Of a stretch of 64,000 nt of DNA, positions 1 through 64,000 are shown one piece after another. The position numbers and the translations under genes are program-made. The stretch is from positions 34,050-98,049 of the IMG/VR virus record IMGVR_UViG_3300045131_002463; one strand, given 5' to 3'. How positions within the stretch are numbered: position 1 is the first letter of the stretch; each line of letters starts with the position of its first letter. The notes below the pieces were generated by a model. That model was not told the DNA's origin, did no database searches, and saw only the letters and a list, made by a program, of their open reading frames with translations. The stretch is from a virus.

Positions 1-377
1 TAGTCCTCTTCATTATCCTGCGTTTTCCCTATTCTTTCCATGAATCTTCTGACATCTTCAGCCACATCTCCTAGAAGCTCATATACTTTAGCTCTCTCCC
101 AATCAGTAGAGCATTCTAGAATCAAATCATTAAGCTCCCCTATAAAACTATAGGTTTCCTGAATAACCGCTTCTACTACTATATCATAAGGTTTATTTAC
201 CGGTTCTTCTATGATAGGTTCTTCTTTAGATTTGTTGGTAAAGTCTATTCCTGAAAAAGCTGTGGGCTCCCATGTACCCCATTCAGCGGTAGGGTCTGTT
301 ACTTTCCATGCTTCCCCTGCGTTATGAAGAAAAAAGGGTCTTCCGTATTCATCACGTACAATTTTTGGTTCCATCAT
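1..377 (-). CDS. hypothetical protein (runs to window edge)
   Basis: Manually read ORF MMEPKIVRDEYGRPFF... with GGAG RBS, downstream of promoter 405-433; not in ORF track. Confidence 0.65.
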   Translation of the reverse strand, partial: MMEPKIVRDEYGRPFFLHNAGEAWKVTDPTAEWGTWEPTAFSGIDFTNKSKEEPIIEEPVNKPYDIVVEAVIQETYSFIGELNDLILECSTDWERAKVYELLGDVAEDVRRFMERIGKTQDNEED

Positions 378-404
378 TTTGCTCCTATTTTAAATTCTTT
401 TCTA

Positions 405-433
405 TGTATACCATAAATTTTAATGCTTGTCAA
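405..433 (-). promoter_or_regulatory. sigma70-type promoter
   Basis: TTGACA-N17-TATACA with TG extension on minus strand. Confidence 0.7.
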
Positions 434-450
434 GCTTTTTTTGAAGAGGG

Positions 451-488
451 CGAAAAAAATGCGGAGAATAGGTCATACATTCTCCGCA
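451..488 (-). terminator. intrinsic terminator ending the Y RNA/Ro60/tRNA operon
   Basis: TGCGGAGAAT/ATTCTCCGCA hairpin followed by T7 on the minus strand. Confidence 0.65.
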
Positions 489-512
489 AACCCAATGTCG
501 GCATGGTTAGAA

Positions 513-530
513 TTTGCAATCAATTGCAAA
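513..530. promoter_or_regulatory. palindromic protein-binding site copy 1
   Basis: TTTGCAATCAATTGCAAA. Confidence 0.65.
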
Positions 531-545
531 TATCAGATCAATCGG

Positions 546-818
546 TTATTTTGTGCGCTTTTTAAACGATTCTTCAGTAACATCTTCTTTTGTAATTTTT
601 ACTGTTCCTGGAACATCCCAGATACGACCATCTATATCACGTATACGAAAAGTATTTCCATCCCATTCGCCATAGCCCACAACATAATGAAGATCATCTA
701 CCTCAAAAGCCTGAAGCTTACCAGACTCTTTAGCTTCTCTAGCAGCATCTCTACTGGCTTTATCTCCACATCCCGCTAATAAAAATAAACATAAGCAAAG
801 TAAAATATATTTTTTCAT
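546..818 (-). CDS. small lipoprotein
   Basis: MKKY + hydrophobic stretch + lipobox LAGC. Confidence 0.7.
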   Translation of the reverse strand: MKKYILLCLCLFLLAGCGDKASRDAAREAKESGKLQAFEVDDLHYVVGYGEWDGNTFRIRDIDGRIWDVPGTVKITKEDVTEESFKKRTK

Positions 819-833
819 AATAAACTCCTAAGT

Positions 834-919
834 TGGTGCCGTGGGATCGATTTGCACGACCGGTGTTTCTTATGTAAATGCTCTACAGGCATTCGCCTTC
901 GCTACTAGGCAACCACGGC
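834..919 (-). tRNA. tRNA-Tyr(GTA)
   Basis: GCCGTGG/CCACGGC acceptor, AATGC-CTGTAGA-GCATT anticodon arm, long variable arm, encoded CCA; T-loop TGCAAAT. Confidence 0.85.
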
Positions 920-923
920 AAAA

Positions 924-1003
924 TGGAGGCAGGGGCAGGAATTAAACCTGCGTATAAGGGTAGTTTTGCAAAACTACCCACCTAATCTCTCGGTCACCCC
1001 GCC
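924..1003 (-). tRNA. tRNA-Cys(GCA), atypical extended anticodon arm
   Basis: GGCGGGG/CCCTGCC acceptor, U discriminator, CCA; anticodon arm GGTAGT-TTTGCAAA-ACTACC. Confidence 0.75.
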
Positions 1004-1009
1004 TTATCT

Positions 1010-1330
1010 TTACCCACCACCCATAAGGCGAGTAATATCGTGTTTTTCTTTTTCTAAATCTTTGCGCGCTTTTTCTGCTAAAGATTCAAGAAACTCAGCC
1101 TTCTCTCTAGTAGAGACTAAAATTTGGGCCACCGCTTCTTTAGATCTTCCTAAATAACTATTTAGTTCCTCATGCAAATTAGTCGCAAGTGCAGGAAACT
1201 GCCCATTATTTACTATTACAGGAGCAGGGTTTATAATTTCCATTTCTGGTTCAGACATAACAACTTCCTCTATCGCTTCTTGTTTTTTCTTCTTCGGGAA
1301 AGTATAATTATTTACAATTTCTATTGTCAT
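1010..1330 (-). CDS. hypothetical protein with C-terminal coiled coil
   Basis: ORF fills the gap between tRNA genes on the same strand. Confidence 0.6.
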   Translation of the reverse strand: MTIEIVNNYTFPKKKKQEAIEEVVMSEPEMEIINPAPVIVNNGQFPALATNLHEELNSYLGRSKEAVAQILVSTREKAEFLESLAEKARKDLEKEKHDITRLMGGG

Positions 1331-1339
1331 ATTTTTTAT

Positions 1340-1415
1340 TGGCGACTCCTGCGGGGTATGATCCCGCTCCGATAGTTCGACAGACTATCATGCTGCCAGC
1401 TTACACTAAGGAGCC
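1340..1415 (-). tRNA. tRNA-Asp(GTC)
   Basis: GGCTCCT/AGGAGTC acceptor, ATAGT-CTGTCGA-ACTAT, G discriminator, CCA; T-loop ATCATAC. Confidence 0.85.
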
Positions 1416-1422
1416 TTTAAAA

Positions 1423-1543
1423 TAACGCGGGTTGGATTTTAACCAACGGTTGTCTTAGCATGAACACAATTGTTGCCTAGGCTATAGTGCCCCGCCTTGA
1501 TCACGCCTCTCAGGCGCTCCTCTAAACACTCGGATACCGCGTT
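1423..1543 (-). tRNA. tRNA-like element (possible Leu-GAG) with ~55-nt variable region
   Basis: AACGCGG/CCGCGTT acceptor, TCC/GGA D stem, GCGC-CTGAGAG-GCGT arm, GTTGG-TTAAAAT-CCAAC T arm; no encoded CCA. Confidence 0.5.
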
Positions 1544-1547
1544 ATAT

Positions 1548-1623
1548 TGGTAGCGGGGACCGGGGATGATCCGGCACAGACTGCCTTATGAGGGCAGTGC
1601 TCTACCAATTAAGCTACCCCGCA
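1548..1623 (-). tRNA. tRNA with CAT anticodon (Met/fMet/Ile2 unresolved)
   Basis: TAGCTTAATTGGTAGAGC D arm, CTGCC-CTCATAA-GGCAG, U1:U72 mismatch, CCA. Confidence 0.85.
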
Positions 1624-1627
1624 ATAA

Positions 1628-1819
1628 TTATTCATCAAATTCAATGTTATCTAAACTAGACATGGCATCAAATTTTCTGCCTTTGGACTTCTTATTGAAC
1701 ATCCCACTACATATTCCAGCTGCTTGTGCGGGAAATGATCCTTCTTTTATTAGGGCGGGAATACATCTATCCATAAAGTCTTTTTCCGCTTCTCCTGGCT
1801 TGGGGTAAGGTATAGGCAT
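1628..1819 (-). CDS. small phage protein, paralog of 1820-2032
   Basis: PxPxxGExxxDFxxRCIPxL motif shared with neighbour. Confidence 0.65.
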   Translation of the reverse strand: MPIPYPKPGEAEKDFMDRCIPALIKEGSFPAQAAGICSGMFNKKSKGRKFDAMSSLDNIEFDE

Positions 1820-2032
1820 TTAAGGAGTCTCCTCTAGTGTAGGGAAGCCCCAGGTCGATTCATTATCGAGCGATGCCCCCAGGTCTGGATTTCTTTGTGA
1901 TCTATTAAAAATAGCATTAGATATAATACGCGCCTCTTTCTCAGTCTTACCATTTTCCCTTAACAAGGGAATACAACGCGCTACAAAATCATCTACATTT
2001 TCTCCTTTTACAGGATCCGGAGTTAAATTCAT
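1820..2032 (-). CDS. small phage protein, paralog of 1628-1819
   Basis: PDPVKGENVDDFVARCIPLL. Confidence 0.65.
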   Translation of the reverse strand: MNLTPDPVKGENVDDFVARCIPLLRENGKTEKEARIISNAIFNRSQRNPDLGASLDNESTWGFPTLEETP

Positions 2033-2328
2033 GTCTTATCCTCTTTTTCAATAATTATTCTCCTAGTCCCTAGATCTGGAGTAGAAGAAGGAGAAGCGCA
2101 ACATATAGTTGCGCTTTGTTCCAATTCGAACTTGGTCTGTATTTTTTCTATCGGCTCTCTACCCATGATTAGACCTACTATATTTTTAAATTCAAGGGAG
2201 CTGAGGCTATCGTAGGGTAGTTTGTTGTAGATATCTTCTATCTCTTCTAAAGTAGTGCTAAACCTCAATACTACATCTTGATTTCTTCCTACTGGGCTGA
2301 AGTATGAGGCGCACTCCTTTAATTCCAT
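2029..2328 (-). CDS. hypothetical protein
   Basis: Tightly packed ORF directly after Ro60. Confidence 0.6.
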   Translation of the reverse strand: MELKECASYFSPVGRNQDVVLRFSTTLEEIEDIYNKLPYDSLSSLEFKNIVGLIMGREPIEKIQTKFELEQSATICCASPSSTPDLGTRRIIIEKEDKT

Positions 2329-2329
2329 T

Positions 2330-3862
2330 TTACATTCCCATAATATGTCTCTTTAATGCTTTCCAAGAATCTAGCCCACCTAAAACGTGAAAAATATTAG
2401 GGGACCAGCCAGAGACCATATAAACATCTTTTTGCATAATGTCAATGGGGTAGGTACCGTAAGAAGACAAATCAAACATATATATCTTAGCAGTTGGGTT
2501 TAATTGTTTATACTTATTCCACGAACGCTCAAACGCTGATCTATTCACACTGGAATCTCGAGCCCCATAAAAATGGCTATGCCTACCAAGACCCAGATCT
2601 GAATATATCTGTGAATCCGAGAAAAACATTACATTATCTACGTGCAAATTTCCAGAAATAAGCCAATCAATTACGCGATAACCATACGTGCTTAATCCTA
2701 CTGAGGGCAGCTGAACTCCGCCTATTATTTGGTTTCCAAAAGGCGCTACAGCCCAGTCATTTCCGAAAACTCCAGTTATAACTTTCCCGCATTTCTTAGC
2801 CAGCATTCTTCCTAAAAGGATGCCTACATCTATAAGTCTTATAGAAGAGTTTTTTGAAAGTGGATCATTCATAGAACCACTTACATCACACGCTATAAGC
2901 GTGGCTTCTTTTTTAAGATCCCCTATACCGGGAATATTATCAATAGAAATTATAAGAGCTTTCTCAAACACTTCCTGAAACCTATTCATGTTCATTTGAA
3001 TCTCAGGATCGCGCTCTTCCATCAATCTAGCAAAAGCAGAATACCATCTAAATGGAAATTGTTTAGATTTAAGGATCTGTTGTTCATTCCCTAAAAGTGC
3101 TATCAATTTTTGAATATGCTCTTCACTAATACCAGCCTTCAACATGTTTTTAATATTACGAAGAGCTGCCATATAAGGAATACTATTAGTATCTAGTAGA
3201 TTCTCCCATGCAGCTTTCTTAGCTACTGGATCAGAACCAGCGGCTGATATATCCACTTCCCATGTGGTAATAGGATCTAGGGCATCCTCTAGTATCTGTT
3301 TGTATACAGAGCTTTCTTCTCCTGTTCTGGGCTTAGGGTGACATAAGCATAGGACATCTTTAAATGTAATCTTTTCTTTACTCTGCTTATCGTATTTTCT
3401 AAACTGATAACTATTAAATTTACTAAAAGATTCCGCTATACCTTTCTTTAAGGCATTAGGAATTTTTCTAATATCATGTCCGCCTTTACCTTTTATCCCC
3501 TGCCAAGCAGCTAATAGTTCTTTTATTTCATCTGCCCTAGATACAACCCTAGATACCATAGAGGCAGTAAGTTTATCGTTAAGAGCCAGCCCAACTAGCA
3601 GCACTAACGGTACCGACCTAAGGTACATATCTTTACGTAGGTAAACCGCTAAATTAGCCACGAACTGTGGGTCACATTTAGGAATTAAATCTAGAATAGT
3701 AGCAATAGTCTGATCGGTTTTCTTATAGAAAGTGTCTTGCAGTAGGTTACAAGCTGTAACCGAGTAAAGCTGTTGCTCTGGATCCAGACCTATATATGCT
3801 ACTGCCCCTTCTTCGTTTACTGTTCTTCTTCGATTCTCTGCAACTTCATTAAACCTAGACAT
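2330..3862 (-). CDS. rsr: Ro60/Rsr-like TROVE-domain RNA-binding protein with C-terminal vWA domain
   Basis: NEEGAVAY, YLRKDMYLRSVP, YQFRKY, HPKP, TWE, PYMAALRNI, QFPFR; MIDAS DVSGSM; VSGWS near C-terminus; 510 aa. Confidence 0.92.
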   Translation of the reverse strand: MSRFNEVAENRRRTVNEEGAVAYIGLDPEQQLYSVTACNLLQDTFYKKTDQTIATILDLIPKCDPQFVANLAVYLRKDMYLRSVPLVLLVGLALNDKLTASMVSRVVSRADEIKELLAAWQGIKGKGGHDIRKIPNALKKGIAESFSKFNSYQFRKYDKQSKEKITFKDVLCLCHPKPRTGEESSVYKQILEDALDPITTWEVDISAAGSDPVAKKAAWENLLDTNSIPYMAALRNIKNMLKAGISEEHIQKLIALLGNEQQILKSKQFPFRWYSAFARLMEERDPEIQMNMNRFQEVFEKALIISIDNIPGIGDLKKEATLIACDVSGSMNDPLSKNSSIRLIDVGILLGRMLAKKCGKVITGVFGNDWAVAPFGNQIIGGVQLPSVGLSTYGYRVIDWLISGNLHVDNVMFFSDSQIYSDLGLGRHSHFYGARDSSVNRSAFERSWNKYKQLNPTAKIYMFDLSSYGTYPIDIMQKDVYMVSGWSPNIFHVLGGLDSWKALKRHIMGM

Positions 3863-3891
3863 ATTTTTAACTCCTTGAAATTTATGAAAAA

Positions 3892-4003
3892 GCGCGGGGA
3901 AAGGACTATAACGGGTTTACTGCAGGATTCCAACCTGCAATCCTAGATTGTTGTCTAGTGTGTTTAGCATTTCACGAAGTATCCGTTATATACGCCGCCG
4001 CAC
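3892..4003 (-). ncRNA. Y-RNA-like ncRNA 6 with D/anticodon/T-arm tRNA-like insert
   Basis: Terminal stem GUGCGG/CCGCGC, CGGCGUA...UACUUC motif, GCAGG-UUGGAAU-CCUGC T arm. Confidence 0.75.
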
Positions 4004-4019
4004 CACAAAAGCCAATGTA

Positions 4020-4145
4020 AAGCGCTAGGAAAAAGCTAGAAGAGAAATGCGTCTCACCAACTGACGCCCTCAACTTTCGTTGGGATCGATTCGAACGATT
4101 ACTCATTTTTAATAAGAAGTAACTCTTCTATACGCCGTAGCGCTT
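4020..4145 (-). ncRNA. Y-RNA-like ncRNA 5, YrlA-type
   Basis: AAGCGCUA/UAGCGCUU stem, CGGCGUA, AUCG-UUCGAAU-CGAU T arm, GAAA-capped stem, GCGUCAGUUGGUGAGACGC D arm. Confidence 0.82.
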
Positions 4146-4155
4146 AATTAAAAAG

Positions 4156-4283
4156 TTTGGCAGGAAAAAAGCTGAAAGAGGTGTTTGTGCCCTTTTTTAT
4201 TTTTACAAGGAAAAACCTATTGCTAGGATAAAACCTTTGGTGGACATTTACTGTGAAGTATCTCTCTCATACGCCGTGCCAAA
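4156..4283 (-). ncRNA. Y-RNA-like ncRNA 4
   Basis: UUUGGCA/UGCCAAA stem, CGGCGUA-UGAGAGAG-AUACUUC ... CUCUUUCA-GCUUUUUUCC. Confidence 0.72.
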
Positions 4284-4294
4284 TAGGTAAAAGA

Positions 4295-4365
4295 TACCGG
4301 GGTAAAAGCGATTAAGGAGTCGTCCTAAACTAAAGATGAAGTAACCTTATTCTACGCCGCCGGTA
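4295..4365 (-). ncRNA. Y-RNA-like ncRNA 3 (short)
   Basis: UACCGG/CCGGUA stem, CGGCGUA...UUACUUC motif. Confidence 0.7.
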
Positions 4366-4376
4366 ATTTTTTTTAA

Positions 4377-4508
4377 AAAAAGAGGGAAAAAATGATTAGA
4401 GAGATTTTCGCGTTTTAGTTAAACTATCTCCACAAAGTGAAGAGCAGAATTCTATATCTGCATCACGTCATTGGCATTGAAGTAACTCTAATCTACGCCG
4501 CTCTTTTT
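4377..4508 (-). ncRNA. Y-RNA-like ncRNA 2, degenerate YrlA-type
   Basis: AAAAAGAG/CUCUUUUU stem, CGGCGUA, GCAGA/UCUGC T-like arm, UCUUCAC/GUGGAGA stem, UAGUUUAACUAAAAC D-like arm. Confidence 0.72.
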
Positions 4509-4520
4509 ATTTTTTTATTT

Positions 4521-4590
4521 AAAGCGGGAAAAAACGAGCAAAGTTTTGGTTTCATTTTCAGTGAAGTATCTCTGCTCTACGCCGCGCTTT
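4521..4590 (-). ncRNA. Y-RNA-like ncRNA 1 (short)
   Basis: AAAGCG/CGCUUU stem, CGGCGUA-GAGCAGAG-AUACUUC ... CUUUGCUC-GUUUUUUCC. Confidence 0.7.
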
Positions 4591-4618
4591 TATATCAAAG
4601 ATCTCAAATTCTAAATAT

Positions 4619-4647
4619 ACTATACCACATTTTTAAAAGCTTGTCAA
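4619..4647 (-). promoter_or_regulatory. strong sigma70 promoter of Y RNA/Ro60 operon
   Basis: TTGACA-AGCTTTTAAAAATGTGG-TATAGT (17-nt spacer, TG extension). Confidence 0.8.
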
Positions 4648-4655
4648 GCTTTTTC

Positions 4656-4670
4656 TGCAATCAATTGCAA
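4656..4670. promoter_or_regulatory. palindromic site copy 2
   Basis: TGCAATCAATTGCAA just upstream of the -35. Confidence 0.6.
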
Positions 4671-5369
4671 TTATTTTTTAAATTTTTCTACTATGTCTTC
4701 AAATAATGAAGGTGTTGCAGTATAAACTATATCTAAGAGCATGAAGGCAATTCTTCTAATCTCCCACTCAGCAGCAGTATCTAGACGTAATTTAAAGAAA
4801 TCTCTAAGAGCGCGCGCATTAGCCCATGCATTACGAGTAGTTGCTACATTAACAGGCATAATTAAGCGCGCATCTTGTTTTTTTGCCCCTGTATCAATAA
4901 GAAATTTATAAGCCCTATAAGCATTTTCACATGCCCCTGACATTAATTGATAAGTAGCTTCTACCTCATCTTTGTTCTTTATATACTCTAAAGGAGGATA
5001 AATAAACTTAGGTTGTTGTTGTGTATAACGTCGAGATAAACTTACATGCGCCTGAGTGCGGTGTCGGCTCCATTGCGCCCCCGCAGCTTTTGATAAACCA
5101 GTAACATAAAAGTTATATTGTATAGATTCTATAGGAACGTTGTGCCCCATTTTAATAAGTTTCTTATTGAGCGCTTTTGCTTTTTCTATAGAATTAGCTT
5201 CTTTATTGTATGAGGTTCCAGCGGCTATAGCGGGTATACATTCAATATTTCCTTTAGGATCTTCCGGATCATAGTTACCTATGGGTGTAGTAACAGCAAT
5301 AAGCTTAATTTCCGGTTCTTCGTTCCCGAAGTTATCCTGTCTCAAACTAAACCAAGGATCAAATATCAC
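4671..5369 (-). CDS. thyX: FAD-dependent thymidylate synthase
   Basis: RHRx7SxR motif (RHRTQAHVSLSRRY), GH, ARLIMP, LRLDTAAEWEIR. Confidence 0.92.
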   Translation of the reverse strand: MIFDPWFSLRQDNFGNEEPEIKLIAVTTPIGNYDPEDPKGNIECIPAIAAGTSYNKEANSIEKAKALNKKLIKMGHNVPIESIQYNFYVTGLSKAAGAQWSRHRTQAHVSLSRRYTQQQPKFIYPPLEYIKNKDEVEATYQLMSGACENAYRAYKFLIDTGAKKQDARLIMPVNVATTRNAWANARALRDFFKLRLDTAAEWEIRRIAFMLLDIVYTATPSLFEDIVEKFKK

Positions 5370-5602
5370 TTTATTTCTCCTATAGGCCAGTATCTCGCCT
5401 CTTCTCCCCCCGAGAAGATAATGGGTTCATCATACCAAAACATGCTTCCTTTTACAACACCTTTTTTAACAGTATAATTTTCGTTAGGGTTATCCTTCTT
5501 TGGGATCTTACCAGTGTACACTTTATCTAAACAAGTGTGATGCTTATCGCTAATGTAACAAAGCAGGGATGCCTTTTTTTCTTTCGGTGGCTTTTTTGCC
5601 AT
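5366..5602 (-). CDS. hypothetical protein
   Basis: ATGA-type overlap with thyX. Confidence 0.6.
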   Translation of the reverse strand: MAKKPPKEKKASLLCYISDKHHTCLDKVYTGKIPKKDNPNENYTVKKGVVKGSMFWYDEPIIFSGGEEARYWPIGEIK

Positions 5603-5604
5603 AA

Positions 5605-5817
5605 TTAAAACTCCTGAAAAAAAACGTCTGGGTCTTTAAAATCCCCTACTATGCTAGAGTCTACATCAACAGTGCCCGAGAGTCCAGAGTTTTTTAGCGC
5701 TATTTCAGCATTATTTTTATACTTGTTAGCTGCGTATAGACTTGTAAATATCCCCAGTACTCCACTTTTAACAGAGAATTCTGAGATCGCATAGGTTACA
5801 ACATATAACACTTTCAA
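5605..5817 (-). CDS. hypothetical protein
   Basis: GGAG RBS, packed ORF. Confidence 0.55.
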   Translation of the reverse strand: MKVLYVVTYAISEFSVKSGVLGIFTSLYAANKYKNNAEIALKNSGLSGTVDVDSSIVGDFKDPDVFFQEF

Positions 5818-5827
5818 CTTATAACTC

Positions 5828-6520
5828 CTACTTTTTCACTTTGCCTATATTATGTAGTACAGCAAGTTCTTCTATTTCTCGCATAGAAAGACCTTTCTTT
5901 AAACGGCGTGAGATAAAAGAGCCATTTACACCCCACTCTCTTCCCCAGGCGGCTAATATTTTATCTTCCCCTTTATACTTTATATGTACATTGTCTGCTC
6001 TATTGGCATTCTGAATCTCTAGGGAAACATAACGACAGTTTTCTGGACTATATCCTTTGGTTCCATCTATTCTATCCAATTGATATCCCTCAGGACAAGG
6101 GCCCATATCAGCAAAAAAATTCTCAAAGCCACTATCACCAGACCATCTAGCGCACACTTTTATTCCCCTAGCTCCATATCTCTCATACCCTCTATGCCCG
6201 GGCTCTTCACATCTTCTATGCATTTCTACGTATCTTCTGTATACTTCTGTTCCACCCTTAAATATTCTACTGGTATGTCCATGTTTTGTTCTAGAACACC
6301 CACAGCTTTTAGAAGCTCCGGATTTTAATCTATAAGAAGGAATGGTAACTTCTTTGCCACATCCATGACATAGGCATAGATAATGTATATGTCTGCTGGT
6401 GCCTTTTTTACTTCCAATACCTAAAACCTCTAAGTCACCAAAAGTATCTCCTTTCTTTATATCCCCTTCTGGGTCTTTACCTGAAAGCACTCGTCTAATA
6501 GTTTTGGATAAATCACTCAT
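5828..6520 (-). CDS. HNH-type homing endonuclease
   Basis: CLCHGCG, KSCGC, YGARGIKVCARW, LDRIDGTKGYSPENCR. Confidence 0.85.
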   Translation of the reverse strand: MSDLSKTIRRVLSGKDPEGDIKKGDTFGDLEVLGIGSKKGTSRHIHYLCLCHGCGKEVTIPSYRLKSGASKSCGCSRTKHGHTSRIFKGGTEVYRRYVEMHRRCEEPGHRGYERYGARGIKVCARWSGDSGFENFFADMGPCPEGYQLDRIDGTKGYSPENCRYVSLEIQNANRADNVHIKYKGEDKILAAWGREWGVNGSFISRRLKKGLSMREIEELAVLHNIGKVKK

Positions 6521-6801
6521 CTTAGTCCCTGTTTTAATTCTTTAGTTTTCTCTTTCATCCATTGTTTATCTAGAGCGGATATTAATTCTTGCTCAGTTAG
6601 CTCTTCGTTCCTATAGTTTCTTAAGAATGAATATGATAATCCGCTAAGATAAGAGGCCTCCGCTACTGACATTTTGCGTCCTTTAAAGGTTATGAAAGTA
6701 TTACCTTTCATTTTATTTATTTTTCTATCTACTCCATAATATGCGCCTTTTTCTAATTTATCTATTATGTCTAACCATCTTTCCTTACGTGTTATTAGCA
6801 T
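6517..6801 (-). CDS. hypothetical small DNA-binding protein
   Basis: ITFKGRKMSVAEASYLSGLS resembles the HTH-like tail of the adjacent HNH protein. Confidence 0.5.
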   Translation of the reverse strand: MLITRKERWLDIIDKLEKGAYYGVDRKINKMKGNTFITFKGRKMSVAEASYLSGLSYSFLRNYRNEELTEQELISALDKQWMKEKTKELKQGLR

Positions 6802-7003
6802 TACACATCTCCAACTTCTTAATTTTATTTCTTCTAAACCCAGACCTACAAAACTTATCTCTCATATAATCTTCTATAAGTCTACATTCAAAAAGCAAAT
6901 CATATTGTAGATCCTCTGGGAGATTTTCTATTTTACTTCTAATACGGGTTAGATTAGAAGTAATTTTATTTACCTTTTCTATGTTTTCCTGCGCTATTTC
7001 CAT
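6785..7003 (-). CDS. hypothetical protein
   Basis: GGAG RBS, packed ORF. Confidence 0.55.
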   Translation of the reverse strand: MEIAQENIEKVNKITSNLTRIRSKIENLPEDLQYDLLFECRLIEDYMRDKFCRSGFRRNKIKKLEMCNANNT

Positions 7004-7014
7004 TTCATTTCTCC

Positions 7015-9027
7015 TTAAAGCTTATTTATTACTATTTGTCTATGCGCCGGTACTTTATCTGTAACCTTAGCATCTTTTCTACTTCTTTTGTAGGAAGCAA
7101 TTTTATGTGTAAGTATGTGAACCACTGCTGCTCCAGAATCGACTACGTCCTTTGTCTTGGTTGGAATGTGATCGATACGCTGCTTTTTTGGATCATACTC
7201 TAAAAAAAGTAATTCGTCAATATAAATATCATGTTTCTGATGAATTATTCTACCTTCAATATAAGCGCTCTTTAGTTCCATAAAAGGAACTGGTGTAGTA
7301 ACCGTAGAAAGAGGGCCACTTCTTACTTTAAGTTTTCTTAAACCTTGAATAAAAGATACATTTTGATATGTATCCATTGTTACTATTTTCATATTTAAAA
7401 GGTCACATAAATAAAACATGAAACCCCTAAGCATGTCTACATCTATTTCTCCTCCTTGTGGGGGGCGAATCTGGAGCATTCCATCTATACAGATAACAGG
7501 CGCTTCCATATCTAAGACTTCTGTAAAGTCATTACGTTCCTTTGAATAAAAAGAAGTGGAGGGAAGACTTTTATATTCCTGTATATGTCCTACAGATAAT
7601 CCCACACAGTCTTTACTTATACCTAAATCCACATGCATAACAAAAGAAGCATCTTTATCAAAAGCTATTTGTTTTATATAGTCCTTATCTATTAATAAAT
7701 CCCATTCCCAAGGACCTACAAAATAATCATTTATAACAATTGATTCTTCTTTAAATAAAGAATGCCCGCTATAATATGATTCATACACCGTATAAGCATC
7801 TATTATGCTTTCTTTAAAGGGCATAAAAGCACGCCTGTGTCCCGTAGCTAATCCCGCGAAGTCTCTAAGAGCCGTTTCAATATCTCGTTCAAAATCAGAC
7901 CTGTATTCCTCAGGGACCTCTAAAATATCAGCTTCAGGTATAGCAAATTCTTTATCTTCTATAATCCTAGAGCTACGATCTAAAGTTCCTATTTCTACTA
8001 AGAACTTCTTACCTGAAAATCTATCTGGAGATAAGGTATCCCATATTGCATGCTTTACTACATATATTTGATCATCCCACTTAGCCTCTTCTATTTTTTT
8101 AGAAAGAAAATCTCCCGGATAATGTACAGCCGAATCCAAAATAAGGCATCCTGGTATTTTACCATAGGTCTGAAACCTACTCTTAAGTCTCTGGATTAAG
8201 TTAGTGTAAGCATTAGATGCTTGGTCGTAGGTTGTATCTTCTTGTCCTCTCATAGTTAACTGTTTACTGTTCTCAACTACAGAGAAATAATTAAGCTCTG
8301 ACATGACACCAGCATAAACATCTAGTCCTAGAGTTGCCATTTCGCTGCCCGATACGGGGAGAATGTAGATATTCTTAGGAAATTGTAACTCAGAGGTAAC
8401 ATGTTTATTGAAAGGAAAATTCTTAGTAAAGTAAGGACTAGATGAAAAGGCAGAAAGTAGTGGATCGAAAAGTATTTTCTTACTCAAGCGTAGAGATAGA
8501 GATTGCAATATCATAACAATAGAGGAACCTGGAGCCAATCCATATTGATATTGAGGATTGTGAAGCATACTTAGTTTATATAACATATACTCTATAAGTG
8601 CTCGAGATAGGTAGGATTTTCCCCAACCTGTTGCCCCTGTGAGTACAACCTCTCTAGTATTATCTATTCTTTCTATTATATTCTGTAATTCATACTTCAC
8701 TACAGGGCGCACTGAGCCTTTTTGGTCCATATATTCCTTACTTTCCAAAAATTCCTCAATGTCAACTAGCCTGCCCTTATACCCTTTTTCCTTATATAGA
8801 AAGGAACCATCATTTTCCTTTAGAGCCTGTATAAAATTTCTACAGAAGTTATTAAGATCATCTTTTAAAATATAAGCATCTGCACCATCAGAGATCTGTG
8901 GGCATGCTAACACCAACGCTTCTAACATAGACTCGTCTCTAGTAGAAAGCCTATTCTCTCTTAGAACATCAAATACCAATTCAAAGGCAGTGTTAAGGGG
9001 TATTACTTGTAAATTTTCTAATGCCAT
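7015..9027 (-). CDS. terL: terminase large subunit
   Basis: Walker A GATGWGKS; RNase H-like MHVDLGISKD; terminal DHIPTKTKDVVDS. Confidence 0.85.
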   Translation of the reverse strand: MALENLQVIPLNTAFELVFDVLRENRLSTRDESMLEALVLACPQISDGADAYILKDDLNNFCRNFIQALKENDGSFLYKEKGYKGRLVDIEEFLESKEYMDQKGSVRPVVKYELQNIIERIDNTREVVLTGATGWGKSYLSRALIEYMLYKLSMLHNPQYQYGLAPGSSIVMILQSLSLRLSKKILFDPLLSAFSSSPYFTKNFPFNKHVTSELQFPKNIYILPVSGSEMATLGLDVYAGVMSELNYFSVVENSKQLTMRGQEDTTYDQASNAYTNLIQRLKSRFQTYGKIPGCLILDSAVHYPGDFLSKKIEEAKWDDQIYVVKHAIWDTLSPDRFSGKKFLVEIGTLDRSSRIIEDKEFAIPEADILEVPEEYRSDFERDIETALRDFAGLATGHRRAFMPFKESIIDAYTVYESYYSGHSLFKEESIVINDYFVGPWEWDLLIDKDYIKQIAFDKDASFVMHVDLGISKDCVGLSVGHIQEYKSLPSTSFYSKERNDFTEVLDMEAPVICIDGMLQIRPPQGGEIDVDMLRGFMFYLCDLLNMKIVTMDTYQNVSFIQGLRKLKVRSGPLSTVTTPVPFMELKSAYIEGRIIHQKHDIYIDELLFLEYDPKKQRIDHIPTKTKDVVDSGAAVVHILTHKIASYKRSRKDAKVTDKVPAHRQIVINKL

Positions 9028-9033
9028 AAGTAT

Positions 9034-9735
9034 TTAAGAAGTGATTTTAACTACTTCTTTCTCTTCCTCTTTGGTAGTTATAGAATAACTACCGTCTTCA
9101 TCTAATTTTAATATTAAAGAACGTTCCTCTGCTAATGAAAGTAACTTATGGGTGGCCTGAATCATAGTTTCACCGTCATCTTTAAAGCCCTCTACTAGTC
9201 CCTTTAATTTTTCAGTAGTCTCGGCGGTAATTACGTTACTATCATCTAACTTTAGTTCTTGCTGTGCTTTCAGCAGGCTATGCAACATTTTATCTAATAT
9301 AGCAATATTATCAGTGGTCTTATCCATAGGAAGAGTTTTAGCTTCTATATCCATAAGCTTTAAAACTCTTTGAGTTTGCTGGTCTACTAACCAACTAAGC
9401 CTACCAAAGGCATCTACTTTAGATGTAAGTCCTCGCAATTTAGTTGCTAGTTGAGATGCAACTTTATTCTTCTGCGCTTCCTCAAGGACCATTAAAGCTT
9501 TATCATCTAGAACTTTAGTTCTAAACCTGACCAGATCAGGCAACAGATCCTGAAGAGTAGCTTTCTTCTTTACATTAAAAATAGTCTGACAAGTTCGAAT
9601 TATTTCACTATTAGTAACACCCTTCTTTAGCATCTCATGAAGTTTTACCAATTGCTTGTCATCTAATATAGATAACCAGCTATTAACAGGTATTGCTTCT
9701 TTTATTTTTGCTATTAAGAACTTGTCTTCTGCCAT
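9034..9735 (-). CDS. putative terminase small subunit
   Basis: Helical protein immediately upstream of TerL; positional inference only. Confidence 0.4.
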   Translation of the reverse strand: MAEDKFLIAKIKEAIPVNSWLSILDDKQLVKLHEMLKKGVTNSEIIRTCQTIFNVKKKATLQDLLPDLVRFRTKVLDDKALMVLEEAQKNKVASQLATKLRGLTSKVDAFGRLSWLVDQQTQRVLKLMDIEAKTLPMDKTTDNIAILDKMLHSLLKAQQELKLDDSNVITAETTEKLKGLVEGFKDDGETMIQATHKLLSLAEERSLILKLDEDGSYSITTKEEEKEVVKITS

Positions 9736-9739
9736 AATA

Positions 9740-10624
9740 TTACTCAGTTACTTCTTCTTCTATTGGATTTGCAGAAGGAAGATCTAAAAGACTATCAAGA
9801 TCCTGCTCCCCGTCGTCTATCTTCTCGAGCGTAGTTACATGCTCTTCTATATAAGATACAACATCCAGCTCTGCCAGCATGTGTTGCAACACCGAGCTTA
9901 CTTTGTAGCCTGAGGCAAAGATGTCTCTAAACTTATCCGTAGTTAAGGCTAGATACTCTTTATCCATAGTTACCCACAGATGCCTCTGACTTCCGTAATC
10001 AAGAATAAAGAAATTTGCAGGAACTGTATTTGAATATTTAAGCCACAGCTTTTCAATAATTTTAGCCAGCTGACTTACACTTCCCTGAACATTCTTAACT
10101 GCTTTATCATATTCCTTACGTGCCTCTTTAGGCAGCTGTGCTCTCCCTTGCTTTACTAAAGCGTCAAATTCATCCTCATCTGCGAAACCAAGTTCTTCAG
10201 CTAAATCTTCAAAAGGTATATCATGTTTATTTACTAGTTGGTCTATAAGTGCATTAAACTTCTCAGAATTAAGGGAGCCCCTAATTTTATTAAGGCGTAC
10301 CGTTTGAAGCATAAGCATTTTTTCATCAAATATTTCTGGAGATACAATAATACACGGTACTTCAGCATCGCCCGCAATCTTTACTGCCTCTAATCTGTGA
10401 TACCCATCACACACAACGTAGGAACCATCATCCATAGGAACTACTATAATAGGAGAAATAAAACCAACAGAATCTATATTGTCTGAAAGCATATTAAACG
10501 AGATGTCATCTAATTCATTTGGATTCCAAAGGTTGGGCACTATTAAGCCCACAGGTAAAGTAACTAGAGCACCATGTTCTACTTCTTTACCGTCGTGTAG
10601 TAATATTTTATTAGTCTCTTGCAT
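9740..10624 (-). CDS. ParB/Srx N-terminal domain protein
   Basis: PNLWNPN, GFISPIIV, VCDGYHRLEA, LNKIRG. Confidence 0.8.
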   Translation of the reverse strand: MQETNKILLHDGKEVEHGALVTLPVGLIVPNLWNPNELDDISFNMLSDNIDSVGFISPIIVVPMDDGSYVVCDGYHRLEAVKIAGDAEVPCIIVSPEIFDEKMLMLQTVRLNKIRGSLNSEKFNALIDQLVNKHDIPFEDLAEELGFADEDEFDALVKQGRAQLPKEARKEYDKAVKNVQGSVSQLAKIIEKLWLKYSNTVPANFFILDYGSQRHLWVTMDKEYLALTTDKFRDIFASGYKVSSVLQHMLAELDVVSYIEEHVTTLEKIDDGEQDLDSLLDLPSANPIEEEVTE

Positions 10625-10944
10625 TATAGATTATCTCCGTTTTTATTTTTGTCTAATTTAATTTTAGTTTGATACTCTATGAAACGTCTTACAGATAGTT
10701 TATTTCTTGTAACTTCACAATCATTACAAATATTTACTGCCTTTAGTCCTTTATCTATATAACCGCTCTCGGGGGCAATAGGTATTGCCTTTCTTAGAAT
10801 ATCGCAGAAACGAGTATGCATACGTGCTGATCTTTTTTTACAGTATACTAATTCTCCATCTGTCTCTACTTGTTTTAACCAATCTTCCGGATTTTGTGTT
10901 TTAATCTGCTTATATTTATAATCCGGCTTAGGGGTTTTTGCCAT
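10624..10944 (-). CDS. hypothetical Cys-containing protein
   Basis: Packed ORF with CxxC. Confidence 0.55.
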   Translation of the reverse strand: MAKTPKPDYKYKQIKTQNPEDWLKQVETDGELVYCKKRSARMHTRFCDILRKAIPIAPESGYIDKGLKAVNICNDCEVTRNKLSVRRFIEYQTKIKLDKNKNGDNL

Positions 10945-11713
10945 AGGGCATCCTTATTTCCGATATATCTTTTAATAAAGCCTCAGTATAAGGCTGTAAC
11001 GTCTCAACCCAAAGTTCTTCTAAATATTCATTTTGTGCTCCTAGCACCGATAATTTTGCATCTTCCCAGTAATTTTCATGTTCCATTTTTCTTACTATTT
11101 TATTTATTTCAAACAAATAAATTATATTTGATATGTTACTTGAATTATAAATAATTCTTAAAGAATTGTCAATATGTTTATAAAACCATGAATCTTTTCC
11201 TAAGAGGTACATAGGATTTATTTTAGTGGAAATAAGAATACGATCCTCTGGAAGAGCGTTATAAGAAAAATAATCTTCAGATATATCTAGTTCATCCATC
11301 TGTAAGTGTTTGATAGCTGCATATACTATTCTGTCTTCTACTGAACTAAAATTATGAGCGTTGTCTTTATTACGATCTGCCCAAGATTTAAATGAACGTA
11401 CCGTCTTAGTATTACTGTTATTAGACAACATTAAAAATAAAGATAACGCTCGTTTGTCTAAACAAGAATTACACATCCCAGAAATTATTTTCCATATACT
11501 ATTGTTTTCTAAATGAATTATCTCGGAAGGAAGCGCAGAAAAGTGGAAAGCAGACGCCTTCCACAATATTGACGAAAAAATATTATAAGAATTATTATAA
11601 AGAGAAATATACCTGTAGGCTAAATTTGCAGAGGACAAATCTCCTCTGCAAATACTGATATAAAGTATTGAAGTGTAAATACTTAAGTTTTCTGGAATAC
11701 GAAGGAAGATCAA
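10928..11713 (-). CDS. hypothetical protein
   Basis: Overlaps both neighbours, 261 aa. Confidence 0.6.
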   Translation of the reverse strand: MIFLRIPENLSIYTSILYISICRGDLSSANLAYRYISLYNNSYNIFSSILWKASAFHFSALPSEIIHLENNSIWKIISGMCNSCLDKRALSLFLMLSNNSNTKTVRSFKSWADRNKDNAHNFSSVEDRIVYAAIKHLQMDELDISEDYFSYNALPEDRILISTKINPMYLLGKDSWFYKHIDNSLRIIYNSSNISNIIYLFEINKIVRKMEHENYWEDAKLSVLGAQNEYLEELWVETLQPYTEALLKDISEIRMPYGKNP

Positions 11714-12498
11714 AAAAGTTCCTCAAATTCATCAGAGTCTTCTTTATTTTTAGTTACAGAAACCTCATCATCTTCCTCTTCCTCTTCTTCATGCGTAGAT
11801 ATGGTACCCTGAATTGATAATCTACGTCCATAAATACGTTCCAGATGCTCAATGTGATCCTCTAAAGTAGTCAATATAGGAACTATACCTTTAGATTCGC
11901 TCCATTCCTGACAAATGTTAGCGAAAGCTAGTGCTATATCTTCTGTATTTATAAGGCGGGCGCTCTCTTCTAAGGCGTCCTTTATAATAGCGTGCTCTAC
12001 CATTCCTAACTTCAAAGTGATAGTGGTTATAGTAGGAGTGTCATCTATAACAGAGGACTTATCTCTCTGTGAGTCTTTTTCTGTTTTTACTTTAAAGTTT
12101 AGTTCTTTGGCTGTAGAATTTTCAGCTATCTCTATCCACTCTTCAGCATTACTCTGGTCCACTACTCTAATTAGTTCTTTAGCTTTTGTCCATCCTAGTC
12201 TCTCTAACCTATCCATATCCATATTAAGCATAAGAGCTTTATTATAGATCTCTACTAGGTACATAGCTTTTCTATAGTTAAATTGTAATTCTGAATCAAT
12301 ATAGTTTTCAAAATTAGGGAAATCCCATACCTGATATACATTTTGTGTGTATATGTCATATAAACATTTAGCTAACTTCATATACCCTATTTCAACCATG
12401 TCTTTAGCTCTAATAGCTTCTTCCCTCAAAGAAGAAGCGTTCGACAGAATAGAAGATACTTCTGAATTACTTCTTTCCACTAATGTAGTTGATGCCAT
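11710..12498 (-). CDS. putative HTH DNA-binding protein with acidic tail
   Basis: YQVWDFPNFENYIDSELQFNYRKAMYL...LGWTKA, DUF3102-like pattern. Confidence 0.55.
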   Translation of the reverse strand: MASTTLVERSNSEVSSILSNASSLREEAIRAKDMVEIGYMKLAKCLYDIYTQNVYQVWDFPNFENYIDSELQFNYRKAMYLVEIYNKALMLNMDMDRLERLGWTKAKELIRVVDQSNAEEWIEIAENSTAKELNFKVKTEKDSQRDKSSVIDDTPTITTITLKLGMVEHAIIKDALEESARLINTEDIALAFANICQEWSESKGIVPILTTLEDHIEHLERIYGRRLSIQGTISTHEEEEEEDDEVSVTKNKEDSDEFEELF

Positions 12499-12509
12499 TT
12501 TATTTCTCC

Positions 12510-14087
12510 TTAGTCTTTCCTAATTAAACTTAAATTTGTTTTTTTCTTGACAGGGTCTTCTAAATTCTCTTCGCTGTTTGATACCGGTCTGGCTCTATTC
12601 TTCATCCATTCTTTTATCCTAACCATATCCTCGCTTTCTATATTATTTTGTGGGTTTGTCTCAGAAATAGACTTTAATATATGTCTATTCTCCAATTCTA
12701 CTCCTTCATAAAAAGAATTAAATAGTGCGTCTTCTATAGTAGCTTCTATTTCTGCCCCAGTAAAGTTTTCTGAATTTTTTGAAAGCAAAGCTAGGTCATA
12801 GTTAGACGCATCTCTTTTTCTTCTTTCTATATGTATCTTATATATAGACTGCCTTTCTTCAAAGGTAGGGAGTTCAACTGCCCATATTTCATCTAAGCGG
12901 CCTTTTCTGTATACCATAGAAGGCATCATGTCTGGATCATTAGCTGTAAATATCATAAATACAGGGCTCTTAGTTTCTTGCCTCCAGGTAAGTAAGGTAG
13001 ATAACACTCTGGCAGTAACTCCTGAGTCTGTTTTCCCGCTAGATTCCATACCAGCAAAAGCTTTATCTGCTTCATCTAGGAGTACAACTGCAGGTGCTAT
13101 GGCCTCTATAACATCTAACGCTCTTCTTATTTTAGATTCGCTGTCCCCGACGAATTTAGAAAATACACTACTTATGTCTAGTCTCAATAATGGCAACTCT
13201 AAAAAAGAAGCTATAGATTTTCCTATGTGAGACTTTCCTGTACCCGGTAAGCCAAGTAATAATATACCTTTAGGAGAATTTAATCCATATTCTTTAGCAG
13301 TATCTCCGAAAGCTGTTTTTCTCTTATCTAACCATTCTTTTAAAGAACCAAAACCTCCTACATCTTCTAATGTAATATCTGTATCTATACACTCTAGAAC
13401 CTCAGATTTTTTAACATGCTGTTCTTTTTGTGATTGGATAATTTTATAATTGGGTTCTTCGGTGAGACTAACCGCAAGCGCTATTGCGTTTTCAGCTGAA
13501 AACAAATCTAATCCCAGGGCAGAAGTAGCCGCTTTACTTATTAATTTTTTCTTTTCTTTCTTATTCTTTTTACCAAATAAAATATGAGGCTCCCATTCCT
13601 TCATCAACTTAGCATAAAGCTCTTCAATTTCTTCTTTAGTAGGAAGAGGGAAATCACAATATGTAACTATATTATATAACTCAGGAGGTAGATCTAAATA
13701 AGCGCCAACAAATATAATAGTAGAAAAGTTACGTTTAGCGATATAGGCGGCGTCTATTATAGACTGTATTACATTGGCTTCTTTAAGTAGACCTCTAATA
13801 TGATAGAAAACTCCTATAGTCTTAGAGTTCTGTGCAACGTGATTTAAAGCGGGTATAAAATCTTTTATAGGCCTATCTTTGGTAGACGGAACTAATTCTT
13901 TTATCCACGCTCCTCTTTCATACCGTTGTGCACCAGACGTAACTTTCCAGATACATAACTCTCTGTCTATAAAGTTTAAGTCAACCATAGTAGATATAAT
14001 ATGTTTTTCTGCTTTTACATCTTCCACCGTTGGCATAAATAGACAGGGATTAGAACTAGCTAAATAATTTTTAAGCTTTGGGACCAT
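12510..14087 (-). CDS. AAA+ ATPase (Ycf46/SpoVK-like)
   Basis: DVGG, GLPGTGKS, VLLDEADK, TAND, RKGRLDE, FTGAEIE. Confidence 0.88.
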   Translation of the reverse strand: MVPKLKNYLASSNPCLFMPTVEDVKAEKHIISTMVDLNFIDRELCIWKVTSGAQRYERGAWIKELVPSTKDRPIKDFIPALNHVAQNSKTIGVFYHIRGLLKEANVIQSIIDAAYIAKRNFSTIIFVGAYLDLPPELYNIVTYCDFPLPTKEEIEELYAKLMKEWEPHILFGKKNKKEKKKLISKAATSALGLDLFSAENAIALAVSLTEEPNYKIIQSQKEQHVKKSEVLECIDTDITLEDVGGFGSLKEWLDKRKTAFGDTAKEYGLNSPKGILLLGLPGTGKSHIGKSIASFLELPLLRLDISSVFSKFVGDSESKIRRALDVIEAIAPAVVLLDEADKAFAGMESSGKTDSGVTARVLSTLLTWRQETKSPVFMIFTANDPDMMPSMVYRKGRLDEIWAVELPTFEERQSIYKIHIERRKRDASNYDLALLSKNSENFTGAEIEATIEDALFNSFYEGVELENRHILKSISETNPQNNIESEDMVRIKEWMKNRARPVSNSEENLEDPVKKKTNLSLIRKD

Positions 14088-14637
14088 GTAAGCCTCTCAC
14101 CTTTAGGATACATTCTTTTTCTGAAGTAGTCGCTATTGTAGTAAGTTTACTACCTATTTCCAGGTACTTCAACCCAAACATAGTTAACGCATAAGCATCA
14201 GCCTCATCTGAGTTTTTAAATTCCTTATGATATTTTTTATAAAGAGCTAATTTAATATCCTCCTTCTTAGCATTTCCCTTTCCCGTAATAAACTTTTTTA
14301 ATACAGTAGGAGGAACATCAATATAAAACCTCTCTCTGTTAGTTAGATCATATTTGATTATTCCTCCTAATTCTATTAAATTGGACATTGAACTGGACTT
14401 CCCAAAGGAACCAAAAGAATATCCTTCTATAAAGTAAATTGCGGCAGGGACTATAAAATGATCTATCTCAGTTATCCTATCAAGAATAATTCTATAGCGT
14501 TGCATATAAGAATTCTTATTAGAAGTCTTTATACTCTCAGTAATAATAGTATCACCCGGAATAGAGTATACGCTAACTCCTGTGGAGGTAAGAGAAAGAT
14601 CTAAACCGATAATAAGTTGTGTATCTTCAGTAATCAT
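14071..14637 (-). CDS. ruvC: RuvC-like Holliday junction resolvase
   Basis: GLDLSLTSTG, IEGY, PTVLKKFITGKGNAKK, DEADA. Confidence 0.85.
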   Translation of the reverse strand: MITEDTQLIIGLDLSLTSTGVSVYSIPGDTIITESIKTSNKNSYMQRYRIILDRITEIDHFIVPAAIYFIEGYSFGSFGKSSSMSNLIELGGIIKYDLTNRERFYIDVPPTVLKKFITGKGNAKKEDIKLALYKKYHKEFKNSDEADAYALTMFGLKYLEIGSKLTTIATTSEKECILKVRGLHGPKA

Positions 14638-14643
14638 TTTCTA

Positions 14644-14672
14644 TCTATACCACATTTTTAAAAGCTTGTCAA
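14644..14672 (-). promoter_or_regulatory. sigma70 promoter, likely leaderless ruvC mRNA
   Basis: TTGACAAGCTTTTAAAAATGTGGTATAGA, nearly identical to 4619-4647. Confidence 0.75.
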
Positions 14673-15541
14673 GCTTTTTCTTTCTGCATCTTACAAAAAT
14701 TTAATACGGGACAATTTTTTGCAAGATATGTTGAGTAACCAGAGTCATAGCAAGATGCTATCCTAGGTGGGAGTATGTTCTCTGTGTACCCCTTTTTAAA
14801 CTCCGTTAATTTGTTGAAAATATCTCTAAGTATAACTTTGTCATGTTTTACTAGAAAGGTTTTAACTGGAGAGGTCTTCATCTTGAATCCCTTAGAAATA
14901 TACATTATATACCCATATTTAGAATCAAAAGAAATATGTTTAGCTAAACGATCTTTTCCTATTCCCCACATATATGTTTGTATCTGCCAGAGGTGTTCAA
15001 TAAGGGGGGCCTTTAATTTATCGAATCCAACCGTATCTATTGTCTTTAATTCCAATACTCTAAAATTGTTTTCTGGCTTTTCTACGAACATATCGGGATG
15101 GCCCGTAACAAATAATGGCTTTTCCATTTTTAATGAATACTCGGTATACTCAAAGGCTTTAGGATTTGCGCCGCACACTGGACACTTTTCTTTAACTTTC
15201 TTTGTAAAAGGTGTCATATAATCGCATGCTCTACACCTCCAGAAACCACTTCTTAAATCATCAGATATAAAAGATTTAGTATTTTGGGCCCAAAAATGTA
15301 CGGAATTTCCTATATCAAAGACTACTGTGTTAGAAAATTTTACATATTCCTTTTCTTCTATTTTACATTTATTAATTAAAACAAGCTGCCTCATACAATC
15401 TTTGTATAGAGAAGAAGCGCGAGGATATCTAGGTAGTATCTTAGTATGTAACTTACTTTTTACTGATACAAAATCTCGTGTTATTAGCTCGGGATCCCCT
15501 GATTTTTCATTCGAAGTGAGGGTCACTGTATTCAAACTCAC
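14669..15541 (-). CDS. Cas4/RecB-like PD-(D/E)XK exonuclease
   Basis: N-terminal Cys, GNSVH, GHPD, ELKT, QIQTY, C-terminal Cys cluster. Confidence 0.75.
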   Translation of the reverse strand: MSLNTVTLTSNEKSGDPELITRDFVSVKSKLHTKILPRYPRASSLYKDCMRQLVLINKCKIEEKEYVKFSNTVVFDIGNSVHFWAQNTKSFISDDLRSGFWRCRACDYMTPFTKKVKEKCPVCGANPKAFEYTEYSLKMEKPLFVTGHPDMFVEKPENNFRVLELKTIDTVGFDKLKAPLIEHLWQIQTYMWGIGKDRLAKHISFDSKYGYIMYISKGFKMKTSPVKTFLVKHDKVILRDIFNKLTEFKKGYTENILPPRIASCYDSGYSTYLAKNCPVLNFCKMQKEKA

Positions 15542-16025
15542 TTCGCATCGTCCACGGTATAAATATAAAATTTACGTCAGGATATGCTAATTTAAATTCT
15601 GTCAATTTAGTTTTACCTCTAATAGCAAACTCCCCCTTGACCTCTAGGAAACAGTCATAAGGGGGAGGAATATAGAAATCAGGTGTATAAGTGTATTTGC
15701 CTATGGAAAAACAATAAGGTTCATATAAAAAATCAATTGCAATCGATTGCAAATATTCCGCCACTCTTCCCTCAAACTCAGACCTAAAATATTTATCAAG
15801 TTTGTTTGAATAAAACATACAGGCAGAACAATTTACATCAGATATCTCCGGAGCGTCATATCTCCAGTCAGGATTTATAACTCCCTCATCTTTATAGCAA
15901 CTTTTTATTTTATTTACTAAACATTCTTTACTACAGAAAAAATCGAGACCACTATGCTGGTATTTCCAATCTTTCTGTGCTACTACTATTGTTTTTTTGC
16001 AACTGGCGCAGAGTCTTCTGGGCAC
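15507..16025 (-). CDS. PD-(D/E)XK endonuclease with N-terminal Zn finger
   Basis: CxxC...FCSKEC; FRSEFE, YTPDF, LEVKG. Confidence 0.7.
   Translation of the reverse strand: MPRRLCASCKKTIVVAQKDWKYQHSGLDFFCSKECLVNKIKSCYKDEGVINPDWRYDAPEISDVNCSACMFYSNKLDKYFRSEFEGRVAEYLQSIAIDFLYEPYCFSIGKYTYTPDFYIPPPYDCFLEVKGEFAIRGKTKLTEFKLAYPDVNFIFIPWTMRSEFEYSDPHFE
15737..15752. promoter_or_regulatory. palindromic site copy 3 (intragenic)
   Basis: TTGCAATCGATTGCAA perfect palindrome. Confidence 0.45.
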
Positions 16026-17179
16026 GCCTTTACCTCTTTAGGCACGGATTTAATCGCGCCTTCTTTTTTAATAATTTTATCTTTTATATGGTTTATCAGT
16101 TGTATTTGTGTTTCAAAATATAAATCCTTGTTTTTCTTCCACATTTCAACAAAGTCTTTCTGAGATCCACTACTTTTACCCATTGTATATTTAGTGGTCC
16201 CTTTTGTCATTAAACCATGATTAAGAAGCTCTGTTATAACTAACTTATGATCTATAATATCCCCCCTAGAAAACTCTAGCTCAGGGATATCTGCGGTTAC
16301 TCTTATAAATTCTCCAGATTCAGAGAGTTTTAAGGATTTAAATTTTTCAATATAAAAGGAATGCTTCTGCGCCATATGCAGATCTTTTTCTTTATCGTAA
16401 TACTTCTCTTTATCCTGGAGTGCTTTTTTTGAGATATGGATAGTAAGAGCAGAAAAAAAGCGTATAGCGTAGCCCCCCGGCTGTGTTGTAGAGGGACCAT
16501 AGAACACTCCTATATTAGCACGAAGTTGATTAGTAAGAAGTACTAAACAGGGGTGGCCTCTTTTGTACTCTTTACTTAACCTACTATTAACCTTATTAAT
16601 TAGATTGGTTACAAGTTTTGCTTGGTTCCCTATAACTTTGTCATCAAGAGAAGAGTCCATCATATCAGATGGAAATAGAGCCGCCACGGAATCTAATATA
16701 ACTAAACCGCAATCGTCAGCCCTTAATGAATAATCTATGATGTCTCCATACTGGTTACCGGCATCACTCACATTTAAATAGTAATCTTCAGGATTACACC
16801 CAATACTTTGTGCCCAAAACTTATTGAAGGTACCTTCTACATCACACCATACAGATTTCATCCTTATTGATGGAAGAGAACACTCACATTGACTTAAAGG
16901 CTTAAAACATCTCCAGCATATTTTTGCTACTTTTGCCATAGCAGACATAAGTAAAGAAGTCTTACCTCCATGTTCTGGGCCCTTAACTAGAGAGTATTGG
17001 TGTATAGGAAAGCCGCCCCCCGTAGCATAATCAAAAGTAAATATACCTGTAGGTAATCTCTGTGCATCGTCTAAAGCTTCAGTTCCTTGTATACAAGATC
17101 TATCGCCGTATCTTTGATTTAAAGATGAGGATATAGCAGAAAGGTTTGCTATTTTTGCAATATCTTTAAGATCAGCCAT
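15986..17179 (-). CDS. recA: RecA recombinase
   Basis: PTGIFTFDYATGGGFP, GPEHGGKT, VILDSVAAL, TNQLR, PGGYA. Confidence 0.9.
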   Translation of the reverse strand: MADLKDIAKIANLSAISSSLNQRYGDRSCIQGTEALDDAQRLPTGIFTFDYATGGGFPIHQYSLVKGPEHGGKTSLLMSAMAKVAKICWRCFKPLSQCECSLPSIRMKSVWCDVEGTFNKFWAQSIGCNPEDYYLNVSDAGNQYGDIIDYSLRADDCGLVILDSVAALFPSDMMDSSLDDKVIGNQAKLVTNLINKVNSRLSKEYKRGHPCLVLLTNQLRANIGVFYGPSTTQPGGYAIRFFSALTIHISKKALQDKEKYYDKEKDLHMAQKHSFYIEKFKSLKLSESGEFIRVTADIPELEFSRGDIIDHKLVITELLNHGLMTKGTTKYTMGKSSGSQKDFVEMWKKNKDLYFETQIQLINHIKDKIIKKEGAIKSVPKEVKACPEDSAPVAKKQ

Positions 17180-17564
17180 TATTCACCAATCCCATATGCG
17201 TTAATTTTCTTTCCATTATCTTATCAACCAGATCACTAGTCTGCTTATAAACGCTTCCTATTTCCTCAGTATAACAAGGGATACTTAAATCTATAGCTAC
17301 GGTAATATTTCCTTCGTTTGGTCCCAAGGGTATATGTCTCTTAGCATGAACTGTAACCCTGGCTGGGGTTGTTACAAAAGGTCTTATCTTAATTATTTTA
17401 GGTTCTTGTGTTTGTTTACCTACTACGGTTTGCGTTACTTCCAAGTATCCTTCTTCAGAAATACTCTCAGCGGCAGGAGGTATTTGATCTATAGCTACTA
17501 CCTTTTCTTCTGGTGCAGCGACTTCTTTGTCAATTTTTTTAATTGCTGGTTTTGCTTTTTTCAT
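17172..17564 (-). CDS. hypothetical protein
   Basis: Packed ORF. Confidence 0.6.
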   Translation of the reverse strand: MKKAKPAIKKIDKEVAAPEEKVVAIDQIPPAAESISEEGYLEVTQTVVGKQTQEPKIIKIRPFVTTPARVTVHAKRHIPLGPNEGNITVAIDLSIPCYTEEIGSVYKQTSDLVDKIMERKLTHMGLVNNG

Positions 17565-18922
17565 TTATTACGAACTTCCTTTATTTGTAATCCACGTTCT
17601 TGGTAGAACTTTATTCTAGATTGTGCACTATTTTTAGTTTCTTTATAGAACATATCAATAATATCTATAACTACTGGGGTTTTTTTCCCAACTAAAAAAC
17701 GCTCTATCCTTCCCAGTGTCTGACGCATATCAGTTCTAACAGTACCTAGTATTAATGTATCCATTCTAGGTATATCAGTCCCTCTTGACATTAGCCCAAA
17801 GGTTGCTAGTATTATAGACGCTTCTTCTGCTGATCTATCTTTCTCTTCTTGCTTTAACATCTTACCATTTAAAGAGCGTACAAAATATCCAATTCTTTTA
17901 GGGCTTATATTATATACCTTCACTAAAAGTTCTTTAATATTTTGTAGTTGCTCTTTACGGTCTGACATTATAAGAGTTACTCTACCAGAACTAAAGCTTT
18001 TAGAAGCATAGCTGGCTATAAGATCATTTCTTACAGCATTTTTAGCAAGATTAGATATTAGCACTCCTCTACGTTGAATGTCTTTTAAGTAGGAAGGGAT
18101 AAGACCAGAGGATCCATAGAATCTATGAAGTACAACCATAGGAGTCATAGTTTTTGTATTTTTACACTTAATACGAAACTGTGCTAAACTTTCTTCAAAG
18201 ATAACATGAAGCCCATCCATACGGGTAGCGGAGGCAGTTACGCCTATTCTCCACTTAGCTGGAAACATACCAGATGCGGAAGAAAATGTTTTAGGAGGAA
18301 GAGAACTATCACATTCATCAAAGAATATTGCCCCAAAGCTGTTCTTAAACTCACGCGTAGCTATTCTAGGAATTACTATGGAATGTATTAAGCCAATTAC
18401 CACTTTCTTATTTTCATAATCAGACTTTCCCGCTTCTACTATCCCAATATCTTCTTCCTTTAAATCTGTAAATTGTAAAATTCTATCCTTCCATTGTTTT
18501 ACAAGATCACTCTTTGGCACTACAATTAATGTGGTAGTATGAAGTAATGATATCATTTTTAATCCCATCACTGTCTTGCCCGAGCCTGGGGCCGCCTCTA
18601 AAAAGAATCCGGTGGCCCCCTTATCTAGTAAAGCAGTAAACTCATCTATGGCTTTTATTTGGTAATCCCAGAGAGTCCCTTTAAATCTAAAATCCACTTT
18701 ACTGCCAATGACTCTATTATCTACGATAGTTGTAGCCATTTCTTTACTTAAGCGTAAGGCATGACGAGGGATACCAATGTAATCTGAAGTTTCTTTGTAG
18801 TAAGTAATAGTAGGGCTATTCTTATATTTACCCGTAATGGTATATCTCTGTTTATAATCGGAGACATTTATCTCAGATTTTGGAATATACAAATATTCAG
18901 ATAGTATTACTTTTTTAAACAT
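17561..18922 (-). CDS. superfamily 2 DNA helicase
   Basis: LWDYQ, APGSGKT, DECD, TAS, GTDIP, QTLGRIER. Confidence 0.88.
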   Translation of the reverse strand: MFKKVILSEYLYIPKSEINVSDYKQRYTITGKYKNSPTITYYKETSDYIGIPRHALRLSKEMATTIVDNRVIGSKVDFRFKGTLWDYQIKAIDEFTALLDKGATGFFLEAAPGSGKTVMGLKMISLLHTTTLIVVPKSDLVKQWKDRILQFTDLKEEDIGIVEAGKSDYENKKVVIGLIHSIVIPRIATREFKNSFGAIFFDECDSSLPPKTFSSASGMFPAKWRIGVTASATRMDGLHVIFEESLAQFRIKCKNTKTMTPMVVLHRFYGSSGLIPSYLKDIQRRGVLISNLAKNAVRNDLIASYASKSFSSGRVTLIMSDRKEQLQNIKELLVKVYNISPKRIGYFVRSLNGKMLKQEEKDRSAEEASIILATFGLMSRGTDIPRMDTLILGTVRTDMRQTLGRIERFLVGKKTPVVIDIIDMFYKETKNSAQSRIKFYQERGLQIKEVRNK

Positions 18923-18949
18923 AAGAAAGCCCTAACTATGATCTGCTAA

Positions 18950-19768
18950 TTAAAGCAGATCATTGAGATCGTCTTTTTTGGGGTCTGTAGTCAATTCTGA
19001 CGAGACTTCTTCTTCATCCATAGTTTCATCAGTATCTTCAAAGAAGTCATCTGTAGTTTCAGATGAGGGGGCTTTTTCTTCAAGCCCTAAACCAAACTCA
19101 TCCTCAAGATCAGTTGACTCGTCAGTTCCCATAGGTTCTCCTATGCCAGCAATAACTCTAAGTTCTTTATCTGACTTAGGTGCCAATACTGTAAAGTAAT
19201 CAATAGGTTTAAGAAATTCCTTAGGATCAGCTTCGATCTTTTTAGCTATAGCCTCAAGCGCTGAAATAGTAACCTTTTTACCTAAAGAAAAATATTCCCC
19301 GCAAGCTACGGACTGTTTATCAGTGTCACGTTCAATTTCCATGGAGTAATGTGTAAGATCTACTTTATTTCCCTCTAGAAATTGACGCATAACCGCCCTA
19401 ATACCTTTACCCTTCAAAACTAGCAAAACTTTCTGAAACTGATATTCTTTACCAGTTTTTTGACTGACAGTTTTACGAGTATCAATAACCGTAGAGACTA
19501 AAATAGGACTACGTTTATTATTAATCTGACAAAGAGGACAGGTTTCTGTATCAGAGGTGCACGTAAAGGTTTCCCATCTACCATCTACCTGAATACTATG
19601 CTCATAAAGCCACGTTGTAGGATTTTCCAGAAAAATAACTTTAGCCTTCTCAGTTGGCTTTAGTCTAAATCTACGGATGTTTGTTTGTTTTGTTGTAATT
19701 GCTCTCAGAGCTTCCATTTCTTTGAATTTTTGTTGACCTGCTAGGCCGGTGCTGTACCAGTTTGACAT
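18950..19768 (-). CDS. single-stranded DNA-binding protein (gp32-like)
   Basis: CPLC motif, long acidic tail ending DDLNDLL, replication context. Confidence 0.7.
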   Translation of the reverse strand: MSNWYSTGLAGQQKFKEMEALRAITTKQTNIRRFRLKPTEKAKVIFLENPTTWLYEHSIQVDGRWETFTCTSDTETCPLCQINNKRSPILVSTVIDTRKTVSQKTGKEYQFQKVLLVLKGKGIRAVMRQFLEGNKVDLTHYSMEIERDTDKQSVACGEYFSLGKKVTISALEAIAKKIEADPKEFLKPIDYFTVLAPKSDKELRVIAGIGEPMGTDESTDLEDEFGLGLEEKAPSSETTDDFFEDTDETMDEEEVSSELTTDPKKDDLNDLL

Positions 19769-19803
19769 GTGTTTTTACCTTTCACAAGTTTTATTTAATA
19801 AAT

Positions 19804-19832
19804 AGCTTACCACATTTTTTAATAGTTGTCAA
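19804..19832 (-). promoter_or_regulatory. sigma70 promoter upstream of SSB
   Basis: TTGACA-N17-TAAGCT with TGTGG. Confidence 0.72.
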
Positions 19833-19848
19833 GCTTTTTTTTTGATGA

Positions 19849-19866
19849 TTTGCAATTGATTGCAAA
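19849..19866. promoter_or_regulatory. palindromic site copy 4
   Basis: TTTGCAATTGATTGCAAA. Confidence 0.65.
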
Positions 19867-19871
19867 TTTTG

Positions 19872-20972
19872 TTAAAAATATTTCCTATGTCTCGCTTTCT
19901 TATCCACTAGGACTTTTTTATTAAGTGCCCGGACTATGTCCAAACGATTCTCTGCATCTCCTGGGTCCTTTCCTCCGGCATTTTCCCAGTTTATAACGTG
20001 AACCAACTTTCCATTAGATATATCTATTAACTTTTTTGTGGCCCTCCTTCCGGCATCATCATTATCAAAACCCACCCAGAGATTTGGGGAAGGTATACTA
20101 TAAATCTGAGTCTTAGAGAAACTAGCAGAAGTAGTAGCAATTACATTATTAAAGCCATATGTTTTTAATAATAAACAATCTGTTTCAGATTCCACTATAA
20201 TTGCAGGCTTATCCACTGTTATCTTATTGAGACCGAAGCATGCCCCACTGTCTCTTATAGTAGGAAGTGCATATTTGTTCCCAAATTGCTTAGGAGAGAT
20301 AGTAAACATTACTTTTGTATTTATATCACATACTCGAGCTCTTAATACTTGAATATTACCCCTTATATCAGTAAGAGGAAATATTATTAAATTACGTTGC
20401 TTATTATAACGTATTCCCATTTCAGCTATTATAGCTAAAGAAATACCTCTAACATTAATAAGATAGTCCTTAATATTCATAGCCACACTGTCGTTATTTT
20501 CCACTACAAGTGGAAAATTTCTTAGTAAAGGTAGTGGAAAAATAGGGGGAACTTCTTCCTTCTGTTGCTGCTCGGATATTTTAGGGACCACCCATTTATT
20601 AAACTTTAACGTTCCTTCTTTTGCCTCTTTCTCAAAGAGAGCATCATCCTCTCTATCATCTTCACTAAGTGCAGATATTTCGTATGCTTGATAATAAGCG
20701 GCTAGTCTCTTATCCCTATATTCGTTATACATGGATTTTTGAATAATTAAACTCAAGAGCTTAACAGGAGTAGGCGTGCAGGAAAAACACTTAAATACAG
20801 AATTTCCAGAGGGATTTATAGAAATTCCCGCACTAGGATGGTAATCCTGTCCTGATGAGTGCTTATGAGATGCCAGCGGACAAGGTACATTAACCCAGTC
20901 ATCCCTAACAACCATAGCAGAGTCATCATAACCCATAAGACGTAGAAGCTTTATGATATTAATTTCTTTCAC
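19872..20972 (-). CDS. DNA primase (Zn finger + TOPRIM)
   Basis: CPLxxxxH...CFSC; IVESETD; FDNDDAG; KDPGD. Confidence 0.85.
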   Translation of the reverse strand: MKEINIIKLLRLMGYDDSAMVVRDDWVNVPCPLASHKHSSGQDYHPSAGISINPSGNSVFKCFSCTPTPVKLLSLIIQKSMYNEYRDKRLAAYYQAYEISALSEDDREDDALFEKEAKEGTLKFNKWVVPKISEQQQKEEVPPIFPLPLLRNFPLVVENNDSVAMNIKDYLINVRGISLAIIAEMGIRYNKQRNLIIFPLTDIRGNIQVLRARVCDINTKVMFTISPKQFGNKYALPTIRDSGACFGLNKITVDKPAIIVESETDCLLLKTYGFNNVIATTSASFSKTQIYSIPSPNLWVGFDNDDAGRRATKKLIDISNGKLVHVINWENAGGKDPGDAENRLDIVRALNKKVLVDKKARHRKYF

Positions 20973-20982
20973 AGCAACTCAC

Positions 20983-22272
20983 TTATTCTTCTGTAGCTTC
21001 TGGCTCCATATAACTATCTTCAGAGAGAAGGGGTCTAGTAGGAGAAGGCTCTATAATCTTTGTGTGTATCGTATCTATTATTATCATAGTACTACCTTCT
21101 TCTCCGTCTCTACCCTTCGTTATGCTTAAACGCTTAGGTTTATTTCTATTATCCCACATTCCTGTGCCAATGCTTTCATTTTCGTAATCTGACATCTCTA
21201 CTACAATACTAGCTAACTGTCTAACTACAGCGCTTTGATAAATATCCTCTGACTTTTTATTTAATTGATAAGTTGCAAATATAGGGATATTCATTTCCTT
21301 AGCTAGGGTCTTAAGAGATTCAGCTACAGAGGAAACAATCTCGTAGCGGGTTTTAGCATAAAATTCAGGTTTAAGCAAATACGCTCCGTCTACATAGATG
21401 GCATCTGGTTTATAGACATAGGCAGAGGATTTAACATCTAATACCCCTAAACTCATAGAAGCGTCTGTCATATAAAATTTATTAGGTAACTCTGATAATA
21501 GTTGCTTATCGTATTTTATAACTTCTTCTCCTATAGTAGTAGTTAGTTTACCAAATTTAATCCTATTTACACTTAGATTATTTCGTAAAGCAATAGCTCT
21601 CCTATGATATTGGATTTCTGACATTTCCGTAGGGATAAATAAAACTGAGCTACCCTGAGCGTGTGCTGCTAATGCCATATGCATTAATATAAAAGTTTTA
21701 CCGCTGGAAGGGAGCCCCGCTAAACAAATAAGATCTCCTCCCTGAGCTCCACCAGAACTAGAGTCTAAAAAATCTAGACCAAAAGGAACTCCGAATTCTC
21801 TAATATTTAAACGAGCTTTATTATGTAAATCTAATAAGTTATCTATGGTGTCTTCTAATGAATATACTCTAGTTTTAGTCTGACCTTCCACTAGTATCCT
21901 AGTGAGTTTAGTGGCTATATTAGCTGCACTATCTATATCGCCTTCAGTTATTTTAGCCATAGCCTCTTTACATAAAGAGAAAGAATTCTCTACAGCGTAT
22001 CTTTTTCTTACCTCATCTGCCCAGAATTGTACATTATTATCTATAGGAATATCTGGTAAACTGTATCCAGATTCTACTTCTACTGTAGATTTAGATGGAA
22101 GTTCTTTATATAATTCTACATACTTAGACATTACATCTAGTATAACTTGTTCTTCTCTAGTAAAGAACTCCCTAACTAAACGAAAACTAGCTAGGAAGGA
22201 AGAAGGTCCCTTATTTCCCAATACGGCTAATGAAAAAAGTAATCCTGTTGTGGGCTCTAATTGTTTTGACAT
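20983..22272 (-). CDS. dnaB: DnaB-like replicative helicase
   Basis: AGLPSSGKT, TEM, YVDGAYL, LKTLAKEMNIPI, QLN, KGRDG; start placed at MSKQ behind GGAGG. Confidence 0.85.
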   Translation of the reverse strand: MSKQLEPTTGLLFSLAVLGNKGPSSFLASFRLVREFFTREEQVILDVMSKYVELYKELPSKSTVEVESGYSLPDIPIDNNVQFWADEVRKRYAVENSFSLCKEAMAKITEGDIDSAANIATKLTRILVEGQTKTRVYSLEDTIDNLLDLHNKARLNIREFGVPFGLDFLDSSSGGAQGGDLICLAGLPSSGKTFILMHMALAAHAQGSSVLFIPTEMSEIQYHRRAIALRNNLSVNRIKFGKLTTTIGEEVIKYDKQLLSELPNKFYMTDASMSLGVLDVKSSAYVYKPDAIYVDGAYLLKPEFYAKTRYEIVSSVAESLKTLAKEMNIPIFATYQLNKKSEDIYQSAVVRQLASIVVEMSDYENESIGTGMWDNRNKPKRLSITKGRDGEEGSTMIIIDTIHTKIIEPSPTRPLLSEDSYMEPEATEE

Positions 22273-22937
22273 TAATCCTCCCAAAGAGATTTTTTGCTTT
22301 CGCAAGTTTGTATAATAACGGGGGTTACCTTAAATTGAAAAGTCTGCTCGAATGCAGGTGAATAAAAAGTACGCAATTTATACATAGTGTCTTCTTTTAT
22401 TTTGGAAGGAATAATCTGCAAAGTATGTGCAGTGAATACTACTTTTCTACTAAATATTAATGGCTCTATTATTCCTTCTAGCGAAGAAGACATAGATGAT
22501 ATTCTATTGTCTCCAGAAAAAATATTACCTATCATAACTAAATCTTTATTTATTCTGGAAGGCATCTCCGCTGATATATCTTTGTCTAGCAGACTGTCAA
22601 GTAAATGCTTTAGAGAAATTTTAAATATGGATTCGCCTTTCGGACTATTAAGAGCATAGATTAGGGGGAAATACTTATGAATTTCCCACAATAACTGAGA
22701 GGTATCTATTATTACTAAAGCTGAGTTATGCTCTAATAACGCTTTCTTTATCTTATTACAGTGTGACATAAAGAAAGGATTATCATCTAGAAATTTTGAT
22801 AAAGAAGATAAATCTAGGCCGAATCCATTTTCTATTAATTTGTTTTTTATTTCTTTGTATAAGAATGCCTCCGATGTATCGGAGCACATATACTTACCAT
22901 CAAGTTCTTTTAAGGTTTTATATCCTGTATCTGCCAT
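22272..22937 (-). CDS. hypothetical protein, possible degenerate helicase loader
   Basis: Directly upstream of DnaB; no intact Walker A. Confidence 0.45.
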   Translation of the reverse strand: MADTGYKTLKELDGKYMCSDTSEAFLYKEIKNKLIENGFGLDLSSLSKFLDDNPFFMSHCNKIKKALLEHNSALVIIDTSQLLWEIHKYFPLIYALNSPKGESIFKISLKHLLDSLLDKDISAEMPSRINKDLVMIGNIFSGDNRISSMSSSLEGIIEPLIFSRKVVFTAHTLQIIPSKIKEDTMYKLRTFYSPAFEQTFQFKVTPVIIQTCESKKSLWED

Positions 22938-23334
22938 CTAAGTCCTCCTCTATCTTAAATTTTAACCATATATAATCAATGGGCTCTTTAGTTGAATTTA
23001 TTATGCGAAGAGCGGAAATAAAATAATCAAGATTCCGCTTAAGGTTAAAAATATTAAAAGTTTCAAAGTTTCCAGTTTTAATTCCGGTTAAAGATAATGA
23101 TTTATTTATGAGGATATAGTATTTAATGAATTGTTCAAACTTTATATAATCCTGACCTATTTTTTCTAAGATTCCTTTATAGGCCCCATTCCATTGGTGC
23201 TTATCTTCAGTCTTAATATCTTGTATTTTTAGATAATATTTATCACATAAAAAAATTAAGTACTGCAGAGACACCTTTGACGGCTTTTTTTTTGATTCAG
23301 GTTTCTGTAAATCCTTGAGTAATAATTTTTTCAT
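22918..23334 (-). CDS. hypothetical basic protein, first gene of replication arm
   Basis: True start probably MKKLLL at 23334, just downstream of promoter 23342-23370. Confidence 0.55.
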   Translation of the reverse strand: MKKLLLKDLQKPESKKKPSKVSLQYLIFLCDKYYLKIQDIKTEDKHQWNGAYKGILEKIGQDYIKFEQFIKYYILINKSLSLTGIKTGNFETFNIFNLKRNLDYFISALRIINSTKEPIDYIWLKFKIEEDLDGRYRI

Positions 23335-23341
23335 GTAACGA

Positions 23342-23370
23342 TCTTTACCACAAAAAATTTTGTTTGTCAA
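23342..23370 (-). promoter_or_regulatory. sigma70 promoter (leaderless)
   Basis: TTGACA-N17-TAAAGA with TGTGG. Confidence 0.65.
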
Positions 23371-23800
23371 GTAAAAAATTTGGGGAGAGGGGGAGCGCAA
23401 TGGGAGTGGGGTCTTGAAATCCGGATCTTTAAGGAAGATAGGGGGAAGAAAAAATTTTTTAATCCCTTATGAAAATTTAAAATCGTAAAAATTTTTTTCT
23501 TTTTTACTTTGGCCCATTAAGAGAAAGAGAAAATTTTCTTACAATTTCCCTGGAGAAAAAAATTTTTTTCTTCTCTCTCTCCATGGAGAAGAGTATATAT
23601 CTATACTCTACCCTGAATTACTATATTACTATTCTTTTACTATCTTTAAAAAAAAAGCTTTCGCTCCAATACTGCAATCAGTAATATCATATTTTTAAAA
23701 GTTTGTCAAGAAAAAAATGCACGCATTTAAAAATAAATTTTATTTCCTATGAAACGCAGTTCTTTTAATATTAATTTAAAATTAGTATTACTTTTTTCTT
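23371..23800. other. divergent intergenic region, candidate origin
   Basis: Non-coding, repeated A-tract/T-tract palindromes, strand switch. Confidence 0.4.
23681..23709 (-). promoter_or_regulatory. sigma70 promoter firing into the intergenic region
   Basis: TTGACAAACTTTTAAAAATATGATATTAC. Confidence 0.55.
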
Positions 23801-23891
23801 GACATTAGGTACGCCGACAGATTATTTTAAAGAATCAATGGGTTATGATTTTCATAAAATATTATACCTCAAAGGGTGGCCTAAAGCAAGC

Positions 23892-24488
23892 ATGATTCCT
23901 AGAAAATTAGTTATTAAAGATGACAAAGAGTATGAACGTGTTGTTTTTGGGGAGATATATGTCCCCGGGCAGGAAGATGCTCATGGCGACATTATGACAG
24001 CGGAAGAGATAAAAAAGGCCGCTTATGGATTTATGAAAAATCAGCGCACTCATAATATTGACTTAATGCATAATAACGAACCCACAGGGGATTATTTAGT
24101 TGAGACTTTTATAGCGCGTTCTTCGGATCCGGATGGCTTCGTAGAAGGGGCGTGGGTTGGCGCTACTAAAATAGAATCAGATGAAGTTTGGGGTAAAATT
24201 CTTAAGGGTGAAATAAATTGTTATTCTCTTGAGGGTCTTACTAATTTAGACCAGAAGATTGAAACAGTTCAACGAGTAGTGGAGGCAGAGGGAGATACCC
24301 AGGAAAATTTGGATGAATTAATTCCGCCTCATACGCACACCTTTAAAATAAAATTTGATGATGAAAATAAAATAATAGTAGCAAATACAGGAATGTCCCA
24401 GGGACATAATCATATTATAAGATCAGCTTCAACCACTGAGGTTAGATTTGGTCATGCCCATAGATATTCTTTTAATGAGGTAATATAA
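23892..24488 (+). CDS. XkdF-like prohead protease
   Basis: VFGEIYVP, DAHGD, EEIKKAAYGFM, IDLMH, GAWV, GEINCYSLEG; His-rich tail. Confidence 0.8.
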   Translation: MIPRKLVIKDDKEYERVVFGEIYVPGQEDAHGDIMTAEEIKKAAYGFMKNQRTHNIDLMHNNEPTGDYLVETFIARSSDPDGFVEGAWVGATKIESDEVWGKILKGEINCYSLEGLTNLDQKIETVQRVVEAEGDTQENLDELIPPHTHTFKIKFDDENKIIVANTGMSQGHNHIIRSASTTEVRFGHAHRYSFNEVI

Positions 24489-24492
24489 TTAA

Positions 24493-25584
24493 ATGCCAAA
24501 CATAGTTGAAGAAGTAGAGACTGAAGTACAGTATATGAATGATGTGGATGTTCAGTGGATTTCTTTAGTAAATAAAGGAGCAAACAGAACACCCTTTAAA
24601 ATTATAAAAACGGAGGACGCGATGGAAGAAGTTATTCAGAGTATTATAACTCCATTAGCTAAAGATTTTGATAAATATAAGGAGTTGCATGAATGGTCTA
24701 AAGAATTTAAAATATTGAAGACTGAAAACCATGGTGAGTATAGCAAATTCATTAGCATACCTATTGATGAACTGGAGCCAGCTTCAGTTAAATTGGTTAG
24801 ACTTAGTGAGGATGAGCATGTTTTTGCCGTGGTGGGCGTCCCTTTAAAAATGGAAGGATCCAATATTGTTTACAAATCTATAATTATGGATAGACCGATA
24901 AAATTGGATGATAGGGGGATTACAACTTTTAGAGATACCTTCTATAGTGAGATTAATAATTTGATGTCTATCGTAAATGGTACGATGGAATTGAATGAAA
25001 TGGATAATAAGAAGAAGAGGGATATTATTGGTAAATCTCTTGATGCATTTAAGAGTTTTATTTCTGCTGGTTTAGATATAAGCGCAGATAATATTATATT
25101 TGCAAAACAAGAACAAAAAAGTGAGGTTAATATGGATGTAAAGGATGAAAAGGTAACAGAGGTTATCGTTGAAAAGGTGGAGGCTTCTGTGCCTGCTCCT
25201 GTAGCTGAGCCCGTTGTGGCCGAGACTGTAAATAAGAGCGAAGAAAAACTTTTGGAGATGCTTGCGGTTCTTACTCAGAAAATTGAAGATTTGTCTGCGA
25301 AGACGGATTCTATGGTTAAGAAAGAAGAGCCAGAAGTCGTAGAAAAAGTTGAAGAAGTTCAGGTAGAAGTTGCTAAGGCGGAAGAAGTCCCCGTGGTTCC
25401 TTTTGCTAAGTTTGAGGAAACTCTTGACACCATGAAGGTTAAATTAGAGAAACTCGAGCAACTTGTAGAAAAGATTGATGCGGATGTACCGGAACCCTCA
25501 GTTCAGGAGCCCGTGATTAAAGAAGAGCCTACTGTTAAGAGCGAAAGTCCTTTTTCTGGGATTTTTGGAAATCTTCGAAGGTAA
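24493..25584 (+). CDS. putative capsid scaffold protein
   Basis: ISLVNKGAN N-terminal motif, E/K/V/P-rich coiled-coil C-terminus, precedes capsid. Confidence 0.65.
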   Translation: MPNIVEEVETEVQYMNDVDVQWISLVNKGANRTPFKIIKTEDAMEEVIQSIITPLAKDFDKYKELHEWSKEFKILKTENHGEYSKFISIPIDELEPASVKLVRLSEDEHVFAVVGVPLKMEGSNIVYKSIIMDRPIKLDDRGITTFRDTFYSEINNLMSIVNGTMELNEMDNKKKRDIIGKSLDAFKSFISAGLDISADNIIFAKQEQKSEVNMDVKDEKVTEVIVEKVEASVPAPVAEPVVAETVNKSEEKLLEMLAVLTQKIEDLSAKTDSMVKKEEPEVVEKVEEVQVEVAKAEEVPVVPFAKFEETLDTMKVKLEKLEQLVEKIDADVPEPSVQEPVIKEEPTVKSESPFSGIFGNLRR

Positions 25585-25615
25585 TTATAAAAAAAATTTA
25601 GGAGGATTTATTTAG

Positions 25616-26572
25616 ATGGGAAAACTTAGTCCAAAAACTATAGTAGAAAAGGCTGATATAGCCGTACAGAACCTTATTGACAATGGTGGTTATTTGAACC
25701 CGATACAGGCAAATACTTTTATTCGTATGCTGGTGGATCAACCTACCATCCTTAATGAAATGCGTGTTGTCCCTATGAATGCGCCTACGATGGAAATCAA
25801 TAAAATTGGTTTTTCTAGTAGAATTCTTAGGGCGGCTCCTGCATCTGGGACGGCTCTTAGTGGAACTGGTTATCAGACCAGAGCGGCTGCTTCTACTGAT
25901 AAGGTAGAGCTTCTGACTAAAGAAATCATAGCAGAAGTCTGGTTGCCTTATGATGTGTTGGAAGACAACATTGAGCGCGGGACGTTGGAATCGACGATCA
26001 TGTCGATGATCACTGAGAGAGCCTCTATTGATCTGGAAGAGCTTATTATATTGGGCTTTACCTCAGCGACTGACCCTTACATTGGGCTTATGAATGGTCT
26101 ATTGGTAACTGCTAATGATCATTTAGTAAATTATACCAGCCCGCCGTCTGATATTGATGTTGATATCTTTAAGCGCGGCCTTCAGGCTATGCCTACAAAG
26201 TACCTCAGAAATAGAGGACAGATGAAGTTTTATGTGTCTCATTACCTAGAGTCAGAATTTGCGGCTCAGATGTCTTTTAGAGAGACTGCGATGGGTGATG
26301 TTAGAATCACTAATGATTATGCTTCTATGTTGAAGGCTTTTGGGGTGCCAGTAGTTCCGTGTGCCATGATGCCTGACGCTAATTATATTTTTACGCTTCC
26401 TCAGAATTTGATTCTTGGAATTCAGCGTAAAATTCAGATCGAAACCGATAGGTTGGTTAGGGAACGTGCACATGTCATCGTCTTGACGATGCGTCTCGCG
26501 TTCGCTATAGAGGAAACCGACGCAGTCGTTAAGGCCACTGGCTTGACAGCGACGGGTACCACAACTTACTAA
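25616..26572 (+). CDS. major capsid protein (HK97 fold, XkdG-like)
   Basis: GGYLNPIQANTFI, LEDNIE, DLEEL, MPTKYL. Confidence 0.85.
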   Translation: MGKLSPKTIVEKADIAVQNLIDNGGYLNPIQANTFIRMLVDQPTILNEMRVVPMNAPTMEINKIGFSSRILRAAPASGTALSGTGYQTRAAASTDKVELLTKEIIAEVWLPYDVLEDNIERGTLESTIMSMITERASIDLEELIILGFTSATDPYIGLMNGLLVTANDHLVNYTSPPSDIDVDIFKRGLQAMPTKYLRNRGQMKFYVSHYLESEFAAQMSFRETAMGDVRITNDYASMLKAFGVPVVPCAMMPDANYIFTLPQNLILGIQRKIQIETDRLVRERAHVIVLTMRLAFAIEETDAVVKATGLTATGTTTY

Positions 26573-26577
26573 ACAAC

Positions 26578-26605
26578 AAGGGCCGCCAATCGGCGGCCCT
26601 TTTTT
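26578..26605 (+). terminator. intrinsic terminator after capsid
   Basis: AAGGGCCGCC-AATC-GGCGGCCCTT + T-run. Confidence 0.85.
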
Positions 26606-26635
26606 CCTTATATTTAATTTTTGGAGTAATGATCT

Positions 26636-26962
26636 ATGAGCGAATATAAAGTCACATGTCAGGGTAGACCTGGATCGACTTATAATTATATTTTTGATAA
26701 AGCAGATATAACTTTTATAGGCGGCGCAGTAAAAACCGTGGATGAAAGTATAGCAAAATTCTTAGTTAAGCAGAAATTTTCTTCAGGTAAATCAATATTT
26801 AGAATTGAAAAAAATATTCAAGAGAAAATTGTAGAAGAGAAAGTTGAAGATGCATTACAAAAAGCAGTAGAAGAGACAGAAATAGAGAAAAAGATAACTC
26901 CAGTAAAAACTACTACAATTAAGCCGCCTATTAATAATAAAAAACAGGATAAATTAATATAA
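26636..26962 (+). CDS. hypothetical virion/head protein
   Basis: Position after capsid, GGAG RBS. Confidence 0.55.
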   Translation: MSEYKVTCQGRPGSTYNYIFDKADITFIGGAVKTVDESIAKFLVKQKFSSGKSIFRIEKNIQEKIVEEKVEDALQKAVEETEIEKKITPVKTTTIKPPINNKKQDKLI

Positions 26963-27954
26963 TGCTTATAACTACAGTAGGAGCATATTCGTCTAATAGT
27001 TATATTACTCTAGAAGAGGCGGAAGAAATTCTTTCAAATTTAGGTATGAGGACAGACGCTTGGTTGGCTCTTACGGCTGATTCCGCGTGTAGAACAACCG
27101 GAACTGTAGCAGGCCCTTTCATTATAATCCCAGGTGTAAATGATAGCTTACTTTTCTCAATAGTTGAGGGAGATGAAGACGATCAGTTAGTAACTTTTGT
27201 TGGCGGCGGGGAGAGTGAAGATGAGTCAGTTACTTTAACGGCTACTCAGGTTTGTGTAATAATAAACGCACAAACAGAAGGTTTTACTGCTACTCCTACA
27301 ATAGATAATAAGATAAAGTTAAGCGTAGTTACTCCATCGTGTACTTTATACATTAAAGATGTACAGAAGTCGTTAAACTCAACCTTTGGTTTTGTGTCTG
27401 GTTACTACCCTGATATAGTTTCTTATAAAAAAGAATATATGTTAAAAGTGGCTGCTATGTTAATGGGCATGCTTCCTCTTTCTGGTAGACGTATTTATCA
27501 ACAGCAAACTCTAGACTTCCCTAGAACTAGTGTTGTAGATTATAATATAATACCACCAGAAGTAAAAGAAGCGCAGGCTTTGATAGCATGTTTAGTTGTT
27601 CAGCCTAACCTAGATAAACAAACAGATATATCTGATAGCTTTTATATACCTATTGGTATGCAAAATACTGTAGTAGACAGTGTACAGGTAGCTGGTATAA
27701 TGACTGTTAAGTCTTCAGCGTCTACTAGTGTAGATGTAAATATTACAAGTAGAACACTTTTAGAATCAGTATCTGGTGTTTTTATGCTTCCAGTATATAT
27801 GAGACTTAAACCGTATCTAACTCAAATTGGACGTGTAGGGGCGCTCATAGCACCAGAAGACTATCAAGAGTTATTGCTTCCCCCTGTTGAAGAAATTGAT
27901 TTATCCGAGCTTGATCTTGAGATAGATCTTGATGGTGGGGATTTTACTCCATGA
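26962..27954 (+). CDS. head-tail adaptor with inserted domain
   Basis: NSYITLEEA ... QTLDFPR ... IPPEVKEAQ adaptor motif split by an ~110-aa insertion. Confidence 0.65.
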   Translation: MLITTVGAYSSNSYITLEEAEEILSNLGMRTDAWLALTADSACRTTGTVAGPFIIIPGVNDSLLFSIVEGDEDDQLVTFVGGGESEDESVTLTATQVCVIINAQTEGFTATPTIDNKIKLSVVTPSCTLYIKDVQKSLNSTFGFVSGYYPDIVSYKKEYMLKVAAMLMGMLPLSGRRIYQQQTLDFPRTSVVDYNIIPPEVKEAQALIACLVVQPNLDKQTDISDSFYIPIGMQNTVVDSVQVAGIMTVKSSASTSVDVNITSRTLLESVSGVFMLPVYMRLKPYLTQIGRVGALIAPEDYQELLLPPVEEIDLSELDLEIDLDGGDFTP

Positions 27955-28412
27955 GTAATTTAATGGGACTTCAAGCTAAATATATACTTGAGTCTACATT
28001 TGATGCTGTAGCTAATAAGACTATATCGTGCATTACAGACACTACGGTTATAAATTACAAAGCTATAGTTCATGATGAAATAGTTAGAGCAAGAAGAGAG
28101 CATTTAGAAATAGATAACGATGCCGGTATCTTAAATCAAAACTCAAAGAGAGTTATCTTACTTACAAGAGATATATTGGCTTCGGGTTTAGAGGCTTTAG
28201 ATTCTTCTTGGTATTTTTTGATAGCAAATAAGAGGTATGATTTCTCTGTTAATGAACCGTTTTGTGATGTAGATACTACTCCATTTGCGGACGCTGATCA
28301 GATTTTTTCAGTATTTTATGTAAGAAGAGCGGAAGAACTAGAATCACAAATATCCCCAGTACCGGGCGGAACTGGAGAGTTTTCTTTTGACTCTTGGGCA
28401 CTTTCTAAATAA
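27951..28412 (+). CDS. putative head-closure protein
   Basis: Synteny. Confidence 0.45.
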   Translation: MSNLMGLQAKYILESTFDAVANKTISCITDTTVINYKAIVHDEIVRARREHLEIDNDAGILNQNSKRVILLTRDILASGLEALDSSWYFLIANKRYDFSVNEPFCDVDTTPFADADQIFSVFYVRRAEELESQISPVPGGTGEFSFDSWALSK

Positions 28413-28414
28413 AA

Positions 28415-28813
28415 ATGGCTTCCTTTTTTTCAGGAAAATTAGGACTATTGTTTCATAGAAATATGCTAGAAGCTATGGACGTCTATGGAGAAAGGTTATC
28501 AAAAGATTTTCAGGCAGAAACAGGAATACCAGTAATATCTAGTTTTGCAAATAGATCTATGGGTGGAATGAGATTAAGATTTAAGCCCGGTATTAGTAAA
28601 GAAGGTATACCTGAGGATTTTAAAGCTAAAATAGGAAGTTTTTTAAAGAAAAAAAAAGATTATCTTAAAGTTTATATAGGAGCAGCTATGAAGTGTACCT
28701 TAAATGATACAGATATAAAATCTGCTCTTCGTGCAATAGATCCAGAAAAAGCAGAATCAACCCAGTGGATAGGTGCCTCACTTAAGGTAGATGTAAAGGA
28801 AAAAAAGATTTAA
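28415..28813 (+). CDS. putative neck protein
   Basis: Synteny. Confidence 0.4.
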   Translation: MASFFSGKLGLLFHRNMLEAMDVYGERLSKDFQAETGIPVISSFANRSMGGMRLRFKPGISKEGIPEDFKAKIGSFLKKKKDYLKVYIGAAMKCTLNDTDIKSALRAIDPEKAESTQWIGASLKVDVKEKKI

Positions 28814-29431
28814 GTGTCTAATAATATAATTCCAGACGTAGATGAGTTTATAGTAAATAGATTAAGGCTTATAGCTATTGATGGGGTTACTTTACCAGTA
28901 CTTCCTTATGAACCAGCAAGAGAAAGAGATAATAATGAGTACCCGTTTGCTAGTGTATCAAGGGTAGGTTTTGAAGAGGATAAAGTAAGACGTAGATATG
29001 GCATAGAAACTTTAGTACCAAAGACTACAAAGAAAACTATACAATTAGCTAATGGTAATGTTAGAGTGGTACCGACTGGGTATGATGTTAAACAATATCC
29101 AGGGGTTTACATATTAAGGTATATAATAGATACAGAAGCGGTTATAAAAGAGCATGCAGATACGCTTATTGTGATGATGGATCAGGCTTTTCCTTTTGGT
29201 TTTGAGCCTAATATATCAGGACAGTATTTGCTCTTTGATTTTACAACGCCCATAAATAAGGATGTACTCCATAGACCATTATTTAAAGTATCATATCTTT
29301 TTGATGTCTATGGTGTTCATATAGAGAAGCTAGAATCGTACACAGTAGCGCCCATGTCTGAGCTACTATTTGATAAAGAAATTGATAATACTCCCACTCA
29401 AATGGGCTTGTGGGAACGTCCAGCTGAATAA
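28814..29431 (+). CDS. putative tail terminator
   Basis: Synteny, YPFASV motif. Confidence 0.45.
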   Translation: MSNNIIPDVDEFIVNRLRLIAIDGVTLPVLPYEPARERDNNEYPFASVSRVGFEEDKVRRRYGIETLVPKTTKKTIQLANGNVRVVPTGYDVKQYPGVYILRYIIDTEAVIKEHADTLIVMMDQAFPFGFEPNISGQYLLFDFTTPINKDVLHRPLFKVSYLFDVYGVHIEKLESYTVAPMSELLFDKEIDNTPTQMGLWERPAE

Positions 29432-29433
29432 AA

Positions 29434-29451
29434 TTTGCAATTGATTGCAAA
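29434..29451. promoter_or_regulatory. palindromic site copy 5
   Basis: TTTGCAATTGATTGCAAA. Confidence 0.65.
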
Positions 29452-29482
29452 TAGCAATATAAAAATTTGGAGGCAAAAATAA

Positions 29483-29692
29483 ATGGCCGAAAGACTCGTA
29501 AAAGTAGTGAATAATACAAACGCTGATTTAGAGATACAGCTACATAGTGGTACTTCTCTGAGTATGACTCAGTTTAGACAAGGTAAAACAACGCATATGT
29601 CTAAAGTTGTAGATTTTTCAGATCTTCCTGATAGTGTTACTAAGAAGAATGGTATGTTAGCTAGAAAAATGGTAAGTGTAGTAGATGTGTAA
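29483..29692 (+). CDS. small hypothetical tail protein
   Basis: GGAGG RBS, precedes sheath. Confidence 0.55.
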   Translation: MAERLVKVVNNTNADLEIQLHSGTSLSMTQFRQGKTTHMSKVVDFSDLPDSVTKKNGMLARKMVSVVDV

Positions 29693-29794
29693 AAATATAT
29701 TAAAGTAATTACCTACATACTTAATACTAAACATATTAATTGATATCTTTTAAGTATGTAGCCCGACTTATAATTAGTATTGGAGGTTAGTAAT

Positions 29795-32389
29795 ATGACG
29801 CTTGGCGCAGCCAGAGTAATATGGAGAATAAACGATCTTAGCCTATTTGTAGATGAAGTGGTTCGCGGGTATGTAACCATGGTCATCAAGGCAGAGCGTG
29901 GAGAGATGGGAAAAGCCCGTATCATCTCTACCATGGAGGAATACAGAAGACGATATGGAAAGAAAGTATCGTGGACGACTGATCCACTGGTAGTTGAAAT
30001 GGCGCTGAGACAAGGCGCTAGACTTAATCTTATTAGAACTGCTCATTATATGGATCCTGCAGATCCTACTACAATAACTGCAACAAAATCTGAATTGACT
30101 CTTTATGATAGGGGAGACACTGCTAACGTAGCTGTTATAGAAAGTGAAGTGGGTCCTTTTGGATTTACTCAGAAATTATCAGGCAGATTCCTGGGAACAG
30201 AAGTAGGACCTTTTACTTTTGAAACAGGTGTTTCTGATAAACTTTCTTTTACAGTTAATGGTGGTACAGCGCAGGAGTTAACCCTTACTGGTACTCTTAC
30301 TACGCAGGCAGTTGCAGATTATATTAATGCACATACAACTGGTATGACAGCTATGGCTGTATATGATGAAGGTAGTGGTCTATACGTACTTAAAGTTTTT
30401 GCTAACACTATTACTCATTCCTTAGGTGTAATTACTATTACGCATTCGGCTTATGAGCTTTTGGGCCTTCCTCTTACTACTACCACTGCTACGGCAGAAA
30501 CAGGAACAGATAATGTAATTCTTACAGTAGATGGTGGGTCTCAGCAATCTCTAACGCTTCTTCCTATTGCTGGAGAAGAAGGGGAATTTACTCTTACTAC
30601 GGGCCAAGTGGTTCAAAGAATGCAAGCCTTTGAGGACGTAGTAGTATACGCAAATGACAACAAAGTAAGAATAGAGACACTGTCTTCTGGAGCAGAAGCC
30701 ACTCTCCAGTTTGTAACTAGTACAGGACTAACTGTTCTTGGTTTCGATACCGACGAAGTAGCTGGTACTGAAGAAGGATCAGTTCAGCCTACTCTTAAAA
30801 TTATCGCTCTTAATGAGGGTGATTGGGGAGACGATCTTAAAGTTATAGTTACAAATTCTCTCTTGCACGAAGATCTATATTTTAACCTTAGAATTATAAA
30901 TGATAGACAAGGCGATATGGAAGAATACTATGCCGATATGTCTATGGATTCTGATAGTGAACGCTATGTAGTGAATTTTCTTGCAGATCAATCCTTTCTA
31001 GTAGAGGTAGTGGATCTACATTCACCTACTGCCGATCCTCTTAATATGCCAGCTACAAATAGCACAGGCAGTTATCTACATGGCGGATCGAATGGTATAG
31101 ACCAGCAGGGCGGTTATTTTGTAGGGAGTGAACTAGGGCCTTTTACCTTCGTTACTGGCACTGATGATAAGATGTCACTTCAGGTTGGATCAGACGTAGC
31201 TATGGATATAACTCTTTCAGGGTCTGCTAAAACTCTTGCAGAAGTAGTTATCCAACTTAATGATGCTCTTACAGGAGCAACTGCAACAGCATACAACAAT
31301 AGACTTAGAATTGAGGCTAATGATGTAGCAGATAATTTGCATCTTCTTGCTGTTGATAAAGACTGTTATACAGTTCTTGGGCTTACTGCTGACACTTATC
31401 TAGCTAATGATGGATTCGATGATGCAGACTGGATAGGAGACGCAGCCGCGCAGACTGGTATTTACGCTGCAGATATGACGTATATGTCAATGGACCTTAT
31501 GGTTCCTGGAACAATATCAGCCACAGTGTATAATGCTATGATTACCTATTGTGAGAATCGTGGTGATATGATGAGTTATGGTGCAACGCCTCCAGGTAAT
31601 GATCCTGAGGATACAGTTGCATGGAGAATGGGAACTGGTAATTATACGCACCCGGCATTCAATAGTCACAGATTTTCTATGTGGTTCGGTAGACCATTGG
31701 TTTTCGATGATAGAGATTCTGCTAAAAGATATATCCCTAATCTAGGACATTTGGCTGCTTGTCTTTGTCGTACAGACAATGATTATGGATCACATTATGC
31801 TCCAGTAGGCCCGAGAAGAGGCGCTGTTCAGCTAGTTGAAGGCATTGACTTTAATATTCAGGACTACAGATCTACTGGTTATGCAGATCTTTTTGCTGAA
31901 TATGGCATTAACTATTTGATGATATCAAAGATGCCTGGAATAGAAGGCGCAATGTTCTGGGAACAAAGGACCTCACAAAGAGCTCCTTCTGCTACTCGTG
32001 AACTAAACGTTATGAGGTTTATCACTGTAGTAAATAGAACTCTTATGCCTATATTAAGAACGTTCCTATTTGAACCTAACCATCCAGTTACGTGGAGGGA
32101 AATTCATAGGGTACTACAACCTGCATTTGATAGCTGGAAAAACAAATATGCCATCTATGACTACTGCCTACAGACAGATCGCGATGCTTTCTTCGATGGC
32201 GGAGAATTAAAGAATGCTGTTCTCAACAGCGGACTAGACATTGATCGCGGCTTGTATAGGTGTCGTGCGTTGATTCAGCCTACTAGGGCTATATACTACT
32301 TGGAGTTCGAGCTCGGTGTGATGCGGACGGGCGAGAGCTTTGAGAACTATAAGTCAATGAAATATCTTCCAGGTTGGATAAGATCATAA
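29795..32389 (+). CDS. contractile tail sheath protein
   Basis: ALNEGDWG, TGIYA, YCENRGD, ELNVMR, FLFEPN, IQPTRAIYYL; start at MTLG behind GGAGG. Confidence 0.88.
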   Translation: MTLGAARVIWRINDLSLFVDEVVRGYVTMVIKAERGEMGKARIISTMEEYRRRYGKKVSWTTDPLVVEMALRQGARLNLIRTAHYMDPADPTTITATKSELTLYDRGDTANVAVIESEVGPFGFTQKLSGRFLGTEVGPFTFETGVSDKLSFTVNGGTAQELTLTGTLTTQAVADYINAHTTGMTAMAVYDEGSGLYVLKVFANTITHSLGVITITHSAYELLGLPLTTTTATAETGTDNVILTVDGGSQQSLTLLPIAGEEGEFTLTTGQVVQRMQAFEDVVVYANDNKVRIETLSSGAEATLQFVTSTGLTVLGFDTDEVAGTEEGSVQPTLKIIALNEGDWGDDLKVIVTNSLLHEDLYFNLRIINDRQGDMEEYYADMSMDSDSERYVVNFLADQSFLVEVVDLHSPTADPLNMPATNSTGSYLHGGSNGIDQQGGYFVGSELGPFTFVTGTDDKMSLQVGSDVAMDITLSGSAKTLAEVVIQLNDALTGATATAYNNRLRIEANDVADNLHLLAVDKDCYTVLGLTADTYLANDGFDDADWIGDAAAQTGIYAADMTYMSMDLMVPGTISATVYNAMITYCENRGDMMSYGATPPGNDPEDTVAWRMGTGNYTHPAFNSHRFSMWFGRPLVFDDRDSAKRYIPNLGHLAACLCRTDNDYGSHYAPVGPRRGAVQLVEGIDFNIQDYRSTGYADLFAEYGINYLMISKMPGIEGAMFWEQRTSQRAPSATRELNVMRFITVVNRTLMPILRTFLFEPNHPVTWREIHRVLQPAFDSWKNKYAIYDYCLQTDRDAFFDGGELKNAVLNSGLDIDRGLYRCRALIQPTRAIYYLEFELGVMRTGESFENYKSMKYLPGWIRS

Positions 32390-32420
32390 CATTTCAATAG
32401 TTTAGACTATCCTCGTCCAC

Positions 32421-32461
32421 GGGCTTTCACTTTTTTATAAAAGGTGAGAGCCTTTTTTTTT
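32421..32461 (+). terminator. intrinsic terminator after sheath
   Basis: GGGCTTTCACTTTT/AAAGGTGAGAGCC + T-run. Confidence 0.75.
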
Positions 32462-32479
32462 ATTTTTCGAATTATTTAC

Positions 32480-32508
32480 TTGACAAGCTTATTTTTTTGT
32501 GGTATATT
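32480..32508 (+). promoter_or_regulatory. sigma70 promoter of accessory island
   Basis: TTGACA-AGCTTATTTTTTTGTGG-TATATT. Confidence 0.75.
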
Positions 32509-32514
32509 AAAACC

Positions 32515-32600
32515 ATGCTGCTCACAAAGCAGCTGGCCCCCAAACCCCCCTCGGGGCCGAGAGGTGTAGCTGTTCCGCCTCTTCAAATAATAGAACAGCA
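32515..32600 (+). ncRNA. structured leader/ncRNA with H-type pseudoknot
   Basis: GCUGCU/AGCAGC and GGCCCC/GGGGCC hairpins, then S1 GAGAGGUG/CGCCUCUU and S2 GCUGUUC/GAACAGC. Confidence 0.5.
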
Positions 32601-32621
32601 CTCTTTTTAGAAGGGAACTGT

Positions 32622-33263
32622 ATGGAAAAAATTCCAATTACGGATGTAGATGATGATCTTATAAAGAATAATTCTAAACAGCTTAGAGCTGTATTAGAGG
32701 ATAGGCTTCTTACTTACTGGATTAATAAAGAATTATTTCAGGAAGATACTCTCATTATATCTGGTATTACTGGTATAGGGCCAAAAGAAGAGGGAGGGTC
32801 TCCTCAGCTGGTTATTAATTATCATGTGCTTTGTCATGAAGAGGACGGAGTTCATCGTTTTCTTTATTATACTACAGAGCACTCTCTTCATAGAAGTATA
32901 TTAGCTAGGATTGATAAACAGCCTGATGATTATGATCCTAAAGAAGATGACATGCAGAATGAGTTCACTAACGGGAATATTGGTGAAGGAGAAGGGCGAA
33001 ATTTTTCGCGCCATGAATTGAACGGTCCTGTTTTCTATGATGAGGTAGAATTTCAACCTATAGAAGTAATAGAGGATTGGTTTCTTAATTACAGAGTAGG
33101 GACTGCGGTAGAGGCGCTCTTTAAATATAATTATCTTGAAGATATTTCATATTTAGAACAAGCTATATGGATTCTACTTAGAGAACGAGAAAGTGCTATT
33201 CCAGGAAACTCAACACCAGCCTTTAGTCAATCAGAAGGAATTGGGAGTGAAGATTGTAGTTGA
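32622..33263 (+). CDS. hypothetical protein with degenerate DUF3310-like C-terminal domain
   Basis: NGPVFY..FQPIEVIEDW..YRVGTAV..LEQAIWIL. Confidence 0.5.
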   Translation: MEKIPITDVDDDLIKNNSKQLRAVLEDRLLTYWINKELFQEDTLIISGITGIGPKEEGGSPQLVINYHVLCHEEDGVHRFLYYTTEHSLHRSILARIDKQPDDYDPKEDDMQNEFTNGNIGEGEGRNFSRHELNGPVFYDEVEFQPIEVIEDWFLNYRVGTAVEALFKYNYLEDISYLEQAIWILLRERESAIPGNSTPAFSQSEGIGSEDCS

Positions 33264-33546
33264 TAAGAAAACTTTAGAAGATGTAGCACAGATGCTTATT
33301 AAATATGGAAGCGTTACAGATTCCTTGAGTAATCTTAAATCTTGCGGGGAGGGATTACAGGAGATTCTAGAGAGTGCCCTGGATTTTAATTCTGTACTGC
33401 TTACTGATTTTCTTGAAGTACAAGGAATGAAGCAAGCTATGCTAGAAATATTGGACATGCTTGTGTTTTACAATAATACCCCTACGATTATAGCAGCTAA
33501 GGCAGATGGATTAAGAGAAACTTTAATGAAGGAGAATAGAGAATGA
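33247..33546 (+). CDS. hypothetical protein
   Basis: Helical ORF; start uncertain (GTG). Confidence 0.5.
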   Translation: MKIVVDKKTLEDVAQMLIKYGSVTDSLSNLKSCGEGLQEILESALDFNSVLLTDFLEVQGMKQAMLEILDMLVFYNNTPTIIAAKADGLRETLMKENRE

Positions 33547-33968
33547 GAAAGATTTTAGTGTTAGTAGTGTCCTTATTGATGTTTACCGTTTCATACGCGC
33601 AGGTGAAACCTCAAGGTGAAACTTTGAATTTTCCCGCTTTTAAATTTCCTAATAATTCCGCGTATCAAAGTAAGATTAGACGCGCGCAGGAACCTGAGAA
33701 GAAGGTATCAGTTAACAGGCTTCCTCAGCAGCGAGATTTCGCGCCTAGAAAACAAATAAGAAAAACGTATAGACCTCAGCAGGTTTATTACTATCAGAAT
33801 TATTCACAGCCTGTGTATGACCCTTGTTCTTACAGCTACTGTCAGCAGCAATACCCATGGGTTAGTACTCCTCAACGTCAACTTCCTATATGCGTTTCTG
33901 CTGTGCAGCGAGTGTGCGTTTTTCCTTTCGATGTGCTCTCGCTGCTATTCGGGGGAGGAGACTGGTAA
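33543..33968 (+). CDS. secreted/membrane hypothetical protein
   Basis: Signal peptide MRKILVLVVSLLMFTVSYA. Confidence 0.6.
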   Translation: MRKILVLVVSLLMFTVSYAQVKPQGETLNFPAFKFPNNSAYQSKIRRAQEPEKKVSVNRLPQQRDFAPRKQIRKTYRPQQVYYYQNYSQPVYDPCSYSYCQQQYPWVSTPQRQLPICVSAVQRVCVFPFDVLSLLFGGGDW

Positions 33969-34031
33969 TTAATTGCACCTAATTATCAAGTGTTACTTCA
34001 AGAAAAAAATGCAACCTTTTGATCTTTTTAC

Positions 34032-34060
34032 TTGACATAGCTTATAGAGGGAAGTATACT
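34032..34060 (+). promoter_or_regulatory. sigma70 promoter
   Basis: TTGACA-N17-TATACT. Confidence 0.75.
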
Positions 34061-34065
34061 GTATT

Positions 34066-34139
34066 TACCTTCCCTAGAAGGTTCATTTTTTTTTCTCCTT
34101 TCCTCGAAAAGGCTGCTGGGTTCTCCATCAGCCTTTTTT
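34066..34139 (+). ncRNA. candidate small RNA/attenuator with anti-SD/anti-AUG tract
   Basis: Between promoter and AAAAGGCUG/CAGCCUUUUUU terminator; contains CAU-U8-CUCCUUUCC. Confidence 0.45.
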
Positions 34140-34165
34140 GTTAATAATAATCCCAAGGAGGATTT

Positions 34166-34549
34166 ATGGGACTCTTTAATTTTTTTAGTATGAATAGTAG
34201 TCAGCAGTCAATGCAGGCGGAGATGAATCAGAATATGTTGAGTGCTCTTCAGGATCAACTATCAAAAACTACTTGACCTACAGCGCGCAATCAGTTGATT
34301 GCTCAAATAAACAACCTACAACAGCAGATGGCACAGAAGCCCCCTCAGGCGCAACCTCAGCCCCAAGTAGTAAATACTGCTCCTGTACAGGCATCAATTG
34401 CTCAGACACAGCCACAGGCATTTCAGACCCCTCCTGGTGGATTGTCCCAGCAACAGAAGATGACTCTGGATGATATGGCTAATGAAATAACTTCTATTAG
34501 AATTGCTTTGAGTAGTATGGAATTAGCTATTAAAAAATTGAAGCAATAA
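34166..34549 (+). pseudogene. Q-rich ORF interrupted by in-frame TGA (pseudogene or readthrough)
   Basis: AAGGAGG-ATG at 34166, TGA at 34274-34276, same frame continues to TAA at 34549. Confidence 0.55.
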
Positions 34550-34574
34550 TTTAATAAGGGAAAGAGAAATTAAA

Positions 34575-34997
34575 ATGGAGAGAATGGATTTTTATATTTA
34601 TGGCACAGGATCTACGCAGGGATTTGATGTCAATGGAACATGTGAATACTTTGATATTGATAGTGAGATGCGCGCCATAAGAAAGGAGTGGAAGCGTAAT
34701 GAAGTGGTATCTATGTTCGCTCTTACTCCCGGTCGTAAAAAAATACCTAAAGACCTTATAAAATATTTTGAAGAAAAGCCCGAGCATTCAGGTAATCTCA
34801 CTTTGCGTAAAATGCAATTTGAAGGAAACCCAATCTTCCCGGAAGATAATGTGGGCTTAAGGTATAATATTTCATTAGGTGAGTATATGTTTACTAAAAG
34901 TATGATGATTAGAATGCACTTATACAGTGAAGATGGGCAGGATTATATTGATATGGAATTTGCTCTTTCTTACGTCACATGGCGCGATAAAAAATAA
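34575..34997 (+). CDS. hypothetical protein
   Basis: 140-aa ORF in island. Confidence 0.6.
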   Translation: MERMDFYIYGTGSTQGFDVNGTCEYFDIDSEMRAIRKEWKRNEVVSMFALTPGRKKIPKDLIKYFEEKPEHSGNLTLRKMQFEGNPIFPEDNVGLRYNISLGEYMFTKSMMIRMHLYSEDGQDYIDMEFALSYVTWRDKK

Positions 34998-35015
34998 TTT
35001 GCAATCAATTGCAAA
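34998..35015. promoter_or_regulatory. palindromic site copy 6
   Basis: TTTGCAATCAATTGCAAA, 7 bp upstream of -35. Confidence 0.65.
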
Positions 35016-35022
35016 AAAAAGC

Positions 35023-35051
35023 TTGACTTTTATCTAAAGCTGTGGTAGACT
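35023..35051 (+). promoter_or_regulatory. sigma70 promoter of ncRNA cassette
   Basis: TTGACT-N17-TAGACT with TGTGG. Confidence 0.72.
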
Positions 35052-35056
35052 AGGTT

Positions 35057-35340
35057 TAAATTAGTTCACTGGGTAAAGGCTGCGCTCATAACTAATTCTT
35101 CTATAGCATAAAATCTCCTTCGACTATTAACCCAGCAGCCATTCCTTTGAAATTACAGTTTGGCTATTGCTTGGCTAGAATCTTATGTATTTCATGTTGA
35201 AACTCCTTTTTTATTAATATAAAAAAAGCAGTAGCCACTTTATTCGACTTAGACGACCAAATTTCGCAAATATTTCATTTAACAAAAAGGAAATCCTTGG
35301 TCGTCGAGGAGAGCGCGCTTAAAACCCGCGCTCTTTTTTT
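35057..35340 (+). ncRNA. candidate multi-stem-loop antisense sRNA cassette
   Basis: No long ORF; three stem-enclosed loops with CAU/CUCCUU motifs; ends in terminator. Confidence 0.55.
35310..35340 (+). terminator. intrinsic terminator
   Basis: AGAGCGCG/CGCGCTCT + T-run. Confidence 0.8.
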
Positions 35341-35560
35341 ATTTTATTTCCTAACTCTTCCAATAATTTCCTACCAAAAATCTAATCAATACAAACAATT
35401 AGCTTGCATTAAATAAACATATACATTTATAATATGTAATAATTATTGTTGGCGGAATTTTTACATCTCCGTCTAGATTTAAATTGTTAATTTAATTAGT
35501 AAATTAGTTTTTCATTGGAGAAGTGCACACTCCAAAATAATTGATAGGAGGTAGGAATAT

Positions 35561-36040
35561 ATGCCTACGACAGCTTGTGCGATACCGCGGTTAAAAGATT
35601 TTAAATATCGTGTTGAAATTAATGGACTCGAGGCAGCTCTTGTACAAGAGTTTGAGCCTGGAACAAGAACGCATGGGGTTACCGTTCATAATGGCGCGGG
35701 CCAGAACCACGTATGTAAGGAAGTCGGAATGATCGGTTTCTCTAACTGCGTTCTAAGGACTGTTGTTCCTGTAGATGGTGAAATGCGTAACTACTGGGAA
35801 TTCTGGTTGGACCAAGCGCAGGATCCTACTACTGGTAACGGTGGAATGCCTGCCAAATATCAGAGGAACTTCAGCGTGTTCGAGCTAGCTCCTGACGGGT
35901 CACCTTCAAGAGTTTATGAATATTTTAAAGGGTTTCCTGTATCCTTCAAAGTCAACGCCAAGTCTTCTTTGGACGACAGTACCGATGTTTTAGAATTCGT
36001 TGAGATAGCTTACAATCGTCGTGAAATAAGAGTACTGTAA
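35561..36040 (+). CDS. tail tube protein (T4 gp19-like)
   Basis: FKYRVEING, FSNCVLR, YQRNFSV, YKGFPV-like; size and synteny. Confidence 0.8.
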   Translation: MPTTACAIPRLKDFKYRVEINGLEAALVQEFEPGTRTHGVTVHNGAGQNHVCKEVGMIGFSNCVLRTVVPVDGEMRNYWEFWLDQAQDPTTGNGGMPAKYQRNFSVFELAPDGSPSRVYEYFKGFPVSFKVNAKSSLDDSTDVLEFVEIAYNRREIRVL

Positions 36041-36083
36041 GGCTAAAATAAATAACGTCCGAGCAAAAAAAGCTTGACATAAG

Positions 36084-36101
36084 TTTGCAATTGATTGCAA
36101 A
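36084..36101. promoter_or_regulatory. palindromic site copy 7
   Basis: TTTGCAATTGATTGCAAA directly after a TTGACA. Confidence 0.65.
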
Positions 36102-36104
36102 TCC

Positions 36105-36136
36105 AGAGCGCTCCTAAATGGGCGCTCTTTCTTTTT
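36105..36136 (+). terminator. intrinsic terminator after tube
   Basis: AGAGCGCTC/GGGCGCTCT + T-rich tail. Confidence 0.7.
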
Positions 36137-36264
36137 GTTTTCATGTCGCACATGCATTTCATGTATCATCTCAACATTTTAGATGACATTCTATTTTTTT
36201 TACTTTACAATATAGTCTATCTCTGACGAGATATTCTAATTAAATTGTGGAGTAATTAAATCTA

Positions 36265-36972
36265 ATGGAACTTATCACTACGGAAGTTACCACCCCTTTA
36301 TCTGGTAAAATTTTCAAGATCAAAGAAGGAGATGGGTACACAGAACGGCTTTTGCTTAAGAAGGGCAAGAGGCTGCATCAGGTTATTCCTGATTACCTAG
36401 CTTCTCTTCTTGTTGAAATGGATGGTAATCCTTGCAAGACCTCGGATGTGCTTCAGTTTCTTGTACCTGATTATGAATTTCTGCTTATAGAAGCCTACAA
36501 AAATTCATTTGGAGATGATCTTACATTTGTCAATGTATGCTCTAATTGTGGGCAGATGAATAATCATACTGTTAATTTGTCTGAGCTTCCTATGATTGAG
36601 CTTTCAGAAAATTGTACAGGCGGGACTGATCCTATAATTGATCTGGTGTTGCCTAGAACTAAGTTGAGGGCGCGCGTTGGTTTTCTCACTGTGCAGAATG
36701 ATATGATTCTTAACGAACAGATGAGCGGACAAGGTTCTGTAGATTTAAATCAGGGTGATTATCTTTCATTGCGCATGCTTGAAGGATGTGATCCAGTGTC
36801 TTATGAAGATGTAGTGAAGTTGCCCTTGATGGATCATAAAGCTATTAGAAAAGCACGTCGAGAGTTGATAGCCGGGTATGATCCTCTTGTATCTCTTGTC
36901 TGCGAATCCTGTGGAAACTATGACGTAACGAACATTCTTGGTTTGCGTGATTTTTTATTTCCGAGCGGCTAG
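36265..36972 (+). CDS. tail assembly chaperone (T4 gp26-like, two CxxC)
   Basis: CSNCG, LPRT, CESCG, DFLFP; precedes tape measure. Confidence 0.72.
   Translation: MELITTEVTTPLSGKIFKIKEGDGYTERLLLKKGKRLHQVIPDYLASLLVEMDGNPCKTSDVLQFLVPDYEFLLIEAYKNSFGDDLTFVNVCSNCGQMNNHTVNLSELPMIELSENCTGGTDPIIDLVLPRTKLRARVGFLTVQNDMILNEQMSGQGSVDLNQGDYLSLRMLEGCDPVSYEDVVKLPLMDHKAIRKARRELIAGYDPLVSLVCESCGNYDVTNILGLRDFLFPSG
36951..36957 (+). other. programmed -1 frameshift slippery site
   Basis: T TTT TTA; the -1 frame is open into ATG 36984. Confidence 0.7.
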
Positions 36973-36983
36973 GTCGGCAGTAT

Positions 36984-37175
36984 ATGCTCGGGTTAGCTGA
37001 TAGAATATGTTTGGTTCCTAATGCTTATTTTAAAAATGAAAAAGAATTGATGGAAGAAGTTACAGTTATATCAACCCATACGGAAAATAATTCTATATCT
37101 GAAGTTATGTCCTGGCCCTCTCATTGGAGACGCATGCAATGGGACTTCTTGATAGAGCGTAAGAAGGAAAAGTAA
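36984..37175 (+). CDS. tail assembly chaperone frameshift extension
   Basis: -1 frame of upstream gene; SEVMSWPSHWR. Confidence 0.65.
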   Translation: MLGLADRICLVPNAYFKNEKELMEEVTVISTHTENNSISEVMSWPSHWRRMQWDFLIERKKEK

Positions 37176-37178
37176 TAA

Positions 37179-40100
37179 ATGGGCGAACATCATAGTAGAA
37201 CTGAACCTGGTAAAAAAACCTCAAAAGAATCTTATGACATTGTAAAAGGTTATGATAAAACTACAGGGAGAGTAACCTATGGTAGGGAAGTAGCGGAATC
37301 GGGGTTAAGTTATCTTGAAGTACATCTTGGCTTAGGAGAGACAGCTTTAAGGACTATGGAGGGTAACGCCAAGGCTGATATTTTCTATGCTAGAAATACA
37401 GCATCCGGGCTTTTTAATACAGATCCAGGTAAGTCCCCTACACCAGCACTACATAAGATTATGGGAGTGAGCTCAAGTCAGCAGGCGGTAACAAGAGCAG
37501 AAACTAGCGTTAAAAATGTATTTGCAGCAAAAGAAGTTGGTTTTAGGGGGGGAAAAAATGTTTTAGACTTAAGTAACTTTGTGGACTTATTTGGGGGTAG
37601 AAGAGCTTCTTTAAGGTTAGAAGAAGGATTAGATGTTTTTGATAAAAGAAAAGCTAAAACAATTGAGGAGAGAGCTGCTGGTGCGTTTGATGGGAGAGGA
37701 AATAGGATAGCAACCCCAGCGCCTATAACGGGTGCAACCTCAGTAACGTCCCCTACAAACATATTATTTAATAAACAAAAGGCGGGACCGGGTGTAAGTT
37801 ATGCCTCCAAAGTAGATAAAAAATGGGGAAATAAATACGGAACAGGCTCTTCCATTAAAAATGGAGATATACGTTTTGGTGATCCAGTCACTAGATTAAG
37901 AGAAGAGTATTTTAGTAAACAAGCGCTATCTGATGAGATTTGGAATAAGTGGCGTAGCAGGGGAGGGGCTACTTCTTTTTCTGATACAGAGTGGAATGGC
38001 AGGCTTAGGGGTAGGGATGCCGCTAGAGTGTATTTAGAGTCTAGCGGATTTAGAAGTAACGCATCCTTTCCTGAAGAACATCAATGGAGGAATAGACAAA
38101 GTCCATATTTCTCTGGGATTAATACTCCACAAAACGAATTCAATAAAGGGAGTAGAAGACCTAGGCTACATTCAGAATATTTAGGTAATGACTACGGGTC
38201 TGGGTTGTCTTTTAATAAAAATTTACCGGATGATTCTTCACAAAAAGCACAGTGGATTAAACCAGGAGGAGGAAGAACTAGTAATCTAACCAATTCAAAT
38301 GCTTCTATGATGGGTATGTCTGGACTTACCATGACTAATGCTGGCCTAGGGGGAAGTAATCCCCTAGTAGCCCAGTCTCTTTACGCTCTGCAAAAGATTC
38401 TTTCTACTCCAGTACCTGCCGCTACAAACAATGCACTTAATAGTATAATGGGGGTAATAACAGGTGTTCATGGGGTACCTAAGGGTGGTCTTTCTCAGGG
38501 TGAGCTTAATTCAGCTTTTGGGGGGGGAAATTACTATAAACCTTATTCCTCTACAGGCTCAGACGGAACTAAGTATACGGGATGGGCGGAGCCGTGGGAT
38601 GTAAAGAGACCTAATAAAGAATCTTCCCCGGGTTTCTTTAAAAGATTAAATAATGAACTTACGGGAAATATTCCAGTGCACCAGAAGTCAATGAGTGTGA
38701 TAGATAGACTATTTGGCGGTGGTGGAGGAGGAGAAAGTGGAGGCGGAGGAAGGGGCGGATTACTGGGCCAAGCACTAACTCAATTTAGACATGCTGCCAT
38801 ATGGCAGATGTATACTCCTGTAATAGGTGCAGTAGGGTATGGAACATACAGAGCGTTAACAGGAGACCCGGCTACAGACAGAGCAGCTCATTCTATGATA
38901 GGAGTAGGGGCAACGCAGGAACAGAGGGCAGGTGCAAGGGAATGGGCATATGACAGAACAAGTGTGCAACCATATAGTACTACTACACAGTTTTTAAAGG
39001 GATATAAAGAGACAGCTAGTGGGTTGGGAATACCCCTAACAGATAAAAGTGCTCCTATGCTCCAAAGTGCGGCAGAGAAAGCTAGACTATTTTCTATGTT
39101 CTCTATGGAAGACCCTAATGTTGCCGCTAGAAGACTATCAAGAGCGACCTTGATGGAGTCTAAAGCCAGGGGGATAGATTCACCTGAAGGTAAGATGGAG
39201 ATTTATAATAGGTTAGCCAATAATTTAGCTGGGTTATATGCAGAGAGTAGTACTAGAGGGCAAGAAACAGATGTAGCTATGCATTATATGGGACCAGCCG
39301 CTCTTGGTAAAATGAAGTGGGGATATGATGAAGCAGCCGCAGTAAACTCTCATTTTGTAGAGCAAGGTATAGCCGGATCTACCTCTGGTGTTTTTTTTAG
39401 AAACATGGCCTCTAATCCTAACGTTATGGCTGAGGCAGTAAAGGCCCGTATGTTTTGGGAAAAAGCGTATGAGAATAAAGCGGCAAGGGGAGGGAAGGAA
39501 CTACAGAGGCAGGATTTGCCTCTATCTTATTTGAATAAAGCGGCGTGGACTACTAATGGGATGGAAAAGAATCCGGAAAAGGCCGCAAGGGTCAAAGAGA
39601 TGCTTTATAGATCTAGTCAGGGACAGAAGATTTTAACTTCAGGAATACCCAATGATCAGCATAAATTTATGGGGCAAGCATCTCAAGATTGGCTTAGGTT
39701 ACAAGAGGCAGGTATAAAGGGCTTAGCACCGCCACAATCTATGATGCCTATGGTAGAGATGATAGGTCAGCAAACTCCACAAGAGTATGCTGATACTATG
39801 ACAGGAAATGTGAATAAAATTAAGCAAACTCCGCATCAGATGGAGCAGGCACGCACTGAAGATCATAGAATAGATACTGCTTCAGCTGGTGTTAGTGTAA
39901 TGTCTAATCAATGGAGTAATTATTTTGGCTCCTCTTTTTTAGGGGGCATAGCAAAATGGTATGGTAAGAAATCAGTAGCTAGTCACTATGGCAGTAAATT
40001 TACAAATTTATTATCTGATCAAAATGTAAAATCTAGTGACATCATGAAGCTTGTGGATGAAGTGCAAATGCAAAGAAACGCTGGAGTTCTGAGCGACACT

Positions 40101-40607
40101 GATATAGCTGGGTATAAAGCAGATTTTAAAATGGCAGCTTATAGAAATGCTATGCACGCTAGAGCTACTGGAGGGTCCGCGCCCATAAAAGAAATTTATG
40201 ATAAAATGCAGGAAGCTGGAATGACATCAGGTAGTTTTCTCCCAGTTTCTATGCAGAACGAAGGTCAGCAGCGTATTACTGAAGATCGCATGAAGGCGGA
40301 GAAGAAATCTATATCTGATATTATAAAAGAGGGTTTTCTGCAAGTACATATAGATCCTCAGCAGGTTACGGAATTGAGACAAGCACTAGGTGGAGCCGAT
40401 CCTTATTCAGTGAAGGAACTTCCTGACGGGCAGTTGCAGATTCAACTTAAACCTCCTACACGTAAACCAGAAAGTCCTAATAATCCACCCCATAACGGTG
40501 TTAATAATACTACAGGGCTACCATATACATGGGGATATGGACAAGGAACTGGTGGAGGGTCTGGAACTAGTAGACCGCCGGTATCCGGAGGAGTTATTAC
40601 ACAGTAA
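37179..40607 (+). CDS. tape measure protein
   Basis: 1142 aa after chaperones; YMGPAA..WGYDEAAA..QGIAGSTSG core motif. Confidence 0.75.
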   Translation: MGEHHSRTEPGKKTSKESYDIVKGYDKTTGRVTYGREVAESGLSYLEVHLGLGETALRTMEGNAKADIFYARNTASGLFNTDPGKSPTPALHKIMGVSSSQQAVTRAETSVKNVFAAKEVGFRGGKNVLDLSNFVDLFGGRRASLRLEEGLDVFDKRKAKTIEERAAGAFDGRGNRIATPAPITGATSVTSPTNILFNKQKAGPGVSYASKVDKKWGNKYGTGSSIKNGDIRFGDPVTRLREEYFSKQALSDEIWNKWRSRGGATSFSDTEWNGRLRGRDAARVYLESSGFRSNASFPEEHQWRNRQSPYFSGINTPQNEFNKGSRRPRLHSEYLGNDYGSGLSFNKNLPDDSSQKAQWIKPGGGRTSNLTNSNASMMGMSGLTMTNAGLGGSNPLVAQSLYALQKILSTPVPAATNNALNSIMGVITGVHGVPKGGLSQGELNSAFGGGNYYKPYSSTGSDGTKYTGWAEPWDVKRPNKESSPGFFKRLNNELTGNIPVHQKSMSVIDRLFGGGGGGESGGGGRGGLLGQALTQFRHAAIWQMYTPVIGAVGYGTYRALTGDPATDRAAHSMIGVGATQEQRAGAREWAYDRTSVQPYSTTTQFLKGYKETASGLGIPLTDKSAPMLQSAAEKARLFSMFSMEDPNVAARRLSRATLMESKARGIDSPEGKMEIYNRLANNLAGLYAESSTRGQETDVAMHYMGPAALGKMKWGYDEAAAVNSHFVEQGIAGSTSGVFFRNMASNPNVMAEAVKARMFWEKAYENKAARGGKELQRQDLPLSYLNKAAWTTNGMEKNPEKAARVKEMLYRSSQGQKILTSGIPNDQHKFMGQASQDWLRLQEAGIKGLAPPQSMMPMVEMIGQQTPQEYADTMTGNVNKIKQTPHQMEQARTEDHRIDTASAGVSVMSNQWSNYFGSSFLGGIAKWYGKKSVASHYGSKFTNLLSDQNVKSSDIMKLVDEVQMQRNAGVLSDTDIAGYKADFKMAAYRNAMHARATGGSAPIKEIYDKMQEAGMTSGSFLPVSMQNEGQQRITEDRMKAEKKSISDIIKEGFLQVHIDPQQVTELRQALGGADPYSVKELPDGQLQIQLKPPTRKPESPNNPPHNGVNNTTGLPYTWGYGQGTGGGSGTSRPPVSGGVITQ

Positions 40608-41068
40608 TGTATGATAGTGCAGACACAATATTCACAAGAGGTATGTTAATTCCATTAGACGGGGACGCTAGTGTAATTACTTTTCAGTGGAATCCTAATG
40701 CAATAATACAAGATAAAAAGATAAGATGGAATCACCTTAAAGTAGCAGGACGTGAGCAGCCATTTCAGCAGTATGGTTGTGGGGAAGCTAGGATATTTAT
40801 ATTTTCATTTACAATTTCTAGGTCAAACAATTCTCCTAATTTTGTGAAAATGGTGCAAGATCAGATATTAGAGTACACAAAACCCACTGCGGGTGGAACT
40901 GTTAAAAGGCCTCCATTAGCACAAGTAATTTTGGGTTCTTATCTAAATTTACAATGTATAGTGAGAGACATTAAGTTCCAACAGGTAGAATTCTTTGATC
41001 CAATTAACCTACTACCTACTTCTTGCGAAGCAGCTTTAGTAGTAGAAGAATATTTGCCGGACGAGTAA
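40607..41068 (+). CDS. tail tube initiator protein
   Basis: FQWNPN, QQYGCG, RPP motifs. Confidence 0.7.
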   Translation: MYDSADTIFTRGMLIPLDGDASVITFQWNPNAIIQDKKIRWNHLKVAGREQPFQQYGCGEARIFIFSFTISRSNNSPNFVKMVQDQILEYTKPTAGGTVKRPPLAQVILGSYLNLQCIVRDIKFQQVEFFDPINLLPTSCEAALVVEEYLPDE

Positions 41069-41070
41069 CT

Positions 41071-41445
41071 ATGGGATTTGATCCAGATTTTATAATAACT
41101 ATTGCAGGTGAAGACGTAACCAAATATGTCTTTCATTGGAAATTGACAGACGATGAAAAGAAGTCTACTCTTGATGTATTTATCAGGAACCCAGATCAAA
41201 AATGGTCAAATAAATTTGATACTGGAAAATATGTAGAGATAATTTTTGGGTATGTGGGAAACATGGGGGAAAAAGTCAAGATGAAGATTAAGGTATTGGA
41301 TGAATCTTATTCTGTGGACGCTAATCATGATTTTATACATGTCACTGGTGTGGATTGTCTAGACGATCTAGAAGGTAAAACTAAAAAATCAGGAGGAGCT
41401 AAAACAGAAGAAGCTACTGTAAATGGCTCCCAAAAGGCGCAGTAA
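41071..41445 (+). CDS. baseplate hub (gpD-like) N-terminal fragment
   Basis: PDFIITIAGEDVT, VEIIFGY. Confidence 0.6.
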   Translation: MGFDPDFIITIAGEDVTKYVFHWKLTDDEKKSTLDVFIRNPDQKWSNKFDTGKYVEIIFGYVGNMGEKVKMKIKVLDESYSVDANHDFIHVTGVDCLDDLEGKTKKSGGAKTEEATVNGSQKAQ

Positions 41446-41640
41446 ATGGCTTTAGACAATGTAGAAGGTAAGACTAATAAAGAGATAATAGAAGAGTTGT
41501 TACAAGAGAGTGGGATAAAAGTAGAATTTGATGACAATCTACAAACAGCTAAAATGAAAAAGGGTTTTATTTTTACGAGAAACATGAGCCATGCTCATAT
41601 TCTTGATGAGATGGTTAAGACCATGAGCGCTAAAGGATAA
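41446..41640 (+). CDS. baseplate hub second fragment
   Basis: KTNKEIIEELLQESGI. Confidence 0.5.
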   Translation: MALDNVEGKTNKEIIEELLQESGIKVEFDDNLQTAKMKKGFIFTRNMSHAHILDEMVKTMSAKG

Positions 41641-41646
41641 TACATA

Positions 41647-42027
41647 ATGGCAGAAGAAACTCCCTCCACTACTATGGCTGTTCTTGGGATAGGTGCAGGA
41701 AATAAGGGTAAATTCTTTACCGAAACTCCTGACTCCGCTGTAGCTAATAAATTAAAGAATGCAGCAGCTTCAGCACAGGCAGGTAAAGAGACTGCCTCTA
41801 TGATGCTGAGAGGATATCCCTTATTAAAGGCAAAGGCTACAGTAGAGGTTACTGGAGTAGGAAAAGGAAGCGGTGTGTGGTACTGCAAAACTGTAATTCA
41901 GGAATGGAATGTGGAACACGGTTACACAACTAATGTATCTATGACTAAAGGTAGTGGAGGAGGAGGCGGAGGTGGAAACAATGATGCCCATGGGGGAGAA
42001 TCTGTTAGAGGATCACAGGGAGGGTAA
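41647..42027 (+). CDS. baseplate hub C-terminal fragment
   Basis: GYPLLKAKATVEVTGVGKGSGVWYCKTVIQEW..GYTT. Confidence 0.6.
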   Translation: MAEETPSTTMAVLGIGAGNKGKFFTETPDSAVANKLKNAAASAQAGKETASMMLRGYPLLKAKATVEVTGVGKGSGVWYCKTVIQEWNVEHGYTTNVSMTKGSGGGGGGGNNDAHGGESVRGSQGG

Positions 42028-42033
42028 AAAATA

Positions 42034-42330
42034 ATGGCAGACTCTACATCTACTAGTGACGCAGTTATAAATACTACTAATCCTAAGAGAGGACCAAACC
42101 ATGCGTCTGCAGATATATATGCTTCTTCACCTACAGTTAAGGTAGGTCCAAGGAAACTGGATGCTGCTCCACAAGCTACGTTTCATTACGGTGACGGGAA
42201 ATGGCTTATGGTATTTAAGTATACAAAAAATGATAAGGCTACAGGCAAGGGTGGAAAGCAGCAAGGGCAAGGAGTATCTACAGATTCTAAGGATAAAACA
42301 AACGAAGAAAGCAGTGAAGAAAAGAAATAG
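42034..42330 (+). CDS. possible baseplate hub middle fragment
   Basis: VGPRKLDAAPQATFHYGDG. Confidence 0.4.
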   Translation: MADSTSTSDAVINTTNPKRGPNHASADIYASSPTVKVGPRKLDAAPQATFHYGDGKWLMVFKYTKNDKATGKGGKQQGQGVSTDSKDKTNEESSEEKK

Positions 42331-42343
42331 GAGAGAATAATAA

Positions 42344-42703
42344 ATGAGTTATGATTGTTTTGACTATGATGCTAGTGATAGCTTATATTGCGGGCATTCG
42401 CCTACTTTTCAAAACACCATGGATATGTGTACTCCTTCATTAGGTATAGTTGTTGATACTGCACCTAAAAGTCCAACTGGAGAGTGTACCGTTAAGGCAC
42501 CACTGTGGGGAAAAGAGGGTAATTACGTATCTTGTAATATGTATTCCGGTGGAAGCGTTTTAGGGTCCGGTGGTGGAAATACAGGCGATTGGGCTCCTTT
42601 TCAACCCGGACAGATTGTAAGAATAAGTTTTTTAGATGGGAACACAAATCAACCAGAAGCTTCTGTAGCAAGAGGTAAAATGTTTAAAACGGAGACCGCA
42701 TAG
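42344..42703 (+). CDS. spike gp5/gpV-type OB-fold domain
   Basis: GIVVD, GDWAPFQPGQIVRISFLDGNTNQP. Confidence 0.7.
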   Translation: MSYDCFDYDASDSLYCGHSPTFQNTMDMCTPSLGIVVDTAPKSPTGECTVKAPLWGKEGNYVSCNMYSGGSVLGSGGGNTGDWAPFQPGQIVRISFLDGNTNQPEASVARGKMFKTETA

Positions 42704-42706
42704 AAA

Positions 42707-43258
42707 ATGTCTGACTCAAGCGCACCCGATGAAATTAACAATATTTTTAAATCTGAAGGACCCGCTGGCCCCTCTAATGTACGTTTAGTTATGAATAACG
42801 ATGGTTCCACTGTTGGTTTTTTTAATGGTAAAAAAAATAGGGTTAATATGTGGATGAATCCACAAGGAGCAGGTATAGGCATAATATGTCCTAATTCTGC
42901 AGGTCCTGGTGATGGAAAAAAAATGGCCCCTGGAAGAAGGTTTACTAAGAGCCACTTAGCAGGTAATGCTGATTCCAGCCAACCTACATTTATGAAGATA
43001 AGTAATCCCGATGGAACAGGGATGTCTTTTGATAGTGGAGGAGGGCGTAAAAGTACTATTCTTATAGCTACAGGAGATGGACAAAGCGGAATTCTTATTA
43101 CTAAAGGATTTGTAGCTTTATTTGTAAATGGAACAGAATTAATTGTTCATGATGGTAAAGTTACTACTACATATCACTTAATACAAGAAACAAATAAAGG
43201 TGGCGGTAACGTATATATTAAGACTAATGGCGGAACTATCATGTCTACAGGAGCATAG
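42707..43258 (+). CDS. putative spike beta-helix fragment
   Basis: Gly-rich beta repeats after OB-fold gene. Confidence 0.5.
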   Translation: MSDSSAPDEINNIFKSEGPAGPSNVRLVMNNDGSTVGFFNGKKNRVNMWMNPQGAGIGIICPNSAGPGDGKKMAPGRRFTKSHLAGNADSSQPTFMKISNPDGTGMSFDSGGGRKSTILIATGDGQSGILITKGFVALFVNGTELIVHDGKVTTTYHLIQETNKGGGNVYIKTNGGTIMSTGA

Positions 43259-43269
43259 GGGTAACAAAA

Positions 43270-44073
43270 ATGGGATGCAGTCCGTCGGCAGGAGTTAGTG
43301 GGTGTTGTGGTGGAGGCCAGAAAGAAATTACTGGGCAGTGCTGTAAGTATCAATCAGAATGTAATGCATCGTGTCAGCAAGCAATGGCCCCTTTTACTAA
43401 TCCATGCTCTTCTTGTGGGGGTTCTGGAACAGAAGGCGGTGGAAATTCAGGAGGAGGGGGAGGTGGTTCTGGAAGTAATGATTCCGCAGACGCTATAATA
43501 TATGAGGCAGTACGTTATGAACTTTCTTTTGTGTATGACCCCGCTATTGTAGATTTCGCCTCTTCCTCTATAATTACAAACCCAAATGGAACTACATCAG
43601 TGGTGTCTTTTACTTCTACTGGTTTGTTTAGACTTAATAACACAGATATGACTTTAGTTACCAAACTCTTTATTAGTGAAACAGATAGTACAGGAGATGC
43701 AGTAGCTCCAGTTTTTGATGTATTAAATCCAGGGGACACACTAGTTTTTACGAAGAGGGACGATGAAGACGTTTTTATTTTTCTTAGGTATATCTCTCAA
43801 ATAGATAATGGAAATAATAGAACAATTACCGTAGAGTTTATTTCTTATTCAGGAGCATTTGCTGAGGGTAACGTAGCTCTCATGGATTGCTCTAGGAATA
43901 TTATTAAGATACCAGTAGGAGCTACAGTGGTGACCCCGTGCCCTGACTGCGGTGGGTCTGGGTTAGAAGGTGGAAGCGGACTAGAAGGTGTTATCCTAGC
44001 GGTATATAATGGATCTGCTGAATATGCTGGTGTTAGTAATATAGACATTTATGGCATTGTGCAGCCTTCGTAG
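43270..44073 (+). CDS. Cys-rich baseplate-region protein
   Basis: PCSSCGGSG and PCPDCGGSG motifs. Confidence 0.5.
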   Translation: MGCSPSAGVSGCCGGGQKEITGQCCKYQSECNASCQQAMAPFTNPCSSCGGSGTEGGGNSGGGGGGSGSNDSADAIIYEAVRYELSFVYDPAIVDFASSSIITNPNGTTSVVSFTSTGLFRLNNTDMTLVTKLFISETDSTGDAVAPVFDVLNPGDTLVFTKRDDEDVFIFLRYISQIDNGNNRTITVEFISYSGAFAEGNVALMDCSRNIIKIPVGATVVTPCPDCGGSGLEGGSGLEGVILAVYNGSAEYAGVSNIDIYGIVQPS

Positions 44074-44113
44074 TTTAGTAGTTAACTACAAAGCATATTA
44101 AAAAGGAAAATAT

Positions 44114-44983
44114 ATGAGTAGTACACGAGTGGCTCCCCATCTTGGAAAAGGTATAACTTTTCCCATACACATAAATAGAAACACAGGTGGACTACAAGTA
44201 TCAGAGGGTTTTTACGATTCTGTATCAGTAGCTGTTGCATATATTCAGGAAAAATGGAACCTACAACATACTGGTAATTTGGAAGAAACTACAAATCATG
44301 TAGCCGAGTCTATATATAATATTCTTCTTACACGAGAAAAAGAGTGGACACATCTTCCATGGTATGGATCACGTACTGCTCTTGCTTTATTTGAGCCTAA
44401 TACAGCTGAATTTCGCTTGCTTTTTAGTACTTACTTAAAGTTTTCTACGGAGCGCTGGGACAAGAGAGTAAGATACCCTATCGATGGGGTGCAGTGGTAT
44501 GACACAGGAATACAGACGGATAGAGGCGAGTTGCCATTAGTTGCCTCTGTTGAATATCAAACTCAGCAACATCCTAAGAATTTAGTACTCCCGTTTGTAA
44601 CTGTTCGTCAGGTTAGAGTTCAGGAATATCCCGCTAGTGTTGTGGATGATAATGGGCATGATCTAATTAGTCGTTACTACAGAAGAACCGCTTACTATCA
44701 AGATGACTTTAAATATATACGACTTATTAGAAATATAGATATGTATCCTGCTCCAGATGATATTTTTTATATGATAAAACCCGCTGATACTTGGATGCTC
44801 ATAACTTATGCGTTACTTGGAGAAGTTAGATATTGGTTTTATCCCTATTTATGTTATATTCAAGATAAAGCTAAACTAGGCGGGACTAGAGATATATTAA
44901 ATCCTGATATCTTACCAGAGCCTGGAACCTTGCTTAGAATTCCTTCAAAAGAACGTATCCTTCTTATTAATTCTCGGAGATAA
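44114..44983 (+). CDS. gp25/gpW-like wedge protein fused to LysM-like domain
   Basis: GKGITFP, ILLT, YGSR..LFEPN; C-terminal YMIKPADT..NPDILPEPGTLLRIP. Confidence 0.72.
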   Translation: MSSTRVAPHLGKGITFPIHINRNTGGLQVSEGFYDSVSVAVAYIQEKWNLQHTGNLEETTNHVAESIYNILLTREKEWTHLPWYGSRTALALFEPNTAEFRLLFSTYLKFSTERWDKRVRYPIDGVQWYDTGIQTDRGELPLVASVEYQTQQHPKNLVLPFVTVRQVRVQEYPASVVDDNGHDLISRYYRRTAYYQDDFKYIRLIRNIDMYPAPDDIFYMIKPADTWMLITYALLGEVRYWFYPYLCYIQDKAKLGGTRDILNPDILPEPGTLLRIPSKERILLINSRR

Positions 44984-44986
44984 TAA

Positions 44987-46435
44987 ATGCCTGTAATTAC
45001 AACTAACTTTACTGCACGAGACTACACAGCAATTTTTGAATGGCTTTTAACTATTCTCAGAGAAGAATGTCCTGAGCTAACTGATTATAATTACTCAGAT
45101 CCCGGGCAGGCGTTAATTCGTCTTTTCTCTCGTGTTTCTGATAGTCTCTCGTTGTATATAGACGAAGCTTTTGCGGAGTCTTTTATTCATTCTGCAAAAT
45201 TTAAACAGTCGCTTATAGACATTGCTAGATCTCTAGACTTAATGCCTAAGCTGCCTAATTCTGCAGTTACTACTATGGGACTTACTAGAGTAAGTGAATT
45301 TATTGGTAATGTAGGTGATACTGGAGTTATATACCTACCCCAATATACAACAGTTTCTAAGGATAATGGTATTTCTTATTTATTAAATGAAGCTGTGACG
45401 ATGCAAGTTGCGGACACATATGAAGAAGTGATGGTTAGTCAGGGAGTGAGGGTTTCGGAAACGTTGACGAGTGCTAATTTTACACAGGACAGGAACACCG
45501 GGAGATGGTTTTATAATATGGGTGTAGGGGTAGCGGCGGGCTCTGTTTCTTTTGTGGAAAATTCTGTAATAATCTGGGAGGAACAGGAAAGTTTTTGGCG
45601 CTCTTTTCCAACAGACGATCATTTCGTTTTAGAGGTCTATGCTGATCTTTATAACGGAATAGCGGATACTATATTTTTTAGTGTTGGTAACGGTGTTCAA
45701 GGAAAGGCGCTTTCTTCTGGATCAACCTACACTCTTAGTTATATAAAATGTGATGGGGCGGCAGGTAATACGGGCGCTGGAACTATAAATACTATAGATA
45801 TAGATAATAATAACGTAATGCTAACTGTTACCAATGTTGCGTCAGCTACTGGTGGGGCTGGGGTAGAACTATTAGAGGATTACAGGATTAGAATCCCTAA
45901 AGTTGTTAGAACTCAAAGAAGAGCGGTAACTAAGGAAGATTATGAAGCGTTGATCCTAAGCGTTCCTGGAGTTAAAAGAGCGCAGGGTATAGATAGAAAT
46001 GATGTAGATTATGAGTTTCCCTGGGAATATGTTGTGGTGTATATATCGGCTGAAGGTGGTGGAGACATGTCTAGCACTCTATATAACTCTGTAATGGATG
46101 TATGTAGGGAAAGAGGCGCACTTGGGGGTTGGTATAAAAGGTACTTACTTTATAATGCAATTGAATATCCTATAGATGTTACTGCTACAATTGGGGTACA
46201 ATATGGATATAATCCATCATCTGTAATTTCTTCTGTAACTACCGCAACTAATTTGTTTTTTCATGTTGACAACAGGGACATAGCTGAAGTATTCTATATC
46301 GGTGATCTGCACACTGTTTTAATGGCAGTACCCGGTGTTTCCTGGGTGGAATTTACAGATGACGTAATTAATACAGACCCAGGAAATGGAAATATTATTA
46401 CATTAGGATCTTTAACTATAATAGTTTCTGAGTAA
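44987..46435 (+). CDS. baseplate J/gp6-like wedge protein
   Basis: FTARDY, SDPG, GAAGN, ATGG, RAVTKEDYE, VPGV. Confidence 0.88.
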   Translation: MPVITTNFTARDYTAIFEWLLTILREECPELTDYNYSDPGQALIRLFSRVSDSLSLYIDEAFAESFIHSAKFKQSLIDIARSLDLMPKLPNSAVTTMGLTRVSEFIGNVGDTGVIYLPQYTTVSKDNGISYLLNEAVTMQVADTYEEVMVSQGVRVSETLTSANFTQDRNTGRWFYNMGVGVAAGSVSFVENSVIIWEEQESFWRSFPTDDHFVLEVYADLYNGIADTIFFSVGNGVQGKALSSGSTYTLSYIKCDGAAGNTGAGTINTIDIDNNNVMLTVTNVASATGGAGVELLEDYRIRIPKVVRTQRRAVTKEDYEALILSVPGVKRAQGIDRNDVDYEFPWEYVVVYISAEGGGDMSSTLYNSVMDVCRERGALGGWYKRYLLYNAIEYPIDVTATIGVQYGYNPSSVISSVTTATNLFFHVDNRDIAEVFYIGDLHTVLMAVPGVSWVEFTDDVINTDPGNGNIITLGSLTIIVSE

Positions 46436-46436
46436 A

Positions 46437-46454
46437 TTTGCAATTGATTGCAAA
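46437..46454. promoter_or_regulatory. palindromic site copy 8
   Basis: TTTGCAATTGATTGCAAA. Confidence 0.65.
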
Positions 46455-46468
46455 TCTAAGGACACAAT

Positions 46469-47902
46469 TTGGCAGAGCCCCTATTTAAAAAATTACCTGA
46501 TATCTGGAAAGACTTAGATTTTAAGGTAAGTGATGTCATATTAAATGACGAGTGCCAAGCTTGTGGCTATTCTATAGAAGAAGATTATTTTAGTACAAGG
46601 TGTCCCCAATGTGGTAAGCTTATTGGGGGGAGCGGGTTTTTAGAACGCTTTTTGCATGTACCTGATGCGGGTGTTAGAAAGATAGAGGACTTAGTAGCAG
46701 AGCTTTTACGGGCTCATAATATAGAAAAAATACGTGAGCGTTTTGTTCCTATTTTAGATGCTCATACTGGACACAGATGGAAGGATACTAAGTCTTATCA
46801 GTGGAATAGAAATAGATCAGAAGTATCAATAACAAGGGCTTCTTATAAAGGAAGTAGGTTATGTATTGAGGATTTAGCTAAAGAGCACGGATCTTCTTTT
46901 TGTACAATTGTTGATATGTCATCTAAGGTTCTTGTAGAAAGTAAACAAGGAACTTATGGCGCAGATGATAGCTGGTATTTTGATAGTGATTATTATCATC
47001 CCGGTGTTTATGTTGTTTTTATGTCAGAGGACATAAACATAGCAGACTTTGAAGAAGATTTTCAATATGTTAGACCCGCTGGAACAAAATGGATAATTAA
47101 ATTATCTGTTGCTGATTTTCATACTGCTATAGATGTTTATGGGCACGGGGATACGGTAGCATTAATCGGTGCTACTTACGATTATAGCTATAAAGAATTT
47201 TACGATCATATACCCCAGGTTGCATGGGATCAGCTCCCAATTGATACTAGATGGGACACACTTTCTGATTCTCATCCTCATATCTTTGGGCAGTCTACAT
47301 ATGATTATGCAGGACAGCTTCCTGTAGAAGATAAGGTATATCCGCTTACTTGGCCCGGGCTAAACACAGGAGTATCTAGTAGATATGGAAATAGTCTATA
47401 TAACTATATACAACAGAAGTCTGTACAACCTACATTACAATTAGATTATAATTTTTCAGTAACTGTTACTGGTTTATTAGAAGAGAACTCCCTAACTTTT
47501 AGTGAAGGTGAAGAGGGCCTAGTAATAGGTGAGTATATACCGCTAGTTTTAAATTCTAGGCAACCACTAGCCGATCCTACAGTATTTCCTGTAAGCTGGA
47601 TTACACTTAATAATGCAGAATATAATCTTTTTGGTAGTAGTTTCTATAGTTTTCTTCCTCAGGCTGGGCCAGAACCTACAGTTATAGCAACGTGGTGGGA
47701 TAGGTGGGAGTCATTATCTGAGCATACACCTCAATTATACGGACAGGAGTTTTATACATATGGTCTTCAATTACCAGTTGATGTTAAGGAATATATGGTA
47801 GTGTGGGCTAATTTAGATGGTATAGAACTAGATTTAGATTTGGATAGCTTTTATAACTACATTCCTCAGTGGTCTGTAGAACCTTATATAATGGAGACAT
47901 AA
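46469..47902 (+). CDS. baseplate wedge protein (gpI/gp7-like) with Zn-ribbon insert
   Basis: LFKKLPDIW, FLERFL, YKGS, VRPAG; CQAC..CPQC. Confidence 0.65.
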   Translation: MAEPLFKKLPDIWKDLDFKVSDVILNDECQACGYSIEEDYFSTRCPQCGKLIGGSGFLERFLHVPDAGVRKIEDLVAELLRAHNIEKIRERFVPILDAHTGHRWKDTKSYQWNRNRSEVSITRASYKGSRLCIEDLAKEHGSSFCTIVDMSSKVLVESKQGTYGADDSWYFDSDYYHPGVYVVFMSEDINIADFEEDFQYVRPAGTKWIIKLSVADFHTAIDVYGHGDTVALIGATYDYSYKEFYDHIPQVAWDQLPIDTRWDTLSDSHPHIFGQSTYDYAGQLPVEDKVYPLTWPGLNTGVSSRYGNSLYNYIQQKSVQPTLQLDYNFSVTVTGLLEENSLTFSEGEEGLVIGEYIPLVLNSRQPLADPTVFPVSWITLNNAEYNLFGSSFYSFLPQAGPEPTVIATWWDRWESLSEHTPQLYGQEFYTYGLQLPVDVKEYMVVWANLDGIELDLDLDSFYNYIPQWSVEPYIMET

Positions 47903-47904
47903 AT

Positions 47905-48474
47905 ATGACCGCATTTGCTGGAGCCTCGTATGGCTTACGGAGTTTAATTAATTTAGAGCTAAAAAATAATCATGTTTTTTGGATTGTTGTGGGCCAGACA
48001 GGAGATTGGGATGCGGAGCCTACTCCTGATGCTTTTGTACCGGGGGATACTACTATTGAGAACCCTGTGGTAGCAATTAAGCCAGTGGTTATTACTCTTA
48101 CTAGGGAGGTCTCTCAAGCTGATTACAATAATATAGCCGAGGGACACAGAGTTACTGTAGCAATAGAAGGTGTTGTGCACTATTTTGCTTATGTAGAAGA
48201 TGAGAATTATTTATCTGAATACGGAAGATTTCTTTATATGCACGCTGTATATTCTACTCCACTGGGAATGCCCTCTCCTAGCACTGGTACATACAGGCAG
48301 TATTCTGTGTTTGTAGATTTGGTTCCAGCTGCCGGATATGAAGAGGCAGAATGGTTAGACCCAGCTAATGTTGAAGATTATGGTACTTTGATTTATAGTA
48401 ACAAGAGAGCGTCTTTGGCTGTTTCTGAATCAGGTCCTATAGTGGTGTTGCCAGCATTACTAGAGCTAAGATAA
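47905..48474 (+). CDS. baseplate protein (gp8-like)
   Basis: VGQTGDWDAEPTP, YRQ; synteny. Confidence 0.5.
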   Translation: MTAFAGASYGLRSLINLELKNNHVFWIVVGQTGDWDAEPTPDAFVPGDTTIENPVVAIKPVVITLTREVSQADYNNIAEGHRVTVAIEGVVHYFAYVEDENYLSEYGRFLYMHAVYSTPLGMPSPSTGTYRQYSVFVDLVPAAGYEEAEWLDPANVEDYGTLIYSNKRASLAVSESGPIVVLPALLELR

Positions 48475-48523
48475 TTAATTTAATTAATGCAACTAATACA
48501 ATAATATATAGGAGAGTCTACCC

Positions 48524-51500
48524 ATGGCAAATACATTAGCCGATTATTTTCATGATTACAAAGTTAGGGTTTTTGATAACCTTCCTGCTCCAGTTTTATC
48601 AGCCGTTCCTGAAGGTACTTTAGGGACTACAATGTATGAATACAAAGCTACCTTTGAAACACTAGTTGGAGAAAGTCTACCATCTAGTGTTGTTCAAGTA
48701 ACTACTGGAAATGCTACACTTAATGGTACAAATAAAAACGGGCTAAGTGTATTAGAGATTCCTAGCGCTGTTACTAAAGTTAGATATTGGAAAAATTCTT
48801 GGACATACTACACTCAGTCTATAAGAGAGAATTCTACTTCTTATACTTCTGGACAGCATATGGTACTAGAAGAAGATAGTTTAATTAGATATAGATGTAC
48901 CACTACTGGAACAACAGCTTCCTCTATTCCCGCATCATGGCCTACTACTTTAGGTGATACTAAGATAGATGGTGGGGCAGAATGGACAGTAGTAACTAAT
49001 AAGAATGATTCTTGGGCGTTACTTGGAGAAGTAGATCCTGATCCAGGGCAGCTTTATGATATAGGGCAGTCTGTTACAGAAGCAACTGTTCCGACTACCG
49101 ACACTTCTGGAAGACCAGGAGTTATTGCTATTCTCCCTAAGCCAGGAACGATAATTCAGAGAGCGGAACGTATTGATTTTATGTCCTTATTTTCTCAAGC
49201 CCTCCAGGATGGTTTCGACCTTATTCATAAGCCAGGAAGCGTTATTTCTGGATGTGCAGAGCAGTTTGTGAGTGGGACCACATGGAATTTTACCGCCGGT
49301 GTAATGTATTTCTTGGGTAGATTTATAGATGTTCCCGCAGGTCAGGTAATTCTTACTGGTACAGGAACGGAAAAAGTTGGAGTGGTTATAACTCCCCTGT
49401 ATGAAACATCTGATGATGATACTGCATGGAGGTGCCAGACAGATGAGGGTGTACCTGCGGAATTTGCTGGAACCGGCCCAGACGCAATGTACTTTGAATT
49501 CTCATGGGTCAAAGATACAGAGGGTCAGATTAATATTAGAGAGTTTATTGATAATGTTCCTCAGCATATAGTGATATTACCTGATTATACTGTGACAGAA
49601 AGGAAAATTGCTCAGGCAGTATATGATGTCTCTGGCTCCTTCGTGGTGGATAACTTCCCGTTGGAAGTTGTTGAGCATGTATCTAATGCTGCTAAATGTA
49701 CATTAAAGATTAATCCAGGAAAAGCATACCCTAACGGTTTTAGAACTATTACGGAAGCCACACAAACTATAGATTTTGATAGAACACGAGAAGTATCTTC
49801 TGCAAATAACTCAGGACTAGATCCTTTCTCAATCATTGGTGGAAGTGTTACGACTACTAATGAAGAGAATTTTGCTTTTGGTGCAGGTAATAAATATGTA
49901 AAACTGCAGGTGGGGAGCGGGGCGGAACATACAGTAACCTTAACTGGAACGTTGTCTGCTACTGAGGTAAAAACAGCTATAGAGGCAACTCTTAATGCTG
50001 TTCCAACTGATCCTGCTTACGACTTGGTTACGTGTTCAGTAGCTAGTGGATATCTAAATATTAGAGCTATTAATGGTAAGAGTCTTTCAGTATTAGCAGT
50101 AGCTGATGACGCTTATACAGTATTGGGACTTACCGTAGGTGTACATACACCTATAGGAACACGTATATACGAAATAAATGATGATTACATCGCTACTGTC
50201 TCTGATCTTAATTATAAAACTGAATTAGTGGAAGCAAGAACACATAATATTAATACTCATATTGATGCTCTTGTTAATACAGGTGTTGTATCAATACTAG
50301 GAGCAAGTGATACACTTGTGGATGCACATGATCACAATTGGGATTATGCAGAAGGTGTAGACTTTGCTAAAAGCGGTAATAGCATATCTTTTTCTGGTTT
50401 AGGTGGAGCAGAGCCAGCAGGTGGAGCCACTTATTATGTATGCTATGAGTATAACAAGAATGCTGTAAAAGGTGTAAGAACCCTAGTTCATGTAGTAGAT
50501 GCAAAAGTTGTTAAGGGTGCAGAGGACGGCTCGGATGCTCTTACTCTTACAGATGCTACCTCTATAACTAAAGTGATTGATGGTACCGCAGTAGCAGGGC
50601 TAACAGATATAAAGGATGTAGTAGAACTGGTAAAAGTAAATGCTACTGCAGGACAGTCTGCTACTCAGTATACAACCCCGGTTCTTGTTAAGAATTCTAC
50701 GGGGCTAGAGCACGCTACTTCAGAAATAAGTTGGGCCACAGGTGGAACGCAGGGACAGACAGGTACAGGACAGCCTACTACTGGAGCTACTTATTTTGTT
50801 AGTTTCTACATGTGGGCGCATACCACAGAAGGTAATTATGTAAGTGCCGATTCGTATGATATGTACGAGTATATTGAAAGTTTTGGAACTCTTAATCTCA
50901 GAGATTGTATAGATTTTAGAACAACCACAGGTATTCTTCCAGTTCATGGTGAAGATGCCGGATTAGATTATACATATTATCTTGCTCGCATTGATAAATT
51001 GGTTATGTTTGATACAGGCCAATTTAGTCTAGTAAGGGGAGCTCCTGCTCTTAACCCCCCGGTACCTAATACACAAACAGGAACATTAGAAATAGCTATC
51101 ATAAGAATAGCTCCTTATTGTTACACCACTAGAGATGCTCAGATTGTATCATTACAGCCTATGCGTACTACTCAGATTGGTATACAACAGTTAAAGGAAG
51201 ATATTGAAGTTTTAAAGTATACAACTGCGGTTAACAACCTGGAAAAAGAAATTGCTAACCATCCGGCATCTGATGACGCAGTAGGTATTTTTACTGATGC
51301 TCTTACAGGGTTTGGTCGTATGGATTTGCAGTTTGATAAAAATTCTGTAACACACACTGCAGCGTTGGATAGGAGTGCTCAGTGCTTATTGTTACCGGTT
51401 ACAGATCAGGTGGAGCAGATAACTGTTAGTTCAACTGATTCTACAAATATAATTAGAAGAGGTAATACTCTAACTTTATCTTATACTCCAGAGGTTTTTG

Positions 51501-53602
51501 ATTATCAGCCTTATGCAACTTCTACGGTTAACTGTGCGACTGATTTTACGTATGAAAACTATGTTGGTCTTATGAAAATAGATCCAGCAGTAGATCTTTA
51601 TTTAGATGTAAATCAATTACCCCAATTGAACGCAGATTTTGATAATAACCTTAGCCCATTGCTGGATTTTGTTAATCCTATAATGGCTAATAATATTACT
51701 TATGGTAACTGGAATTATCTTAATCAGGCTTGGTATGCTGGAGGGGGACACGGCTGGAACGCCTTTGGGTATTTGTACGGAAGAACCGCCTCTAATCAAC
51801 AACTTGTTCCAGGGTCTATAACTAGAGATTTGGGAGACAGAGTTGTTGATATGACTCTTATTCCAATGATGAGAACTGTAGATGATGCTGGAGACCCTAT
51901 AGTTATTAAGGTAGATGTTAGTAATCTTTTACCTAATCAGGATCATGCTTGCACCATAAATGGAGTAGTTGTTAATTTTGTTTATGATAATACACCAACT
52001 ACACCAAGGGGTGAAGCAGGAACTCATACTTATCAGTCTAAGACAACAGTGCAGTCTGATAATAGCGGTAGATTGACTGGATATTTTGAAATGCCAGCTG
52101 GCGTACCGAGAGGAAGCGTTCCTATAACGGTATTTCATTACTCTAGTCCTATCACTTCAACAGCAACTACAACCTTCTATGGATCTGGTTTTATGCAGAA
52201 TACTCAGCAGACTACCATAGGAATGAATACTCCTGAGATTAGGACTAATACGTGGGATGAGCAGACAGCTTTTTATCATTATAATTATTGGGCAGATCCT
52301 TTAGCTCAGTCCTTTATGGTAAAAGATAGTATAAAATATATTTCAGAAGTGGGGTTATTTTTTAGAACTAAGCATGCAACACTTCCTATTTCTGTTCAGA
52401 TTAGGAACATGATAAATGGTTTTCCTGGCCCAGAAGTTTTAGCTTCCTCTACGGTGGAAGCGGCGGATGTTGTAATTTCTGAGGATGCCTCCGCTGAGAC
52501 TATTTTTGAATTTGAGCACGTTTTAGGCTTTAGGCCGGATAACGAATATTGTATAGTAGTAATGCCTAGCTTAGCTAACACAGGGTATGAAATGTGGACC
52601 GCTAAAGTTGGAGAGGCTGATATAAATTCTGGTATAGTAGTTCCAACACAGACACACGATGGGGTACTATTTCATAGTCCAAATAATAGAACATGGGAAG
52701 CATACACAAAACAAGACGCTAAGATTAATATTTACAAATCTATATTTGAAAATGATTGTCAAATTGTATTTGATAAATTAACCGGTATAGAGGCGTGTAT
52801 TCTTGTTGCACAGGTTGAAGAGTTTTGCGCCCCTGGGACTAGTGTGGTCTGGGCTTACTCACTAAATGATGGAGCTAGCTGGATTCCTTTTAAACCTACT
52901 ATTGATACGATACTAGAGGAAACAATTACTAGTATAAGCCTAAGAGTAGATGTTACGTCTTTAGGTGGATCTTATCAGATGGTAGAGAAGGTAGCTGGTA
53001 TTATTTTCTTGTTACACCAGACTACAGGAACCGCTATTTTTCAGAATCAGATGTTTGCTGACGATTTAAATTATCCTAATAAAGTCACTTGTTTTATGGA
53101 TCTAGATACAGATGGCGTTAATGGCCTAGGGGAAAGAACTATAACTCCTTATTATTCTACGGATGATGGAGAGACCTGGGTGGAGTTAGGAGTAGATCCT
53201 ACTTATACAATAATAGCACAGGACGATCCTTATTGGAGATATAAGTTTGTTACTCCAGGTGAGGCTACGTTGACTACAGCCTCTAATGCGTCTCCTATTG
53301 TAGTAACTTCTGCAGGACACGGATTTAAAGACAATGCAATAGTTACTATTGAAAGTGTTAGCACTAATACTGCGGCCAACGGGGATTGGATGGTTAAGAA
53401 CGCTACTCTTAATACCTTTGAGCTATATGATGAAACTACTGGACTAATTGCTAGCACAGGAAACGGAGCTGGTACTGGTGGTACTTGTGTACTAAAAGAG
53501 TTTGATGACATGAGACCTAGAATAGATCTAATAACAACAAATCAGGCTAGAACCCCAAAGGTTCAGAAAATAAGCTTTATTTGTGGAAGGGTTGAATACT
53601 AA
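48524..53602 (+). CDS. large tail/baseplate protein A (DUF4815-like)
   Basis: SGSFVV, PGKAYPNG, YYLARIDK, DPLAQSF; 1692 aa. Confidence 0.75.
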   Translation: MANTLADYFHDYKVRVFDNLPAPVLSAVPEGTLGTTMYEYKATFETLVGESLPSSVVQVTTGNATLNGTNKNGLSVLEIPSAVTKVRYWKNSWTYYTQSIRENSTSYTSGQHMVLEEDSLIRYRCTTTGTTASSIPASWPTTLGDTKIDGGAEWTVVTNKNDSWALLGEVDPDPGQLYDIGQSVTEATVPTTDTSGRPGVIAILPKPGTIIQRAERIDFMSLFSQALQDGFDLIHKPGSVISGCAEQFVSGTTWNFTAGVMYFLGRFIDVPAGQVILTGTGTEKVGVVITPLYETSDDDTAWRCQTDEGVPAEFAGTGPDAMYFEFSWVKDTEGQINIREFIDNVPQHIVILPDYTVTERKIAQAVYDVSGSFVVDNFPLEVVEHVSNAAKCTLKINPGKAYPNGFRTITEATQTIDFDRTREVSSANNSGLDPFSIIGGSVTTTNEENFAFGAGNKYVKLQVGSGAEHTVTLTGTLSATEVKTAIEATLNAVPTDPAYDLVTCSVASGYLNIRAINGKSLSVLAVADDAYTVLGLTVGVHTPIGTRIYEINDDYIATVSDLNYKTELVEARTHNINTHIDALVNTGVVSILGASDTLVDAHDHNWDYAEGVDFAKSGNSISFSGLGGAEPAGGATYYVCYEYNKNAVKGVRTLVHVVDAKVVKGAEDGSDALTLTDATSITKVIDGTAVAGLTDIKDVVELVKVNATAGQSATQYTTPVLVKNSTGLEHATSEISWATGGTQGQTGTGQPTTGATYFVSFYMWAHTTEGNYVSADSYDMYEYIESFGTLNLRDCIDFRTTTGILPVHGEDAGLDYTYYLARIDKLVMFDTGQFSLVRGAPALNPPVPNTQTGTLEIAIIRIAPYCYTTRDAQIVSLQPMRTTQIGIQQLKEDIEVLKYTTAVNNLEKEIANHPASDDAVGIFTDALTGFGRMDLQFDKNSVTHTAALDRSAQCLLLPVTDQVEQITVSSTDSTNIIRRGNTLTLSYTPEVFDYQPYATSTVNCATDFTYENYVGLMKIDPAVDLYLDVNQLPQLNADFDNNLSPLLDFVNPIMANNITYGNWNYLNQAWYAGGGHGWNAFGYLYGRTASNQQLVPGSITRDLGDRVVDMTLIPMMRTVDDAGDPIVIKVDVSNLLPNQDHACTINGVVVNFVYDNTPTTPRGEAGTHTYQSKTTVQSDNSGRLTGYFEMPAGVPRGSVPITVFHYSSPITSTATTTFYGSGFMQNTQQTTIGMNTPEIRTNTWDEQTAFYHYNYWADPLAQSFMVKDSIKYISEVGLFFRTKHATLPISVQIRNMINGFPGPEVLASSTVEAADVVISEDASAETIFEFEHVLGFRPDNEYCIVVMPSLANTGYEMWTAKVGEADINSGIVVPTQTHDGVLFHSPNNRTWEAYTKQDAKINIYKSIFENDCQIVFDKLTGIEACILVAQVEEFCAPGTSVVWAYSLNDGASWIPFKPTIDTILEETITSISLRVDVTSLGGSYQMVEKVAGIIFLLHQTTGTAIFQNQMFADDLNYPNKVTCFMDLDTDGVNGLGERTITPYYSTDDGETWVELGVDPTYTIIAQDDPYWRYKFVTPGEATLTTASNASPIVVTSAGHGFKDNAIVTIESVSTNTAANGDWMVKNATLNTFELYDETTGLIASTGNGAGTGGTCVLKEFDDMRPRIDLITTNQARTPKVQKISFICGRVEY

Positions 53603-53811
53603 TGGCAAATATTAATCCATTTGATACTGCTCCTTCTGGTTACCAACGAGGAAAAAGGGGCTGGATAGTTCCGGCCCAGACCCCCCAAGCTGCGGTAGCT
53701 AAAAGAGTGCAGAAAGAAAACAAAGAACTAAAAGAAACCTTAGCTCTTTTGATGGAAAAAGTGGACGCTTTATCTTCTCCATCAGAAGGAAAAAAGAAGA
53801 AACAGTCTTAA
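53602..53811 (+). CDS. small coiled-coil protein, paralog of 58917-59099
   Basis: DTAPSGY..GW.VPA.TPQ..ENKELK. Confidence 0.6.
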   Translation: MANINPFDTAPSGYQRGKRGWIVPAQTPQAAVAKRVQKENKELKETLALLMEKVDALSSPSEGKKKKQS

Positions 53812-53843
53812 TTTATTTTGGGAGATTCCCACAGGAGTATTAG

Positions 53844-56800
53844 ATGGCAGCCTCTATGATTGATTTTCTTAATGATTATGATGTCAGGGTGACTGATTTA
53901 TTAGATCCCCCAGTTATGGAGGCTGTAGTTATAGGAGCGGTAGGAACTACTACCTATACCTATAAGGCTACCTTTGTAACAGCGGTGGGGCAAAGTTTAT
54001 TGTCCTCCGCTGTTTCTGTTACTAACGGAAACGCAAATCTTAATGGTTTTTATAAAAACAAATTAAGTGTTTTAAATATACCTCCAAGTGTTAAGTATAT
54101 TAGATTTTGGAAATTAGTAGGGTCTACGTGGACTAGGCTAGGTGACGTTATTCCTTCAATAGGATATATCTATGATACTGGACAAGCGACATCTATATCT
54201 ACTCTACCTACAATTAATACTTCCGGTAGACCAGACGTTATAGCTATAGGATTAAAGCCAGGACAACTAAAACAGCGTATAACTGATATGGATGTTCAGG
54301 CTATGGAATTTCGTAAGAACCAAGATCTCTGGGATACGGTATTTAGAGACGGGGATATAAAGAAGGGATGTAAAGAAAATCAAATAACAGGTCCCTTGAG
54401 AGTTAATTCTACTGCTTATGCAGTGGGAGATGTGGTTATAGTTGACACTGATATCCAGTATAGGTATCGTTGTACCGTAGCCGGAACTTCTAATTCTACT
54501 TTACCTACAGGCTGGCCTACTATAATAGATTCTACCTTCGTAGATGGTACGGTTACTTGGACCCCTATATGTGAATGGACTTTCTCTGAAGGTCAGATGT
54601 ATTTATTTGGGGTTATGATTACTGTTCCAGAAGGAACAGTTTCTCTACTCGGTGACGGTACCGAAGTAGTAGGAGTATCAGTAGAAAGATTAGTATCTAC
54701 TGCAGATGATGATGTAATACAGAGGGCAGGTTTCGATGAAAGGGTACCACCAGAGGCTGCAAACACTGGACCAGATTGGATTTATCTTCAGGTATCTTGG
54801 GGCGTAGATGTTGCAGGCCAGATCCCAGTAAAAGAATTTGTAAATGGTGTGCCTAAGTTAGTTACTGTTCTTGTAGAAAGGTCTAAATTAGAAGTAGATT
54901 TAGCTAGGAGACAGACTGATCATGCTGGAAGTTTTGTAGTTAGAAATTTTCCTCTTCAAGTTGTAGAGCACCCTGATGTTGAGAGTAAACTTGTTCTAAA
55001 CGTGGGCTCAGGTAAAGCTTACCCTAATGGATTTGAGATAGAAACTTACGCTATACAAGAATTACCTTTTAATAAAGCTAGAGATACAAAATCTGAGAAT
55101 AATTCTGGGTTAGACCCTTTTAGTATTCCGGGCGGATCCGCTACAACTATTAATGATGAGACGTTTGATGTTGACGGTCTTTCAATAAAACTAAGTGTAG
55201 GTAGTGGTAATCCGCATACTGTTACGTTTACTGGAGACGGCAAGACAGCCTCTCAGCTTATTACTATAATTGAGAACGCTGTTAATACTTATTCATCTGA
55301 CCCTGATTACGATTTAGTTACTTGTTCAGCAGCTGATGGTTATTTACAAATAAGAGCAATTTCTGGTAAGTCTCTAACATTACACACAGTAACTGACGAT
55401 GCCTATACAGTTCTAGGGCTTACAGTTGGTACTTACCTTGCCAGTGGTACCAGAATATATCCTATTAATAATAATTATATAAAAACTGTAACTGACTTAA
55501 ATTATAAGACAGAAGTTGTAGAGCAAGTAACACACAACGGGAATACACACATAGATCTTTTAGCTAATTCCGGGGTGGTTTACATTGTAGGGGCATCTAT
55601 TACAGAAATGGATGCACACGACCATAAGTGGGACTACGAGCTAGCAACAGATTTTACTAGGGCAGGTAATACTATTTCATTTGAAGGAATGGGGGGTAGC
55701 GAGCCGGTAGCCGGTGCCACTTATTATGTATGTTATCAGTATAATAGGAATGCAATAAAAGGAACTAGACAACTTATACAAGTCATAGACGCTTATGTGC
55801 AAAAGGGTAATGAATATGGTTCAGACCAAATAGTATACACTAGCGCAACAAGTGTTACACGGGTGTATGACGGTACTCCAGTAACAGGAATGTCTGGAGT
55901 GGCTAAAGACGTAGTTGAGCTATTAAGAGTTAATGCTACCGCAGGTCAGTCTCAAACACAGTATCCAGACGCTTCATTATCTAAAAATTCAACAGGAATA
56001 GCACATAATACTTCAACTATAGAGTGGTCAGAAGCAGGGTCTGCTATTAGTGGCGGGCAGCCCGCATTTCATTCTTACTATTATGTATCTTTTACGGCGT
56101 GGAGACATGTATTGGAGGGAGACTACGTAGCTGCAGATTCTTATGATTTATATGATAATATTGAATATTTTAGCACGCTATATCTTAGAGACTGTATAGA
56201 TTTTAGAACAACTTCTCTTTTAGTCCCAGTCCCAGACGAAGACACATCTTTAGATTATGAGTATTATCTAGCACGTGTTGATAAATTGGTACTCAGTGAT
56301 GCAGGTAACTTTAGTTTAATAACAGGCGCTCCTGCTCTTCTTGCCCCAGTACCTCAGGACCAGACTAATCTTTTAACCATTGCAATTATGAGGGTATCGC
56401 CCTATACATACTCAACTTCTGATTGTCTTATAACCTCAACTGAACCTTTAAGAATAACTCAAAAAGGTATAAAAGAATTAAGAGATAGGATAGAAAGATT
56501 AGAATACTGGAAGTCGATAAATGATTTAGAGAAAGAGGTGGCTAATACTTCTGCTGGAGCAGATAGTCAGGGAATGTTTACTGATGCTTTAACTGGTTAT
56601 GGGAGGATGGATTTACAGTTTAATAGGGGCGGTATTTATCATACCGCGGCTTTGGATAGATATATTAGATGTTTATCTTTGCCTACGTATGCTCCTGCTG
56701 ATGCAAGAAATTTGGTTATAGATGATGCTGAATCTACGAATTTTATTCGTAGAGGAAATATGTTAACTTTAGCTTATACGCCAGAAGTATTCGATTCACA

Positions 56801-58916
56801 ACCTTATGCTACAGTTACTATAAATGCAGCAGTTGATTTTTCTTATGATGGTAGTAGCGGAGCTTCTTATGTAGGCTCAATGCAGATATCCCCTGCTGTT
56901 GATTTTTATGTAGATTCTAATCAGCTTCCGGCCCTTAATGTTGATTTTGATAATAATTTAGCTCCTATTTTAGATGCTTTAAATCCTATATTAGCGGAAC
57001 GAATAAATTATGGATCATGGAGAGTAGTAGGACAAACTTATTTAGGTAATCCTTATTATGGTACCCACTTTTTTAGGCAGGAGGAGGAGAGAACTTTAAC
57101 TTCTCAGCAATTACTTCCTGGGTCTATTACGCAAGATATGGGAAATAGAGTAGTTGATATGTCTCTAATTTCCATGATGAGGACTAAGGATGAGGATGGA
57201 GATCCTCTTATTATTTCGTTTTCTGTTACTGGGCTTATGCCTAATCAAGAACATGCTGTATCTATAAATGGAGTAATAGTTAATGCAAGCCTTAATACTT
57301 CTATTACTAATGTGAGAGGTACTGTAGGTACGCACACATATCAAGGTAAAACATTACTGAAAGCAGATAACGCAGGCAGGTTAACAGGTAAATTTGAGAT
57401 GCCTACGGGTATACCCTCAGGCTCTGTACCTATAAAAGTATTTTATTATTTAGCTCCTGATATATCCTCAGCTATTACTATGTATTATGGTGCAGGGTTT
57501 ATGCAAAATACACAACAGACCATTTTAGGTATGGCCTCTCCTGAATTACGGTGTAATAGCAGAACTGAACATATGGCATTAGCTGACGAGAGAGTATGGT
57601 CTTTCTTTGTTGATCCTATAGCTCAAACATTTATGGTAAGAGATGATATAAAATATATTTCAGAAGTGGGGTTATTCTTTAATAAGAAGCATGCTACCCT
57701 GCCCATCACAGTACAAATTAGGGACGTTCTTACTAATAGCATTCCAGGTAATACTGTGTTTTCCTCCTGTACATTGTATCCGGAAGATGTAAATATTTCT
57801 TCAGATGCCTCAGTTGAAACAATTTTTGAGTTTGAACACATTATAGGGTATAAGCCAGGGGTAGAATATTGTGTAGTGGTTATGCCCGCGCAGTCTAATA
57901 CAGACTATGAATTATGGACAGCCAGGGTGGGTGAGATAGACGTATTGTCTAGGACTTTTATTAATACTCAGGTCCATGACGGGGTTCTTTTCCATAGTCC
58001 AAATGCAAGAACATGGGAGGCTTTAACCAAACAAGATCTAAAGATTAATATTTACAAATCAAATTTTGAGAATGACTGTCAAATTGTATTTTCTCATATA
58101 TCAGGCTTACAAGCAAGTCTTATTGCTACAGCAGTTACAGATTTTGCGGCACCTGGAACCAACACAACATGGTCTTATAGTTTAAACGGAGAAGTATGGA
58201 TTCCCTTTAGACCAGATGTAGATTTAGTGCTTGAGGATATTATTACTGATATAGATTTACGTATTGATGTTACTTCATTAGGTGGATCTTATCAGATGGT
58301 GGAGCAGATAGCGGGTATAATATTTTTGCTGCACGAGCCGTTTGCCTACGCAATATTCCAGGATCAATATTTTACTAACGATCTAGAATATCCTAATAAA
58401 GTAACATGCTACATGGATCTAGATATAGACAGTACTAATGGAGGCAGTGGAAGAAGCGTTACTCCTAAATATAGTACAGATGATGGATTAAGTTGGGTAG
58501 AATTAACTCCTACTTCATCTTATACTCCTATAGCGCAATTAGATCCTTATTATAAATATGAGTTTACAACTCCTCAGCAAGCCACAATAGCAACAGCAAG
58601 TGACACATCTCCTATTGTTATAGGGAGTGTAAGTCACGGATTTCAAAACAACGCTATAGTGGACATAGCAAGTGTTACTACAAATACAGCAGCTAATGGT
58701 AAATGGCGTGTTATGAATAAAACTGATGATACTTTTGAGCTGTATGACGCGGCTACTGGCTTAATAGCTAGTACTGGAAATGGGGCAGGTACAGGCGGTA
58801 CTGTAGATATGGCTGAGTTTTATCAGATGAGACCTATGATATATCTAGAAACAGATCACCAAGCTAAGACACCCAGAATACAAAATATTTCTTTTATTTG
58901 TTCGAGGCAAAGTTAA
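53844..58916 (+). CDS. large tail/baseplate protein B (paralog of A)
   Basis: Colinear similarity to 48524-53602; 1690 aa. Confidence 0.75.
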   Translation: MAASMIDFLNDYDVRVTDLLDPPVMEAVVIGAVGTTTYTYKATFVTAVGQSLLSSAVSVTNGNANLNGFYKNKLSVLNIPPSVKYIRFWKLVGSTWTRLGDVIPSIGYIYDTGQATSISTLPTINTSGRPDVIAIGLKPGQLKQRITDMDVQAMEFRKNQDLWDTVFRDGDIKKGCKENQITGPLRVNSTAYAVGDVVIVDTDIQYRYRCTVAGTSNSTLPTGWPTIIDSTFVDGTVTWTPICEWTFSEGQMYLFGVMITVPEGTVSLLGDGTEVVGVSVERLVSTADDDVIQRAGFDERVPPEAANTGPDWIYLQVSWGVDVAGQIPVKEFVNGVPKLVTVLVERSKLEVDLARRQTDHAGSFVVRNFPLQVVEHPDVESKLVLNVGSGKAYPNGFEIETYAIQELPFNKARDTKSENNSGLDPFSIPGGSATTINDETFDVDGLSIKLSVGSGNPHTVTFTGDGKTASQLITIIENAVNTYSSDPDYDLVTCSAADGYLQIRAISGKSLTLHTVTDDAYTVLGLTVGTYLASGTRIYPINNNYIKTVTDLNYKTEVVEQVTHNGNTHIDLLANSGVVYIVGASITEMDAHDHKWDYELATDFTRAGNTISFEGMGGSEPVAGATYYVCYQYNRNAIKGTRQLIQVIDAYVQKGNEYGSDQIVYTSATSVTRVYDGTPVTGMSGVAKDVVELLRVNATAGQSQTQYPDASLSKNSTGIAHNTSTIEWSEAGSAISGGQPAFHSYYYVSFTAWRHVLEGDYVAADSYDLYDNIEYFSTLYLRDCIDFRTTSLLVPVPDEDTSLDYEYYLARVDKLVLSDAGNFSLITGAPALLAPVPQDQTNLLTIAIMRVSPYTYSTSDCLITSTEPLRITQKGIKELRDRIERLEYWKSINDLEKEVANTSAGADSQGMFTDALTGYGRMDLQFNRGGIYHTAALDRYIRCLSLPTYAPADARNLVIDDAESTNFIRRGNMLTLAYTPEVFDSQPYATVTINAAVDFSYDGSSGASYVGSMQISPAVDFYVDSNQLPALNVDFDNNLAPILDALNPILAERINYGSWRVVGQTYLGNPYYGTHFFRQEEERTLTSQQLLPGSITQDMGNRVVDMSLISMMRTKDEDGDPLIISFSVTGLMPNQEHAVSINGVIVNASLNTSITNVRGTVGTHTYQGKTLLKADNAGRLTGKFEMPTGIPSGSVPIKVFYYLAPDISSAITMYYGAGFMQNTQQTILGMASPELRCNSRTEHMALADERVWSFFVDPIAQTFMVRDDIKYISEVGLFFNKKHATLPITVQIRDVLTNSIPGNTVFSSCTLYPEDVNISSDASVETIFEFEHIIGYKPGVEYCVVVMPAQSNTDYELWTARVGEIDVLSRTFINTQVHDGVLFHSPNARTWEALTKQDLKINIYKSNFENDCQIVFSHISGLQASLIATAVTDFAAPGTNTTWSYSLNGEVWIPFRPDVDLVLEDIITDIDLRIDVTSLGGSYQMVEQIAGIIFLLHEPFAYAIFQDQYFTNDLEYPNKVTCYMDLDIDSTNGGSGRSVTPKYSTDDGLSWVELTPTSSYTPIAQLDPYYKYEFTTPQQATIATASDTSPIVIGSVSHGFQNNAIVDIASVTTNTAANGKWRVMNKTDDTFELYDAATGLIASTGNGAGTGGTVDMAEFYQMRPMIYLETDHQAKTPRIQNISFICSRQS

Positions 58917-59099
58917 ATGAAAGATAATTTATATGATACTCCTCCCCCGGGGTATACACGAGTGGGCACAAAAAAGGGGTGGGCAGTTCCAGCTAAGACC
59001 CCACAAAGCGGTAAACTTGCTAAGATAAAACAAGAAAATGAAGAGCTAAAACATAGGCTAACACAATTAGAGGAACTTGTAAAAAATATTATTAAGTAG
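58917..59099 (+). CDS. small coiled-coil protein, paralog of 53602-53811
   Basis: DTPPPGY..GWAVPAKTPQ..ENEELK. Confidence 0.6.
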   Translation: MKDNLYDTPPPGYTRVGTKKGWAVPAKTPQSGKLAKIKQENEELKHRLTQLEELVKNIIK

Positions 59100-59113
59100 A
59101 AAGGAAATAAGTA

Positions 59114-59407
59114 ATGGCTAGCTTTGCGTCTGGCATAGCCCCAGGAGGTGGGGGAGGTGGGATGATTACTAGAGGGTGCACTAAAGCGGGTGCTATTGCT
59201 TTAGATATGACCGTACTAGACCCCGCTCGTATTCCAGTACCCCCTGTACCACGATGCTGGATAATTACAGGAGTCAAGGTTCCTATAGGACGTAGTTTTG
59301 CCAGTGTTCAGTCTGGCTTTGAAATAGTAAATTTTAATTTTCATACATATGGAACACAAAGAAGTCTTCCTACTAATACAGGAATCAAGGGACCTATATC
59401 AGTATAA
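59114..59407 (+). CDS. small protein, triplet paralog 1
   Basis: CW..SVQSGFEIVNFNFH..GT. Confidence 0.6.
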   Translation: MASFASGIAPGGGGGGMITRGCTKAGAIALDMTVLDPARIPVPPVPRCWIITGVKVPIGRSFASVQSGFEIVNFNFHTYGTQRSLPTNTGIKGPISV

Positions 59408-59438
59408 CTAAAAAATAAATAAGGGCGTAATAGTATAA

Positions 59439-59693
59439 ATGGGTAAATATGCAAGTGGGGACGGTTCAGCTTTTGCTGCCTTAGGGCCTATAGGTTGTGA
59501 CAGACTTCCAGGTATGTATGCAAATGATATAGTAGGAAAAGGATGCTGGGCCGTAACAGGAAAGACTATTCCTATAGGTAGCAGTTACGCTAGTATACAA
59601 GCAGGTTTTGAGTTAATAAACTTTAATTTTAGAGTGGATGGAACCGCAGGGGCGGTTCCTACACAGATATCACTTCCAGGGGAGTTTGCTTAA
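59439..59693 (+). CDS. small protein, triplet paralog 2
   Basis: CW..SIQAGFELINFNFR..GT. Confidence 0.6.
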   Translation: MGKYASGDGSAFAALGPIGCDRLPGMYANDIVGKGCWAVTGKTIPIGSSYASIQAGFELINFNFRVDGTAGAVPTQISLPGEFA

Positions 59694-59950
59694 TGTCAGG
59701 AAAATATTATCCAGGGGGAAAGGCTAGCGTTAGCTTTGGTCCGGGAGTTGCTGCTTGTCCTAAAGAGCAAGCAACTGCTTTTGATATGATAGATCCAGCG
59801 TGCTGGAAAGTATTTGGGGCTGGTATAGTAATAGCTGGGAGCGGTAACAGTGTTCAAGGTGGATTTGAGATATTTAATTTTAACGTTCATAATGATGGGA
59901 CTTCTAGAGCCGTCCCTACTGTTTTAGATCTAGAGGGGACAGTAGCATAA
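59693..59950 (+). CDS. small protein, triplet paralog 3
   Basis: CW..SVQGGFEIFNFNVH..GT. Confidence 0.6.
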   Translation: MSGKYYPGGKASVSFGPGVAACPKEQATAFDMIDPACWKVFGAGIVIAGSGNSVQGGFEIFNFNVHNDGTSRAVPTVLDLEGTVA

Positions 59951-62900
59951 TGCCCTTTGATGAATCGTTAGTAGATAAAGGTAGTTGGTTTTATGATACC
60001 AGTGATGGTTCCACTCCTCCCCCAGTAGGAGATGGTGTTACCTATTCTCGTGCCCTGGGCTGGCAGTCCCCGGAGGGAAACTTTTATGGACAGGAGAGAT
60101 GGGTTAGAGATTGGTATTCTGCAGTTTTTTGGGACGGAGAAGAGTATAAAATATTTGAAATTGACGGGGAGGCCGATTCTCCTGAGTTATTGCCTATTCC
60201 TGGAGAAATTAATCCTAGAACTGGAGAACCTTATGGGTCTCGTAGCTCTTTTGAAATGTGGGCTACCCCAAGATTGAATTGGCCCCCAGAAGATTTAACA
60301 ATATATGATGGGCGTAGCAAGGAGTACTGGTGGTGGGATGTTGATACACAAGAATGGAAAATAATAGAGTGGTACTGGACCTGTGACGGAGAAGATGAGC
60401 TTCCTCTTCCGGGAATTAAGAGAGGATCGGCACATATAATAATTTATCCAGATGTAAAGGTAATGTGGAATGGGTATGTTTGGAAAAGGTATTCCATAGA
60501 TATGTTAGATGGGGGAGAGCGTGTTGATGGGTTAGAGGGATTAACAGAGCTTACTACAGGACAGGTTACACAACTACAAGGTGATCATAATAATTTATTG
60601 GCTTCTTATTTAGGTAATACAGATACAGGAGATGAGGAATTAGACGGTGCAGCTGAAGCTAATTTAGCAATGGTTAATACATTAAACGCCATGTCTGATC
60701 ACGGGTGGATTACTTTAGCAGAAGCACTTGAGTTAAAGAAACACCTAGCAGATATTATAGCTGAATCTGAATCTTTAATTTTTATTGCTAATGCTTTAGA
60801 AGAAGCAGTAGAGGACTTAGATTTATCTTCAGAAATAAGTAATTATGATTCAGCGGTAACTCAATTAACTCTGGCTCTTAATAGTTGGATAAATGCATCA
60901 GCTTATCCGGTGGAAATAACTGGTACAGTAACAACAAGAGAGACTTTAGACGCTAGAATAGCAACTGTAGTATCAACACGAGAATTGTTAAGAACTGCAA
61001 CCCAAAGTGCAAATATTAGTTATGTTGATGCGCAGACAATCCAATTAAACGAGTCAATCAATACCCTTTCTGGAAATGTAGATACTTGGTTTTCTGATGC
61101 TGTTATTACTTATATAGAGGCTAGCTCCCTTAAGACGTCGCTAATACAGGTTAATTCAGAATCTATTGATATTATAGCAGTGGCAGAGTCTCTACTAGTC
61201 TCAGCTGTAACAGTTTCTGCCTACACACAAGCACTGGACTATTTAGATACAGCCCTTGACTTATTTATAGATAAGACATCATATCCTATAGAAATCACTT
61301 CTCAGCAACGAGTAGATATCACTGAAGCCCTTGCGGAAGTTCAGGCTACAAAGACTTTATTATCTATAGCTATAGAAGAAAAGAGAACTCAGACTGCAAT
61401 TGAATATATAGATCAGCAAGTGGGTGAGTTAGATTCTGCGTTTGCTAGTATGGCAGCAAATATTGTAGACTGGACGGTAGATTTATCTGTGAGTTCGTCC
61501 GAGTCAGACTCCTTAGAGATTAGCATGATAGCGGTGCAGTCCCAGGCAAGTGATTTGGAAGCAATTGCCTCTAGTCTTGCTCCTGTCCCAGAAACCTCCC
61601 CTGTAAGTTCCATTACTGCTGCAAAGACAGCTTTTTCTGATTCCTTATCCGCCTTATTTGTTTTACTTAATCCTTATATAAATCAACAATCTTATCCTAT
61701 TGAGATAACACAAAACGATAAGGATACAATAGTAATTGCATTAAATGACACTCGTTCTAAAAAGTTACTTCTAGAAGATGCAATTAGTTCTACAAGAATA
61801 ACTAATATTTATGATTACGTAGATGATCAAATTGGAGAGGTTAACACCGCCGTAGGAGACTTAGGCGATGAGTTAGCGCTAGCTTCTAATGATAGCTATA
61901 TCACGCTAGCAGAGGCTAACGAAATTAAGCGCCATAAGGCGCAGCTTGACGCTGAATCTACAGACATAATTGCAATAGCCGCAGGCTTGGCTCCGGTCCC
62001 TGAGACAGACCCAATAAGTGCTATTACTACCAAGAAATTAGCATATTCCGCTTCGCTTACAGCGCTAACAAATGCGCTAGCAAGCTGGATCACTAATGTT
62101 ACATATCCTCTGGAAATTACAGGACAAGTCACAACAAAAGTTGCGATGAGCACAGCTCTTGCTAATGTGAAGATAGCGCAGGCGGCGCTCACAAAAGAAA
62201 TTCAAGCCTCTAACGTGGGTTACGTAGACGATCAAATTGGAGAAGTTAACACAGCCGTAGGAGATTTAGGAGATGAGTTAGCGCTAGCTTCCAATGATAG
62301 CTATATCACGCTAGCAGAGGCTAACGAAATTAAGCGCCATAAAGCGCAGCTTGACGCTGAGTCTACCGATATAATTGCAATAGCCACAGGCTTAGCTCCG
62401 GTCCCCGAGACAGACCCCGTAAGTGCTATCACCACTAAGAAATTAGCATATTCAGCTTCGCTTACCGCGCTAACTAATGCGCTAGCAAGTTGGATCACCA
62501 ACGTTACGTATCCTCTGGAAATTACAGGACAAGTTACAACAAAAAGCACTATGAGTGCAGTGTTAGCTAATGTGAAGATAGCGCAGGCGGCGCTCACAAA
62601 AGAAATTCAAGCCTCTAACGTGGGTTACGTAGACGATCAAATTGGAGAAGTTAACACAGCCGTAGGAGATTTAGGAGATGAGTTAGCGCTAGCTTCCAAT
62701 GATAGCTATATCACGCTAGCAGAGGCTAACGAAATTAAGCGCCATAAAGCGCAGCTTGACGCTGAGTCTACCGATATAATTGCAATAGCCACAGGCTTAG
62801 CTCCGGTCCCCGAGACAGACCCCGTAAGTGCTATCACCACTAAGAAATTAGCATATTCCGCTTCGCTTACAGCGCTAACAAATGCGCTAGCAAGTTGGAT

Positions 62901-64000
62901 CACCAACGTTACGTATCCTCTGGAAATTGCAGGACAAGTCACAACAAAAGTTGCGATGAGCACAGCTCTTGCTAACGTGAAGATAGCGCAAGCAGCGCTC
63001 ACAAAAGAAATTCAAGCCTCTAACGTGGATTACGTAGATGATCAAATTGGAGAGGTTAACACCGCCGTAGGAGACTTAGGCGATGAGTTAGCGCTAGCTT
63101 CTAATGATAGCTATATCACGCTAGCAGAGGCTAACGAAATTAAGCGCCATAAGGCGCAGCTTGACGCTGAATCTACAGACATAATTGCAATAGCGGTGAG
63201 TCTAGCTCCGGTGCCTGAGACAGACCCAGTTAGTGCTATTACTACCAAGAAATTAGCATATTCCGCTTCGCTTACAGCGCTAACAAATGCGCTAGCAAGT
63301 TGGATCACCAACGTTACGTATCCTCTGGAAATTACAGGACAAGTTACAACAAAAAGCACTATGAGTGCAGTGTTAGCTAATGTGAAGATAGCGCAGGCGG
63401 CGCTCACAAAAGAAATTCAAGCCTCTAACGTGGGTTACGTAGACGATCAAATTGGAGAAGTTAACACAGCCGTAGGAGATTTAGGAGATGAGTTAGCGCT
63501 AGCTTCCAATGATAGCTATATCACGCTAGCAGAGGCTAACGAAATTAAGCGCCATAAAGCGCAGCTTGACGCTGAGTCTACCGATATAATTGCAATAGCC
63601 ACAGGCTTAGCTCCGGTCCCCGAGACAGACCCCGTAAGTGCTATCACCACTAAGAAATTAGCATATTCCGCTTCGCTTACAGCGCTAACAAATGCGCTAG
63701 CAAGTTGGATCACCAACGTTACGTATCCTCTGGAAATTGCAGGACAAGTCACAACAAAAGTTGCGATGAGCACAGCTCTTGCTAACGTGAAGATAGCGCA
63801 AGCAGCGCTCACAAAAGAAATTCAAGCCTCTAACGTGGATTACGTAGATGATCAAATTGGAGAGGTTAACACCGCCGTAGGAGACTTAGGCGATGAGTTA
63901 GCGCTAGCTTCTAATGATAGCTATATCACGCTAGCAGAGGCTAACGAAATTAAGCGCCATAAGGCGCAGCTTGACGCTGAATCTACAGACATAATTGCAA
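59950..64000 (+). CDS. giant repetitive helical protein, probably tail-associated (3' truncated by window)
   Basis: Read manually from ATG 59950 (MPFDESLVDKGSW...); the parts read are stop-free to the window end (~1350 aa); absent from ORF track. Confidence 0.8.
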   Translation, partial: MPFDESLVDKGSWFYDTSDGSTPPPVGDGVTYSRALGWQSPEGNFYGQERWVRDWYSAVFWDGEEYKIFEIDGEADSPELLPIPGEINPRTGEPYGSRSSFEMWATPRLNWPPEDLTIYDGRSKEYWWWDVDTQEWKIIEWYWTCDGEDELPLPGIKRGSAHIIIYPDVKVMWNGYVWKRYSIDMLDGGERVDGLEGLTELTTGQVTQLQGDHNNLLASYLGNTDTGDEELDGAAEANLAMVNTLNAMSDHGWITLAEALELKKHLADIIAESESLIFIANALEEAVEDLDLSSEISNYDSAVTQLTLALNSWINASAYPVEITGTVTTRETLDARIATVVSTRELLRTATQSANISYVDAQTIQLNESINTLSGNVDTWFSDAVITYIEASSLKTSLIQVNSESIDIIAVAESLLVSAVTVSAYTQALDYLDTALDLFIDKTSYPIEITSQQRVDITEALAEVQATKTLLSIAIEEKRTQTAIEYIDQQVGELDSAFASMAANIVDWTVDLSVSSSESDSLEISMIAVQSQASDLEAIASSLAPVPETSPVSSITAAKTAFSDSLSALFVLLNPYINQQSYPIEITQNDKDTIVIALNDTRSKKLLLEDAISSTRITNIYDYVDDQIGEVNTAVGDLGDELALASNDSYITLAEANEIKRHKAQLDAESTDIIAIAAGLAPVPETDPISAITTKKLAYSASLTALTNALASWITNVTYPLEITGQVTTKVAMSTALANVKIAQAALTKEIQASNVGYVDDQIGEVNTAVGDLGDELALASNDSYITLAEANEIKRHKAQLDAESTDIIAIATGLAPVPETDPVSAITTKKLAYSASLTALTNALASWITNVTYPLEITGQVTTKSTMSAVLANVKIAQAALTKEIQASNVGYVDDQIGEVNTAVGDLGDELALASNDSYITLAEANEIKRHKAQLDAESTDIIAIATGLAPVPETDPVSAITTKKLAYSASLTALTNALASWITNVTYPLEIAGQVTTKVAMSTALANVKIAQAALTKEIQASNVDYVDDQIGEVNTAVGDLGDELALASNDSYITLAEANEIKRHKAQLDAESTDIIAIAVSLAPVPETDPVSAITTKKLAYSASLTALTNALASWITNVTYPLEITGQVTTKSTMSAVLANVKIAQAALTKEIQASNVGYVDDQIGEVNTAVGDLGDELALASNDSYITLAEANEIKRHKAQLDAESTDIIAIATGLAPVPETDPVSAITTKKLAYSASLTALTNALASWITNVTYPLEIAGQVTTKVAMSTALANVKIAQAALTKEIQASNVDYVDDQIGEVNTAVGDLGDELALASNDSYITLAEANEIKRHKAQLDAESTDIIA
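61816..64000 (+). repeat. 405-bp (135-aa) tandem repeat, about 5.4 copies
   Basis: Units start TACGTAGA(T/C)GATCAAATTGG at 61816, 62221, 62626, 63031, 63436, 63841. Confidence 0.95.

What the first reader, a model, noticed from the sequence alone, without database searches (positions are those of the whole stretch)
3892..4508. Two opposite tRNA-mimic topologies inside the Y RNA array
Seen: element 4020-4145 has a T arm (AUCG-UUCGAAU-CGAU), a GAAA-capped acceptor-like stem, then a D arm (GCGUCAGUUGGUGAGACGC). This is the circularly permuted order known for YrlA, and 4377-4508 is a degenerate version. Element 3892-4003 instead has the canonical order D arm (GUG..CAC), anticodon-like arm (CUAGA-CAACAA-UCUAG, 6-nt loop), T arm (GCAGG-UUGGAAU-CCUGC), so the Ro stem replaces the acceptor stem. 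Two elements (4295-4365, 4521-4590) are nearly handle-only. Inference: the anticodon-exposing version could act as a decoy for anticodon nucleases, a Y RNA class I do not recognise.
Basis: partly seen in the sequence, partly recalled or inferred. Interest (0 to 1): 0.75.

Follow-up and report, generated by a model that had tools for sequence, protein, structure and literature searches.

The report
Phage Y RNA with native-order tRNA body
Upstream of its Ro60 gene a lake phage encodes six Y RNAs, and they show tRNA look-alikes in both known layouts: the back-to-front YrlA kind and a complete normal-order cloverleaf closed by the Ro60-docking stem, which is a conserved class so far seen only in phages.

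Summary
On the minus strand, between thyX and a TROVE/Ro60 gene, six elements (4590..3892) share one two-helix handle. Its motif GGCGUA...UACUUC occurs 6 times against 0.04 expected.

- **Y2 (4145..4020):** folds as T arm, GAAA-capped acceptor-like stem, then D arm, which is the YrlA layout.
- **Y5:** a decayed copy of the same layout. Its orthologue in a 99%-related phage is intact.
- **Y1 (4003..3892):** a D arm, anticodon arm and T arm in normal tRNA order, plus 4 bp of acceptor stem continued by the handle. It scores 30.8 bits on Rfam tRNA (cut-off 29).

I found 12 Y1-type elements in phage contigs. Their Ro60 proteins are 23-99% identical, where one was found. 97% of cells pair and 23 of 34 pairs show double changes. 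One lineage also swaps the G19:C56 elbow contact.

Both layouts recur in the arrays of two other phages. The core looks derived from tRNA-Leu(UAA). In huge phages it sits inside tRNA arrays and is called tRNA-Leu.

The layout is not unknown: Chen et al. 2014 drew Deinococcus Yrn1 this way, with a 6-nt "anticodon" loop. The decoy idea is untested. Loop length varies from 4 to 9 nt, which argues against it for this phage.

This scan noted similar acceptor-less tRNA mimics on other phage DNA before.

The parts
4619..4647 (-). sigma-70-type promoter TTGACA-17-TATAGT with TG, upstream of the first Y RNA
   Evidence: 11 of 12 matches, the only strong site in 3700-4800. RNA-seq contig depth drops upstream of it.
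4521..4590 (-). Y6: handle plus a short hairpin
   Evidence: Conserved in L003 and L004.
4377..4508 (-). Y5: decayed YrlA-type element (8-nt T-like loop, UUU-capped stem, no GG D-loop)
   Evidence: R3 gives 33.9 bits, about what the non-YrlA elements Y1 (34.6) and Y3 (30.7) score, so the match rests mostly on the shared handle. The L004 orthologue scores 52.2 bits. The L003 orthologue has T CGCGGG-UUCAACU and D GCC-GAGUGGUUA-GGC.
4295..4365 (-). Y4: handle plus a short hairpin
4160..4282 (-). Y3: handle with an A/U-rich payload without tRNA-like arms (not listed in the finding)
   Evidence: (z 0.24). Conserved in L003 and L004.
4020..4145 (-). Y2: YrlA-type permuted tRNA mimic. V hairpin 4121..4100, T arm 4099..4085, GAAA-capped acceptor-like stem 4084..4068, D arm 4067..4049.
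   Evidence: Compensatory changes in the T and acceptor-like stems in L004. Model R3, built from it, finds YrlA-type elements in many Ro60 loci and in phage CcrColossus.
3892..4003 (-). Y1: native-order tRNA mimic on the Y handle. Basal helix 4003..3995 with 3899..3892; upper helix 3990..3983 with 3914..3907; acceptor remnant 3981..3978 with 3921..3918; D arm 3975..3960; anticodon-like arm 3958..3943 (6-nt loop); T arm 3938..3922.
2330..3862 (-). Ro60/TROVE gene. RBS AAGGAG lies about 20 nt after Y1.
   Evidence: (PF05731, E 2.5e-23)

Best explanation
The stretch is the leader of a phage RNA-repair-type operon: promoter, six Y RNAs, Ro60, small ORFs and tRNAs. RtcB and an RNA ligase lie just beyond the window.

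Each Y RNA has the same Ro60-docking handle: a basal helix, an internal loop with 5' GGCGUA and 3' UUUUCC, an upper helix, then UACUUC. Each carries a different payload.

Y2 (and the decayed Y5) are YrlA-type circularly permuted tRNA mimics. In these the handle continues the anticodon stem and the acceptor stem is closed by a loop.

Y1 belongs to a second class, conserved and so far found only in phages. Here a whole tRNA body in normal order, most like tRNA-Leu(UAA) without its long variable arm, is closed at the acceptor end by the handle. Ro60 would therefore sit where the amino acid would be, and the elbow and anticodon arm point outward.

Inferred mechanism, not shown: after processing of the precursor, each Y RNA docks on Ro60. 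The L-shaped payload tethers the ring to, or gates it against, proteins that recognise tRNA shape. The two topologies offer opposite ends of the L.
For: Handle:
- The motif occurs 6 times against 0.04 expected.
- Single-sequence MFE folds recover both handle helices in all 12 Y1-type sequences.
- A canonical GNCGAANG variant occurs in L007:1076.
- The same GGCGUAG occurs in the CcrColossus YrlA.

Y1 fold:
- Rfam tRNA 30.8 bits for the window, and 35.7-51.5 bits for 9 relatives.
- Model R2 separates Y1-type hits (63-127 bits) from everything else (41 bits or less) in 138 Ro60 loci.
- The 12-sequence alignment A8 has 97.3% of cells paired and 23 of 34 pairs with double changes. 0 of 500 shuffles reach this, and slid controls give 38-53%.
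- D-loop GC with T-loop U(U/C)G in the window and L003, against GG with UUC in the other 10, which is a C19:G56 swap.

Association with Ro60:
- Adjacent in the window, L003 and L004.
- 0.7-2.2 kb away in L007, L013, L018, L015 and L147.
- In the same record but 40-160 kb away in three huge-phage records.

Other points:
- Both topologies share one array in the window clade, in L015 and in L018.
- Resemblance to tRNA-Leu.
- Operon context: one strong promoter; RtcB and an RNA ligase downstream.
- Metatranscriptome contigs span rsr through Y6, with depth falling upstream of the promoter (one study, weak).
Against: - No binding, processing or expression-end data exist. Contigs cannot show RNA ends.
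- Rfam YrlA (RF02553) does not hit Y2 even at E 10 or less.
- The covariation counts come from a model-fitted alignment. A plain MAFFT/RNAalifold run recovers only the D and T arms.
- In three huge-phage records the Y1-type element is 40-160 kb from Ro60, lies inside a tRNA array and scores like a tRNA (51 bits). A Ro60 partnership there is an assumption.
- The tertiary swap is a single evolutionary event.
- The effector is unknown.
Confidence: 0.7

Rival explanations
1. Y1 is a bait or competitive inhibitor for host enzymes that cut tRNA anticodon loops. The exposed anticodon arm soaks up the nuclease, while the closed acceptor end and Ro60 keep the RNA out of translation.
For: - The phage carries RtcB, an Rnl2-family ligase and its own tRNAs next to the array, the classic tool-kit against tRNA-cutting defences.
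- In the huge-phage clade the loop is a canonical 7-nt Y-U-U-A-N-N-N, identical to the resident tRNA-Leu(UAA) loop in L148 and L144 (and in L147's tRNA-Leu), while the stem below it covaries.
- A similar idea is in print for YrlA (PMC7790460).
Against: - In this phage the loop is 6 nt (CAACAA), and it differs in close relatives: CUACAA, and a 9-nt loop at 91% Ro60 identity.
- L015 has a GNRA tetraloop and L007 has 5-7 nt.
- No anticodon identity is conserved across clades.
- No nuclease partner is known.
Confidence: 0.12
2. Y1-type elements are tRNA or pseudo-tRNA genes whose leader and trailer happen to pair. They are not Ro60 partners. In this window one simply decayed next to real Y RNAs.
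For: ARAGORN at default settings of the 12 as tRNA: Leu-taa, Ile-tat, Ser-cga, Ile-aat. Rfam tRNA reaches 45-51 bits in the huge-phage clade. There they lie inside tRNA arrays, far from Ro60.
Against: - The flanking two-helix handle, with its GG/CC pairs, UUUCC and UACUUC, is conserved with covariation in all 12. In the window it is the same as in the five sibling Y RNAs.
- Only 4 acceptor pairs are conserved, and no CCA is encoded after the acceptor remnant in the sequences inspected.
- A 'tRNA-Leu' without the long variable arm sits beside a true 86-nt tRNA-Leu(taa).
- The window's loop is 6 nt.
Confidence: 0.1
3. The tRNA-shaped payloads are mainly processing signals. RNase P, RNase Z or RNase E recognise them to cut the long precursor into single Y RNAs, the rsr mRNA and the tRNAs, as in tRNA-punctuated transcripts.
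For: - One promoter and no predicted terminators inside the array.
- Y RNAs and tRNAs are interleaved in L007, L018 and the huge-phage arrays.
- M. smegmatis YrlA is cut by RNase P, and YrlA and YrlB come from one precursor (PMC4201824).
Against: - Y3, Y4 and Y6 have no tRNA-like payload yet would need excision too.
- A closed, extended acceptor helix is a poor RNase P substrate (PMC4201824 makes this argument for most YrlA).
- It does not explain the conserved anticodon arm.
Confidence: 0.08

Closest known systems
YrlA (Y RNA-like A; Rfam RF02553; Chen et al. 2014, PMC4201824; Wang et al. 2018, bioRxiv 10.1101/312249)
   Same: Encoded beside Ro60 on the same strand. Terminal Ro60-binding stem with a GNCG-type 5' motif. 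An L-shaped tRNA mimic as payload. Y2 has the same order: V, T, closed acceptor stem, D.
   Different: Y2 is not detected by RF02553, and its motif reads GGCGUA instead of GNCGAA. Y1 has the opposite connectivity: the handle sits at the acceptor end and an anticodon arm is present.
Deinococcus radiodurans Yrn1 (Chen et al. 2013, 2014)
   Same: D-like, 'anticodon' (5 bp, 6-nt loop) and T stem-loops lie in normal tRNA order between the two strands of the Ro60-binding stem, with no variable arm. This is the same connectivity as Y1.
   Different: In Yrn1 the D arm is incomplete and the tRNA likeness is called 'less evident' (10.1101/312249). Y1-type RNAs have a full D arm, A14, R15:Y48, the G18G19/T-loop contacts and 4 acceptor pairs. 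I could not test sequence homology to Yrn1 or PNPase binding.
tRNA-Leu(UAA) of the same phages
   Same: D stem GUG/CAC, anticodon loop CUUAAAA and a near-identical T arm in L148. Rfam tRNA scores up to 51 bits.
   Different: No long variable arm. Acceptor stem reduced to 4 conserved pairs and continued by the handle. No free ends. The loop has degenerated to 6 nt in the window.
Thermus phage phiLo Yrl1/Yrl2 with phage Ro60 (PMC12135203)
   Same: Phage-encoded Y-like RNAs lie upstream of a phage Ro60 and were shown there to bind it and host PNPase.
   Different: Only two RNAs, identified by a CGAA motif. That paper describes no tRNA-like payload.

Membership tests
Bacterial/phage Y RNA (Ro60 partner) | Encoded within about 4 kb of a Ro60/TROVE gene, on the same strand | tested here: met
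   Array at 4590..3892 and Ro60 at 3862..2330, both minus strand.
Bacterial/phage Y RNA (Ro60 partner) | Stem formed by the 5' and 3' ends, carrying the 5'-strand motif GNCGAAN0-1G | tested here: inconclusive
   The stem is present and covaries. The motif reads GGCGUA(N0-2)G, one base off, in five of the six elements; Y1 has GGCGUA but no following G within two bases. The same variant occurs in the CcrColossus YrlA, and the exact motif in L007:1076.
Bacterial/phage Y RNA (Ro60 partner) | Bound and stabilised by Ro60 | not testable with these tools
   Needs RIP, EMSA or co-expression.
YrlA (RF02553) | Payload order T arm, closed acceptor-like stem, D arm, with conserved T and D loops | tested here: met
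   Met by Y2 and by the L003/L004 Y5 orthologues. Window Y5 meets it only partly. Y1 does not: its order is D, anticodon arm, T.
YrlA (RF02553) | Reaches the Rfam gathering score (69 bits) | tested here: not met
   No RF02553 hit in 3700-4800 even at E 10 or less. Partial hits of 39-41 bits in the L015 and L018 arrays.
Yrn1-type Y RNA | D, anticodon-like and T stem-loops in normal order between the strands of the Ro60 stem | tested here: met
   Y1. The published description is in PMC4201824, section 6 and the discussion.
Yrn1-type Y RNA | Sequence homology to D. radiodurans Yrn1, and tethering of PNPase | not tested
tRNA (RF00005) | Covariance-model score at or above 29 bits | tested here: met
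   30.8 bits for 3984..3914, missed with default filters. Relatives score 35.7-51.5 bits.
tRNA (RF00005) | 7-nt anticodon loop, and a 7-bp acceptor stem with free ends | tested here: not met
   6-nt loop. 4 acceptor pairs, then an internal loop and an 8-bp helix. No free end and no CCA. ARAGORN at default settings finds nothing here.

The most novel reading that the evidence does not exclude
Phages mount a complete but unchargeable tRNA-Leu-like body on Ro60. The exposed anticodon arm and elbow then act as bait, sensor or competitive inhibitor for host tRNA-cutting defence nucleases. The YrlA-type siblings in the same array cover enzymes that read the acceptor end. Together the Y RNA array would be a modular anti-defence panel working with the phage's RtcB, ligase and tRNAs.
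Probability: 0.12. Interest if true: 0.85.

Novelty: new variant of a known kind. Interest (0 to 1): 0.6.

Why it matters
Y RNAs are thought to work by tethering Ro60 to other proteins through their variable module, but the partners of the tRNA-like modules are unknown.

- **A natural comparison.** One phage operon encodes both connectivities of a tRNA mimic on the same handle. It is a ready-made experiment on which end of the tRNA shape matters.
- **A better model of the Yrn1 layout.** The native-order class is a well-folded, covariation-supported version of the poorly defined Yrn1 layout.
- **Origin.** It links Y RNAs directly to a tRNA-Leu ancestor.
- **Annotation.** Some "tRNA-Leu" genes annotated in huge-phage tRNA arrays are probably not tRNAs.
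- **Function.** The link to RtcB, an RNA ligase and phage tRNAs places these RNAs in the contest over tRNA cleavage between phages and hosts.

Tried and rejected
The 60-85% identical Ro60 relatives P0003-P0017 could not be fetched, so the gap between 91% and 45% relatives stays unsampled.
- **blastn against GenBank phages:** the 1.5-kb locus and the L007 element found nothing.
- **Signature scan of 185,579 prokaryote genomes:** one hit (L161), with no T arm, no tRNA call and no Ro60, so it is a chance match. The pattern was strict, so divergent bacterial versions such as Yrn1 are not excluded.
- **Direct comparison with Yrn1:** not possible. No Deinococcus sequence could be reached, the supplements of PMC4201824 are not held, and the two Wolin reviews are not held.
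- **MAFFT plus RNAalifold on 11 Y1-type sequences:** recovers only the D and T arms, because the covarying helices are misaligned. I therefore checked the handle with single-sequence folds instead.
- **Other D-before-T hits of model R2 at 41 bits or less:** most proved to be ordinary tRNAs with flanks. Only L015:4686-4825 is a further native-order Y RNA. L077:3083-3200 is a variant with the T arm last and no D arm.
- **Model R3 around the Ro60 genes of the huge-phage records:** no YrlA type found.
- **RNA-seq runs:** held only as contigs, so they cannot give RNA ends, strand or level. Contig ends at 4589 and the 4156/4481 joint reflect strain variants resembling L004, not processing.
- **ARAGORN at 80% thresholds:** calls Y1, but also calls a spurious tRNA-Lys across the Y1/Y2 boundary.

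Full report
**What is there**

The window is part of a 98-kb IMG/VR viral record found in lake-water metagenomes. On the minus strand the order is:

- thyX (5369..4671; Pfam Thy1).
- One strong sigma-70-type promoter (4647..4619; 11 of 12 matches plus TG).
- Six small elements.
- A ribosome-binding site and a 510-aa TROVE/Ro60 gene (3862..2330; E 2.5e-23).
- Small ORFs and tRNA-Met, tRNA-Asp and tRNA-Tyr.

Just beyond the window edge, on the same strand, lie RtcB and an Rnl2-family RNA ligase. This resembles the rsr-yrlBA-rtcBA operon of Salmonella (PMC7790460).

**The six elements**

The six elements are Y6 4590..4521, Y5 4508..4377, Y4 4365..4295, Y3 4282..4160, Y2 4145..4020 and Y1 4003..3892.

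They share one handle. It consists of a basal helix, an internal loop with 5' GGCGUA and 3' UUUUCC, an upper helix, and then (A/U)UACUUC. The motif GGCGTA-N(2-12)-TACTTC occurs six times, all in this stretch, against 0.04 expected from shuffles.

The motif is one base away from the GNCGAAN0-1G motif that Chen et al. 2014 assign to Ro60 binding (PMC4201824). The same GGCGUAG variant is in the YrlA-type RNA I found upstream of Ro60 in Caulobacter phage CcrColossus. PMC12135203 cites Chen et al. for Y RNA-like RNAs in that phage.

**Checking the observation**

- **Y2:** V hairpin, T arm AUCG-UUCGAAU-CGAU, GAAA-capped stem, D arm GCGUC-AGUUGGUGA-GACGC. z = -2.9.
- **Y1:** D arm GUG..CAC, CUAGA-CAACAA-UCUAG, GCAGG-UUGGAAU-CCUGC. 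z = -3.3.
- **Y4 and Y6:** 70-71 nt, with only a short hairpin.
- **Y3:** It has an A/U-rich payload with no tRNA-like arm.
- **Y5:** keeps hairpins at the T, acceptor-like and D positions but has lost the UUCRA loop and the GG D-loop.

The Y5 orthologue in a phage whose Ro60 is 99% identical (L003) is a well-formed YrlA type with a D arm GCC-GAGUGGUUA-GGC. "Degenerate" is therefore right for this genome.

**Is Y2 a YrlA?**

By architecture, yes. The order is T, closed acceptor stem, D, as in Chen et al. 2014 and the crystal structure paper (10.1101/312249).

The 91% relative L004 shows compensatory changes in the T stem (AUCG/CGAU to ACCG/CGGU) and in the acceptor-like stem (CAAC/GUUG to CAGC/GCUG).

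Model R3, built from the three Y2 orthologues, finds elements with the same T-then-D order next to Ro60 in many bacterial and phage contigs at 30-52 bits. It also finds the CcrColossus element at 29 bits, E 3e-4.

By the curated model, no. Rfam RF02553 gives no hit in 3700-4800 even at E 10 or less. It partially matches YrlA-type neighbours in L015 and L018 at 39-41 bits against a gathering score of 69.

**Y1 is a real, conserved structure**

The core at 3984..3914 scores 30.8 bits on Rfam tRNA (gathering score 29) in the sensitive local search, with a 6-nt anticodon loop. ARAGORN calls it only at 80% thresholds, as a tRNA with a two-base anticodon.

Model R1, from the three close orthologues, found full-length matches at 63-66 bits in distant phage loci:

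- L007 and L013, whose Ro60 is 45% identical.
- L018, whose Ro60 is 37% identical.

The rebuilt model R2 separates these (96 bits or more) from everything else in 138 Ro60 loci (41 bits or less). A DNA signature scan of IMG/VR added six more at 63-81 bits in A/T-rich contigs.

On the 12-sequence alignment:

- 97.3% of cells pair.
- 23 of 34 pairs have changes on both sides.
- No shuffle of 500 reaches the observed values.
- Sliding the partners by 1-3 columns drops pairing to 38-53%.

Both handle helices, the anticodon stem and the T stem covary. The D stem GUG/CAC is invariant, and the four inner acceptor pairs UACU/AGUA are invariant or nearly so.

This alignment is fitted to the model, so I checked it independently. 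MAFFT plus RNAalifold recovers only the D and T arms. Single-sequence folds recover the basal and upper handle helices in all 12 sequences and the T arm in 11.

There is also a tertiary signal. The window and L003 have D-loop U-G-C-U together with T-loop U(U/C)GGAAU. The other ten have GG together with UUC. This is the G19:C56 elbow pair swapped to C19:G56, with no mixed combinations. It is a single event, so only suggestive. A14 and an A15:U48 pair are also kept in most sequences.

**Where the class occurs**

The native-order element lies:

- directly upstream of Ro60 in the window clade;
- 1.1 kb upstream in L007 and L013, interleaved with short Y RNAs and seven tRNAs;
- 2.2 kb upstream in L018;
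- 0.7 kb downstream in L015 (4686-4825, where the anticodon stem is capped by a GNRA tetraloop);
- 1.6 kb downstream in L147.

L015 and L018 carry YrlA-type elements in the same arrays. Co-occurrence of both connectivities therefore recurs in at least three lineages.

In the A/T-rich clade the element sits inside large tRNA arrays. That clade includes the GenBank huge phages LR756502.1 and LR745206.1. ARAGORN at default settings calls it a 74-nt tRNA-Leu(taa), or tRNA-Ile(tat) in one case, and Rfam tRNA gives 45-51 bits. All three long records of that clade encode a TROVE protein, but 40-160 kb away.

The core resembles the resident true tRNA-Leu(UAA). It has the same D stem, the same loop CUUAAAA and a near-identical T arm in L148. 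It lacks the long variable arm and has an A/U-rich acceptor continued by the handle.

A strict signature scan of one genome from each of 185,579 prokaryote species gave only one hit, a chance match. With this signature, the class is seen only in phage contigs.

**Comparison with what is known**

Chen et al. 2014 model D. radiodurans Yrn1 with D-loop features, a 5-bp "anticodon arm" with a 6-nt loop, a T arm and no V arm. They state that the orientation of the T and D arms relative to the 5' end differs between YrlA and Yrn1 (PMC4201824). Wang et al. 2018 call the Yrn1 resemblance "less evident".

What I did not find in the papers I could search:

- a complete cloverleaf of this orientation with covariation support;
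- its conservation in phages;
- its tRNA-Leu ancestry;
- its co-residence with YrlA types in arrays of up to six Y RNAs.

This scan has noted similar acceptor-less tRNA bodies on Ro60-type handles in other phage genomes. I treat those notes as leads, not evidence.

**Function**

- **Consistent with the sequence:** one promoter, no predicted terminators within the array, and a contiguous metatranscriptome contig from rsr through Y6. Depth is 10-70 over the operon and 0-5 upstream of the promoter, in four runs of one study. This is weak, because contigs cannot prove one transcript.
- **Inferred:** processing into single Y RNAs, docking on Ro60 through the handle, and use of the L-shaped payload to tether or gate Ro60 towards tRNA-recognising proteins. 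The two connectivities would place Ro60 at opposite ends of the L.

The anticodon-nuclease decoy remains possible. The RNA-repair context and the conserved Y-U-U-A loop of the huge-phage clade favour it. For this phage, the 6-nt loop and the loop-length variation across relatives (4, 5-7, 6, 7 and 9 nt) argue against precise anticodon-loop mimicry.

**Verdict**

This is a new variant of a known kind: a Yrn1-like connectivity realised as a full tRNA mimic, in a phage Y RNA array that also contains YrlA types.

Noticed in passing
L147:6780-7120 (+): Rfam tmRNA match of 29.2 bits, E 6e-8 (below the gathering score of 47). It lies directly upstream of the native-order Y element and a 15-tRNA array in a 98-kb phage contig, so it may be a phage tmRNA.
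   Followed up: no
G000 32065-33972 (minus strand, just before window position 1): The two RtcB Pfam matches (model 1-85 and 139-426) are reported inside one 671-aa open frame without stops.
   Followed up: no
window 1343-1415 and 1551-1623 (minus strand): The phage's own tRNA-Asp and tRNA-Met have non-canonical T loops (AUCAUAC, AUCAUCC), whereas the Y RNAs Y2 and (in relatives) Y1 keep UUCRAAU.
   Followed up: no
L148:821-894, L144:7470-7543, L150:181-256, L154:554-628, L152:3242-3316; LR756502.1:402440-402567; LR745206.1:388892-389010: In huge-phage tRNA arrays the native-order Y core is called tRNA-Leu(taa) or tRNA-Ile(tat) by standard tools. Such annotations are probably wrong.
   Followed up: partly
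L007:1076-2466: Short Y RNAs, the native-order Y RNA, seven tRNAs and another short Y RNA are interleaved in one block directly upstream of Ro60.
   Followed up: partly
L077:3083-3200 and L008:2066-2187: Further payload variants on the same kind of handle. In L077 the T arm comes last, after one long arm and with no D arm, which is closest to the published Yrn1 drawing. In L008 there is a T arm and a GCAA-capped stem without a D arm.
   Followed up: no
window 4156-4481: Metatranscriptome contigs join these two places, and loose ends there match the L004-type Y5 sequence. Several strains that differ in Y3-Y5 coexist in the same lake samples.
   Followed up: partly

Follow-up and report, generated by a model that had tools for sequence, protein, structure and literature searches.

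Introduction

RNAs that combine an anti-Shine-Dalgarno (anti-SD) sequence with an anti-AUG are already known. The streptococcal csRNAs (cia-dependent small RNAs) contain an unpaired region with an anti-SD and an anti-start codon, with CAU present in 53/61 (PMC3091779). They occur as several paralogues and have been proposed to block translation initiation regions (PMC3091779). The phage locus described here, which we term the array unit, is like the csRNAs in being a predicted small non-coding RNA with an anti-SD and CAU that are predicted to be unpaired. However, a csRNA is a single two-hairpin RNA that is transcribed from the bacterial chromosome under a CiaR promoter of its own, whereas the cassettes of the array unit would be chained in one transcript. 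Furthermore, the anti-start segment of a csRNA is located between hairpins and not inside a large loop as in the array unit, and the csRNAs are without cassette exchange at the level of strains.

Other systems share individual properties with this locus. RNAIII of Staphylococcus aureus is a multi-hairpin RNA in which exposed pyrimidine-rich loops pair with the Shine-Dalgarno regions of several messages. This architecture is shared with the array unit, where such pairing is predicted, but RNAIII is not phage-borne; it is a peptide-encoding RNA of 514 nt with a UCCC motif, it acts in the quorum-sensing regulon of the cell and its architecture is fixed. In phages P1 and P7, the c4 antisense RNA, studied by Citron and Schuster in 1990, reportedly acts in trans by pairing with a phage message at its ribosome-binding region. 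The specificity of c4 depends on minor differences in the loops among related phages. This RNA is about 77 nt long, is processed from the operon of its own target and controls one gene (ant) in the immunity of a temperate phage. Thus, c4 is like the array unit a phage RNA directed against a ribosome-binding region, the latter by prediction, but it is a single RNA with one target gene.

To our knowledge, early-gene shut-off in large lytic phages is detailed for very few models, and there it occurs via proteins. For example, RegB and RegA of phage T4 bring about a class-wide shut-off of early translation by recognizing Shine-Dalgarno and start regions, with RegB cutting at GGAG. This is the task that we propose for the array unit, except that the effector is a protein in T4 and would be an RNA here. 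Control of early T4 messages by proteins is the subject of a review (PMC3014915).

In this study we analyze a window of 64,000 nucleotides, corresponding to bases 34050-98049 of a 98,049-bp IMG/VR virus record with an estimated completeness of 79%. Window coordinates count from record base 34050, and coordinates prefixed with G000 refer to the whole 98-kb record. The array unit differs from the known anti-SD and anti-AUG RNAs by its standard stem scaffold and its strain-variable cassettes; the tag that its loops mirror is an extended canonical SD. In searches of the literature we did not encounter any account of a hairpin-cassette array that varies among strains, and a fixed scaffold in which cassette number and content vary among strains of the same lakes is unusual for bacterial and phage regulatory RNAs. 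The array unit is a concrete, testable RNA candidate for phage early-gene shut-off.

Results

A non-coding unit between the sheath and tail-tube genes

The source of the window is a contractile-tailed myovirus, and near-identical sequence occurs in runs labelled lake water or freshwater. Tube relatives in GTDB genomes are only 46-47% identical (Desulfomonile and Verrucomicrobiota MAGs) and give no clue to the host. The array unit is located between the sheath and tube genes, with a 140-aa ORF and the tube gene as immediate neighbors (Table 1). Window positions 35058-35340 form an ORF-free unit of about 285 nt that extends from a conserved promoter to a canonical intrinsic terminator, and the promoter sequence places the putative transcription start near 35058. 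An earlier sequence-only reading had described a non-coding promoter-to-terminator unit of hairpin cassettes at this site. That description holds: the promoter, palindrome, stems, motifs and terminator that it listed are all in place, both ends are conserved, and the interior contains no ORF of at least 30 aa other than a TTG frame that begins in the terminator.

Table 1. Positions of the array unit elements, neighboring genes and related features. Positions are window coordinates unless prefixed with G000; promoters, hairpins and terminators are predicted.
Feature	Position	Strand	Description
Early array	about first 10.3 kb of genome, given also as G000:3200-11450, before window	-	eleven cassettes; locus L040
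Palindrome TTGCAATYRATTGCAA sites	514, 4657, 15737, 19850, 29435, 34999, 36085, 46438; G000 4147, 15812, 20216		
Sheath gene	29780-32389		phrog_23
Companion short RNA unit	34032-34139	+	consensus promoter 34032-34060, 5' hairpin, terminator hairpin 34115-34139
ORF, 140 aa	34575-34997		function unassigned; left neighbor of array unit
16-bp palindrome TTGCAATCAATTGCAA	35003-35018		operator-like; just 5' of -35 box
Sigma-70-type promoter	35023-35051	+	TTGACT-17-TAGACT, extended -10 (TG)
Hairpin cassette 1	35071-35147	+	core stem GGCUGC/GCAGCC, 35078-35083 / 35135-35140
Exchangeable cassette (C2 type, hairpin 2)	35156-35244	+	12-bp stem, 35161-35172 / 35226-35237
Hairpin 3	35252-35305	+	9-bp outer stem GACGACCAA/UUGGUCGUC, 35252-35260 / 35297-35305
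Intrinsic terminator	35309-35340	+	GC-rich 12-bp stem, 9-nt loop, U7 tail
Tube-gene promoter, separate	35404-35433	+	TTGCAT-18-TATAAT; from sequence; right boundary of array unit
Tail-tube gene	35561-36040		PF06841 and phrog_45
Baseplate protein gene	36265-36972		

The predicted RNA consists of three hairpins followed by the terminator. The loop of hairpin 1 is about 50 nt long and contains CAU (35107-35109) and CUCCUU (35115-35120). The exchangeable C2 cassette has a 5' flank CAGUU, a 53-nt loop with CAU (35193-35195) and CUCCUU (35203-35208), and a 3' flank CUUUAUU; its anti-start core reads UUUCAU-GUUGAAA-CUCCUUUUUU (35190-35213). Hairpin 3 has an inner AUUUC/GGAAAU extension and UAUUUCAU in its loop, and contains no anti-SD. 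The plus-strand fold of the unit (z = -3.2) is more stable than all 200 dinucleotide shuffles. There is no tRNA match in the unit and no Rfam 15 covariance model reached its gathering score in the window; at E <=10 on 33990-35570 the best hits scored 15-23 bits against thresholds of 36-97, and none of them was csRNA or C4. Proteins encoded by the neighboring genes have no Pfam, PHROG, PADLOC or ESM Atlas match.

Metatranscriptome contigs from three freshwater runs of one study span 35072-35254, and one such RNA-library contig continues from the upstream gene. As strand and ends are not given and DNA carry-over is possible, these contigs indicate presence of the region only. The segment from the terminator to the tube promoter (35327-35413) is uncovered by contigs of the three RNA runs and is bridged by a DNA-run contig, although gaps between contigs prove nothing.

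The leader of the tube gene (35440-35560) is 120 nt long with two hairpins, and contains a 9-nt string, AAATTAGTT, that is also present at the 5' end of the ncRNA.

Stem covariation and cassette variation among related phages

The array unit occupies the same locus in three relatives: L001, an IMG/VR contig of 103 kb (genome G001) with a tube protein that is 83% identical, and L007 and L008, two metagenome contigs that are identical in this region. L001 and L007 retain both promoter hexamers, with substitutions in the spacer, and the terminator is identical in the window, L001 and L007. Hairpin 3 and the terminator (35239-35340) constitute the most conserved part of the unit, at 100% identity in L001 and 99% in L007 as compared with 81-94% for all flanking segments, which places this module above the neighboring genes. 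The loop of hairpin 1 is also kept in the relatives, save for a 7-nt patch that shifts the CAU. An RNAalifold consensus of hairpin 1 contains 12 pairs, two of which have compensatory double changes (G-C to C-G and C-G to U-A), and its core stem changes from GGCUGC/GCAGCC to GGGCGC/GCGCCC among the relatives.

The middle cassettes behave differently from these fixed parts, with one cassette in the window, two others in L001 and again two others in L007. These five paralogous cassettes from three phages have in common a 5' flank CAGUU, a stem of 10-12 bp and a 3' flank (C/A)UUUAUU. Their stems are 93% paired, versus 23-59% when the partner strand is slid, and three pairs are altered on both sides; one pair appears as U-A, U.G and C-G and another as G-C and A-U. 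The sequence-only reading had proposed that relatives be checked for conserved stems with variable loops, and this is what L001 and L007/L008 contain. Two wobble pairs in the stems, U.G in the window cassette and G.U in the second cassette of L007, would turn into C-A mismatches in a minus-strand RNA. The terminator stem also has no U-run after it on the minus strand and there is no leftward promoter, so that together with the wobble pairs the plus strand is settled as far as sequence can settle it. Judged by predicted structure and conservation, the unit is a genuine RNA gene of the phage that is both conserved and structured.

In runs X19 and X12, contig ends show the cassette of the window after the linker that trails the first cassette of L001; therefore further cassette combinations exist. 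L007 and L008 are identical over 3,616 bases, from the array into the tube gene, and then diverge sharply, with tubes that are 97% versus 83% identical to that of the window. The pair is thus mosaic through recombination, and the breakpoint lies within the tube gene.

A C2 covariance model (R1) and motif scans detected no cassette outside of this locus in the 98-kb and 103-kb genomes, and the cassette covariance model found no copy in more distant relatives. About 14 closer tube relatives (74-94% identical) are known. In tube relatives that are 35-55% identical the array is absent, with mostly coding sequence up to the tube gene and, in two cases, an unrelated upstream gene. Exact scans of IMG/VR, run with hairpin 3, three loop cores, the element of the early array and the pattern of the cassette, returned only the relative G001 or chance matches in coding sequence, and searches of cultured phages with the unit gave no match or matches at chance level only.

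Several known types of element were considered and set aside. A type III toxin-antitoxin (ToxI-like) array does not fit, as there are no direct repeats within 35000-35360, the relatives repeat only stems and flanks, the gene that follows encodes the tail tube (PF06841), and the neighbors have no PADLOC match. A CRISPR mini-array or RNA anti-CRISPR was rejected because the constant parts are inverted, forming the two arms of a hairpin, and are not direct repeats; this comparison covered the layout of the repeats. A miniature inverted-repeat mobile element was likewise rejected: the cassette is present at this locus only, with the same ends around differing interiors.

Loops that mirror translation starts

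The sequence-only reading had claimed that the loops display anti-SD and anti-AUG sequences, and this is borne out statistically. CTCCTT is present in four of seven distinct loops where 0.09 is expected, and 20,000 shuffles never reached this count. An arrangement of CAT and, 4-10 nt further on, an anti-SD 4-mer, which is the reverse complement of SD-spacer-AUG, is also found in 4/7 loops versus 0.33 expected (P = 1.5e-4). Sense-strand controls for these motifs gave zero. The CUCCUU motifs in the loops are predicted to be mostly unpaired, with probabilities of 0.55-1.0 overall and of 0.86-1.0 for hairpin 1.

Alignment of the middle loops with MAFFT shows that four of the five share the core CAU-n-UUGA-nn-(C)UCCUUU, which is the mirror of AAAGGAG-nn-UCAA-n-AUG, while the other parts of the loops cannot be aligned. 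The anti-SD is weak in the second cassette of L007, and the first cassette of L001 has no CAU. Retention of the core in otherwise diverged paralogues argues for selection on the core and against neutral debris. When the mirror is read as a gene start, in-frame stops directly follow several of the apparent anti-AUGs; consequently, pairing with real gene starts would not be perfect throughout.

Two properties expected of a trans-acting small RNA that occludes ribosome-binding sites are thus present at this locus. It is an independent non-coding unit with promoter and terminator conserved in relatives, and by computation it has an accessible seed that could pair with the SD and the start codon of messages encoded elsewhere.

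The AAAGGAG tag of the early genes

The genome begins with an array of early genes organized in cassettes of their own. Each early cassette contains an invariant 25-nt element, CTAGGACCCCGGCTCCGCCACCCCG, which has no exact match elsewhere in IMG/VR, followed by a promoter close to consensus and by between one and three small genes. The leader AACAGTTGAGAATAC...AAAAGGAGA is common to these cassettes, and the tag (A)AAAGGAGA to their gene starts. AAAGGAG occurs <=22 nt 5' of 20 of the 28 early-array starts versus 2 of the 156 other starts (Fisher 2e-18). This tag is thus almost private to some 28 early genes, an observation that is new here. The spacer TCAA accompanies 4/28 early starts versus 2/156 others, and the full mirror motif A[AG]GGA[GT]-N1-4-T[CT]AA-N-ATG is present genome-wide at only four early genes, besides the cassette itself.

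Pairing predictions also lead to this class. The C2 loop of the window could pair with the start of an 82-aa early gene, G000:9073(-), through 20 Watson-Crick pairs and one G.U pair in 23 nt (-19 to +6), and it could pair in a similar way with the gene at G000:2742. In terms of AUG-anchored mirror identity, the window loop scores 24/37 (to the G000:9073 start) and the first loop of L007 25/37, and the top three matches are all early; the control, in which non-early were set against early starts, had a mean of 18.1 and a 95th percentile of 22. G001, a contig that ends before the early array and serves as a negative control, reached a maximum of 20-22. On computed matches, then, the tag-bearing early class appears to be the best-matching target class for the loops.

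Beyond the tag, complementarity is modest. A blastn-short search of the own genome with all loops gave perfect matches of <=12-13 nt, which is the chance level. Scanning 184 and 168 predicted starts for duplex energy provided only leads. Shuffle controls gave z values of only about -2 to -3; the best cognate pairs, between the window loop and G000:4005(-) and between the second loop of L001 and G001:13598(-), reached only about -2.3 and -3 against shuffles that also destroy the anti-SD, and both genes are strain-specific. Gene G000:22345(-), which has a 9-nt complement (AUGAAAUAC) and, adjacent to it, a 9-nt same-sense match (GGCUAGAAU) to the window loop, was rejected as a target, with an estimated chance of about 0.02 and no mechanism. 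For hairpin 3, which has no anti-SD, no convincing target was found. AAAGGAG is approximately the ideal complement of the 3' tail of bacterial 16S rRNA, and because of this near-ideal fit strong host starts may match the loops as well as early genes do.

A companion short RNA

A second small RNA unit is predicted upstream of the 140-aa ORF, with a promoter and terminator hairpin of its own (Table 1). Its single-stranded stretch, at about 34083-34106, reads UUCAU-U8-CUCCUUUCC. L001 and L007 both retain this unit; their terminator stems show compensatory changes and the U-run varies in length. In the 40 kb of plus-transcribed genome, CTCCTTT occurs only three times on the plus strand; two of these sites are located in the two small RNA units, one of them in the short RNA. 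The sequence-only reading had joined both units in a host-silencing system. Its two-unit aspect stands, since the short RNA carries the same anti-tag CUCCUUUC, while host targets are unsupported.

Two possible partners of the short RNA were rejected. Positions 34111-34122 of the short RNA are complementary over 12 nt to hairpin 1 (35131-35142), but L001 does not retain this match. Pairing of 34083-34106 with the start (33521-33546) of ORF 33543-33968 would comprise 15 Watson-Crick and three G.U pairs in 19, but its spacing is without co-variation: the U-run in relatives (9, 7, 6) does not track the ORF 33543 spacer (8, 7, 7).

A palindrome-linked promoter class

The palindrome next to the array promoter belongs to a motif, TTGCAATYRATTGCAA, of 16-18 bp with about 11 sites in the 98-kb genome (Table 1) plus one divergent copy (window 34287), and with about 17 sites in G001. 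Most copies lie at operon borders, some being 5' of the -35 box and some between -35 and -10, and the palindrome is probably the binding site of a phage regulator. The same layout of palindrome, A-run, GCTTGAC, 17 nt and TGTGGTAnAnT also heads the Y-RNA/Ro60 operon (window 4619-4670, minus strand). As this promoter class differs from the early-array promoters, the RNA is probably in a separately regulated class. Separate regulation would fit a delayed shut-off; however, the sigma-70 promoter of the unit looks early, so that for a shut-off role the timing is something that we infer.

Discussion

Proposed mechanism

We propose that the array unit is a trans-acting array of anti-ribosome-site RNA elements that represses messages of the early class, and we rate the chance that this is correct as about even. 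In this model, host RNA polymerase would transcribe the plus strand at about 35058-35340 from a promoter of the palindrome-flanked class to give an ncRNA of about 285 nt. The transcript would be a chain of hairpin cassettes with a standard stem scaffold and one large, mostly unpaired loop per cassette, each loop offering a mirrored translation start composed of CAU, a spacer and CUCCUU(U). The loops would then pair in trans with the region from the Shine-Dalgarno sequence to the start codon of messages tagged AAAAGGAGA, and so keep 30S subunits off these messages. Since the tag is almost private to the approximately 28 early genes, shutting off or tuning translation of the early class would be the most likely job. 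Hairpin 3 and the terminator may provide an invariant 3' module for stability or protein binding, and the short unit at 34032-34139 may be a second RNA of the same kind.

The same pairing could also hit the equivalent early messages of co-infecting relatives, and strains may swap middle cassettes by recombining within the stems and linkers that these have in common. A more far-reaching version is an RNA-only targeting system in which strains would shuffle exchangeable anti-start guides of about 25 nt by recombination so as to match fast-evolving early genes of the own phage or of rivals, providing both early shut-off and superinfection exclusion with no protein effector. We consider this extension rather unlikely. 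If it is true, the hairpin scaffold (flank, 12-bp stem and linker) would present the guides, and silencing the early genes of co-infecting relatives would amount to a form of RNA-guided exclusion. If the cassettes track hypervariable early genes, they would constitute a modular antisense design that arose in nature, and would offer a way to study what the early genes do.

Alternative explanations

It is unlikely that the unit has no trans function and consists of selfish or accidental palindromic insertions, of inverted remnants of early starts, or of a structured leader or attenuator of the tube gene. Variable cassette number and wholesale loop replacement are consistent with insertions, but the cassette type, unlike a mobile element, is absent elsewhere in both genomes. 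The loops do look like inverted early starts; however, diverged paralogues retain the anti-start core and the stems covary. The tube gene is 220 nt downstream and distant relatives (tube 35-55%) are without the array, but the unit has its own conserved promoter and strong terminator, the tube gene is separately promoted, and hairpin 3 plus the terminator are conserved above the neighboring genes.

It is decidedly unlikely that this RNA acts instead on host messages such as those of defense genes, as the sequence-only reading supposed, with loops that track host diversity and hairpins that are excised by RNase III. The promoter is of the host sigma-70 type and the loops mirror generic strong starts (A-rich, AAGGAG, AUGAA), but stops in frame just past the mirrored AUG show that several loops are not copies of real starts. 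Cassette differences among co-occurring strains are what an arms race would predict, yet a core that fits the early class of the phage itself is common to the variable parts. Excision is made doubtful by stems of 9-12 bp, which are short for RNase III. A 20-nt exact complement was found neither in IMG/VR nor among cultured phages, and 50,697 phage records gave chance-level matches only; the proposed defense-gene targets thus lack support, and the best target class is the phage's own early genes.

Very unlikely is a role as a mimic of the 16S rRNA 3' tail (CUCCUUUC), in which the RNA would be a decoy or sponge for a tail-recognizing protein or nuclease, or a competitor for strong SD sequences, and in which the flanking sequences would be irrelevant. 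Each RNA does have several copies of the conserved CUCCUUU(C/U), mostly unpaired, and the poly-U spacer of the short RNA would pair with any purine-rich spacer, but the CAU and the UUGA spacer are kept in register with the anti-SD, which is needless for a mimic. Genes linked to RNA repair are abundant in the phage (the window contains Ro60, Y-like RNAs and tRNAs), yet no candidate binding protein is encoded nearby, the neighbors being without Pfam, PHROG or PADLOC match.

We give hardly any credence to a functional minus strand with exposed ribosome-binding sites and minigenes that trap ribosomes or tRNAs, comparable to the bar minigenes of phage lambda, for although most loops read on that strand give SD-N5-9-AUG and two contain two-codon minigenes (AUG CUA UAG and AUG CAA UGA), no promoter-like site is directed leftward into the unit, the terminator is functional and the two stem wobbles fit on the plus strand only, one cassette is without AUG, and the micro-ORFs, whose expression would have counted against the sequence-only reading, are unlikely products as they are 2-22 codons long, mutually unrelated and not conserved in length or sequence.

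Additional observations

Upstream of the array unit, window 34166-34549 contains a 127-codon Gln-rich frame that is broken by an in-frame TGA (34274-34276), which L001 and L007 retain. This TGA is part of CTTGAC and is followed by a palindrome-like sequence, GCAATCAGTTGATTGC, that is invariant in the window, L001 and L007. This region could represent a pair of genes between which a promoter and an operator are located, or a case of programmed read-through.

A 27-nt string, ATAATTGCAATAGCCACAGGCTTAGCT, has GCAATAGCCAC in common with a cassette stem, probably by chance. The string is present in three exact copies (window 62381, 62786 and 63596) inside the large gene 59950-63999, which indicates repeated protein modules.
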